Source of the DNA: a virus
Taxonomy: Duplodnaviria > Caudoviricetes
Length of the DNA: 43,685 nucleotides
Virus record (IMG/VR): IMGVR_UViG_3300032233_002662
Coordinates: 1-43,685 of that record
Strand: one strand, 5' to 3'
Shown here: positions 1 through 43,685 of the stretch, one piece after another
Layout of the letters: each line of letters opens with the position of its first letter
Numbering within the stretch: position 1 is the stretch's first letter
Made by a program: the position numbers and the translations under genes
The notes under the pieces: model-generated
The model's input: only the letters and a program-made list of their open reading frames with translations
What the model was told of the DNA's origin: nothing
Database searches by the model: none

Positions 1-206
1 CTAATGGAACCCCAGTAAGTGTAATATTATCTGTAAGTAAGATAGGACCGGTAACAACAGCACGAGATGCAGGATATTCCGAGTTAATTATTGGATCTTC
101 AGTTCTTAGCTCATTTACCTACAATGCTGGGAATATACTTTCAGGAACTTTAACATCAAATATAAGTAATTCGGATAGTGTTACTTTAACTATCATAGAA
201 GGATAA
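1..206 (+). CDS. 3' end of a Ser/Thr-rich virion structural protein (partial)
   Basis: Frame 3 is open from the window start (NGTPVSVILSVSKIG...VTLTIIEG) to TAA at 204-206. The next ATG is at 210. Confidence 0.6.
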   Translation, partial: NGTPVSVILSVSKIGPVTTARDAGYSELIIGSSVLSSFTYNAGNILSGTLTSNISNSDSVTLTIIEG

Positions 207-209
207 AAT

Positions 210-935
210 ATGGCAATTGAAACAAAAACATTTAGTATTAATCAACCCTCTGTTTCTTTGAATCAGGGAGATAAATTAACTTTTAAACTTGTACTTAAAG
301 GAGCCACTACTAATAATTTTACTGCTTCTTTAACTGAGGGGTCTTTAGTAGTTAATTCATTAGCTGCCTCTACAGGATATTCCTCTACAACGTGTCCTTA
401 TTTTAATTCTGCATCTATATCTGCATCCTACGCAACAGGACAAAACAATGTGATTACTTTTAATACAGCTATAAGTAATTTCCACGATCAAAACTATATA
501 TTTGTTCCTAATCCACTTACTGGATCTGAAAATAGCTTATATTCTGTTTATGGGGATGTAGATTATAAATTTACTACTAAACCATATGATATAGTAATAG
601 CATATCTATCAGATAATACTTATGTTGAGTCTAGAATAATATCCGTGTCAAAATCGGGTAGTCTATTACAACTAACATTAGATACTCCATTATCTAATTT
701 ATATCGTACTAATTTAATATCTGGATCATTTCAACGCTTTTTAGTATTATCTCGAAGAGAGGACGAAACAAGTACTTATCTAACCTTTAAAAAACGTGAA
801 GGCTCAACATCATATGGTTTTACAATACCTCAAAATATAGCAGCAGATGTATTAGCTAACATTGATACAATTACTAAAGAAGTTAAACAAAAACTACTAT
901 CAGATCAATCACAAATAACAATAAATACTTTTTAA
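210..935 (+). CDS. putative tail/baseplate structural protein
   Basis: 241 aa, S/T/N-rich and beta-type composition, inside the structural cluster. Confidence 0.55.
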   Translation: MAIETKTFSINQPSVSLNQGDKLTFKLVLKGATTNNFTASLTEGSLVVNSLAASTGYSSTTCPYFNSASISASYATGQNNVITFNTAISNFHDQNYIFVPNPLTGSENSLYSVYGDVDYKFTTKPYDIVIAYLSDNTYVESRIISVSKSGSLLQLTLDTPLSNLYRTNLISGSFQRFLVLSRREDETSTYLTFKKREGSTSYGFTIPQNIAADVLANIDTITKEVKQKLLSDQSQITINTF

Positions 936-942
936 ACTTAAT

Positions 943-951
943 ATATTTATA
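943..951 (+). promoter_or_regulatory. putative phage late promoter ATATTTATA
   Basis: The same motif recurs in at least 11 intergenic gaps in front of structural/late genes. Confidence 0.6.
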
Positions 952-970
952 ATATATACAATAGAATAAT

Positions 971-1633
971 ATGGCAATTTTAAACCCTACAACAATAACT
1001 GTAGATGCAATTTTAACCACGAAGGGCCGTGAATTATTAGCTCGTAACGATGGTTCATTTAAAATTACTCAATTTGCATTAGCAGATGATGAAATTGATT
1101 ATACTTTATATAATCCACTACATCCATCTGGTTCTGCTTTTTATGGTGAAGCAATTGAAAACACTCCTGTGTTAGAGGCTTTTCCTGAAGACTCACAGAT
1201 AATGCGTTACAAACTTGTAACTTTACCTCGTGGTACCTCACGTTTACCTGTTATTAATATTGGATACAACAGTATTTCACTTAAACAAGGTGCTTCATTA
1301 ACAATTACTCCACAAACACTTAACTATTTAGGTGCTACAAGTACATTTGAAGCTAATGGATATATTGCTACTATTGCCGATTCTAGATTAGTATCTTCAT
1401 TTAGTGGAACTGGTATTACAACTACTACTCCAATTTCAGGACTAAATACTACAACCGGAACTGTACTATCCGTAACACAAGTAGGTACTTCGTTTACACT
1501 AACAGGTACAACAATTAATACTTTATTTGGATCTACTTTGTCTACCTTAACAACTACCATTACCGTGATTGGTAGAGATAGTGGTGCTAGAATTACTATT
1601 CCTTTGAATATTCAAAAAGTATCAACAAACTAA
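971..1633 (+). CDS. baseplate/tail-fibre attachment structural protein
   Basis: The N-terminus ILTTKGRELLA...ITQFALAD resembles the N-terminal baseplate-binding domain of tail-collar/fibre proteins. The C-terminus is Thr-rich and Ig-like. Confidence 0.6.
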   Translation: MAILNPTTITVDAILTTKGRELLARNDGSFKITQFALADDEIDYTLYNPLHPSGSAFYGEAIENTPVLEAFPEDSQIMRYKLVTLPRGTSRLPVINIGYNSISLKQGASLTITPQTLNYLGATSTFEANGYIATIADSRLVSSFSGTGITTTTPISGLNTTTGTVLSVTQVGTSFTLTGTTINTLFGSTLSTLTTTITVIGRDSGARITIPLNIQKVSTN

Positions 1634-1641
1634 TATAAACT

Positions 1642-2592
1642 ATGTCATTTTCAAGATATAATACAGACGATCAAGTAATAAGTTCAGAAACAGTAGTACG
1701 TGGTTTGTGGAGTGGAGATTCCAATCAATTAACTAGTTTCTTTACTGCTAGTACTTATACTGAATACTACATAGACATATATAATGGACTTCCTAGTTCT
1801 AATACTAGTGCTATCCAGTTTGATATTCAATTTGGTAATTTATATGGATCTGGATCTATAGCTATTAATTCTTTAGTTACTGGTAGTTCCCCTTCTCGTA
1901 TTGTTTATGGGCAATATAGAAATTTAGTTTATGGAACTGAAAATACTAACTTCTCATTTAATAACTCAGTAACAGCAAGTAGTATTTATGTGATTAACGT
2001 AGCTCGTTCTCGTTATAAAGAAAGTTTATTACCTGGTTCTTTTGAATTAAGATTAGGTAGTGGTTCTAATGGAACTATTACTTTAATTGATGATAGTACT
2101 ACTACTAATTTGTCTCGTTTCTTAGGTGAAAATAGATATTACAATATTATCAGTGGAAGTATAGCTAGTGGCTCATTTAGCACTGCTACTAACTATGGAT
2201 TTTTCCTCCCAGATATAGGAGTTGCTATTCTAGATTCAGGAAGTTTATCACGATTCATATCCCCTGTTTCTTCTAGCAATAATCATCTTAATTTATTCAG
2301 ATCAATGGTTTCAGGTTCTAATTTTAAATTACAATCTTCTGAAACTGTTTCTTCTACTTATTTCTTTACTCGTGTAAAAAATAGTGAATTTAATTATACT
2401 ACAAACCCATCTATCATAGATGATAATGGTAATTTATTATATACAACATTAATTAATAGTCCTCAAACGTTTCCAACTACTGTAGGATTATATAATGATA
2501 ATAATGAATTATTAGCAGTAGCTAAAATGAGTAGGCCTTTAACAAAAGACTTTACTAAAGAAGCATTAATAAGAATTAAGATAGATTACTAA
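1642..2592 (+). CDS. baseplate wedge-like structural protein
   Basis: C-terminal TTVGLYNDNNELLAVAK motif typical of baseplate/tail-collar domains. Paralogous to 2600..4957 plus 6168..6476. Confidence 0.6.
   Translation: MSFSRYNTDDQVISSETVVRGLWSGDSNQLTSFFTASTYTEYYIDIYNGLPSSNTSAIQFDIQFGNLYGSGSIAINSLVTGSSPSRIVYGQYRNLVYGTENTNFSFNNSVTASSIYVINVARSRYKESLLPGSFELRLGSGSNGTITLIDDSTTTNLSRFLGENRYYNIISGSIASGSFSTATNYGFFLPDIGVAILDSGSLSRFISPVSSSNNHLNLFRSMVSGSNFKLQSSETVSSTYFFTRVKNSEFNYTTNPSIIDDNGNLLYTTLINSPQTFPTTVGLYNDNNELLAVAKMSRPLTKDFTKEALIRIKIDY
2483..2516 (+). repeat. 34-bp exact direct repeat, copy 1 (copy 2 at 6367-6400)
   Basis: TAGGATTATATAATGATAATAATGAATTATTAGC occurs at both positions and encodes GLYNDNNELLA. 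Confidence 0.9.
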
Positions 2593-2599
2593 TTTATGT

Positions 2600-4957
2600 A
2601 TGGCATCATTCAAAAAGTTAAGCAAATCGGACGTTACATTTGTACCTTACTATGCAAATAAGCAATGGAGTCTAACTTATTGCCCCTACCCAACTTCATC
2701 TGAATACTTAACTATTTATAATGGTACTAATCTTACAGGTAGTTTTTCATCTGATGGTGATCCTGTAACGGAAGGACAATATGATCGATTAGTTTATTCT
2801 CAAATCAATCAGTTATTTTATCAAAAATATACTGCTTCTTTAAATACATCTTCATTAGCAAATTCAATTTACTACGAGTCAGCTTCACAACAAAGACCAA
2901 CACAATCATATTTTATATATAATGATAGTGCTAGGTTAGTTGAAAATTTTCCTACAGGAGCTATGGAAGGCATTCGAGTATTAGCCATCAACCAGGGTCT
3001 TTATGGGGATAAAGTATTACCAAACCATTTCCGATTATCCTCTTCAGCTTATAATATTACAGATGATGGATACGGTAATTTATATGATGGTATAGTAACA
3101 GGTTCTCAACAATCTACTAATGAAGTTTATGCAGAATCTGGAGTAAGGTTATATTCTCCAGGATATGATATAGATGGTACTGGTACAAATATATCTTGGA
3201 ATACAGTTGCTGGTGGTGGTTCATATACTGGTACTTTTTGGACTAATCCCGTAGTAGCTAATAAGACGGGTAGGTTAAATTATACTGGTTTATGGTCTGG
3301 GAAATCTTTAATTTATTTTGGAAGTGGAATTTTAACTTTTAATATTACTGCTTCTTCTAATACTACTTATTATTTTGGAATAGGATGTGACAACTATGCT
3401 TCTCTTTATTTAGATAATACATTAATACTCACTCAGGTTATTCCTGATGCTGGTAGTTTTGGAGCCAATTATAGATATTGGCACATATACCCCGTTAGTG
3501 TGTCTTCAGGTAGCCATGTTGTAAAACTTATTGGAGATAATATAGGCATACCTGACCCAAGCAATCCAGGATCAATGGGTATTGAGATATATAATAACAC
3601 TTCAACTCAAATATCAGCTAGTATTACATCTTCACCTACTGGTTCATCTATACCCTCTGGATTAAATGTTGTATACTCATCTAAAGATCATTTAACTGAA
3701 GGAAATTTTAATAATCAATATGCTACGCACATTGGAAATTTATTTTATGCTCATGGATTAGGAATAATAACTAATCAGGATTATCAAATGATGTTTCCTT
3801 TACCTCCTATTGCTAAAAATGATAGTGGGTATTTTTTAACTACAGACACACCTAAAACCATTTCAGCATCCGCTAATGATTATGCTAGAAGTGGAACTTT
3901 AAACACTAGCTCATTAGCATTTTCAGGTAGTACTTCAGGTCCTGGATATTCATGGGCTACTGGTAGTAACGGCACTGTTGTTTTAACAACAACAACTGAC
4001 GGCACATACACAGCTTGGTATACTATAGGAGCTGATATTGTTGGTTCTTGTGCTACACAATTGAGGAGTAATAAAGCTAAAGTTACAGCTGTTGTAACTT
4101 CTCCTACAACAACGACAAGCACAACAACTACCACTACAACGTCTGCTTCTTTATGTAATTTCCAAATTACAGAAACTACCACTACCAACGCTACTAACCC
4201 AGCAGGAAATAATGGTACTGCTACAATAACTTTTATAAGTGCTAGTGCACCTGTTAGTTATTCATTAAATGGAGCTTTTCAAGGTGTAGTTACATCTTCT
4301 CTATTAATATCAAATCTATCATCTAGTGTATCATACACAGCATCTTTCATAGATGCTAATAGTTGTACTGCAACATCATCATTTACATTAGGTGAAAGTA
4401 CATTCGTATTTCTTGCAGATTATATGATGTTAACTTATGGATTTACTGATGGATTAGATTTAGATACTAGAACAAGAATTGTAACCCCCGATGTTGGTCA
4501 AGTTACACAAAGTTATTATGTAGGATATTTCTGCCAAAACCAGTGGCCCTCCGGTAGTACAAATCCATATTTAATATGGGGAGGAGATAATCAAGGAACC
4601 GGATCTGAATCTGTATTAGTTAATTTTGTTTCGTTCTCTGCTGCATATCCAACAGCAAGTAGCGTATTGATTGATATGAGAGCCTATTGGTTTAACCAAA
4701 CAGGAAGTAACCCCGTTGACGTTACTGCTACATTATGGAAAGGTGGAACTCCTGTATATAATAGTAGTTCATATGTTTGGACAAATCCTACTGCTACTAG
4801 CTCATTTAACATTGACTCTGTAGGTAAAGTAATTACAAGTAAAGGTCTCCCTATACCAGGTCTATCTTCAGGAGAAAGAGTTGCTACTTTAACTTATAAT
4901 CTTATATCAGGTAGTGGAGTATTTGATAATAATGACACAACAACACCAAGCGTTTAA
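2600..4957 (+). CDS. tail/baseplate adhesin-like protein with PA14-like insert, Ig-like domains and poly-Thr linker
   Basis: 785 aa. YYFGIGCDNYASLYLDN...VSSGSHVVKL is PA14-like. Contains a TTTTSTTTTTTTS linker and a YSLNG...DANSCT SprB/Ig-like repeat. Confidence 0.6.
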   Translation: MASFKKLSKSDVTFVPYYANKQWSLTYCPYPTSSEYLTIYNGTNLTGSFSSDGDPVTEGQYDRLVYSQINQLFYQKYTASLNTSSLANSIYYESASQQRPTQSYFIYNDSARLVENFPTGAMEGIRVLAINQGLYGDKVLPNHFRLSSSAYNITDDGYGNLYDGIVTGSQQSTNEVYAESGVRLYSPGYDIDGTGTNISWNTVAGGGSYTGTFWTNPVVANKTGRLNYTGLWSGKSLIYFGSGILTFNITASSNTTYYFGIGCDNYASLYLDNTLILTQVIPDAGSFGANYRYWHIYPVSVSSGSHVVKLIGDNIGIPDPSNPGSMGIEIYNNTSTQISASITSSPTGSSIPSGLNVVYSSKDHLTEGNFNNQYATHIGNLFYAHGLGIITNQDYQMMFPLPPIAKNDSGYFLTTDTPKTISASANDYARSGTLNTSSLAFSGSTSGPGYSWATGSNGTVVLTTTTDGTYTAWYTIGADIVGSCATQLRSNKAKVTAVVTSPTTTTSTTTTTTTSASLCNFQITETTTTNATNPAGNNGTATITFISASAPVSYSLNGAFQGVVTSSLLISNLSSSVSYTASFIDANSCTATSSFTLGESTFVFLADYMMLTYGFTDGLDLDTRTRIVTPDVGQVTQSYYVGYFCQNQWPSGSTNPYLIWGGDNQGTGSESVLVNFVSFSAAYPTASSVLIDMRAYWFNQTGSNPVDVTATLWKGGTPVYNSSSYVWTNPTATSSFNIDSVGKVITSKGLPIPGLSSGERVATLTYNLISGSGVFDNNDTTTPSV

Positions 4958-4969
4958 ATATAAATTAAA

Positions 4970-5185
4970 ATGACACAGAAAGAAGTAACTACCATTTTAT
5001 ATCAACAAATCCCCGATGCCGGTAGATTTGATATAAAATATATTAATGAAAAACATTTCTATATATTTAAAAGTGCATTAGAAGAAAAATATATGGTTTG
5101 TCAATTAAATGATAACTCTGAAAGTTTCCATAGTGAAGTTTTTACAACAATAGATAATTGTTATGATTGGATAGATTTAAAATAA
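4970..5185 (+). CDS. hypothetical protein
   Basis: 71-aa ORF tightly packed between neighbours, with an A-rich start context. Confidence 0.6.
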   Translation: MTQKEVTTILYQQIPDAGRFDIKYINEKHFYIFKSALEEKYMVCQLNDNSESFHSEVFTTIDNCYDWIDLK

Positions 5186-5198
5186 TAAAATAAATGTT

Positions 5199-6155
5199 AT
5201 GAAGAATTTACGTTATGTTTGTGTTCAACCAAGATTAGTTTATTATGCGTGGCAAGTAGAAGTTATGATTAATAACTTTATTAAGCATGGTATTAGTGGA
5301 AATAATATTGATATTTTAGTTGCTTGGAATCCTAATGACGGAACCAATACTCCTGAAGTAATAGAAATGTGGGATAAATTAGTTAATAAGTATAATTATG
5401 TTCGTTTTTTCTTCTATCAAGATACTAGAGAAGATATGTCATATATTCCCTCTATTTATTTTAACATATTAAAACAACATATTCAAGTATACCCTGAATT
5501 ATCTGCTCAACCTTTATTCTTACACGATTCTGATATATTATTTACTAAACCAGTAGATTTTAGTTTTGCTTTAAATGATAATATATGGTATTTAAGTGAT
5601 ACCGTAGGTTATATAGGTACACAATATATCTTAACTAAAGGTGAAGATGTTTATAAGGGAATGTGTAATATAATAGGAATTGATCCGCTAATACCCAAAC
5701 TTCTCAATTCAAATTCAGGCGGAGCTCAACATATTGTTAAAAATTCTACTTATGAGTACTGGGATAAAGTAGAAAAAGATTCTATAAAATTATATAAATG
5801 GTTTTGTGAACAAGAACCTCTGTATAAAGGCGAAGGATATCCAATACAAAAATGGACAGCAGGGATGTGGTCATTATTATGGAATGCTTGGTTGTTTGAA
5901 CATGAAACTAAAGTAGATAAACGATTAGATTTTTGTTGGGCAACTGATCCCATTTCTAAATGGGATGAAGTTTGTATATTCCATAATGCTGGAGTTACTG
6001 AGCATGGAAAATTATTTATGAAAGGTAATTATACTAATTCATTACCTTATGGTATAGAAAATACATTTGATTCTAATTTTTGCTCATATAATTATGTTAA
6101 TGAAATTATAGAAACAACTAAAATATTAAATAATGAGCACCACTCAAAAATTTAA
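5199..6155 (+). CDS. putative GT-A glycosyltransferase
   Basis: DxD motif after a hydrophobic strand (LFLHDSDILF), plus KWTAGMWSLLW and IFHNAGV motifs. Reminiscent of protein O-glycosyltransferase-like GT-A enzymes. Confidence 0.6.
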   Translation: MKNLRYVCVQPRLVYYAWQVEVMINNFIKHGISGNNIDILVAWNPNDGTNTPEVIEMWDKLVNKYNYVRFFFYQDTREDMSYIPSIYFNILKQHIQVYPELSAQPLFLHDSDILFTKPVDFSFALNDNIWYLSDTVGYIGTQYILTKGEDVYKGMCNIIGIDPLIPKLLNSNSGGAQHIVKNSTYEYWDKVEKDSIKLYKWFCEQEPLYKGEGYPIQKWTAGMWSLLWNAWLFEHETKVDKRLDFCWATDPISKWDEVCIFHNAGVTEHGKLFMKGNYTNSLPYGIENTFDSNFCSYNYVNEIIETTKILNNEHHSKI

Positions 6156-6164
6156 ATATTTATA
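6156..6164 (+). promoter_or_regulatory. putative late promoter ATATTTATA
   Basis: Exact motif 3 nt before the ATG at 6168. Confidence 0.55.
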
Positions 6165-6167
6165 CTC

Positions 6168-6476
6168 ATGCCAGCAATAATCCATAGCGGTTCCTTTTCA
6201 GTTTCATTTAAAAATGAACAACCAATATACGAACACGAAGTTCGTTGTTTGGTAAAGGAAAGTGACTTCAATTTATCATATAACCCAACACTAGTAACTA
6301 ACTACGCTAGTGGTTCTTTAAAAGGATTTGCTACTGGCTCTGATTTTTATACCTATGCTACCGCATTAGGATTATATAATGATAATAATGAATTATTAGC
6401 TGTTGCTAAATTCGGTAAACCAATGTTAATGTCACCCGACACCGATATGACGTTTATTGTTAAATACGATACATAA
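6168..6476 (+). CDS. stand-alone C-terminal domain of a baseplate protein
   Basis: Aligns by eye with the last ~90 aa of 1642..2592 (VKESDFNLSYNP vs VKNSEFNYTTNP; GLYNDNNELLAVAK identical). Confidence 0.7.
   Translation: MPAIIHSGSFSVSFKNEQPIYEHEVRCLVKESDFNLSYNPTLVTNYASGSLKGFATGSDFYTYATALGLYNDNNELLAVAKFGKPMLMSPDTDMTFIVKYDT
6367..6400 (+). repeat. 34-bp exact direct repeat, copy 2
   Basis: Identical to 2483-2516. Confidence 0.9.
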
Positions 6477-7372
6477 TGATTAAACTATTAGATTTAATTA
6501 AGGAAATACTTCAAGAAATAAATAATCCATTTGGTAAAGTTGTCTATCATGGGAGTAGTAAAAAATTTGATCTTAATTCCTTAGATATAGACAGAAAATC
6601 TATTGCTAGAGGGTCAGATGGAAAAATTATAAGAGAAACAGGTTCAGAAAAAATAGGGGTAGGTTTATATGTGTCATTAGCATTATGGATGAATGATAAA
6701 AAAAATATACTTAATCCAATATATAAAGATGGATTTATGGGAAATGAATCTGCCGAAAAATATGCTCATATAAGCAATGACGGATTCCCTGATTACATAT
6801 ATAAGATAGTACTATCAGATGATATAAACTTAGAAAAGTATGGTTATAAAAATATAGATGGAAGAAATATAAGTAAAGAACAAAAAGAAAAATTACTTGC
6901 AGAGGGTATTGATGGTTTATATGATGGAAAGATTGAAGCTGTAATTTTGAATAAAGATAAAATTGAATCCTTAGATATAGCATACATAGCTGAAGATTTA
7001 ATGACACGCATTTCTCCTATTAAAATGGATGAAGTAAAAAGTTGGAATGGTGTACCTACTTCTGACTCTAAAGCTAGTCAAGGAATTGATATATATAAAC
7101 AGGTACAAATGAGTAATGAAAATGTAGATAAATATTTAAAAGAAACTTTAAAAGTACCTTATATATTTGAATCCTTTAGTAGTAAGGATTATATTGTTAC
7201 TAATGCTCCAAAAGAAGTAACAGATGCTGTATATAACGAAGAGTGGGACGATGAAAAAAATATGACAGATACAACAAAACAAGACGAAGCAAGAAAAAAA
7301 TACCCCGTAAAAAACTATAAATTTTATTACGTTCAACCCTATGACGGTTTTTATAATTGGAAAAAAGTATAA
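6476..7372 (+). CDS. putative ADP-ribosyltransferase-like protein with virion-targeting leader
   Basis: VYHGS..F, GVGLYVS, AEKYA and GIDGL...EAVILN motifs match the H-Y-E/ART-PolyVal pattern. Leader is [14 protein letters not shown]. Confidence 0.6.
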   Translation: MIKLLDLIKEILQEINNPFGKVVYHGSSKKFDLNSLDIDRKSIARGSDGKIIRETGSEKIGVGLYVSLALWMNDKKNILNPIYKDGFMGNESAEKYAHISNDGFPDYIYKIVLSDDINLEKYGYKNIDGRNISKEQKEKLLAEGIDGLYDGKIEAVILNKDKIESLDIAYIAEDLMTRISPIKMDEVKSWNGVPTSDSKASQGIDIYKQVQMSNENVDKYLKETLKVPYIFESFSSKDYIVTNAPKEVTDAVYNEEWDDEKNMTDTTKQDEARKKYPVKNYKFYYVQPYDGFYNWKKV

Positions 7373-7388
7373 TACTTAAAATAAGTTT

Positions 7389-7841
7389 ATGAATAATTGG
7401 TTATGGCATCTCGATGACGGGAGTCTAGAAATATTTCCTGAAGAACACGCTACTGGGTATTATGGTTTTGTCTATATAATTACTAATTTAGAAACAAATA
7501 AATTTTATATAGGTAAAAAAGCATTTATCCATAATAAAAAGAAAAAACTCACTAAAAAAGAAATCGCTGAACACACTGGTGCTGGTCGCAAACCAACAAC
7601 CCGAGTTGATAAAGTAGACAGTGGGTGGAAATCATATTATGGTTCATCTAAAGAACTATTAGCTGATGTTAAATTATTAGGTGAAGATAAATTTGAACGT
7701 GTTATAATACATTTTGCTAAAAACAAAAAGCAACTTACATTTCTTGAACTCCAGGAACAAATAATACACAACGTATTATTTACTGATAATAGCTACAACG
7801 ACAACATAGCAGGTAAATATTTCCGCAAAGATTTTGCTTAG
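7389..7841 (+). CDS. GIY-YIG endonuclease, T4 endonuclease II (DenA)-like
   Basis: GFVYIITN...FYIGKK, W..YYGSS, LELQEQ and YNDNI motifs. Confidence 0.75.
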   Translation: MNNWLWHLDDGSLEIFPEEHATGYYGFVYIITNLETNKFYIGKKAFIHNKKKKLTKKEIAEHTGAGRKPTTRVDKVDSGWKSYYGSSKELLADVKLLGEDKFERVIIHFAKNKKQLTFLELQEQIIHNVLFTDNSYNDNIAGKYFRKDFA

Positions 7842-7863
7842 GCAAAATTATTTCGTATATTAA
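7833..7863 (+). promoter_or_regulatory. putative early/middle promoter (Bacteroidota-like -33/-7)
   Basis: TTTG-N19-TATATTAA with an internal TAGGCAAAA. A similar motif occurs at 28161 and 30554. Confidence 0.5.
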
Positions 7864-7867
7864 GAGT

Positions 7868-8809
7868 ATGGATAATACAGCTCTACTATTCTTAATTGAA
7901 TCAGTACTAGGTAAAGGACAATCAACAAGTAAAGGCAACTATGCTTTTAAGTGTCCATTCTGTACACACCATAAACCAAAATTAGAAATTAATTTACGTA
8001 CAACAGCTAAACGTGAAAACTTTTGGCATTGTTGGATCTGTAGTGCTAAGGGTAAAACATTACTTTCATTATTCAAAAAGATGAAAGTTCCAGACAACAA
8101 AATAGGAGAACTAAACATCCTAATAATCCCAGACAATACTAAAAATATTGAGTTAAGTGCTGTACAATTACCTAAAGAATTTATTTCATTAATTGATACA
8201 ACTAATTTAGATAAAATATTACAAATTGAATTAAAGCACGTTTTAAAATTTCTTAAATCACGTGGTTTAACTCAAGATGATATAATTAAATACAATATTG
8301 GTTTTTGTAAAGATGGTAAATATGGAGGCCGTGTTATTATTCCTTCATATGACAACGACAAAAAATTAAATTATTTTATAGCTAGAGACTATAAAGGTGA
8401 AACACCTCAAAAATACAAAAATCCACCAGTAGCGGCTAAAGACGTTATTGGTTTTGAACTATATATAAATTGGGATGCACCAATTATACTTGTTGAAGGT
8501 ATGTTTGATGCTCTCACCATTAAACGTAATGTTATTCCTTTATTTGGAAAAGCAATACACGGTAAATTAATGGAGAAACTAGTTAAATCTTCTGTTGATA
8601 GAATTTATATTGCTTTAGATCAAGACGCTAGGCGCGATGCTTTAAAACAGGCTGAAATGCTTATGTCATACGGCAAAGAAATATATTTGGTAGAGATGGA
8701 AGGTAAAGACGCTAACGAAATCGGTTTTGAAAATTTTTTAAACACTATTGAGCAAACACAACCACTGAATTTTCAGAGTTTACTTGAGAAAAAATTACAA
8801 CTATTATGA
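7868..8809 (+). CDS. DNA primase (DnaG/T4 gp61-like)
   Basis: Zn finger CPFC...CWIC; YFIAR and KYKNP; TOPRIM motifs VEGMFDA and LDQDA. Confidence 0.9.
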   Translation: MDNTALLFLIESVLGKGQSTSKGNYAFKCPFCTHHKPKLEINLRTTAKRENFWHCWICSAKGKTLLSLFKKMKVPDNKIGELNILIIPDNTKNIELSAVQLPKEFISLIDTTNLDKILQIELKHVLKFLKSRGLTQDDIIKYNIGFCKDGKYGGRVIIPSYDNDKKLNYFIARDYKGETPQKYKNPPVAAKDVIGFELYINWDAPIILVEGMFDALTIKRNVIPLFGKAIHGKLMEKLVKSSVDRIYIALDQDARRDALKQAEMLMSYGKEIYLVEMEGKDANEIGFENFLNTIEQTQPLNFQSLLEKKLQLL

Positions 8810-9591
8810 TTATTGACAGGAATGCAAACCTCATTAAAGACCCTAAAATTAAGCGTCTTGTAGAGTACAGCGAAGGAGATAAACAAGTAAATGTTTTAGA
8901 CAGCCGATTTTACAGGCGCAACGACAAATACTATCCCTCAGTCACTTCAGTACTAAATTATTTCCCTAAAAACCAATTTTTTCATAATTGGCTTAAGGAT
9001 GTAGGACATAATTCAGACATTATTGCTTCTAAGGCAGCAGGTGAAGGTACACAAGTACATACTGCTATTGATCGTTATCTAAATGGAGAAGAAATTCAAT
9101 GGATTGATGAATATGGTAAAGCACAATATTCACTTGATGTTTGGAAGATGATTCTTAAGTTTGCTGATTTTTGGACAACACACAAACCCGAATTAATAGT
9201 AACTGAATACCATCTATTCTCAGATAATCATGAATATGCTGGTACAGCTGATTTAATTGTTAAAATCAATAATAAAGTTTGGTTACTTGATATTAAAACA
9301 TCCAATTCACTTCATACATCTTATGGTTTACAACTAGCAGCATACGCTGTTGCTTGGAATGAAACCCACAACCAATTAGTTGAAGATACAGGAGTATTAT
9401 GGTTGAAAGCATCTACTCGTGGTGAAGGTAAAGGTGACACAATTCAAGGTAAAGGATGGCAATTAAAACAATATGGTGGAATTGCTACTAATTTTAAGAT
9501 GTTCCAAAACATATATGAAATATATAAAATGGAAAATCCTGATTTTAAGCCTATGACTCTATTATTACCTACAAGTGTTAAATTAGCTTAA
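8806..9591 (+). CDS. PD-(D/E)XK exonuclease
   Basis: YPSVTSVL, GTQVH, YAGTADL, DIKTS and QLAAY motifs. Confidence 0.85.
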   Translation: MIIDRNANLIKDPKIKRLVEYSEGDKQVNVLDSRFYRRNDKYYPSVTSVLNYFPKNQFFHNWLKDVGHNSDIIASKAAGEGTQVHTAIDRYLNGEEIQWIDEYGKAQYSLDVWKMILKFADFWTTHKPELIVTEYHLFSDNHEYAGTADLIVKINNKVWLLDIKTSNSLHTSYGLQLAAYAVAWNETHNQLVEDTGVLWLKASTRGEGKGDTIQGKGWQLKQYGGIATNFKMFQNIYEIYKMENPDFKPMTLLLPTSVKLA

Positions 9592-9602
9592 TAAACTTTG
9601 AG

Positions 9603-9614
9603 TTATACGTATAA
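9603..9614. promoter_or_regulatory. 12-bp palindrome TTATACGTATAA upstream of the TonB receptor cassette
   Basis: Perfect palindrome. It contains ATACGTATA, a 7/9 match to the ATATTTATA motif. Confidence 0.4.
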
Positions 9615-9619
9615 GTGAA

Positions 9620-11866
9620 ATGAAACATTTATTATTTTTTCTGTTGTGTCCCTTATTTTTATTTTCTCAAGACACATTATTTAATAAGAAACTAGACAAT
9701 ATCACAGTTACTTCTGTAACTAAAAAAGAAACCAATGTAGCTGTTCTTAATATAATTAGGAACAGCTCTGTTGTTTCTGATGGATTATCTGTTGAATTTA
9801 TTAAAAAAACACCTGATCGTACTGTTGGAGACGCTCTTAAAAGGATAAACGGTGTTACTATCCAAAATGATAAATTTGTATTAGTACGTGGTTTAGCTGA
9901 TAGGTACAATTTAGCTTTACTAAATAAAACATTACTTCCATCTACAGAACCAGATAGAAGAGCTTTCTCATTTGATATTATCCCATCAGGATTAATTGAT
10001 AATATTATTATCGCTAAATCGGCTGCTGCTAATTTACCTGGAGATTTTGCAGGAGGAATTGTACAAATAACAACTAAAGACGTATCAAATAATTTTTTCT
10101 CCTTAAGCACAGGATTCAGTTATGGAACGGTGTCTACATTCCAAAAATTCAAATCGGTGGAATATACGCCGTTTCCGCAGAGCTTTCCATCCACATATCG
10201 ATTCCGCATAGGAAGTAATGGTGATAGAAGAGCATATACTCAATTAATTAATTCACCTAAAGTACGAACTATTAGCTCTGTGCCTAATACAAATAATTCA
10301 TTTTCTTTTGGATTAAAAAAGAATAAATGGAATTTAGTATTTAGTTCAGTTCATAGATATTCATACTCAATAAATTATACTGACAGACAAGATTACCAGT
10401 CATCAACTGAACTAGCATACAAATACAAAGATACTTCTTATTCTACTACACAATTGGTAAATGGATTAGCTAATATTACTTATATAGGTAAAAATAAGTA
10501 TAGCTTAAAGACATTATTTAATCATCAAGTAGAACAATTATATTTAACTCGTAATGGAGAAAATTATGATAACGTTCAAAATGTAAAAAGTAACTCATCT
10601 AATCACATTGTTAAAACTGTTGTAAATTCTCAATTTGATGGTAAAATTAAAACATTAGATTTCAATTTAGGTTATAATTTGATGTTACGTGATCAACCCG
10701 ACTATAGAGTTAATCCAATTACTAAATCATTAGGTGTAAATGAACCCTATGCTGTTGCTTGGAGAGACACATATCGTTTTTGGAGTGTAATGAATGAAAA
10801 TAGTTTTAATGGGAGTATTAATAAAACTTTTGATAAAATTAAAGTGGGTGGTGGCTATCTTAAAAAGATAAGAAATTTCCAAGCCAGAATATTCAGATAT
10901 GAGGCTACAGATATGCTAAATGAAATCACAAATAACACAGATAGATACAAAGCTGATTTTGATTTAGCAACAGGATATGCAATGTATGATAGTGATTTTG
11001 GAAAGTGGAAATTAAATACTGGTTTGAGAACAGAATATAACCTATTTGATGTTAACACAGCTGACTTTAGTGGTCAAAAAGTAAATGTGAATAGAGAATA
11101 CCTTGATCTACTCCCATCATTAAATTTATCTTATAACTTAGATAAAACTAAATTTAGGTTTTCAGCTAGTAAAACCTTAGCACGTCCTGAGTTTAGAGAA
11201 GTAGCTAATTTTGCCTATTATGATTTTGTTCGTAACGCACAAATATTAGGTAATTCTAAATTAGAAAAATCAGACATCTACAACTTAGATCTTAAATATG
11301 AATATTATCCTAAATCAGGTGAAAATATATCAGTTGGAGTATTCGGTAAGAACTTTATCAAACCTATTGAACAAATAGTAGCAGATGGTTCGGTTCCATC
11401 TAATTTATTACTTACTTTTACTAATCCAAATAAAGCAACCGTTTATGGTATTGAATTTGAATTACGTAAAAAAATAAATAATTGGTTAGATTTCTACACT
11501 AATTCATCTTTAATTCATTCCGAAGTAAAAGTAAATGGGATTAAACGTCAACTACAAGGTCAATCAAACTACATTGTAAATGGTGGTTTAAATTTCCATA
11601 AAAATAAAAATACACTAAACGTTACATATAACCGTGTCGGAGATAGACTATCAGCTGTTGGTTTCCAAGGGTATGCAGACATATTTGAAAATAGTAGAAA
11701 TATTTTAGATGTAGTATACTTAAGAAAAATAAATAAAGGCGAAATTAAGATTGCAATAAACGACATTTTCGCTCAATCATCAATATATTATCAAAAAACA
11801 AAAGGCGATTTAATTAAAACAAACAACGAACAAACAATTTCATTAACTATTAATTTCAATTTATGA
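9620..11866 (+). CDS. TonB-dependent outer-membrane receptor
   Basis: Signal peptide; plug domain (DALKRINGV...VRGLADRYN...GDFAGGIVQITTK); beta-barrel motifs GLRTEY, LLPSLNL, ARPEFRE; C-terminal strand ISLTINFNL. Confidence 0.92.
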   Translation: MKHLLFFLLCPLFLFSQDTLFNKKLDNITVTSVTKKETNVAVLNIIRNSSVVSDGLSVEFIKKTPDRTVGDALKRINGVTIQNDKFVLVRGLADRYNLALLNKTLLPSTEPDRRAFSFDIIPSGLIDNIIIAKSAAANLPGDFAGGIVQITTKDVSNNFFSLSTGFSYGTVSTFQKFKSVEYTPFPQSFPSTYRFRIGSNGDRRAYTQLINSPKVRTISSVPNTNNSFSFGLKKNKWNLVFSSVHRYSYSINYTDRQDYQSSTELAYKYKDTSYSTTQLVNGLANITYIGKNKYSLKTLFNHQVEQLYLTRNGENYDNVQNVKSNSSNHIVKTVVNSQFDGKIKTLDFNLGYNLMLRDQPDYRVNPITKSLGVNEPYAVAWRDTYRFWSVMNENSFNGSINKTFDKIKVGGGYLKKIRNFQARIFRYEATDMLNEITNNTDRYKADFDLATGYAMYDSDFGKWKLNTGLRTEYNLFDVNTADFSGQKVNVNREYLDLLPSLNLSYNLDKTKFRFSASKTLARPEFREVANFAYYDFVRNAQILGNSKLEKSDIYNLDLKYEYYPKSGENISVGVFGKNFIKPIEQIVADGSVPSNLLLTFTNPNKATVYGIEFELRKKINNWLDFYTNSSLIHSEVKVNGIKRQLQGQSNYIVNGGLNFHKNKNTLNVTYNRVGDRLSAVGFQGYADIFENSRNILDVVYLRKINKGEIKIAINDIFAQSSIYYQKTKGDLIKTNNEQTISLTINFNL

Positions 11867-13065
11867 AAAAATTATTAGGACTTATTTTAGTATTAGCATT
11901 ATTTAGCTGCAAGAAAGAATTAGGTGGTGGTGAAGGACCAATCAATGTACCTTCAACTACAACATTGGTTGGTAATATTAACACAACAACCACATTAACA
12001 TCAGACAAAGTTTGGACATTAAAAGGTTATGTTTATGTAACCGACGGTGCTAAACTTATCATCCAACCTGGAACCACTATTATAAGTGATATTGCTGAGA
12101 AGGGTGCTTTGTGTATTGAAAGAGGAGCTCAAATTATAGCTGAAGGTACAGCTGCAAAACCAATTATATTCACCTCAGGCAAAAACGCTGGAGAGAGGTC
12201 TCCTGGTGATTGGGGTGGTATTGTAATTTTAGGCCGTGCCAAAACTAATAGATCATCAGAACCAACTATTGAAGGTGGTATTGGTCGTCCCTATGGTGGT
12301 ACAAATGATGCTGATAACAGCGGAGTATTAAAGTATGTTCGTATTGAATATGCTGGTATTGCTGCATTACCTAATTCAGAAATTAATGCCTTGACATTAG
12401 GAGCTGTAGGTAGTGGTACTGTAATTGAACATGTTCAAACAGTATATGCTAACGACGATGCATTTGAATTTTTTGGTGGAACTGTATCTCCTAAAAATAT
12501 ATATGCATTTGCAACCGCGGATGATGATTATGATTTTGATTTCGGTTATACTGGAACTGTAACAAACGGTGTATCAAAGCGTGATCCTCAATTCGTAGAT
12601 AATGGCGATGCCGGTAACGGTGTAGAATGTGATAATGATGGTACTGGCTCACCTGCAACACCATTTACACATCCTAAATTAATAGGTATGGTATTGGTTG
12701 GGCCATTTGATGCTGCTTCATTAGCAAACCATAATTTAGGTTTAAGATGGAGACGTGCAACACAATTCACAATGACTAATTCTAAAATATTAGGATATAT
12801 GAAGGGTGGATTTAGTATTGAATCAAATGAAACCGCTCAATCTTACAAAGATGGTATTTCTAAATTTCAAAATAATGAAATTCAATCATTTGACCCATTA
12901 CAAAATTTTAGATCTACTTCTACTGTATTTATAGCTGCGGATATGAAAACAAAGTCGTTAGGTGAAGGCAATAAAGAAGTAAACTACACTAAATTAGAAA
13001 TGGAAACTTTAGCAAAACCATCATGGATTAATGGATGGACTCGTTTTCCGTCTAAAGGACAATAA
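11863..13065 (+). CDS. surface lipoprotein with beta-helix fold, partner of the TonB receptor
   Basis: Lipobox LFS-C followed by KKE (Bacteroidota-type export signal); GDWGGIVILG, SGVLKYVRIEYAG, DDAFEFFGG and DDDYDFDFGY repeats. ATGA overlap with the receptor gene. Confidence 0.85.
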   Translation: MKKLLGLILVLALFSCKKELGGGEGPINVPSTTTLVGNINTTTTLTSDKVWTLKGYVYVTDGAKLIIQPGTTIISDIAEKGALCIERGAQIIAEGTAAKPIIFTSGKNAGERSPGDWGGIVILGRAKTNRSSEPTIEGGIGRPYGGTNDADNSGVLKYVRIEYAGIAALPNSEINALTLGAVGSGTVIEHVQTVYANDDAFEFFGGTVSPKNIYAFATADDDYDFDFGYTGTVTNGVSKRDPQFVDNGDAGNGVECDNDGTGSPATPFTHPKLIGMVLVGPFDAASLANHNLGLRWRRATQFTMTNSKILGYMKGGFSIESNETAQSYKDGISKFQNNEIQSFDPLQNFRSTSTVFIAADMKTKSLGEGNKEVNYTKLEMETLAKPSWINGWTRFPSKGQ

Positions 13066-13751
13066 TGAATCAACAATTAACCATAGTAATTCCTTGCAAA
13101 AATGAAGGTAAAGGAATAATTGATGTGTTAAAATTGATTTTATCTCAAATTGATTGCAAAATAATAATAGCGGATTCCTCAACTGAGGAATCTTCTATTT
13201 TATTATTAAAAAAATATCAATCAATATGTAAAAATATAGAAATAATTGAGGGTGGATTACCTGCTATTGCTCGCAATAATGGAGCTAAACTAGTAACAAC
13301 ACCTCATATCTTATTCCTAGATGCCGACATATACCCAGAACAAGATACGATTAAAAAATGTATTAGAGCTGCTATTAAAGGCAAATATGATTTAGTTACT
13401 TGTAAATTTAAAACAGATAAAGGGTATAATTGGTTATATAGAGCCTTTGATGTATTTCAATGGTATAGTTCAAAAACAAAACCATTTGCTTTAGGTGGCT
13501 TTATGTTATTTAAAACAGAAATCTTTAATAAATTAGAAGGATTTAATGAAAAAGATAAAATTGCCGAGGATTATCACCTCAGCTCCAAAATTAAACCTAA
13601 CCGTTTTAAAATCACAAACGATTTCGTTTATACTTCAAGTAGAAGATTTAGTAAAAAAGGTGTATGGTATATGATTGTATTAGCTTGGAAATCATGGCTA
13701 AACAGAAATAATGATGAGTTTTTTAAACAAGATTTTAATTATTGGAAATGA
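13065..13751 (+). CDS. family 2 glycosyltransferase
   Basis: IVIPCKNE, ARNNGA, LFLDAD, EDY and TSSRRF motifs. Confidence 0.9.
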   Translation: MNQQLTIVIPCKNEGKGIIDVLKLILSQIDCKIIIADSSTEESSILLLKKYQSICKNIEIIEGGLPAIARNNGAKLVTTPHILFLDADIYPEQDTIKKCIRAAIKGKYDLVTCKFKTDKGYNWLYRAFDVFQWYSSKTKPFALGGFMLFKTEIFNKLEGFNEKDKIAEDYHLSSKIKPNRFKITNDFVYTSSRRFSKKGVWYMIVLAWKSWLNRNNDEFFKQDFNYWK

Positions 13752-14494
13752 AAAATTACAAAGCAATAATAGTTTCTGATTTACATTTAGGTACTAAAGA
13801 TTCTAAAGCTGAAGAATTTTTAGAATTTATAGATAAACACCCAACAGATCTTTTAATATTAAACGGTGATATTATTGATGGTTGGGCTTTAAATAGAGGA
13901 TCAAAATGGAAAAAACAACACACTAAAGTACTAGGTAAAATATTAAAATTATCTAATAAAATACAAGTAATTTGGATTAGAGGTAATCATGATGAATTTT
14001 TACAAGAATTTATAGGTAATAATTTTGGTGGTATAGAATTTAGAGAAGATTATAAAATTGAATATGCTGAACATATTGAATATGATAATTGGGAAAGAAG
14101 ATGTTATTATGTTTTTCATGGTGATGTAATTGATGTGTTTATAACAAAATATACATGGTTATCTAAATTAGGAGCTATTGGCTACGATTTTGCCTTAACT
14201 TTAAATCGTTGGTATAACAAATATCGCAAATGGTATAAATTACCTTACCAATCAATATCCCAAAAAATAAAAAGTAGTGTTAAAACAGCTACTAATTACG
14301 TCAATGATTTTGAAACTACAGCATTAAAAATGGCTGAAAAGAAAGGATGTGATGGTGTTATGTGTGGCCATATCCACCAACCAGAAGATCGTATAATAAA
14401 TGGTAAAAGATATCTTAATAGTGGTGATTGGGTAGAAAATATGAGTGCAATACTTATCGACACACACGGAAAAATTCACATTTATAATAATTAA
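13748..14494 (+). CDS. plcP: calcineurin-like metallophosphoesterase, PlcP/LpxH2 family (phospholipase C-like; usually annotated UDP-2,3-diacylglucosamine hydrolase)
   Basis: SDLHLG, GDIIDGW, GNHDE, HGD, CGHIH and YLNSGDWVE motifs. Start moved to the ATG at 13748, which overlaps the GT2 stop (ATGA). Confidence 0.75.
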   Translation: MKNYKAIIVSDLHLGTKDSKAEEFLEFIDKHPTDLLILNGDIIDGWALNRGSKWKKQHTKVLGKILKLSNKIQVIWIRGNHDEFLQEFIGNNFGGIEFREDYKIEYAEHIEYDNWERRCYYVFHGDVIDVFITKYTWLSKLGAIGYDFALTLNRWYNKYRKWYKLPYQSISQKIKSSVKTATNYVNDFETTALKMAEKKGCDGVMCGHIHQPEDRIINGKRYLNSGDWVENMSAILIDTHGKIHIYNN

Positions 14495-14497
14495 GTC

Positions 14498-14623
14498 ATG
14501 TACAAAATCGTAGATTTACTATTTAATTTTAACACAGGTAAAAAAATTAATCTTGAAAGAGATATAGCTTGGGGCTTTATTGCGTTTTTTCTAATTTTTG
14601 CTTTAGTTAAATTAACTGCATAA
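14498..14623 (+). CDS. small membrane protein (41 aa, not in the ORF track)
   Basis: MYKIVDLLFNFNTGKKINLERDIAWGFIAFFLIFALVKLTA has one C-terminal hydrophobic helix. It starts 3 nt after the previous stop. Confidence 0.55.
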   Translation: MYKIVDLLFNFNTGKKINLERDIAWGFIAFFLIFALVKLTA

Positions 14624-14635
14624 TTAAAACAACCA

Positions 14636-14680
14636 ATATTTATAGGTAGCTTGGACTGTCCATGCTACCTATTTATGTTT
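14636..14680 (+). promoter_or_regulatory. ATATTTATA motif overlapping a stem-loop (possible terminator of the upstream cassette)
   Basis: Motif at 14636-14644. Inverted repeat ATAGGTAGC-T-TGGA-CTG-TCCA-T-GCTACCTAT at 14642-14672, followed by a T-rich tract. Confidence 0.55.
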
Positions 14681-14684
14681 AATT

Positions 14685-15656
14685 ATGATCAAATTACTCA
14701 ACCTAGCTAAGCAGATATTAAAAGAAGGTGGTAACGTATTCGGTACTACTGATTCAATTGAAAAAGATAACATTGAACCTACAATTGAAAAATTTGTAGA
14801 GCAATTATCTAAAATATTCCCTGCTAAAGCATCTACATTTACCTCATTTGAAAAATTAGGATCAGCCGGTAAGAAAAATGTATCGGGTGATATTGATTTA
14901 TCATACGATATTAAAAATATATTTCCTGGTGGTAAACCCGACTTTAAAGGTTGGGGTGTAGATGAAAGTAAATATAACGACTTATTAGCACAATTTACTA
15001 AGAAAGCCAGAACAGCATCACCTGAGAAACTTCAGTTACGTGCTATGATTGTATTAATTGGAGATAAAATTAACGATGCTTTACCTGATGTTGAAGTAGA
15101 TCTTAAAGCATCTGGTGCTGGTTCTATATTTTGTGCTGTTCCTCAGTACGGACCTAACGGTGAAAAAGTAGGTAAAGCAGTTCAAACCGACATTAACGTA
15201 GGTAATCCTGAATGGCTACGTTTTAGTTATTATTCTCAATCATATGAAGGTAATGTTAAAGGTTTACACCGTACACAGTTAATGTTAGCTTTATTTGCTA
15301 ATAAAGGTAAATCATTTGGTCATACTACAGGCGTAATTGATAAAGAAACAGGTGAAAAAGAAGCATCTAATCCTAAAGAAGCTATTGCTTTATTAAATCA
15401 ATTATATGGCTTTAATTTAACTCAAGATATTCTAGATGATTATTTTAAGTTAGAAGATTTTATGAGGAAAAATATATCTAAAGAAGAATATAATTCTATT
15501 ATGGATAGATACCTTAAAATACTTGACTCAACTCGAGCAGACATACCAGATAATTTACAAAAATACTGGGTTGATAATCAAGATAGATTAGGATTAAAAG
15601 GTAAATTCTTACCGGATAATTCTAAATTAATTCCTTACCAAAAAGAAAAAGCCTAA
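14685..15656 (+). CDS. Pol-beta-superfamily nucleotidyltransferase with virion-targeting leader
   Basis: GSAGKKNVSGDIDL plus a third Asp in VQTDINV. Leader is MIKLLNLAKQILKE. Confidence 0.7.
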   Translation: MIKLLNLAKQILKEGGNVFGTTDSIEKDNIEPTIEKFVEQLSKIFPAKASTFTSFEKLGSAGKKNVSGDIDLSYDIKNIFPGGKPDFKGWGVDESKYNDLLAQFTKKARTASPEKLQLRAMIVLIGDKINDALPDVEVDLKASGAGSIFCAVPQYGPNGEKVGKAVQTDINVGNPEWLRFSYYSQSYEGNVKGLHRTQLMLALFANKGKSFGHTTGVIDKETGEKEASNPKEAIALLNQLYGFNLTQDILDDYFKLEDFMRKNISKEEYNSIMDRYLKILDSTRADIPDNLQKYWVDNQDRLGLKGKFLPDNSKLIPYQKEKA

Positions 15657-18600
15657 TGTCTGGATCAGCAGGTGGAAATAGAATTACTAGAGAATCGGTT
15701 GCTAAAACCGTTGACTCCTATATTAACAGGATATTAAAAAAATTTCCTGCTTTTAAAAGCGCCAAAGTTTCAGGCTCATATAACACAAGCGCTAAAGAAG
15801 ACTTTGGTGATATTGATTTAATTGTTAATCTAGAATCAGAGGATAAAAAAGGGGTTAAAGTAAACTTAGCTAAATTTCTATCATCATTATCAGACGATGT
15901 TATTGTTCCTTTTAAAAGTGAAAAATATAAAGGTAAAAAATACCTAAACACAGGTGAGATAGTTACTATACTATATCCTATAGAAGGCCAATCAGGCGAA
16001 TATGTTCAAATAGATAATATTGTTTCTGTAAGTGATGATGAGGCTGAATTCAAGAAAGAATTTTTAGATTATCCTGCTGAAATACAAGGATTATTATTAG
16101 GATTAGCTAAAGTTATATGTTTAGAAGAAGATCCTAAATCAATATTTGCTCGTATGGGTATTAATAACATACCTGAACTTGAGGTAAATCAAGAATATGA
16201 ATTTAATTTATCAAGCGCTGGATTGACACTACGTATCGTAACATTAGATAACTTTAAAGAAACTGATCGTACCGAAGTATGGAAAACTAGCAACTGGTCC
16301 AACATCAAGCGGCTATTTACCAACTACAAAATAGACGGTAGCTTCGAAGATCTATTAAATGATATATCATCTAAGGTAAAAAACCCACGCTCAAAAAATC
16401 GCATTAAAGGCATTTTTAATTCGATGGTATCTATTAAAAGTGGTGAAGTAGGTACACCTAAAGGCGATAATAAACAAAAATCATTAGATAAAGTGAATAA
16501 TACATTAAGCGAAACAAATTTAGGCAGATACCTTGTATCATTACTATTAGAGCAAGACCAACCAACAATAGCATTATTCCCAGGTAAATTCAAACCACCA
16601 CATAAAGGGCACTTTAGTGTAGTAAAACAACTACTTAATAAAGCAGATCAAGTAGTAGTATTAATTTCACCTAAAATACACGATGGCATTTCACCTGATG
16701 AAAGTGTTGCTGCTTGGGAATTATACAAAGATCAATTAGTAGATGGTAATAAAGTTGAATTAAGAGTATCGGCTGTTACACCTGTTAGAGATGTGTATGA
16801 TTTTGTAGAAAATAATCCTGAATTAACAGTATATGCTGCTTATGGTAAAGGTGAAGAGAGTAGATATAAAAATTTAAGTAAGTATCCAAACGCAAAAATA
16901 TTTGATGCTGGTAATTTTGGTGGTTTAAATGCTACTGATCTTAGAAAAGCAATAAGAGATGGTAATGAAGAAGAAATTAAAAAATTCTTACCTGATGGAG
17001 TTGAAGTAGCTGATTTTCTACTAGCAATGGGTAAAAAGGCTAAAGAAGAACCTAAACCACAACCATCTCCACAACCCGAACCGCAACCTGAAACACCTCC
17101 TGCAGCTCCTGTAGCTGAAAGAAAATACCAGAATCAAGACGACATGTTTGCTGATTATGTTTTATCTAAAGAGGCAGATGTTGAAGATACAGCTCAAGTA
17201 TTCAATATACCTATCCCAGATGTAAGGTATGCATTTACAGTAGGTAATATGGTAGTATTATCTGATGATATTTGGAATAAATTAGAAAATAAAAACCATG
17301 AAGATGCAGATAGTGAAATTAGTGGTCCTCCTATGATTTTAAATTATGATACAGATAGATATTATTTGACATATGGTAGTCGTATATTAGCTGATTATAA
17401 AAAATTAAATAAAATACCTAAAGTATTACTGGGTGTTTTAGATTTGGAAGGCCCTAAACCATGGCCTTTAAAAGAATATTCCGATAAAATTGTTAATCAA
17501 TTAGTTGATAAATTTAAGCAGGAAAAACCTAATCTAGGAGTTGATATTATCAAAGCATATATTAATCGCTTTAGTCAAATTAAAAATAATCCTAGAGTAA
17601 CTGAAAAAGATATTACTAAATATAATTGGAAAGACCTAGAAACTACAGTTGATGCTAATCAACCAAAACGCATCAAGGCAGGTAAAATAAACGATGGTGA
17701 ACCTAGTAAAGATGCTAATTTAGTTTATAATCAAAATGGATTAAGAATATATGTAGGTAAAACTAAAAACGCTTGTATTAAATACGGCAATGGATATTCA
17801 TTCTGTATCTCAGCTCGTGGTGATGATAATATGTATTATGACTACAGATATGAACAACAAGGAACACCATACTTTGTGTTTGATGATGAAAAATCATCTG
17901 AACAAGATAAAAATGGAGATTTTATAGATCCAACTCATTTATTAGTAGTATTTGTACATGAACATCCTGAATTAGCCGATGATGACGACGATGATGAAAC
18001 CAGATATATTAGATATAGTAATGAACCTAGCTACACTGTAACTACAGCAGATAATCCTGGTGAAAGTAATTATTCAAATTTCCAATCAATAGAATCTGTT
18101 TACCCTGAACTGAAAGGGCTAGAAGATATATTTAAGCCTGTAGAAGTAGATCCAAAAGAAAAAGCAGAATATAATCTTGATAGAAAGTACGATGCTTTAT
18201 TAGGTTCTATTAATGAAAGTTACGGTAATAGGAATGATAGAAATTATCAAGAAGGATTCTGGGAAAGATATAATTTTGGAAGTATTAAGTGGGCTAATAA
18301 ACTTATTGATGAGTTTATAAATGATAAAGTAGAAGTATATCGTTTTAGTGGAAGACTTAAACCTGGAGCAGAAGGTGATTATATAACAAATACCGTAAAT
18401 CAAGACAGACTTGTAAAAGTGGGAGGTAAAATAAGTGTAGAAGATCAAAAGAGAAGTTTTATAGAAGAAATAATAATACCACTTTCATATGATGGAAATG
18501 CTAAAAACCTTAATATTATAGATGAGTGGGACGTAACATATAAAAAAACAAACACCTCAGATCCTTTATTTAAAAAATATCTTGAAGAAATTAAACAATT

Positions 18601-19033
18601 AGTAGATAAATATAGAAATGATTTGTCTAAACTAAGGTTAATGAAAGAAGGTTTAGAACGCAAAACCAAACTAAACGAAAGCGAAACAGCTACTATAGGT
18701 GAATTTATAAAATATGCGATCAAAAACTTGGAAATACAAAAACCTCCACGTAACTTAACCTTCTCATACGATAATGCGACTGCTAAGGAGAAAAGGAGTT
18801 TTGGTTATTTTGATCCGAATGCTAATAAGATATGGGTGTATTGCGGAAATAGAAACATGGCTGATATTTTAAGAACACTAGCACATGAATTAGTACACCG
18901 TAAGCAAGACGAAGAAGGACGCATTAATTACGAAAGTGGAAAAACAGGAAGTGATATAGAAAACGAAGCAAACGCTAAAGCAGGAATCTTATTAAGAGAT
19001 TTTGGCAAACAACATAAAGAAATATACCAATAA
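15656..19033 (+). CDS. multidomain protein: Pol-beta nucleotidyltransferase, HxGH cytidylyltransferase-like, degenerate ParB-like, PcfJ-like and zincin metallopeptidase domains
   Basis: SGSYNTSAKEDFGDIDL and VQIDN; FPGKFKPPHKGH; Pro-rich linker; ACIKYGNGYSFCIS; TLAHELVH...ENEANA. Confidence 0.7.
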   Translation: MSGSAGGNRITRESVAKTVDSYINRILKKFPAFKSAKVSGSYNTSAKEDFGDIDLIVNLESEDKKGVKVNLAKFLSSLSDDVIVPFKSEKYKGKKYLNTGEIVTILYPIEGQSGEYVQIDNIVSVSDDEAEFKKEFLDYPAEIQGLLLGLAKVICLEEDPKSIFARMGINNIPELEVNQEYEFNLSSAGLTLRIVTLDNFKETDRTEVWKTSNWSNIKRLFTNYKIDGSFEDLLNDISSKVKNPRSKNRIKGIFNSMVSIKSGEVGTPKGDNKQKSLDKVNNTLSETNLGRYLVSLLLEQDQPTIALFPGKFKPPHKGHFSVVKQLLNKADQVVVLISPKIHDGISPDESVAAWELYKDQLVDGNKVELRVSAVTPVRDVYDFVENNPELTVYAAYGKGEESRYKNLSKYPNAKIFDAGNFGGLNATDLRKAIRDGNEEEIKKFLPDGVEVADFLLAMGKKAKEEPKPQPSPQPEPQPETPPAAPVAERKYQNQDDMFADYVLSKEADVEDTAQVFNIPIPDVRYAFTVGNMVVLSDDIWNKLENKNHEDADSEISGPPMILNYDTDRYYLTYGSRILADYKKLNKIPKVLLGVLDLEGPKPWPLKEYSDKIVNQLVDKFKQEKPNLGVDIIKAYINRFSQIKNNPRVTEKDITKYNWKDLETTVDANQPKRIKAGKINDGEPSKDANLVYNQNGLRIYVGKTKNACIKYGNGYSFCISARGDDNMYYDYRYEQQGTPYFVFDDEKSSEQDKNGDFIDPTHLLVVFVHEHPELADDDDDDETRYIRYSNEPSYTVTTADNPGESNYSNFQSIESVYPELKGLEDIFKPVEVDPKEKAEYNLDRKYDALLGSINESYGNRNDRNYQEGFWERYNFGSIKWANKLIDEFINDKVEVYRFSGRLKPGAEGDYITNTVNQDRLVKVGGKISVEDQKRSFIEEIIIPLSYDGNAKNLNIIDEWDVTYKKTNTSDPLFKKYLEEIKQLVDKYRNDLSKLRLMKEGLERKTKLNESETATIGEFIKYAIKNLEIQKPPRNLTFSYDNATAKEKRSFGYFDPNANKIWVYCGNRNMADILRTLAHELVHRKQDEEGRINYESGKTGSDIENEANAKAGILLRDFGKQHKEIYQ

Positions 19034-19036
19034 GTT

Positions 19037-19621
19037 ATGAGTGAATCAATGTTACAGCGCGAATTTAAAGGTAAAGATGTGCAAAGAATGCGCAACATCA
19101 TTACTAAAGACTATACAGCCAAAACAACTACCCAAATTGGCTATTCTAAAACCCAGACTGACCATAAAGAGGGTGATATATGGGATGAGAATGGTAAACA
19201 ATGGACTATTAAAAACGGCATTAAACAAACGGTTACGCGCTTCGATAAATTAAAAGAATCTATCCATCTACCATTAACTTGTCCTAATTGTAACAAGGCA
19301 ATGCGCGGCGATAGACTGAATAAAAAAATGTGGCCTATCCACAAAATGTGTTTTGATTGTGTTATATCAATGGAAACCCAACTTAAAATTACAGGCCAGT
19401 ATGAAGAGTATGCACGTGGTTTAGTAACGGGTGGTGTTAAAGCCCATATTAAAGATTTAGAAGATGTTATGTTAGAATTAGCACTAAGCGACAATAATGA
19501 AAGTTTTGTTACTGAAGCCGGCGATGTTGAAAAATGGGCTGGTAAGGGTGTAGACAAGCAAAAAATCACCACAGAACTACAGGAGTACATACAGAAACTT
19601 AAAGAGCATATTGGTTCTTAA
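19037..19621 (+). CDS. hypothetical protein with Zn-ribbon
   Basis: CPNC...CFDC motif; WTIKNGIKQ. Confidence 0.65.
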   Translation: MSESMLQREFKGKDVQRMRNIITKDYTAKTTTQIGYSKTQTDHKEGDIWDENGKQWTIKNGIKQTVTRFDKLKESIHLPLTCPNCNKAMRGDRLNKKMWPIHKMCFDCVISMETQLKITGQYEEYARGLVTGGVKAHIKDLEDVMLELALSDNNESFVTEAGDVEKWAGKGVDKQKITTELQEYIQKLKEHIGS

Positions 19622-19658
19622 TATTTATAGGTAATGATTTACTAATCAAATTAACCTA
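19621..19658 (+). promoter_or_regulatory. ATATTTATA motif overlapping an imperfect hairpin
   Basis: Motif at 19621-19629. TAGGT...GATT-TACT-AATC...ACCTA at 19628-19658. Confidence 0.5.
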
Positions 19659-19667
19659 CTAAATATA

Positions 19668-19955
19668 ATGGAAAATAGCAACTTGTGGTCAGTACTAGTT
19701 ACTGCAATAACAGTTTTAGGAGGCACTACCGCTTTTAGATATTATGAAAAAAGAGCAATGCGCCGAGAACAAGATGACGATTTTATTCGTCACGATTGCA
19801 AAGATCGTATCTCTAAATTAGAAGCATTATTAGAAGCATCCTCTAAAGAAAAAGATGATTTACGAAATCTAGTATTAAAACTCACTTCAGAAGTAGCTGA
19901 ATTACGTGTTAAGGTTGATTTCCTTACCCAAGAAAATACCAAACTAAAAAAATAA
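19668..19955 (+). CDS. single-TM coiled-coil protein (holin-like candidate)
   Basis: N-terminal hydrophobic helix followed by a heptad coiled coil. Confidence 0.45.
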   Translation: MENSNLWSVLVTAITVLGGTTAFRYYEKRAMRREQDDDFIRHDCKDRISKLEALLEASSKEKDDLRNLVLKLTSEVAELRVKVDFLTQENTKLKK

Positions 19956-19961
19956 CCAGCT

Positions 19962-20351
19962 ATGAATTCTCTAGTAACACCAAGTCCTATATTAGGCCAA
20001 TTTATTTCAACCCTATTTGCATCCAGAACACAAGCACACGTATTTCATCTTCAAACAAATTCATTTGCTGCTCATAAAGCATTAAATGAATATTATGATG
20101 AAATTATTGGTCGTGCTGATGGTATTGCCGAATCAGTACAAGGTAAATATGGTATTATCACTGGCTATAGTAATATTGATTTATTAGAAGGTAATGATTG
20201 TAATGAAGTAATTAAATACTTTACAGCATTAGAAATGTATGTTGAAAGAGCTCGTCAAACAATGCCACAAGATTCATATATTCAAAATCAAATTGATGAA
20301 GTAGTAGCACTAATTGTTAGTACTATATATAAATTAAAATTCCTTAAATAA
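19962..20351 (+). CDS. ferritin/Dps-like four-helix protein
   Basis: AHVFHLQT..FAAHKALNEYYD...DGIAESVQG and IQNQIDE...YKLKFL motifs. Confidence 0.7.
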   Translation: MNSLVTPSPILGQFISTLFASRTQAHVFHLQTNSFAAHKALNEYYDEIIGRADGIAESVQGKYGIITGYSNIDLLEGNDCNEVIKYFTALEMYVERARQTMPQDSYIQNQIDEVVALIVSTIYKLKFLK

Positions 20352-20584
20352 TGTATAGTCTAATCGAATTACTTAAACTTCAAGAAGGCAAAGCAGAATA
20401 TCCAGCAGACCATAAACCAGGAATGCGTGTAACTAAAGGTGGCTCTATGTGTGCCAACTGTGAATATTGGGTTGAAAAAGGTAATTTATGCAATAACAAA
20501 TACTGGTTGCAGTGGCACGATGGTGATGCTAAAATACCTGTTGCTGCTGATGAGTATTGTTGTAATTGGTGGCACGCAAAATAA
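20351..20584 (+). CDS. small Cys-rich protein, HiPIP-like spacing
   Basis: CANCEYW...C...YCCNWW. Leader is MYSLIELLKLQE. Confidence 0.5.
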   Translation: MYSLIELLKLQEGKAEYPADHKPGMRVTKGGSMCANCEYWVEKGNLCNNKYWLQWHDGDAKIPVAADEYCCNWWHAK

Positions 20585-20589
20585 ATAAT

Positions 20590-21081
20590 ATGATTAAACT
20601 ATTAGATATATTAAATGAAGATATTATAAATGGTGAAATTGAATGTGAGAAGTGTGGTTGGAAGTGGAAAGTAGTAGATGGAGGACAAGAGCCTTATATT
20701 TGTCATAAGTGTGATCACGACAACAGCAATCAAATAGAAGAATACGACGTTGAAAATGCTGATGATATAAGAGAATTTGTTGAATTTATGGAATCATATC
20801 AACAAGAACTTAACGAAGCTGATTGTGATTGTTTATTAGAAGCCAAGTATCAAGGTCGCACAGTACCACTAGGTAAACCAATGCGCGGTGACAGTAAGAA
20901 ATTTAAAGTATATGTTAAAAATCCTAAAACAGGTAAAGTTGTAAAAGTAAACTTTGGTGCTAAGGGAATGAATATAAAGAAAAATAATCCTAAACGCCGT
21001 TCAGCATTTAGAGCAAGACATAACTGTGCTAACCCAGGACCACGTACTAAAGCAAGATATTGGTCTTGTAGAAAATGGTAA
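20590..21081 (+). CDS. putative internal virion protein (Zn-ribbon plus basic DUF6321-like domain)
   Basis: Start re-assigned to MIKLLDILNE. CEKC...CHKC; KVNFG...RRSAFRARHNC...ARYWSCRKW. Confidence 0.65.
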   Translation: MIKLLDILNEDIINGEIECEKCGWKWKVVDGGQEPYICHKCDHDNSNQIEEYDVENADDIREFVEFMESYQQELNEADCDCLLEAKYQGRTVPLGKPMRGDSKKFKVYVKNPKTGKVVKVNFGAKGMNIKKNNPKRRSAFRARHNCANPGPRTKARYWSCRKW

Positions 21082-21082
21082 T

Positions 21083-21496
21083 ATGATAAAACTAACTGAA
21101 ATATTAGACGAAATATTATTTGAAAAAAAGCTATGCCCTAAAGGTAGAGCCTATTATAATCGTCGTAAAGCTGCTGGTGAAAAACCTTCGGCTTATCTTT
21201 CTGGTCGTGCTGTTAAAGTGTGTAAAGGATTGATGGAAGAAGATGATTTAGATATGCATGAATCATTACGTGATTGGTTTAAAAAAGAAGATTGGGTTCG
21301 TATCGACACAGCAGGTAATATAACTGGTCCTTGTGGTACAATGAAAAAAGGTAATAAAACAACTCGTTGTTTACCTCGTGCTAAAGCTAACAGCTTATCT
21401 AAAGAAGAACGTGCTGCTACATCAAAGAAAAAAGCAGCATCAGATAAACAATTTGTACCTAATACTAAAAAAGCAAAAGTAAAATTGAATAAATAA
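21083..21496 (+). CDS. putative internal virion protein, basic
   Basis: Start re-assigned to MIKLTEILDE. PSAYLSG and SLRDWFKKEDWV...CG...CLP motifs typical of small viral basic proteins. Confidence 0.65.
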   Translation: MIKLTEILDEILFEKKLCPKGRAYYNRRKAAGEKPSAYLSGRAVKVCKGLMEEDDLDMHESLRDWFKKEDWVRIDTAGNITGPCGTMKKGNKTTRCLPRAKANSLSKEERAATSKKKAASDKQFVPNTKKAKVKLNK

Positions 21497-24105
21497 TGAG
21501 ATCAATAGATAAATTCATATTACACGTTGTTCATAATTTATTTCCTCTAAATGAATACTCAGAAAAGGAAATAAATAGACTAATGACTCAGTTTAAAGAG
21601 GAAGCTGAAGATCTAAACATTCAGGTTAGTGATGAACAATTAAGAAAATATATTGAACGTTTTAATATTTTAAAGAATTCACCTAAAATAACAGATAAAG
21701 ATTTACGTAAATATTCTTTATCTAAATTAATTAAAATAGTTACAGCATCTCCAGGAGCTGAGGTAGATAATGAAGATGAAGAAGATAGTACCCCCGATAT
21801 GGTATATCGTGAAGGTGATATTACTATATGGAATGGTGCTAAACAAGGTAATTGTATTACCTATGGAGCTGGTCAACCAATGCAAGGGGGTAGTAGATGG
21901 TGTATTACTCAACCTGGAGGGAGTTATTTTGGAAGATATAGATATGGATCTGACTATAGGTATCCAACATTTTATTTAGCTAAAAATGACGCCTTACCCG
22001 ATAGTGATAAATTAAGTTTTGTTGCATTGCAAGTATTAGATAATGGTGAATATAAATTCACCAATAGAGCTAACAGTCCCGGAATGGAAGGTCCATTTAG
22101 TTGGGAAGAATTAAATAGGCGTGTTCCTTGGTTAAGTAGTATTCCTAATTTAAAAAATATTTTAAAATACATTCCTTTTTCTAAATCTGAAAAAGAAAGT
22201 GAAGTTTTTAAAAACAATCCTATTAGTATTAAACAATGGATAAAAGAACCATTTAGTACTAAAAAACAATATTTACTAATTAGAGCAGGAACATCTCAAT
22301 TATTTAGTGATATATCTAATGATCTTTTTATTTCAAAATATCTCCCTCAATATCCACAGATTGCTACAGTAATAGCAGGAACTACTGGGATTATTGATGT
22401 TGAGCGTTTAATACCCCAATTAGATAAATTTTCAAAACAAGATCAAATATCTATTGCTAAACAAATAAGAAATAAATTTAAATTAAGTATCTTTAACCAA
22501 GATATACCCTTTGATCTTAAAAAATTCCTTGTAAAGACAGATAAAATTGGTCTTGAGTCAAATCAAAGAATATATGTAACTAAAGATAATCAATCTATTG
22601 TTTTATTAACATTAGGTGATAATATTAAAGTAGGGTTGTATACTGAAGATGATGAATATCCTAATATTAAATTAAATAAACGTACTGCAAAATATCTACT
22701 TGAATATCCTGAATTAGATAAAATACCATTTAAAATTCTAATTGACCTAGTCTCAGAAGACGTTATTGATAAAACTTTAGTTGACAAAGTAATTGAAAAT
22801 GCTAAAAATGACCCTAACTCAGCTATTATAGTTAAAGATATAGATGGTACTGATATATTATTGGATTCAAATGCATTTGTATCATATAAAATTGAAAATG
22901 GAAAAATAACTAAAATACCATTTAATAGTGAAGAGGTACAACAAGTATTTAATGATTCAAAAGATAATGAAGGTCTTCAAAATAACGTTATAGGAATGTT
23001 AGATCAACAATCTATTCCTGAAACAGTAGATAGAGATGGATTATTATCTGTTGTAAAAGCTATACCATATAGTAAAAGAATAACACCTGATGGTCGTATA
23101 GTAATAACATCGGATGATCCTAATATTTCTATGTTTAGTTTAGATCCAAACAGTATAAATAATTTAAGACCTAGCTATACATGGGGTGATGTAAATGGTA
23201 ACTGGAGAAGAAGAGGTAGTGGTGATTATATAGATAGTATACCTGCCTGGCAATCATATTTTACATATTTAAGAAGTATAAATAGAAGTTATAATAGCAA
23301 CGAATTACTTAGAATATTAAAAACAGATACATATGGTGCAAGAGGTAAAGTAGCTAAAAAAGCATTTATTAGAGCTAATCCTCCAATAACAGATGATAAC
23401 ATATATCGTCCTGTAATGAATGGAGATACTGCTTTACTTGTTAATTTACAAAATCCAAGAGAAAGCTTTAAAATATCAGATACATCAGGTAAACTACTGA
23501 AAGCAAACGTACCTTCATCTTTAGCAAGACAATTAACAGGACAAGGCCAACCAGCTGCTGCCGCTGCTGCTCCTGCAGCTGGAAGAAGAGGTAGACCGGC
23601 AGGTCAACCAAATGCTCCTCAACCTGCAGCAGCACCTGCCGCTGCCGGTAATACAAATGTAGGAGCATATATGCAAGCAGCAGGAATAATGAATGGATTT
23701 ATGGATTTACCTCGTACTATTCTTCGTAAATTAAATGTTAATAATGCTAGGGGTGTTTCTACAGCAAATAATAGAGGAGCGTCTCGTCGTCAAAACATAT
23801 TAGGGAATGCTGGTCGAGTTATAAGCTCAGTAGAAGTAGGATCTAGCACAATATACCTTATACGTCTACCAAATGGAAGCTCAATTGCTTCAGTTGTAGT
23901 ACAACCAGGTAATGGTCATTATCTTATTACTCCTCAATCAGCATACCAACTAGAATCCCCATCCCAGCTATTATCTGCATTACAACAACGTAATTTGGCA
24001 GAAATTCATCAGTACCTTGTAAATGAGTACATGGAGCGCAATCCTGAACAATTAACTGAATTTAAAGAATTATTACGTAAACATATAAACGAAAAAAAGA
24101 AATAA
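21496..24105 (+). CDS. large putative internal virion protein with PcfJ-like N-terminal domain
   Basis: The first ~200 aa are paralogous to an internal domain of 15656..19033 (PLNEYS/PLKEYS; CITYG...WCIT). Ala/Pro linker with GRRGRP. Confidence 0.6.
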   Translation: MRSIDKFILHVVHNLFPLNEYSEKEINRLMTQFKEEAEDLNIQVSDEQLRKYIERFNILKNSPKITDKDLRKYSLSKLIKIVTASPGAEVDNEDEEDSTPDMVYREGDITIWNGAKQGNCITYGAGQPMQGGSRWCITQPGGSYFGRYRYGSDYRYPTFYLAKNDALPDSDKLSFVALQVLDNGEYKFTNRANSPGMEGPFSWEELNRRVPWLSSIPNLKNILKYIPFSKSEKESEVFKNNPISIKQWIKEPFSTKKQYLLIRAGTSQLFSDISNDLFISKYLPQYPQIATVIAGTTGIIDVERLIPQLDKFSKQDQISIAKQIRNKFKLSIFNQDIPFDLKKFLVKTDKIGLESNQRIYVTKDNQSIVLLTLGDNIKVGLYTEDDEYPNIKLNKRTAKYLLEYPELDKIPFKILIDLVSEDVIDKTLVDKVIENAKNDPNSAIIVKDIDGTDILLDSNAFVSYKIENGKITKIPFNSEEVQQVFNDSKDNEGLQNNVIGMLDQQSIPETVDRDGLLSVVKAIPYSKRITPDGRIVITSDDPNISMFSLDPNSINNLRPSYTWGDVNGNWRRRGSGDYIDSIPAWQSYFTYLRSINRSYNSNELLRILKTDTYGARGKVAKKAFIRANPPITDDNIYRPVMNGDTALLVNLQNPRESFKISDTSGKLLKANVPSSLARQLTGQGQPAAAAAAPAAGRRGRPAGQPNAPQPAAAPAAAGNTNVGAYMQAAGIMNGFMDLPRTILRKLNVNNARGVSTANNRGASRRQNILGNAGRVISSVEVGSSTIYLIRLPNGSSIASVVVQPGNGHYLITPQSAYQLESPSQLLSALQQRNLAEIHQYLVNEYMERNPEQLTEFKELLRKHINEKKK

Positions 24106-24106
24106 A

Positions 24107-24352
24107 ATGAAAGTACAAGATCTTAAAAAAATAATCCGTGAGATTGTAGATAAAGTATTAGCTGAAAACGCTCCTGCCCCTAGCAAACCAAAACCATCTC
24201 CAGGACCTGCAGTAGCACCTGGCAAACCAAGTACAGACAAGCCAAAACCTCGTCGTCCATTAGGTAATCCTGATGTTAAGCCTGGTCCAAAAGCAATGAA
24301 CGAAGAGGAAATGCTTAAAAAAATAGTAGCACGCTTTAAATCTAAAAAATAA
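24107..24352 (+). CDS. Pro/Lys-rich small virion protein
   Basis: Leader MKVQDLKKIIREIVDKVLAE followed by a PK-rich stretch. Confidence 0.6.
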   Translation: MKVQDLKKIIREIVDKVLAENAPAPSKPKPSPGPAVAPGKPSTDKPKPRRPLGNPDVKPGPKAMNEEEMLKKIVARFKSKK

Positions 24353-25368
24353 TGGCACGTTTATTAGAAGTAGATTACGAGAAAATATTCTCACCTCAAA
24401 CAATGACTGCTTTAAAAGGCAAATCAGGTGAATCATTACGCCAGATGTTAGGTGATAAAAATCTAATGCAAGCTTTAACTAAATCTAAAGCAATATTAGA
24501 TGAAATAATTGAGGCTGAAGATGGATATCGTGATGAACTTGAAATGGTAGCTGCTCAAATGGTAACTGATGCTTACCCAATTATTGACTATGCAAATATC
24601 AAAATCGATGCTAAAATAGTTGGATTAGGTGATTTAGATATCCAACCAAGTCAAGGTGAAGTAAGTCTAAACAATATGCCTGCTGAAGCTGAAAAAGCAA
24701 AACGCCGCATTATCAATGGCATCACGCAAGGAGCATCAATTAGAGGTGCTTTTGGCTTTATGCTATTTAGAGAATATATTAATGATATTAACCCAGCATT
24801 AATAGACAAATACAGTGAAATATTAAAATTAGCATTTGGTATTTACGATGATGAAAATGCTATTGCAATGATGTTAGCTGCATTAGCACAAGGTGCTAAA
24901 ATGCAAGGCGGTGAAAGTGAAATGGAATATGATGAGGAAAATGAGCAATTCGTTATTAAAGCTAAAGCGATTTGCTTTCCAATGTTAGTACATGAAATTG
25001 TAAAAGGATTATACGAGATTGTAGGTACAGAAGGCTTTGGTGCTGATAAGGAAAAAAACCAAGCTATCGTAGGTGCTGTAGATAAATTATCAAATGAACC
25101 TCGTGATTTACAATATGGCAAATTCATATATGATGCTATCAGTAAGATATATAATGAATCAAATATAGACGATGCTCGCGTTCGTGAATTATTTTTTGCT
25201 GAAGTATATAAATTGATTGATGATGAATTTTTTCCATTCATTGAAAATGCAATCAATGGTGAATTAAAACCCCTCCAACGTAAATGGGCAATGGATACAA
25301 TGCGCGACATTGATCGTGACTTGAAGAAAGACGACACCGGCCTATCCGATCTAGATGAAACCCTATAA
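24352..25368 (+). CDS. hypothetical protein
   Basis: 338 aa, acidic and helical. Coupled by TAATG to the upstream gene. Confidence 0.65.
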   Translation: MARLLEVDYEKIFSPQTMTALKGKSGESLRQMLGDKNLMQALTKSKAILDEIIEAEDGYRDELEMVAAQMVTDAYPIIDYANIKIDAKIVGLGDLDIQPSQGEVSLNNMPAEAEKAKRRIINGITQGASIRGAFGFMLFREYINDINPALIDKYSEILKLAFGIYDDENAIAMMLAALAQGAKMQGGESEMEYDEENEQFVIKAKAICFPMLVHEIVKGLYEIVGTEGFGADKEKNQAIVGAVDKLSNEPRDLQYGKFIYDAISKIYNESNIDDARVRELFFAEVYKLIDDEFFPFIENAINGELKPLQRKWAMDTMRDIDRDLKKDDTGLSDLDETL

Positions 25369-25383
25369 TATTTATACACATAA
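25363..25383 (+). promoter_or_regulatory. late-promoter block; 21-bp exact repeat of 31300-31320
   Basis: CTATAATATTTATACACATAA occurs at both positions. Confidence 0.65.
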
Positions 25384-25402
25384 ACACGACAAAAACAAAA
25401 TC

Positions 25403-25891
25403 ATGAATATCACAGAAGTACGTAACGTTGTTCGCCTAGTAATTGCTGAAGCAATGGAAAAAGGCGGATTGCCTAAAAGCGGTGGAAAATTAGTACACCT
25501 TAAGAAAGAATTAGCTGGTTTAAAGAAAATGAAAGAATCTTTAGGTTCTTATACTATTAACGAAGGTGGTGATGGTCAATTCGTAGCTGAATATGCTCAT
25601 ATGCAAAAATTCGTTACTGAATTAGAAAAAATTAAAATGGCTCATGCTAAATTATCTGAAATGTTAGATAATCAAATTAGCGAAGTTGAAGGTAAGGTAT
25701 CATCTGAAACTGAAAAAGTTAAAGAAATAATGGGTCTTATCGAAAAAGCTAAAAAACCAGCTGTTGGTAAAAAAGCTAATAAAAAAGCTGATAAGAAAGA
25801 AGAGCCTAAAAAAGACGAAAAGAAAGAAGAGCCTAAAGAAGAACCTAAAGCCGAAAAACCTGCTCCTAAAAAAGCAAACGCTAAAAAATAG
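25403..25891 (+). CDS. coiled-coil protein with Lys/Glu-rich tail
   Basis: Start re-assigned to the ATG at 25403, downstream of the promoter motif. KKEEPK repeats. Confidence 0.65.
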   Translation: MNITEVRNVVRLVIAEAMEKGGLPKSGGKLVHLKKELAGLKKMKESLGSYTINEGGDGQFVAEYAHMQKFVTELEKIKMAHAKLSEMLDNQISEVEGKVSSETEKVKEIMGLIEKAKKPAVGKKANKKADKKEEPKKDEKKEEPKEEPKAEKPAPKKANAKK

Positions 25892-25897
25892 TCACAT

Positions 25898-26380
25898 ATG
25901 ATTAAGCTACTTGATCTTATTACTGAACGTGATCTATCTTCTAAAGAAGAAAAAATAGTTAAAGCATTAAAGAAAACAGGCAAATTCAAAAAGAATGATC
26001 CTGCAATGTATGCTATTGCTGCTTCTAAAGCTGAAGGACTAGACCCCGTAGGTAAAGAAGATGATGATATAAATAACGATGGTAAAGTAGATAAGACCGA
26101 TAAATACTTAATTAATCGTCGTAAAGCAGTAGCTGCTAATATGAAAGAAAATCATTTAAGTTGGCCTCCAACTCGAGATCATGAAGCAACAATGGCTAAA
26201 AGTGAATTAAGAGATATGGTTAATAATGCTGCTAAAATATATCAAATAGTTCAACCTAACCAACAATTACCAGGTTGGGTATCAGCATATATTACCTTAG
26301 CTTCAGACTATATGCATAGCATAGCTGAATACTTAACTGAAGAAGAAATTCAATATAGCCAAAATCCAGATAGTGAATAA
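25898..26380 (+). CDS. putative internal virion protein with EF-hand-like loop
   Basis: Leader [10 protein letters not shown]; [14 protein letters not shown] loop; [16 protein letters not shown] domain. Confidence 0.6.
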
Positions 26381-26894
26381 ACAACTCTTACTAGAGAAAT
26401 ATATTAAAGTAGCTGTTCGTAAAGCCCTTAAAGAAGAGGAAGCAAAACAACAGCGCGCCACGAAAGCGATGTATTTAGTATATCGCTTTCCTGGTTTAAA
26501 GAAAACGATGATAGACTTAATGTCACCATCATTTGGTCGTTTTATTCAAGACGTTAGTTTAGTAGCTCCTAAACCAACTACATTTAACATTAAATTGATT
26601 AATGATCAAGAATTTTATGTTACATATGATGGTAGAAAAAATTGGACATCAAAAATATCTGGTAAAAGATATAACATGCAAGAATTAAGTGAAATTGAAA
26701 GAGGATCTCAAGCAATAGCTGACTTATTAGAATTAAGTTATGCTTTGGATGAAAAAGTAGAAGTTGGAGGAGCTGAAAAAACTGATGCAGGAGTAGAAGC
26801 CTTTACTGCTGCCGCAGGCGCTCCTGAAACAGCACTACCAGCAGAAGAACCAGCCCCAGCACCTGAAGAAGAAACCCCACCAGCAGAAGCATAA
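26373..26894 (+). CDS. hypothetical protein with acidic Pro/Ala tail
   Basis: 173 aa with a GTG start; APKPTTF motif. Confidence 0.6.
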
Positions 26895-26895
26895 T

Positions 26896-28080
26896 ATGGA
26901 AGTTATAGATAAAATATTAAGTGAGTGGTCATTTCGTTGCCACGATGGGATTGTTGATATTAATAATCCTGTTAAATTATCTATATTAGATGAAGTTTTG
27001 GAAGAATATAATATGCTATCATTTAAAGAAGGAAGAAAACTGTCTGTTACAAAACAAGCTATAGAAACTATTTTAAATTCTAAATATAAAGATCAATTTG
27101 TTCCTAAATCAACTCCTGGGAGAATTGGCAGCAAAACAGTTAAATCAGATGAATTTGAAAAAATTATCAGTGATATTTTTAAAATATCTAAAGATGAAAT
27201 TATAATTTATCCTCCTTCTCAATCCCCCAATAAATCTAGACAATTTAATTTATTTCAATTTCCAACAGATCAAGGCACTGCTGATATAATATTATCTGGA
27301 GGTCCAAAAAGTGAAACTTCAGAAAGACAAGAAAGAGGTTTAGTAAATGCAATAAATTCAGTACCTGGAATAAAAAATATCATATCTGAAAATGGTATTA
27401 TAATTAAAGACGTAATTGAGGCTAAAAAAATAGAAGGTAAAAATCAATTAGGATCAGAACCATATGCTGATATTGCTTTAATAATTTCTGGAAAAGAAGA
27501 ACCTATATTAATATCTGCTAAAGGTAATTTAGCTTTTAGTTTAGCTGGGGGAGGATTAAAAGGTATTTCTTCATTAGCTAAATCTGATGATAGAATGAAG
27601 AATTTTATAAAAAATTTATATACAAAAGCATATTCTTTTTATAAAGAAATAATAGATAAAAATAATCTTCAAGATAAAAATCTATACAAAAATAAACTAA
27701 TCCCTGATGTATCTGCACAAATCCCAGACACTATAATTAAAGATATTATAGTAGGCACTCCTGAAATGGGAGGACCTATAGAATATTATTATATAGGAGA
27801 TATGGATGTAAAGTTTGATGTAGATGAAGATACAATTTATTTATTAAACGGTGATTTAGAACCTGTAGAAGAATTTATTAAAGATGAAATTTTTTATGCT
27901 AATATTATAAAAAGAGATGGGGATATATATTTCACTGACTCAAAACATACTGTAAATGATATTGAGCTTCCTAAAATTTTTACAAAAAAAGAAGGATCAA
28001 ATTCATCTCAAGCTAGATTTATCATATCTCAAAAAGTTAGAGGCACAGAATTACCTATAGATATAGAAAATAACATATAG
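26896..28080 (+). CDS. putative PD-(D/E)XK restriction-endonuclease-like protein
   Basis: ERQE...PYADIAL...ILISAK pattern (E..D..SxK) after an N-terminal helical leader. Confidence 0.45.
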   Translation: MEVIDKILSEWSFRCHDGIVDINNPVKLSILDEVLEEYNMLSFKEGRKLSVTKQAIETILNSKYKDQFVPKSTPGRIGSKTVKSDEFEKIISDIFKISKDEIIIYPPSQSPNKSRQFNLFQFPTDQGTADIILSGGPKSETSERQERGLVNAINSVPGIKNIISENGIIIKDVIEAKKIEGKNQLGSEPYADIALIISGKEEPILISAKGNLAFSLAGGGLKGISSLAKSDDRMKNFIKNLYTKAYSFYKEIIDKNNLQDKNLYKNKLIPDVSAQIPDTIIKDIIVGTPEMGGPIEYYYIGDMDVKFDVDEDTIYLLNGDLEPVEEFIKDEIFYANIIKRDGDIYFTDSKHTVNDIELPKIFTKKEGSNSSQARFIISQKVRGTELPIDIENNI

Positions 28081-28129
28081 AACAGATTTATAGCCTGTTC
28101 GCTCGTAAGAGATAAAATATTGGAGCTGT

Positions 28130-28161
28130 AGCCCACCCTAAAGGTGGGCTTTCTCTATTTT
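28130..28161 (+). terminator. intrinsic terminator
   Basis: AGCCCACC-CTAAA-GGTGGGCT followed by TTCTCTATTTT. Confidence 0.75.
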
Positions 28162-28186
28162 AGGCAAAATAAATTTATTATATTTA
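28161..28186 (+). promoter_or_regulatory. putative early/middle promoter
   Basis: TAGGCAAAA-N9-TATATTTA, matching 7839 and 30554. Confidence 0.5.
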
Positions 28187-28207
28187 CATATTCAATTTAA
28201 TTTAATT

Positions 28208-29644
28208 ATGAGAAATTATCAAAATGCAATTAGAGGATGGCATAACATGGTTAATAACGCTACTCCCTCCGAAAGTAAAATTAAAACTGCTACTCCACCA
28301 CTAGAACAATCTCCTGTTGAACAACAAGTACCAACACACAATAAAATTGTTATTGTTGGTGCTGGTGTATCAACACAATATGGTGTACTACACTTATTAA
28401 AAAATGGATATGACCCAAAATGTATTACTATTATAGATAAAGGTAATGGTATTCACACTAGACAACCTGAAGAGGTAATGACAGGAGCTGGTGGGGCAGG
28501 AACATGGAGTGATTTTAAAGTAATTCCATCATTTAAACAAGGTGGATTATTTTTTCCTCATTACTGCCAAGATGAAGAGTATGCAGATAGATTATCTAAA
28601 CAGCTATATGATTATATAGTTGAATATCATCCTGATCCTTCTAAAATAATGTATACTAAACCTGTAGAAGAACCTCAATATATTAAAGATTCACCTTTTG
28701 AATTAAGACAATCACCTTGCTATCACCTTGGAACAGATTATGGTCAACAGCAAGTTAAAAATATATTTCAATATTTTGAACAATGTGGTGTGAATCAAAT
28801 ATACAATGCTGAAGTTTTAAGTATCAATTTTGAAAGAAATACAATAACCTATTCGTACAGAGAACACCTTGAAACTTTCTACAATGAAATATATGGAGAT
28901 AAAATAATTATAGGAACTGGTAAGTCAGGTATGGATTTACTTACTAAATTAATTAAAGAAAATAGCTTAGATACTATATCTAAACCAGCTCAATTTGGAG
29001 TACGATATGAAACTGATGGTAAATATTTTGAAGAATTAAATAAAATAGCTTACGATTTTAAATTATATAAAAAATTTGGTGAAGATAGTGCTCGATCCTT
29101 CTGTACAAACAACTTTGCAGCATTTGTAGCTGAAGAGGAGACATACAGCATGAAATCATATAATGGTCATGCTCATAAAGATAAAGAAAAATATAATGGT
29201 TTAACTAATTTTGGTATATTATTAGAAGCAAGAGGTATTGAGGATCCATTTGAATTTAGTAAATCTTTAGTTCAATTTTTCCAAAGTAATGGTAAAGCAT
29301 CATATTATTCCCCAATAAGTAGAAAACCGTCTTTAACTGATCAAGGTAATAAAGTACCAGGGTATAAAGTATCATTAGATAAATTTAAAGAAGGATTTGG
29401 TAAATATGCTGATTATATTTTAGAATTTATAGATGATTTAAATAAAACATTTGGTATAAATAATGATTATATATTTTATTGTCCTGAAGTAAAATTTCTA
29501 ACAAATGAGATATTATTAAATAAATCTAATCTTTCTTTACCTCAATACCCAAATATATACTTACAGGGAGATGCAGCTGGAGCAAGGGGTATTTATATAT
29601 CGGCTTTACATGGATTATATATTGCAGAAAACTTATTAAAGTAA
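28208..29644 (+). CDS. FAD-dependent oxidoreductase (uncharacterised dehydrogenase family)
   Basis: IVIVGAG Rossmann motif; GAGGAGTWSDFK, HLGTD, RSFCTN, NGH and GDAAGARGI motifs. Confidence 0.85.
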   Translation: MRNYQNAIRGWHNMVNNATPSESKIKTATPPLEQSPVEQQVPTHNKIVIVGAGVSTQYGVLHLLKNGYDPKCITIIDKGNGIHTRQPEEVMTGAGGAGTWSDFKVIPSFKQGGLFFPHYCQDEEYADRLSKQLYDYIVEYHPDPSKIMYTKPVEEPQYIKDSPFELRQSPCYHLGTDYGQQQVKNIFQYFEQCGVNQIYNAEVLSINFERNTITYSYREHLETFYNEIYGDKIIIGTGKSGMDLLTKLIKENSLDTISKPAQFGVRYETDGKYFEELNKIAYDFKLYKKFGEDSARSFCTNNFAAFVAEEETYSMKSYNGHAHKDKEKYNGLTNFGILLEARGIEDPFEFSKSLVQFFQSNGKASYYSPISRKPSLTDQGNKVPGYKVSLDKFKEGFGKYADYILEFIDDLNKTFGINNDYIFYCPEVKFLTNEILLNKSNLSLPQYPNIYLQGDAAGARGIYISALHGLYIAENLLK

Positions 29645-29678
29645 TATTTAATGGGTATTGGACTGATGGGATTTTTAT

Positions 29679-29686
29679 ATATTTAT
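29679..29686 (+). promoter_or_regulatory. putative late promoter ATATTTAT
   Basis: 4 nt before the ATG of the GIY-YIG gene. Confidence 0.45.
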
Positions 29687-29690
29687 TGGC

Positions 29691-30308
29691 ATGACAAATA
29701 TATATATTTTAGAAAAAAATGGAGTCCCGTTTTATGTAGGTAAAGCAAATGATATAATAAGACGAAAACATAAACATCATCAAACATACGGAAACGATAT
29801 AATATTAACTGTTATTGATAAAGTAATAGATTGGAAATACTGGGAGGAATATTGGATTGAACAATTTAAAGCGTGGGGGTTTACTTTATTAAATCAAAAT
29901 AAAGGCGGGGGTGGTCCTGAACAATATACTGAAGAACAAAAACAAAAGATGAGAAAACCTCGTAAAGAAGGAACTGGAGCTAAGATTAGTAAAATATTAA
30001 AAGGTAACCACACACAATATTATACTGAAAGTGTAAGACAAAAAATAAGTAAAGGTAATAAAATACCAAAACCATTCTCAGACGAACATAAACAAAATAT
30101 GGGTATAGCAAAACGTAAACAAGCTACACCTGTATTACAGTATGATTTAAATGATAATTTGATTATAGAATGGGAAAGTAAAGGCCAAGCAGCTAAGTGG
30201 ATAAAAGAACAAACAGGTAAAACAAGTAATATAACTTCACAAATAAAGGATTGTATCTTGGGTAGACAAAAAACCGCTTATGGCTTTAAATGGAAATATA
30301 AACTTTAA
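29691..30308 (+). CDS. free-standing GIY-YIG homing endonuclease (NUMOD3/NUMOD1 repeats)
   Basis: IYIL...FYVGK, R..H, E.YWIEQF..WGF..LN; TEEQKQKM/SDEHKQNM repeats; VLQYDL...TAYGFKWKY. Confidence 0.85.
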   Translation: MTNIYILEKNGVPFYVGKANDIIRRKHKHHQTYGNDIILTVIDKVIDWKYWEEYWIEQFKAWGFTLLNQNKGGGGPEQYTEEQKQKMRKPRKEGTGAKISKILKGNHTQYYTESVRQKISKGNKIPKPFSDEHKQNMGIAKRKQATPVLQYDLNDNLIIEWESKGQAAKWIKEQTGKTSNITSQIKDCILGRQKTAYGFKWKYKL

Positions 30309-30319
30309 AATAAAACAAA

Positions 30320-30556
30320 ATGTCAGAAGTAAAGAAAATGAAGTCAGCTGATGGTAGTATTATTTACCACCTAAACGGCAAAATGCATAATTGGGAAGGG
30401 CCAGCTTTGATACCACAAGGTAATAAACGTTTAGCTGAATATTATCTATTCGGAATTAAACATACTAAAGAGCAATGGGAAGAGAAGAAAAAAGACGTTA
30501 ACGGGCAACCCTTCTATAAATCAGCTGCCGGAAAAGCTGCTGGAGCTAGAGTTTAA
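30320..30556 (+). CDS. hypothetical protein
   Basis: NGKMHNWEGPALI...EYYLFG motif, a single unit of a repeat common in viruses. Confidence 0.65.
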   Translation: MSEVKKMKSADGSIIYHLNGKMHNWEGPALIPQGNKRLAEYYLFGIKHTKEQWEEKKKDVNGQPFYKSAAGKAAGARV

Positions 30557-30579
30557 GCAAAATTAATATTATATCTTTA
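30554..30579 (+). promoter_or_regulatory. putative early/middle promoter
   Basis: TAAGCAAAA-N9-TATCTTTA. Confidence 0.5.
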
Positions 30580-30583
30580 CTAT

Positions 30584-30790
30584 ATGAAATTTACTCGTGT
30601 ATATGAAGATGAAGAAACTATTGAAACATGGACTTTCGATTTAGATAAATTTAAACGAGGTCCTGTTTCTGTAGATATTAAATACAAGGCTGGAGCTGAG
30701 AAAGCATCTAAAGCACGTGCTAAGGAAGCTAAACAAATTAAGAAAACAGCACGTCAAATGAAAAAAATAAATAATAAGAATAAAAAATGA
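30584..30790 (+). CDS. hypothetical protein, basic C-terminus
   Basis: 68-aa ORF coupled (ATGA) to the kinase gene. Confidence 0.6.
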   Translation: MKFTRVYEDEETIETWTFDLDKFKRGPVSVDIKYKAGAEKASKARAKEAKQIKKTARQMKKINNKNKK

Positions 30791-31305
30791 GAATAGGATT
30801 AACTGGTACGATGTCATGTGGGAAAACTACATTAGCAAAAGCATTAGGTGAGTTAGACCAATTTAAAGGTTATACTATACAAACTGAACGTAGTAAATAT
30901 CTTAGCAATTTAGGTATTCCACTAAATACTGATTCTACACTACCAGGACAATTTGTATTTTTAGCTGAACGTGCTAGTGAATTATTACAGGAAAATATTA
31001 TTACTGATAGAACAATTTGGGATGTGTGTTCATTTACATTATCAGCAAAATCAATTAGTGATTGGGAAAAACGTACATTTATTGAATCAGCGATGAATCT
31101 TAAAGATTATTATGATTTAGTTATTTATGTATCTCCACGTGGTGTTAGTGTAGAAGATAATGGTATTAGAACAACTGATCTAAATTATCGTATGAAAATA
31201 GATACTGTTATTAAGATGGCATTAGAAGAATATAAACCAAAACGCTTAATTAGTGTTGAAGGTACAACTGAGGAACGTATTGCGACAATTTTACAAAATC
31301 TATAA
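30787..31305 (+). CDS. P-loop nucleotide kinase (AAA_28/NadR-like)
   Basis: Walker A GTMSCGKTT; ITDRT..D; EDNGIR. Confidence 0.8.
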   Translation: MRIGLTGTMSCGKTTLAKALGELDQFKGYTIQTERSKYLSNLGIPLNTDSTLPGQFVFLAERASELLQENIITDRTIWDVCSFTLSAKSISDWEKRTFIESAMNLKDYYDLVIYVSPRGVSVEDNGIRTTDLNYRMKIDTVIKMALEEYKPKRLISVEGTTEERIATILQNL

Positions 31306-31320
31306 TATTTATACACATAA
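31300..31320 (+). promoter_or_regulatory. late-promoter block, repeat of 25363-25383
   Basis: Exact 21-bp copy containing ATATTTATA. Confidence 0.65.
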
Positions 31321-31329
31321 CAGATAAAA

Positions 31330-32286
31330 ATGAAAAAAACAGACTTACATAAAATGGTTCGTGAAGCCATTCAAGAAATACTAAGCGAAGCCGACATTTC
31401 CTCTGCTGAAAAAGCAGCTAAAGATGCAGAATTAAATGCTATTAATAAAAAAATTGCTGCTTTAAATATTAAAAAAGGTGATTTAGCTTCTGGTAGAGAA
31501 GAAGTTGCTGAAGGTGAAATTGATGAATTAGCAAACGTAGCAGTACGCTATGAATTAGCTCCTGGCACTAACGCTGCTGATTTTAGTGGTAAGAAAAATC
31601 GTATTATCACTGCAATGCAAGCCACAGGCGAGCCAATGTCTAAAATAGATGTAGCTGGTGAGCTAGGATATGATAAACAAAATCCAATCAATGCTGATTT
31701 TATGGCTCTTGTGGCTTCAGGAGCAATTAATCAAGCAGGTGGACAAGCAGCACCACGTCTTAATCGCCCACAACCAGCAGTTGCTGAACCAGAAGATGGT
31801 GAAGATGTACCAGCTGGATATGAAGGACCAGAAGGTGGAATTGAAGGTGATATGAGTGATGAAGAAATTGAAGCATCATTTGCTAAAATGATGGGTAGTG
31901 GAGAAGAAGAACCTGAAGCAGGTGAAATTGAAACAGCTGATGTAGCAACAGGTAGAATGTCTGATAAAGATTATGAAGCCTTTATGCAATATACTGATTT
32001 AGAAAACCGTTTAGCTAGTGTAAAAAGTAATATTTTAAAAGCAAAACGCTCTAGACCATCTATAGGTGATATCTCAGATACACCATCTAACGAATTGCAA
32101 AATTTACGTGATCTTAAAGCTAGATTACAAACTAAAATGGATGGTTTGTTAGCAGGAAATGAATATCTTCAATCTCGTCAAGCTAAATTAAATAAAAAAG
32201 CAGCTCCTGAAGAAACAAGTGATGAAGAGCAACTAGATGAGTGGACTAAAAATAAAATGAAATATTACGCAGGAATAATAAAATAA
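31330..32286 (+). CDS. acidic putative internal head protein
   Basis: Leader MKKTDLHKMVREAIQEILSE; possible winged helix; coiled coil; C-terminal LDE...YYAGIIK. Confidence 0.6.
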   Translation: MKKTDLHKMVREAIQEILSEADISSAEKAAKDAELNAINKKIAALNIKKGDLASGREEVAEGEIDELANVAVRYELAPGTNAADFSGKKNRIITAMQATGEPMSKIDVAGELGYDKQNPINADFMALVASGAINQAGGQAAPRLNRPQPAVAEPEDGEDVPAGYEGPEGGIEGDMSDEEIEASFAKMMGSGEEEPEAGEIETADVATGRMSDKDYEAFMQYTDLENRLASVKSNILKAKRSRPSIGDISDTPSNELQNLRDLKARLQTKMDGLLAGNEYLQSRQAKLNKKAAPEETSDEEQLDEWTKNKMKYYAGIIK

Positions 32287-32290
32287 AAAT

Positions 32291-32962
32291 ATGAAAAAAT
32301 ACATTTTACCTATTATTGTTATCTTACTATTTGGGTGGTTAGTAGTAAATAAAGTTGATTATTATGGTTTATCTGACCAATTTAAGGCAACACAAGATAG
32401 TTTAGTAGCTGCTGTTGATTCTTTAGTAGAAGATAACCATCAAAAGGATTTACAAATAGGTGCTTTAGAAGAATTAGATTATGATTTACAAAATCAATTA
32501 GATAAAGCTAAAGGTAAAGTTGTTGTAATTAATCATTGGGTTGATTCATCTAAAGGCAAAATTGATATTTATACTGAAAAAGAATTAATTAGTTCATTTT
32601 ATAATCGCTACCCCAAAGACACAATAACTAATCCACTCCCAATAGCCCAACCAGTATTAGTTAGTGCTGCTAAAGATTTAGTAGAATTAGAAGGTGCTAA
32701 ACAAATTATTGAAGTAAAGGATAGCGTTATAGTTTTAAATGAAAAAAGAATAGTTGGTAAAGACAGCACTATATCTCTTTATGTTAGCAAAGAAGTTAAC
32801 TATAAGAATATAATGGTAAATCAACAAACACAAATTGCTGATTGGAAAAATCAATATAATAATCTTAAACTTCAAAATACTAAACTTAAAATCCAAGCTA
32901 AAATAGGTAAAATAGGAGCTGGTTTAGCAATAGCCGGATTAACATTTTTACTTATAAAATAG
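32291..32962 (+). CDS. coiled-coil membrane protein with N- and C-terminal hydrophobic segments (spanin-like candidate)
   Basis: Termini ILPIIVILLFGWLVV and IGAGLAIAGLTFLLI flank a long coiled coil. Confidence 0.5.
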   Translation: MKKYILPIIVILLFGWLVVNKVDYYGLSDQFKATQDSLVAAVDSLVEDNHQKDLQIGALEELDYDLQNQLDKAKGKVVVINHWVDSSKGKIDIYTEKELISSFYNRYPKDTITNPLPIAQPVLVSAAKDLVELEGAKQIIEVKDSVIVLNEKRIVGKDSTISLYVSKEVNYKNIMVNQQTQIADWKNQYNNLKLQNTKLKIQAKIGKIGAGLAIAGLTFLLIK

Positions 32963-33011
32963 TTCTACCTTAGGAACATCCGTTTAGCATTATTAGGACC
33001 AATGCGAAAAC

Positions 33012-33041
33012 AAAGCCTGACCCGTAAGTCAGGCTTTTTTT
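33012..33041 (+). terminator. intrinsic terminator
   Basis: AAAGCCTGAC-CCGTAA-GTCAGGCTTTTTTT. Confidence 0.85.
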
Positions 33042-33043
33042 AT

Positions 33044-33052
33044 ATATTTATA
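33044..33052 (+). promoter_or_regulatory. putative late promoter ATATTTATA
   Basis: Lies between the terminator and the ATG at 33056. Confidence 0.55.
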
Positions 33053-33055
33053 TAT

Positions 33056-33580
33056 ATGAGTATATCAACTAAAATATATCTAGTAGAAAATATAAAACCT
33101 GGTACTAATAAGGTTTACATTGGTAAAACCAAAAATGATGATAGGTTTTATGGACACCAAACTAAATACGGCCTACAGATACAATATACTATAATAGATG
33201 AAATAAATTCACTGAATCATAATGATTGGGAACCTTTAGAAACATATTGGATTGAACAATTTAGGCAATGGGGTTTTGAAGTAGTAAATAAACGAAAAAA
33301 AGGAGGAAGTGGTCCTATTTCACATACTGAAGAAACAAAGCAAAAAATCCGTAAAGGTAAAATAGGCCATGAATGTTATAACAACATAGAAAGAAATAAT
33401 AAAATTAGTAAAGCACTACAAAATCATTCAAAACATTATACTGAAGATATAATTCAAAAAATGAAAAAACCAAAACCTGAAGGATTTGGAGAATTATTGA
33501 GTCAAATAAAAAAAGGCAAACCTAGACCCGATTTAAAAGGTAGAGTAAGCCCTAATAAAGGTAAAACAAAACAAAAATGA
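33056..33580 (+). CDS. free-standing GIY-YIG homing endonuclease
   Basis: Start re-assigned past the terminator. KIYLV...VYIGKT, ETYWIEQFRQWGF, HTEETKQKI (NUMOD3). The stop overlaps the terminase start. Confidence 0.85.
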   Translation: MSISTKIYLVENIKPGTNKVYIGKTKNDDRFYGHQTKYGLQIQYTIIDEINSLNHNDWEPLETYWIEQFRQWGFEVVNKRKKGGSGPISHTEETKQKIRKGKIGHECYNNIERNNKISKALQNHSKHYTEDIIQKMKKPKPEGFGELLSQIKKGKPRPDLKGRVSPNKGKTKQK

Positions 33581-35157
33581 GCCAGGCAAATATTAAAGAG
33601 ATAATTAAGCAAGAATACATAAAATGTTATTCGGATCCAATTCATTTTTTCCGCAAATACTGTTATATTACACACCCAATTAAGGGAAGAGTATTATTTC
33701 ATCTATATCCATTCCAGGAAGATGTATTAAATGATTTTAGAAATAATCGATTTAGTATTATTAATAAATCAAGACAGCTAGGTATATCAACATTATCTGC
33801 TGGGTATTCATTGTGGACAATGCTATTTAATAAAGATAAAACAGTACTTTGTATAGCAACTAAACAAGAAACCGCTAAAGGTATGGTTGAGAAAGTACAG
33901 TTTATGTACAATAATTTACCTAGCTGGTTAAAAGGTAATCAAAAACCCGTATCAGATAATAAATTATCATTAAAACTAGCCAACAATTCCCAAATTGTAG
34001 CTACATCAGCCGCATCAGATGCAGGTCGATCTTACGCAGTATCTTTATTACTAATAGATGAGGCTGCGTTTATTGAGGGTATTGATAAAATATACACAAG
34101 TATTAAACCAACCATTGCAACTGGTGGAGGTATTATTGCGTTATCTTCTCCAAATGGGGTTGGTAATTGGTTTCATAGAATGTATGCTGAAGCTGAAATA
34201 GGTAAAAATGATTTCAAATCAATCAAACTAAGATGGAATCTACATCCCGATAGAGATGAGGCTTGGGAGCAAAGAGAAAGAACAAATATGTCACCTAGAG
34301 AATTCGCTCAGGAGTATGACTGTGACTTTCTAGGCTCAGGCAACTCAGTAATTGAACCCGATTTATTATCATTTTATGAAGAAACATTTATACAAGATCC
34401 TGTCGAGCGTCGCTTTATGGGTGGTGACTTTTGGATTTGGCAGTATCCTGATTATAGTAAGCAGTATATTGTATGTGCTGATGTTGCTCGTGGAGATAGT
34501 AGCGACTTTTCTGCTTTCCATGTCATTGATGCGACAACTTGCGAGCAGGTGGCTGAATACAAATCGCAAATTGACACTCGTACATTTGGAAACATGCTTG
34601 TTTCTGTTGCTACTGAGTATAATAATGCTTTACTCGTGGTGGAAAATGCAAATATAGGTTGGGATGTAATTAATACAATTATAGAAAAAGGATATCAAAA
34701 ACTATATTATTCACCTCGTGCCTATGGTGAAATGCATATAGATAAATGGATGGATAAAATGGAAAAGGAACAAACCGTTCCTGGTTTTACTACATCTGCT
34801 AAAACAAGACCCCTTGTTGTAGCAAAAATGGAGTCGTATATTCGTGAAAAGGCTTTTACTTTTCATTCCAAACGTTTATTAGAGGAACTACGTGTGTTTA
34901 TTTGGCAACACGGTAAAGCTCAAGCACAAAACGGATATAATGATGATTTAGTAATGTCTTTAGGAATTGGATTGTTTACTAGAGATACAGCAATGAAATT
35001 CTACGAACAAGGAATGGATTTAAATAGAGCAATGGTATCTAATATCACTAGAACAAGCTATGAGATGGGCCCATTGCTACCTAGTGGACAACAACATCCA
35101 TATACAATGAATGACGGTCGTGGGGGATTTGAAGATGCATCATGGATATTAGGATAA
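33577..35157 (+). CDS. terL: terminase large subunit (T4 gp17-like)
   Basis: LYPFQ Q-motif, KSRQLGIST Walker A, LLIDEAAF Walker B, SSPNG motif III, nuclease motifs ADVARG and DDLVM. Confidence 0.96.
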   Translation: MSQANIKEIIKQEYIKCYSDPIHFFRKYCYITHPIKGRVLFHLYPFQEDVLNDFRNNRFSIINKSRQLGISTLSAGYSLWTMLFNKDKTVLCIATKQETAKGMVEKVQFMYNNLPSWLKGNQKPVSDNKLSLKLANNSQIVATSAASDAGRSYAVSLLLIDEAAFIEGIDKIYTSIKPTIATGGGIIALSSPNGVGNWFHRMYAEAEIGKNDFKSIKLRWNLHPDRDEAWEQRERTNMSPREFAQEYDCDFLGSGNSVIEPDLLSFYEETFIQDPVERRFMGGDFWIWQYPDYSKQYIVCADVARGDSSDFSAFHVIDATTCEQVAEYKSQIDTRTFGNMLVSVATEYNNALLVVENANIGWDVINTIIEKGYQKLYYSPRAYGEMHIDKWMDKMEKEQTVPGFTTSAKTRPLVVAKMESYIREKAFTFHSKRLLEELRVFIWQHGKAQAQNGYNDDLVMSLGIGLFTRDTAMKFYEQGMDLNRAMVSNITRTSYEMGPLLPSGQQHPYTMNDGRGGFEDASWILG

Positions 35158-35160
35158 TAA

Positions 35161-35169
35161 ATATTTATA
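35161..35169 (+). promoter_or_regulatory. putative late promoter ATATTTATA
   Basis: Intergenic between terminase and portal. Confidence 0.6.
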
Positions 35170-35189
35170 CATATAAATAAAACAACATA

Positions 35190-37076
35190 ATGGCAGATAA
35201 CCAACCAGGTTTATTTAATAGATTAACACGCTTATTTAGTACTGATGTAATCATCAGAAATGTAGGTGGTACTCAATTAAAGGTAATGGATGTAGATAAG
35301 ATCCAAGCCTTTGGTAACGTAAAAACTAACGCACTTATAGATAGATTTACTAAACTTCATCGTTATGGCGCCAATATGCCTTATAACCCAACGATGAACT
35401 ACCAAACACTTCGTATTCAGTTATACACTGACTATGAAGCAATGGATACAGACTCTATCATAGCTTCTACCCTAGATATTATCTCAGATGAGTCTACTCT
35501 TAAAAATGAAATGGGGGAAGTATTACAAATTAGAAGTGCAGACGAAAATATTCAACGTATTCTCTATAATTTATTCTACGATATTTTAAATATTGAATTT
35601 AATTTATGGTTGTGGATTAGAAATATGTGTAAATATGGTGATTTTTATTTACATATGGAAATTGCTGAGCAATTTGGTATCTACAACGTAACACCACTAT
35701 CAGTATATGATATGGTTCGTGAAGAAGGACAAAATCCTGAAAATCCATCTTACGTATGTTTTAGGATTGATCCAATGGTAATCGCTGCTGGTGGTATTAG
35801 TTCACGTGTTAAAGATAGAGACGGTAAAATTAAATTTGAAAACTACGAAATAGCTCACTTTAGATTATTAACTGATGCTAACTATCTACCTTATGGTAGA
35901 TCATACATTGAACCAGCTCGTAAGACATATAAGCAATATGTGTTAATGAAAGATGCAATGTTGTTGCATCGTATTACTCGTGCCCCCGAAAAACGCGTAT
36001 TCACTATAAATGTTGGTAATATACCACCGCATGAAGTAGATGCATATATGCAGAAGATAATACAGAAGATGAAGAAAACTCCTTATATGGATCATCAAAC
36101 TGGTGAGTATAATCTTCGTTATAATATGCAGAATATGATGGAGGATTTTTACCTTCCAACTCGTGGTAATGATACAGCAACTAAAATTGATACTCTTAAA
36201 GGATTAGAGTATGGTGGAATTGAAGACGTAGTATTCCTACGTGATGAAATGTTAGCTGCGCTTAAGATACCAAAAGCATATTTTGGATTTGAAAAAGATC
36301 TACAAGGTAAAGCTACATTAGCTGCTGAAGATATTAGATTTGCTCGTACAGTTGAACGTATTCAACGTGTAGCTTTATCTGAGCTATATAAAATGGCGTT
36401 AGTACATTTATATGTTCAAGGATATGAAGGTGAATCATTAGCTAATTTTGAATTATCATTAACTGTTCCATCAATCATCTACGAACAAGAAAAAGTAGCA
36501 TTGTGGAAAGAAAAAGTTGATCTAGCTAAATCAATTCAAGATACCAACTTATTACCTTCAGATTGGATCTACGATAATGTATTCCAATTCAGTGAAGATG
36601 AATTTGATGAATATCGTGATTTAGTACTTGAAGACAAGAAACGCATATTTAGAATGGCTCAGATTGAGAACGAGGGTAATGATCCGGCTAAAACAGGTAG
36701 ATCATTTGGTACACCACACGATTTAGCTTCACTATATGGTAAAGGTAGAGCAGGAATGAACGTTGATGGTCCTGTACCTCCGGGATATGATGAAAAACGT
36801 CCTATTGGTCGTCCTATAGAAAAGGCATCTATGATTAATACACAAGATGATCCATTAGGTAAAGATAGATTAGGTAGAAAAGATAATAATACAATATATA
36901 CTGCTAATATACCTAGTGAAGATGGTACACCAAAAGGTGGATCACCTGTTGGATTATCTGAACTAAATAAACATAAGGGACTGTTTGAAGGTATGAATAT
37001 AACTCGTAAGAAGCTAGTATTCGAAACGGAACAGGAATCTGGCCTATTAGATGAGAAAAATATTAAGGATATATAA
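35190..37076 (+). CDS. portal protein (T4 gp20-like)
   Basis: RITRAPEKRVF.I.VGN, MEDFYLP.RG, IDTLKG, ALKIP and EDIRF motifs. Follows terL. Confidence 0.95.
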   Translation: MADNQPGLFNRLTRLFSTDVIIRNVGGTQLKVMDVDKIQAFGNVKTNALIDRFTKLHRYGANMPYNPTMNYQTLRIQLYTDYEAMDTDSIIASTLDIISDESTLKNEMGEVLQIRSADENIQRILYNLFYDILNIEFNLWLWIRNMCKYGDFYLHMEIAEQFGIYNVTPLSVYDMVREEGQNPENPSYVCFRIDPMVIAAGGISSRVKDRDGKIKFENYEIAHFRLLTDANYLPYGRSYIEPARKTYKQYVLMKDAMLLHRITRAPEKRVFTINVGNIPPHEVDAYMQKIIQKMKKTPYMDHQTGEYNLRYNMQNMMEDFYLPTRGNDTATKIDTLKGLEYGGIEDVVFLRDEMLAALKIPKAYFGFEKDLQGKATLAAEDIRFARTVERIQRVALSELYKMALVHLYVQGYEGESLANFELSLTVPSIIYEQEKVALWKEKVDLAKSIQDTNLLPSDWIYDNVFQFSEDEFDEYRDLVLEDKKRIFRMAQIENEGNDPAKTGRSFGTPHDLASLYGKGRAGMNVDGPVPPGYDEKRPIGRPIEKASMINTQDDPLGKDRLGRKDNNTIYTANIPSEDGTPKGGSPVGLSELNKHKGLFEGMNITRKKLVFETEQESGLLDEKNIKDI

Positions 37077-37083
37077 TAAATAC

Positions 37084-37091
37084 ATATTTAT
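37084..37091 (+). promoter_or_regulatory. putative late promoter ATATTTAT
   Basis: Intergenic, after the portal gene. Confidence 0.5.
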
Positions 37092-37112
37092 TGGTAGTGC
37101 ACACTTTTTATT

Positions 37113-37967
37113 ATGAAAATTAAACACAGCAAATTTAAAAACACAGGTATATTATTTGAACTATTAGTTCGCCAAATAGCATCTGATACCGTGTCTAATA
37201 AAGATTCAGCAGCAATAGGAATTGTTAGAAAATATTTTAATAAATCTGAATTAGCTAAAGAATATAAATTATATCAAGCAATAATTACCCCTAGATCTCT
37301 TAGTGAAGCTAAAGCTGAAACGTTTATTAATTCAACGTTAGAGGCTTCTTTGCGTTTGAATAAAACAGCTTTACGTAAGGAAAAATATAATATCATTAAA
37401 GAAATTCGTGATCATTATGATATTGAGGAGTTCTTTAAAGCAAAAATCAGCCATTATAAGCAATATGCGGCTGTATTTAATTTAATAGAGGCACACAATT
37501 CATTAGAATTTACAGAACCACAACATATTATTGATAATAAAGTAACTTTACTTGAACACATTACACGTAAAGAGATTGATAAGGAAAGTGTTAAGGATCG
37601 TGTAATGGAAGAATTTGCTTCTATGGATAAAGGATCTCGTATATTAGCTTATCGTATGTTGTTAGAAAAATTCAATAGCAAATATGCTACATTATCAGAT
37701 CGCCAAAAATTAATATTGAAAGAATTTATTAATAATATCTCCAACACAACTAAATTGCGTGATTTTGTTAATACTAATTTTAACATTATTACTGAGCAAA
37801 TTACTAAAATTATACCTACAGTATCTGATAAAACAACTCAAATTAAGTTAGCTGAAGTAATTACATTATTACATCCATTAGATAAAACACAAAATGTAAA
37901 AGACGAAAACATTATTTCACTTTTACAATATTATCAATTAATTGAAGAATTAAAAGCTGTTAAATAG
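37113..37967 (+). CDS. conserved head-cluster hypothetical protein
   Basis: 284 aa, helical; MKIKHSKFKNTGILFELL; located between portal and protease. Confidence 0.7.
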   Translation: MKIKHSKFKNTGILFELLVRQIASDTVSNKDSAAIGIVRKYFNKSELAKEYKLYQAIITPRSLSEAKAETFINSTLEASLRLNKTALRKEKYNIIKEIRDHYDIEEFFKAKISHYKQYAAVFNLIEAHNSLEFTEPQHIIDNKVTLLEHITRKEIDKESVKDRVMEEFASMDKGSRILAYRMLLEKFNSKYATLSDRQKLILKEFINNISNTTKLRDFVNTNFNIITEQITKIIPTVSDKTTQIKLAEVITLLHPLDKTQNVKDENIISLLQYYQLIEELKAVK

Positions 37968-38497
37968 TGGATATTAAAGAATATATTAAATTACTTGCAC
38001 GCGAGATATTAGACGAAATGTCTGTTTCTGGTGATGCTGGTGGTTATTTAACTCCCCAAGCATTTGCTAAAAAAGGACAAGGCCTAAATGCAGCTACTAA
38101 ACAAGCACAAAGATCAGGATGGAAATTAGCAGGTGGAATACCTAAAAATTCCAAAGTACTTGATTATAAAGAATTATGGAAAGGTAAAAAATCCGCTATG
38201 AACGAAACATTACTACAAATTATCGAGCAAGAATTACTTAACGAAGTAACATACAATAAATTTAAAAAAGACGTAAAATTCCGTACTAAAAACGAACAAC
38301 TACACAAAGCAATTCGTGAAGTAAAACGTAAATTAGCTGAAATTGATCGTATTGTAGAATATACATCACGCATGAAGCAAGAGCTTCAAGAAGGTGATGA
38401 AGGTGTAAAATATTGGAAAGCAACACAAAAGAATGTTGCTACTATTTCCGAAATGGTAAACCAACTTAACAATAAAATTAAAAATCTCCAGCAATAA
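37967..38497 (+). CDS. putative head protein
   Basis: GTG start; leader ending ILDE; YLTPQAF; C-terminal coiled coil. Confidence 0.65.
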   Translation: MDIKEYIKLLAREILDEMSVSGDAGGYLTPQAFAKKGQGLNAATKQAQRSGWKLAGGIPKNSKVLDYKELWKGKKSAMNETLLQIIEQELLNEVTYNKFKKDVKFRTKNEQLHKAIREVKRKLAEIDRIVEYTSRMKQELQEGDEGVKYWKATQKNVATISEMVNQLNNKIKNLQQ

Positions 38498-38628
38498 TGG
38501 CAAAGGGTAAAGGTGGTGGAACATCACAAAAATTATCATTCGGTAAACGCAAAAAAGGTAAAGCAAAAAAATCATATAACAAGCATGATCGTTCTGAAAA
38601 AAACTATCGTGGACAAGGAAAAGCATAA
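38497..38628 (+). CDS. small basic protein (43 aa, not in the ORF track)
   Basis: MAKGKGGGTSQKLSFGKRKKGKAKKSYNKHDRSEKNYRGQGKA. TAATG-coupled and fills the gap exactly. Confidence 0.7.
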   Translation: MAKGKGGGTSQKLSFGKRKKGKAKKSYNKHDRSEKNYRGQGKA

Positions 38629-38633
38629 CAATT

Positions 38634-40262
38634 ATGAAAAGTATACAAAACCAGTACATTGATTTAAAGGAAGGAAGAATGTCACAAGCGAACTTTATGA
38701 GAAACGTTCGTATGACTTTACCTCAATACGTTACTAATGTAACTTCATTTAAAGATACTGTTCGCATTCTTAAAAATAAGGCTATATTAAATGAAGCTAT
38801 GGGTGATGATCCTATTGAAGCTACTCTTAAATCTTATTTAGCTAAAGGAAATTCATATGCCGAGGCTATTGAATTAACTGCTGCTGAGCAAGGTATGGAT
38901 GAAGAAGTACTTATGTCTCAATATCCACAAGATGCTGTTGATACTGAAGGATACGAAGATGAAGGAGATGATGAAGAATTTATTGACATGATTGCTAAAG
39001 CCGAAAAGGACAAAGAAGAAGAAGAAGCAATTAAAAGTGGTTTTGGAATTTATGATCCACTAGAAGAAGATGATGACGAAGATGAAGCACCTGAAGATTA
39101 TGAAGATCCTGATATGTTTGATGCTTATGGTATGGATGCAAGTGAAGGTTTAAAAACTGTTAAAGAACCAAATCCAAATGCTGATAAATATAGAATAACA
39201 AGCATTGACGGAAAGATGGTAATTGCTAAAGATTTTTTTGATTCAATGGAAGCTGCCCAAGAATATGCTAGGAAAAATATAAGAACAAGTTATAAAATTG
39301 TAAAATTACCTGCTGAAAGATCTGTGTATAAAAAAATAGATGAAGGTAAAAAGAAAAGAGAACCTAAAGCTGAATTACATCCAAATCAAATCCACCCACA
39401 AGAATTAAGGATGGGTATTAAAGTTGAATTGGAACATACAGACGATTTAGATAAAGCTAAAAAAATTGCTTTAGATCATTTAGCCGAAAATCCATTCTAC
39501 TATACTGCACTTAAACTCTCAGGAATTGAATCACCTTCAGCTCCTAAAGCTAAATATCCTGTAGCATTTAAAAAAGAAGTAACAGCTGCCGTTGAATTAG
39601 TTGATAAGATTAATGCAATGAAACCTGTTAAAGGTATTGAAAAAGCTAAAGCATCTTCTAATAAAGCACGTAAAGAAACTAATAAAATTGTTAAAGGTGT
39701 TGAAGAATTAACTCACAATGCTCAAACTGTTCGTGGCTTACAAAAGTTTGCTGCTACTGGTGGTAAAATGAAAACAGTTAAATCAATATATGAGGCAAAA
39801 TTCAATGCAATGCCTGGTGAAAAACCAAACGCTACTGTTCAACGTGCTATGGGTTTTATCCAATCTAACCCAGTATTAAGGCAAATATCTGATTTAATCA
39901 CATTACAAAATGATGGTGAAAATGCTATTTTAAGATATGACTATTATAAAGCATTACCTGATGAAGCATATAACAAATTAGAATTACAATTTTTTGTTGA
40001 AGATGATTTTGAAGGAAGTGATGAAGATGGTGGAGATGATTTTGAAACCAGCGGTGGAACCCAAAACAAAATTGCTTACATTTTATATCCAAAGAAAAAA
40101 GCAGGTAATTTAGGTGCATCACTAGAAATGGGAGCAAGTAAAGCAAGTAAAATGGATGCCTTTAAAGAATCATTAGAAAAACTCGTACGTGAAGTATTAG
40201 ATGAAATGTATGATGGTGGTGATGATATGAGTCCTCAATATGCTCAAGACGAAACTAAATAA
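38634..40262 (+). CDS. mosaic acidic/basic head protein with DUF5661-like domain
   Basis: ELRMGIKVELEHT...IALDHLAENPFYYT; acidic tracts; several L/I-x-E junctions. Confidence 0.6.
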   Translation: MKSIQNQYIDLKEGRMSQANFMRNVRMTLPQYVTNVTSFKDTVRILKNKAILNEAMGDDPIEATLKSYLAKGNSYAEAIELTAAEQGMDEEVLMSQYPQDAVDTEGYEDEGDDEEFIDMIAKAEKDKEEEEAIKSGFGIYDPLEEDDDEDEAPEDYEDPDMFDAYGMDASEGLKTVKEPNPNADKYRITSIDGKMVIAKDFFDSMEAAQEYARKNIRTSYKIVKLPAERSVYKKIDEGKKKREPKAELHPNQIHPQELRMGIKVELEHTDDLDKAKKIALDHLAENPFYYTALKLSGIESPSAPKAKYPVAFKKEVTAAVELVDKINAMKPVKGIEKAKASSNKARKETNKIVKGVEELTHNAQTVRGLQKFAATGGKMKTVKSIYEAKFNAMPGEKPNATVQRAMGFIQSNPVLRQISDLITLQNDGENAILRYDYYKALPDEAYNKLELQFFVEDDFEGSDEDGGDDFETSGGTQNKIAYILYPKKKAGNLGASLEMGASKASKMDAFKESLEKLVREVLDEMYDGGDDMSPQYAQDETK

Positions 40263-40263
40263 C

Positions 40264-40881
40264 ATGAACAAATCATTATTGATAGACCACACATCATTTA
40301 AAGTAGCTAACTTAACAATTTTAGAAAATAAACAGTTAGGTGAAGGTAAATCTTTAGTTACCCTTAAAGGTAAACTACAAGAAGCCGAGCAAAAAAATGG
40401 TAATGGTCGTGTATATCCTCGTAACATTCTTGAAAGAGAAGTAAAGAAATATGCAGATGGACCGGTAAAAACACGCACTGCTTTAGGTGAATTAGATCAT
40501 CCTGAAGCATCTGTTGTTAATTTATCAAATACTTCACACGTTATTACTGAAGTATGGTGGGAAGGAAACGATTTAATGGGTAAACTACAACTATTACCTA
40601 CACCAGCAGGTAACATTGCTAAAGCATTAGTAATGGCTGGTATTCCACTTGGAATATCTTCAAGAGCCATGGGGAGTGTTAAGCAGTTAGGAGAAACGGT
40701 AGAAGTGCAAGACGATCTAGAGCTCATTTGTTGGGATCTAGTATCAGTACCTTCAACGCCGATGGCTTATATGTCATTAGCTGAATCTAAGCAACATAAA
40801 TCTACAAAAGATTATAGTAAAGTAAATAGTTTAATAACTGAAATTATTTGTAACGCAACCGGTGTTTGTCCGTTATGTTAA
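40264..40881 (+). CDS. prohead core protease (T4 gp21-like)
   Basis: NGNGRVYP, ALGELDHP, GISSRAMGS and WDLVSVPS motifs. Start re-assigned to the ATG at 40264. Confidence 0.95.
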   Translation: MNKSLLIDHTSFKVANLTILENKQLGEGKSLVTLKGKLQEAEQKNGNGRVYPRNILEREVKKYADGPVKTRTALGELDHPEASVVNLSNTSHVITEVWWEGNDLMGKLQLLPTPAGNIAKALVMAGIPLGISSRAMGSVKQLGETVEVQDDLELICWDLVSVPSTPMAYMSLAESKQHKSTKDYSKVNSLITEIICNATGVCPLC

Positions 40882-42371
40882 AATTATTAGATATATTAGA
40901 AGAAGGAACACTTCAACTTACTCCTGATGAAAGAAATCAGGTAGAAGAAATACTTCCGGATATTATAGATACAATATCGGGCAGATATATAGGAGATAAC
41001 ATGGCCCAAACAGTAGGTATTATCAAATATCTCTCGGCAGATAAAACTCCTAGTGAAGTTAAAATACAAGTAGGTAATAATTTATCACAAAAAAATGCTA
41101 ATGGTTATTATCAAACTAATGACCCAAAAAATCCAACAGATAATATAATTTTACTACAACAATTCCATTTTCAACCATATTTTAATAAAATTGGAAAACT
41201 ATACAGTACGGCTACTGGAGATAAAAATCCAGGCATAGAAGCAGTGAGACGAGTTTTAAAACACGAATTAATACACGCAAAAGATCCATCAGTAAATCAA
41301 CATTATCTTAAAGAACCCTATGACTCAAGTGATAATTCAGTATACTATAAATCATGGGCTGAATTTCAAACTATGACTGGGCAATTTTTTGAAGCAATTA
41401 CTACAGGAGTAGATAGAGCTTTAAATTCGGGTATGCCAAAAGAAAAAATATCAAGAGCCCTTGATAATATATTAAAAACATATGCAGGAAAAGAGGTACT
41501 AACACAAGATACAGCTGATTTTATTCAAGATACTGGAAAAAGAAATATATTTCAATCTTTAATTAAATTTGCTGAAAATATTATTAGCAACATAACAGGA
41601 ATTAGTGTTTTGGGTGCTTTAGATGCATATGTCCTCTATTTAAAAAATATAAAACAATACAACCCAGAAGGATATAAAGAATTTTTAACTGATTTATATA
41701 AAACAATAGACCAAGCTAAAGATAAACTCAATAATTTACAAGAAATGAAATATATTAATGAAGCAAAAAGATTTCAACAATTAGCCGGCATTATAACTGA
41801 AGTAGAAACAGAACAATCTGCCGCTCCCGTAGATGATCCTGAAATAGATGCAGCGATGAAAGCAGGTTTATCTGTTTTAACTACAGAGGCTAAATTTTTA
41901 GATGAAATTAAAGATGAAAATCAACCTCAAGAACTTAATGAAAGTGTTCTTGCTTTAATAGGAAGTGGATTATTAGCGGCTCCTAAAATAATAGAATGGA
42001 TAGGTAAAGCTATAGCATTTATTTCTAAACCTTTTATGAAAAATAAAGATGAGAATGCTATTGCTGAAAAAATAGTACATTTTGCTCATAAATGGGAAAA
42101 ATTATATATAAAAGCTATTATATGGGGAATTAAAAAAACTAAATTTGTTCAACAAATATGGATGACTCCTGATGGAAATATAGATGAACAAAAATTAGTA
42201 GTAGTAGCTAAATACCTATATGCTGGGGTTCTAGCATTAGCTATGGGACAAGCAATAGGAGCCGTTTTAGGACCTTCATCTGCTATTATAAAAGCTATTG
42301 AAGGTAGTTTAGGTACTGTTAAAGCAGTAGAAATTGCACAAATTGCTTCAAAAATAAAGGGACAACTTTAA
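40875..42371 (+). CDS. putative internal virion polyprotein: zincin-like (HELIH) domain plus hydrophobic C-terminal domain
   Basis: Leader MLKLLDILEE; LKHELIH...AEFQ; internal LQEMKYINEAKRFQQLAGIITE; two hydrophobic helices near the C-terminus. Confidence 0.6.
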   Translation: MLKLLDILEEGTLQLTPDERNQVEEILPDIIDTISGRYIGDNMAQTVGIIKYLSADKTPSEVKIQVGNNLSQKNANGYYQTNDPKNPTDNIILLQQFHFQPYFNKIGKLYSTATGDKNPGIEAVRRVLKHELIHAKDPSVNQHYLKEPYDSSDNSVYYKSWAEFQTMTGQFFEAITTGVDRALNSGMPKEKISRALDNILKTYAGKEVLTQDTADFIQDTGKRNIFQSLIKFAENIISNITGISVLGALDAYVLYLKNIKQYNPEGYKEFLTDLYKTIDQAKDKLNNLQEMKYINEAKRFQQLAGIITEVETEQSAAPVDDPEIDAAMKAGLSVLTTEAKFLDEIKDENQPQELNESVLALIGSGLLAAPKIIEWIGKAIAFISKPFMKNKDENAIAEKIVHFAHKWEKLYIKAIIWGIKKTKFVQQIWMTPDGNIDEQKLVVVAKYLYAGVLALAMGQAIGAVLGPSSAIIKAIEGSLGTVKAVEIAQIASKIKGQL

Positions 42372-42386
42372 TAATATTTAAATAAA

Positions 42387-42494
42387 ATGGCAAAAGCAAA
42401 ACCAAAATCAAGACCGATGATATCAAGAAAGAACGGTCTTAAACATAAAAAAAGAATAGAACAAAATAATCAAATTTTAAAACAGTTTAATTAA
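42387..42494 (+). CDS. small basic protein (35 aa, not in the ORF track)
   Basis: MAKAKPKSRPMISRKNGLKHKKRIEQNNQILKQFN fills the gap between two genes. Confidence 0.6.
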   Translation: MAKAKPKSRPMISRKNGLKHKKRIEQNNQILKQFN

Positions 42495-42495
42495 A

Positions 42496-43320
42496 ATGAC
42501 ACAATTAATAAACGAAGCAAAACGTTGGCAAAAATTAGCTAATATTCTTATTGAGGCAGTAGAAGTACCATCTTGGTTAGCAGGTAAGTTAGAAGATGTT
42601 CATACTAAACCTGGACAAGGTTCAATATTTGCTAAATCTATTAGTGATGTATTAAAATTAGCACAAGATGCTTTGGATAAAGAACAAAACATTGATAAAA
42701 TTGCTAATAGCACAGGCACACTAACAATAAAATCACCTAGTATTGGATATAATTTAGTATTACCTATTGATAAAGCAAAAGCATTACCTGGAGCTAAAGA
42801 AAGTGAAGTAGAAAAAATTGAAGGTCCCAATAGAATAAAAGTACCTGCTATTACTACTACTGCACCTATGGATCAATTTAAAACAGATCAATTAACAGTT
42901 ATTGTTCGTCCTAAAAAAGATGAAAGTGGTGCTGTTATTCCTAATGAATATATCGTATTGTCTGCTTTCCCTGGTGATCCTAGTATTCCTAGAGCATCAG
43001 AGTGGGGCGGAAAGTATGCTGTAATTATTCCTAGTGGTAAATTAGATCTAGAAGAAGGAATGCAATATTTTCATAATGGAGCTGATATGAATCAAATCAT
43101 CAATTATGATGATAGTGATATAACAGACGATTTAGAATCATTTGGCCAAGGATCAATGGATGGCCAAGACTTTCAACCAGGACAAATATATAATATTGGA
43201 GGACAAGAATATAAAGTAGAACCTCAAGGTGACGAATTTAAACTTGTTTTAGCTGAATCATTTGATCAATTAGACGAAATCGTTGATAGAGTATTAGCAA
43301 AAATACGCAATATTAAATAA
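42496..43320 (+). CDS. putative internal virion protein
   Basis: The N-terminus MTQLINEAKRWQKLANILIE matches the internal motif of the upstream gene. Confidence 0.6.
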   Translation: MTQLINEAKRWQKLANILIEAVEVPSWLAGKLEDVHTKPGQGSIFAKSISDVLKLAQDALDKEQNIDKIANSTGTLTIKSPSIGYNLVLPIDKAKALPGAKESEVEKIEGPNRIKVPAITTTAPMDQFKTDQLTVIVRPKKDESGAVIPNEYIVLSAFPGDPSIPRASEWGGKYAVIIPSGKLDLEEGMQYFHNGADMNQIINYDDSDITDDLESFGQGSMDGQDFQPGQIYNIGGQEYKVEPQGDEFKLVLAESFDQLDEIVDRVLAKIRNIK

Positions 43321-43347
43321 ATAATTCGCGTCTTACAATATCTACAT

Positions 43348-43380
43348 ATATTTATGGGCATCCTACAATAGGTTGCCCAT
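43348..43380 (+). promoter_or_regulatory. ATATTTAT motif overlapping a stem-loop at the start of the scaffold leader
   Basis: ATGGGCA-T-CCTA-CAA-TAGG-T-TGCCCAT at 43354-43380. Confidence 0.55.
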
Positions 43381-43470
43381 TCTTTATGCAACCTCGGGTA
43401 TATTACAAAACCCCACATTAAGATTCCTAATAATCTTATTTCCGTAATTAAATTTAAGGAGAAACAATTT

Positions 43471-43685
43471 ATGTCAAACAAAGACCTATTTAAAGAGGCC
43501 ATCGCCGACGCTAAAGCCGTTCGCGAAGCTGCGTTAGCAAACGCAAAAGTTGCTCTTGAAGAAGCTCTCGCTCCAAAACTTCAATCCATGTTGTCTGCAA
43601 AGTTACAAGAAATGGATATGGATATGGATGAGGCTGAAGAAGAGAAACTTGAAGAAAAATCACTCGGTCAAGACACTTATCGTAC
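43471..43685 (+). CDS. prohead scaffold/core protein, 5' part (partial)
   Basis: MSNKDLFKEAIADAKAVREAALANAKVALEEALAPKLQSMLSAKLQE followed by an acidic tract. Lies downstream of the protease, with AAGGAG upstream. Confidence 0.7.
   Translation, partial: MSNKDLFKEAIADAKAVREAALANAKVALEEALAPKLQSMLSAKLQEMDMDMDEAEEEKLEEKSLGQDTYR

Follow-up and report, generated by a model that had tools for sequence, protein, structure and literature searches.

Organization of the region

The window (the whole stretch of DNA analysed, 43,685 nt of the IMG/VR virus record IMGVR_UViG_3300032233_002662) carries on its plus strand a compact run of four host-type genes and a small additional frame. The first gene (9620–11866, 748 aa) encodes a TonB-dependent transporter with a signal-like N-terminus, a plug and a β-barrel; the second (11863–13065, 400 aa) a surface lipoprotein with an invariant Cys16 and a modelled right-handed β-helix; the third (13065–13751, 228 aa) a GT2 glycosyltransferase with a single domain, from a clade dominated by phages; and the fourth (13748–14494, 248 aa from its ATG) a putative PlcP-type metallophosphoesterase in which all metal-binding motifs are intact. 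The 41-aa frame that follows (14498–14623) contains one hydrophobic stretch; in some relatives (11 of 80 loci) it likewise lies 3′ of the phospholipase. Neighbouring genes are coupled by ATGA overlaps at 11863–11866 and 13748–13751 and by a TAATG at 13063–13067. The four genes are real, intact and under purifying selection, with dN/dS values of 0.05–0.19, and the small frame gives 0.09–0.14; the sequence-only reading, which had described four intact, translationally coupled genes and a small extra ORF, was therefore right on both counts.

The run occupies a variable slot. Its left border is a phage PD-(D/E)XK exonuclease (8806–9591, plus strand), assigned by family match; the gene is 97–98% identical in L001, L081 and L086, each of which has different slot contents. 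A phage promoter-like motif, ATACGTATA (a variant of ATATTTATA), lies at 9605–9613 on the plus strand, 15 nt 5′ of the importer start, and all 22 exonuclease-slot relatives listed have a variant of this motif after the exonuclease stop. The right border, defined by conservation in relatives, is a ATATTTATA motif with a hairpin (14636–14672, plus strand) in the leader of a 323-aa gene. The earlier placement of the genes between the exonuclease and virion genes holds on the left side only: a family profile search found no virion-family match for the genes 3′ of the cassette, and terminase and portal are 19–20 kb distant.

The hairpin itself (approximately 14642–14672) is real, with a z score of −6.0 for 14620–14690. 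It had been read as closing the cassette; however, it sits 3′ of the ATATTTATA motif and is kept before the 323-aa gene in six of six relatives, whichever module precedes, and so belongs to the leader of the next gene and lies outside the cassette. A sigma-70 promoter scan gave chance-level results (39 vs 38.7), and the hairpin is not among the terminators listed by the same scan. The promoter-like motif class occurs at most 60 nt upstream of 11 of the 47 window genes, the portal included, and has nine matches in 37,583 coding bases. The presence of the same kind of motif before the portal hints at late expression, and for the same reason the earlier proposal that the cassette feeds genome synthesis lacks backing.

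Host-type genes on a metagenomic contig could be host DNA mis-joined to a phage, or a recent neutral pick-up. Contigs of runs X2, X3 and X7, from three other studies, together bridge every junction from the exonuclease to the 323-aa gene, which refutes chimerism, and matching stretches were found in viral contigs (121 and 113). The lipoprotein and the enzyme each form phage-only clades (trees of the lipoprotein were built with FastTree and, for 38 rows, with IQ-TREE), and dN/dS values below 0.2 argue against neutral pick-up. We attach almost no weight to this explanation; the region is phage DNA, as had been proposed. Its GC content resembles that of the remaining window.

Importer and surface lipoprotein

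The importer matches the Pfam families Plug and OMP_b-brl_3. Its AlphaFold model (pLDDT 84) has a plug domain within a large β-barrel, the arrangement of TonB-dependent transporters, and Foldseek matches it to FepA, FecA and PhuR (E 1e-24 to 1e-21). The stretch LDNITVTS before the plug resembles a TonB box. TonB_C was found in none of five phage records, and the importer would run on the TonB of the host. In an alignment, the N-terminal extension domain that bacterial copies possess is missing from the phage protein, which has loop deletions in common with Aquirufa copies.

The lipoprotein has no family match in a profile search. Its structure model is a right-handed β-helix (pLDDT 93), for which Foldseek returned only weak β-helix matches, none at E≤0.001. 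Single-sequence searches of the PDB gave no match for the enzyme, the lipoprotein or the transporter, nor did a lipoprotein profile searched against the PDB. In a complex model the lipoprotein is placed on the barrel with a score of 0.81, compared with 0.00 for the best of three controls; contact agreement between runs was at least 91%, as was partner pLDDT (at least 91), and the score mark used is reached by 116 of 157 solved pairs and 2 of 215 mismatched pairs. The lipoprotein is thus predicted to form the lid of the transporter. A SusCD/PusCD-type pair was considered and rejected: there is no TIGR04056 match and no SusD domain, and the partner is a β-helix.

Among 80 bacterial loci, the transporter adjoins the lipoprotein in 79. 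Further neighbours are PitA (29), a PhoR-like kinase (23), PhoU-like (20) and PhoB-like regulator (19) genes, as well as PlcP-like (18), GT-B (11), porin O/P (8) and OlsF-like (7) genes, in agreement with the expectation that bacterial relatives of the pair would lie near phosphate-starvation genes. In domain make-up, fold annotation and neighbours, these relatives correspond to Fjoh_0545/Fjoh_0546 ('FII') of the phoBR cluster PUSIV of F. johnsoniae, which are induced by log2 8–10 on Pi depletion (PMC8115612, Table 1). There too a Plug and OMP_b-brl_3 transporter is followed by a β-helix lipoprotein, and PhoB/R-like, porin O/P and PF04101 glycosyltransferase neighbours are shared. The phage transporter, at 748 aa, is a trimmed version that has shorter loops and lacks the N-terminal extension, and the likeness is one of architecture and synteny. 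The FII lipoprotein is related to ElpS of Caulobacter (PMC2996285). With a lipobox Cys, a β-helix, a gene directly after the transporter and Pho-type neighbours, the phage lipoprotein appears FII/ElpS-like, judging from architecture and synteny.

Outer-membrane proteins of huge phages have been described, among them TonB-dependent receptors of 22 strands (bioRxiv 10.64898/2026.10.24.761521), likewise TonB-type barrels of large freshwater phages, and phosphate-acquisition genes near such barrels are noted there in general. The sequence-only reading knew of no phage example; for TonB-type barrels as such this does not stand, whereas the lipoprotein partner, PlcP and the Pho box are not named in the passages of that preprint that were consulted.

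The PlcP-type phospholipase

The fourth gene product belongs to the Metallophos family and has the conserved motifs DxH, GDIIDGW, GNHD, HGD, GHIH and GDW. GNH alone is not diagnostic, as Bacteroidota LpxH-like paralogues carry it as well. The usual database label of the enzyme is in fact LpxH, LpxH proteins are its only solved relatives by profile (E 2e-12), and lpxH appears among the viral helper genes tabulated in a lake virome study (PMC9611531), all of which would suit a lipid A enzyme that boosts LPS synthesis. The phylogeny points elsewhere: the enzyme groups with characterised PlcP, and the LpxH side is split off at 100/99 (in this tree PA3219 and SMc00171 are represented by P. aeruginosa and S. 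meliloti rows taken to be their orthologues by neighbourhood and similarity, not by locus tag). It is 40% identical to the P. aeruginosa copy (E 8e-63) and 23% to E. coli LpxH (E 1.6e-4), with 20–25% identity to LpxH overall and a position outside the LpxH clade. Its NF003743 score is 41 bits against a cut-off of 134, and a separate LpxH-like paralogue is present in five of five Bacteroidota genomes. By sequence the enzyme is PlcP-type, as had been proposed, and a role as LpxH is very improbable.

Bacterial PlcP–glycosyltransferase remodelling is known from S. meliloti, Phaeobacter MED193, SAR11 HTCC7211 and P. aeruginosa PA3219–PA3218 (PMC4796936, PMC8528852). As in these systems, the phage module has a motif-intact PlcP-clade enzyme and a coupled glycosyltransferase, often behind an 11-bp-phased repeat (see below). 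It differs in residing in a lytic phage and in its partner, a phage-clade GT2 upstream of the enzyme, whereas the bacterial partner is Agt (GT4) or a Bacteroidota GT-B, downstream; the phage module is known from genes alone.

The GT2 glycosyltransferase

The GT2 has invariant residues at DxD 86–88, ED 168–169 and RR 193–194. Its best family score is to the arsenosugar-type TIGR04283, an assignment that was rejected since 80.5 bits lie below the cut-off of 182. An Agt or GT-B glycolipid synthase (GT4 or GT28-like) was likewise rejected: the phage gene is a GT2, unlike the GT-B beside Aquirufa plcP, and BLAST gave no match between the GT2 and the GT-B proteins in the 80 bacterial loci. No cellular GT2–PlcP pair was found in the plasmids or Bacteroidota searched. 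The tightly linked gene beside the enzyme belongs to a glycosyltransferase family without demonstrated lipid synthesis; with no close Bacteroidota counterpart, and not being of the Agt/GT-B type, its synthesis of glycolipid is unproven, and glycosylation of diacylglycerol is a guess from the linkage.

It is somewhat improbable, yet a serious contender, that the phospholipase frees phosphorus while the GT2 acts on an acceptor other than diacylglycerol (ceramide, the released head group or a surface glycan) and host enzymes patch the membrane. Searches of 301 and 401 Bacteroidota genomes gave no close match or cellular orthologue of the GT2, its solved relatives are generic GT2s, several relatives have the phospholipase without it (e.g. 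L086, L089, L094, L095), and Dokdonia swaps phospholipids for aminolipids (PMC4796936). Against a different acceptor stand the very tight linkage in both directions, which persists when the gene order is reversed (five loci), the common presence of a glycosyltransferase of varying family beside bacterial plcP (PMC4796936, section 13) and a weak GT21 match.

Two mobile modules

The region consists of two separately mobile modules, importer with lipoprotein and GT2 with phospholipase. All four genes occur together in only 5 of 80 importer loci, which does not bear out the idea of a single travelling cassette. GT2 and phospholipase are linked in 73 of 80 loci. The 80 metagenome loci were used without sorting into viral and cellular. 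When loci were selected from the GT2 side, the phospholipase was directly downstream in 74 of 82 and nearby in seven of the remaining eight. Each module is found alone among large freshwater phages: the phospholipase is present in 2 of 15 importer records and the lipoprotein in 0 of 13 phospholipase records, with 18 of these 28 records less than 90% complete. The copy in Pelagibacter phage Mosig adjoins a phosphate ABC transporter gene. PstS was not found in the 28 phage records, and the modules may therefore substitute for it.

A Pho-box-like repeat in bacteria and related phages

The Pho box is defined as tandem 11-nt direct repeats (PMC4415409). Such an 11-bp-phased repeat precedes 65 of 66 bacterial transporter copies. 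In related phages it stands before 40 of 52 importers and 27 of 45 GT2s, compared with 32/883 and 31/1673 other genes; it was first found by eye and the pattern fitted afterwards, and related phages are not independent counts in these tallies. Fisher p-values were given no weight, since the rows are related. In a second GT2 set only 8 of 71 loci outside the exonuclease slot have it (8/23 with room, 0/43 tightly packed and 0/5 behind the phospholipase). Spaced GT2 starts of relatives carry it in 34/40 and 8/23 cases. Among the 79 spaced genes of record G305, it precedes the importer and no other; at the modules of G315 and G321 no such repeat was found. It is absent from the window and its lineage (0/19; exonuclease slot 0/7 and 0/12). 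Tandem 11-nt repeats thus precede phosphate-starvation genes in bacteria and related phages, but not in the window.

The distance from repeat to phage motif peaks at 28–30 nt (34 of 60), 19 nt (9) and 41 nt (3), in steps of about 11. With a weight matrix built from bacterial sites, phage module starts have medians of 8.8 and 7.2, against about −6. Few exceed 12 bits (7/52 and 6/45), the half-sites in phages being richer in A and T. When the whole genomes of three bacteria were searched for triple repeats, 11 matches were obtained, compared with five in a reversed control; of nine distinct places, four lie before TonB-type transporters, two by plcP or PhoU-like genes and three have no assignment, which lends the Pho-box reading only modest support. 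Three relatives also have a high-scoring site 5′ of the exonuclease; it falls within the primase frame and was discounted. Judged by its sequence, the repeat is likely a host Pho box, and its occurrence before both modules in relatives adds independent support for the phosphate link. Phage Pho boxes predicted earlier failed in binding tests (PMC10976474). The closest parallel is cyanophage pstS/phoA under host PhoBR (PMC10976474), which likewise combines host-type phosphate genes with a predicted host regulator site. Here, outer-membrane uptake and membrane-lipid turnover replace periplasmic binding protein and phosphatase, the host is of Bacteroidota type, the 28 records have no PstS and the repeat is a predicted site.

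The repeat also bears on whether the modules mainly re-dress the cell surface (superinfection exclusion, altered grazing or membrane upkeep until lysis), the phosphate link reflecting gene origin only. The window's lineage and many others have the phage motif alone, lipid remodelling has been argued to alter phage adsorption (PMC9804370, quoting an unpublished observation), and receptor-level roles of phage barrels are discussed in the preprint on huge-phage barrels (bioRxiv 10.64898/2026.10.24.761521). Yet in many phages the repeat, at fixed spacing to the phage motif, precedes two modules that are unrelated to each other and hardly any other gene, a pattern that an inherited surface function would not require; we consider a mainly surface-directed role unlikely.

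Proposed function and host

Gene content, modularity, selection, family placement and the repeat in relatives are observations, and the likely explanation for them is that two mobile modules lie side by side in a variable slot, both serving Bacteroidota hosts that are starved of phosphate. Together with its predicted β-helix lid, the importer would raise outer-membrane uptake of a phosphorus compound; membrane lipids would lose their phosphate head groups to the PlcP-type enzyme, and the linked GT2 would probably add sugar to the leftover lipid. In many relatives the repeat may act as a PhoB site that gates the phage promoter. In the window's lineage the two modules appear to have become a single coupled unit with the phage motif as its sole driver, and each infection would then probably express them. 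The phosphorus released would go towards progeny: on our rough estimate the phospholipid of a small cell amounts to a few million P atoms, or roughly what ten genomes of 170 kb require. The phage's gain is in doubt since the host already encodes both functions.

More tentatively, and as a joint reading that we think rather doubtful in its entirety, large freshwater phages of Bacteroidota might run their own phosphate regulon. Host PhoB would act on a box placed whole helical turns upstream of the phage promoter; the switch would turn on the importer together with a route from phospholipid to glycolipid that is specific to phages and uses a lipid glycosyltransferase of a new class; and the virus would mine host membranes for phosphorus. 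In some lineages, including that of the window, the two modules would have merged and the switch been lost, and the trimmed importer would have reached Aquirufa from Chitinophagaceae-type bacteria by way of phages.

The phosphate helper genes known from phages are pstS, phoA and phoH, mostly in cyanophages. If the proposal is true, the viral exchange of phospholipid for glycolipid, together with outer-membrane uptake, would be a new phosphorus route in P-limited lakes, and 'lpxH' entries in viral helper-gene lists could be mislabelled PlcP. The GT2 would be a concrete candidate for an unknown lipid glycosyltransferase, the complex model may provide a first structural hypothesis for an unexplained Bacteroidota surface protein that is among the most strongly Pi-induced, and the repeat offers a testable Bacteroidota Pho-box consensus.

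Aquirufa was considered as host and not adopted, since its phage-type copy itself looks imported. The Bacteroidota host is itself an inference: the terminase is 53% identical to that of Flavobacterium phage immuto but 50% to that of a phage recorded from Microcystis.

Two probable phosphate-starvation modules in a T4-like phage

The window is part of a large phage genome of the T4-like kind, and its genes include primase, exonuclease, terminase, portal and prohead protease. Among isolates, its terminase is closest to that of Flavobacterium phage immuto (53%), while a phage whose recorded source is Microcystis reaches 50%; the labels of the runs in which the stretch occurs are freshwater, lake, wastewater or simply metagenome. 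The slot 3' of the exonuclease (8806-9591, + strand) was re-examined, and its five frames and overlaps are as the sequence-only reading described them: a transporter (9620-11866), a lipoprotein (11863-13065), a GT2 (13065-13751), a PlcP-type enzyme (13748-14494) and a 41-aa ORF (14498-14623). A chimeric assembly is contradicted by contigs from three further studies, distinct from the one that may be the source of the window; these contigs bridge every junction as far as the 323-aa gene: exonuclease-transporter and lipoprotein-GT2 in runs X2, X3 and X7, and transporter-lipoprotein, GT2-enzyme and enzyme-323-aa gene in X2 and X3. The dN/dS is 0.05-0.19 for all genes, each compared with two or three relatives.

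The four genes had been read as a single cassette; in relatives they form two modules, an importer pair and a GT2-enzyme pair, that mostly occur apart. Among the best 80 of 121 viral transporter loci found, the lipoprotein adjoins the transporter in 74, the remaining six stopping at a contig edge, and five (three gene contexts) run on into GT2 and enzyme. Among the best 80 of 113 viral enzyme loci found, the GT2 lies upstream in 73 and the transporter in two. The slot of close relatives holds transporter and lipoprotein only (locus L001), GT2 and enzyme only (L081) or the enzyme only (L086). In 28 whole records, ten of which are 90% complete or better, the enzyme is present in 2 of the 15 picked for the transporter, the lipoprotein in none of the 13 picked for the enzyme, PhoH in 18/28 and PstS in 0/28. 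Loci with all four genes have the same gene order as the window; in L006 and L007 the GT2 retains its own spacer and upstream repeat (see below), whereas the window has no spacer at that point.

The two modules are probably phosphate-starvation helper genes, a widespread, coherent and testable set; of their putative steps, glycolipid synthesis and PhoB gating would stand out most. A literature search with scant subscription coverage returned no report of a phage PlcP, a phage importer pair or a Bacteroidota-phage Pho box. Related work describes huge phages that encode 22-strand barrels near phosphate-acquisition genes (2026 preprint, bioRxiv 10.64898/2026.10.24.761521), a viral 'lpxH' on the list of a Lake Baikal study (PMC9611531) and remodelling on the host side (PMC12282109, PMC9804370).

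In a 635-kb phage (LR745206.1, 77475-81048) a distant transporter and lipoprotein pair has the reversed order, and was likely acquired independently. A 326-kb record carries a more distant PlcP-type gene (53%; G315:C1:242550-243233) 80 kb from its importer pair.

The importer pair and its bacterial relatives

The transporter is predicted to have a plug and a barrel, and a structure search matched its model to classical TonB-dependent transporters. The lipoprotein is predicted to be a beta-helix, for which a search with the model returned no close solved relative. Modelled together, the barrel (146-748) and the lipoprotein (17-400) reached a score of 0.81, versus 0.00 for the best control; the mark is reached by 116/157 solved pairs and 2/215 mismatched pairs; contact agreement between runs was at least 91% and partner pLDDT at least 91. 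The modelled contacts lie on long loops between barrel strands, so that the lipoprotein would be placed on the barrel as for a lid. This score may be aided by likeness to known structures, because transporter-lipoprotein complexes with other lid folds have already been solved. The transporters of phages fall into two length classes: those with an N-terminal extension have about 825 aa (L007, L033, L043), those without it about 750 aa (window, L004, L006).

As the sequence-only reading anticipated, bacterial homologues of the pair lie beside phosphate genes: neighbours in 80 loci include PitA, PhoU-like, PhoB/PhoR-like (scores under curated cut-offs), PlcP-like, porin O/P and OlsF-like genes. 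Along the Aquirufa avitistagni locus, the transporter and lipoprotein are followed by a phosphodiesterase-like gene, PitA and a porin, and then by GT-B and PlcP-like genes. This arrangement matches the Pi-induced Fjoh_0545/0546 cluster, whose lipoprotein is compared to a Caulobacter protein in PMC8115612; Caulobacter ElpS is linked with phosphatase activity in PMC2996285.

Aquirufa holds the nearest cellular importer copies (72-76%). The phage type occurs in 12/64 Aquirufa genomes and a 43-52% type, also present in other family members sampled, in 41/64. A tree of 38 rows, selected by thinning from 136 plus 29, places the phage and Aquirufa copies in a single clade (100/100) nested in Chitinophagaceae/Sphingobacteriaceae copies and separate from other Spirosomataceae, and the alignment shows loop deletions common to both. 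A transfer of the importer into Aquirufa is indicated. In the 12 genomes (L163-L171, L173 and a genus search) a trimmed phage-type pair sits in the phosphate island instead of the family-typical copy, possibly through a phage-mediated gene replacement.

The PlcP-type enzyme and the GT2

The enzyme retains all metal ligands. In a tree of 46 rows it falls, as proposed earlier, with PlcP-type proteins, clustering with Bacteroidota Pho-locus copies and those of P. aeruginosa and S. meliloti, and apart from E. coli LpxH (a long branch) and separate Bacteroidota LpxH-like paralogues; the 23 phage rows form one clade (100/100). Remoter copies occur in cyanophage S-SRM01 and Pelagibacter phage Mosig, where each is annotated as the enzyme of lipid A synthesis. 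Mosig, which is cultured, has its copy next to a phosphate ABC transporter gene and in divergent orientation to it (L161:6903-8738, MT647606.1), and offers a testable isolate for phage PlcP. A 94-97-aa ORF (cluster 155) lies immediately 5' of the phospholipase in L089, L094, L095, L124 and L149, replacing or accompanying the GT2.

The catalytic motifs of the GT2 are invariant (41 rows), and 1102 relatives were found at E<=1e-30. Its closest Atlas clusters are viral, followed by Acidobacteriota and others; a search of Bacteroidota gave weak matches (27-33%) in 12/301 genomes, and a profile search matched 1/401. At 82 GT2-side loci with room, the enzyme is directly downstream in 74, upstream in five and within 1.5 kb in two. 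According to PMC4796936, PMC8528852 and PMC9239053, bacterial plcP often lies beside a glycosyltransferase, and the characterised ones that these papers name are Agt-type, whereas the partner of the phage enzyme is a GT2. Since the characterised partners are Agt-type, DAG glycosylation by the GT2 is inferred from linkage alone, and its chances are near even.

A Pho-box-like repeat upstream of the modules in relatives

A repeat, TAAY(A)-N6-TAAY with an 11-bp period, was seen in upstream sequences. In all counts that follow, the pattern was fitted after the sequences were viewed and the rows are related. The repeat stands within 250 nt of 65/66 bacterial transporter starts versus 131/960 other genes. 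The latter concentrate on the PhoB-like regulator (15/19), PlcP-like (13/17), PitA (12/32) and lipoprotein (27/79) genes and on a neighbour without annotation (13/18); the repeat is rare before PhoU-like (1/20) and found before 0/22 PhoR-like genes. In phages, scanned over 130 nt with a slightly stricter pattern, it precedes 40/52 transporters and 27/45 GT2s, versus 32/883 spaced and 31/1673 packed other genes, with 0/54 for lipoproteins and 0/55 for enzymes behind a GT2. A second GT2 set gave 8/71 (8/23 spaced, 0/43 packed, 0/5 behind the enzyme); the first gave 34/40 when spaced. Across whole records, the repeat marks the transporter alone in G305 (1/79 genes), the transporter among others in G311 (3/85) and the GT2 among others in G326 (2/74), while the hits in G315 (4/160) and G321 (1/80) exclude their modules.

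The repeat agrees with the Pho-box definition of PMC4415409 and is a putative Pho box; cyanophage predictions of this kind have failed, according to PMC10976474. PhoB gating is absent from the window's own genome: the exo-slot lineage, window included, has no repeat (0/7, 0/12, 0/11), and its modules start directly 3' of the phage motif ATA-x-x-TAT. This motif, upstream of 11/47 window genes including portal, is a putative phage promoter.

The hairpin and neighbouring genes

The strong hairpin had been taken to close the cassette; it belongs instead with the 323-aa gene, being kept 5' of it in 6/6 relatives despite differing slot contents. It lies in the leader of that gene (14636-14672), immediately 3' of the motif ATATTTATA, as also in L001, L003, L081, L086, L095 and L118, the last with apparently compensatory base substitutions. 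It is possibly a translational control element or a terminator. The motif ATATTTATA, the T4 late promoter in reverse complement, has nine exact matches in the window, all on the + strand and mostly intergenic (943, 6156, 14636, 19621, 31305, 35161 and others).

Further downstream, a 1125-aa protein (15656-19033) has an N-terminus that is nucleotidyltransferase-like by eye, a cytidylyltransferase-like domain at 305-340 and a HELVH metallopeptidase-like end. Because its homologues differ in length, from about 350 to 1358 aa, a modular fusion is suggested. A DUF5856 / PHROG 858 gene (19962-20351), annotated as a starvation-inducible regulator, lies 5 kb 3' of the slot.
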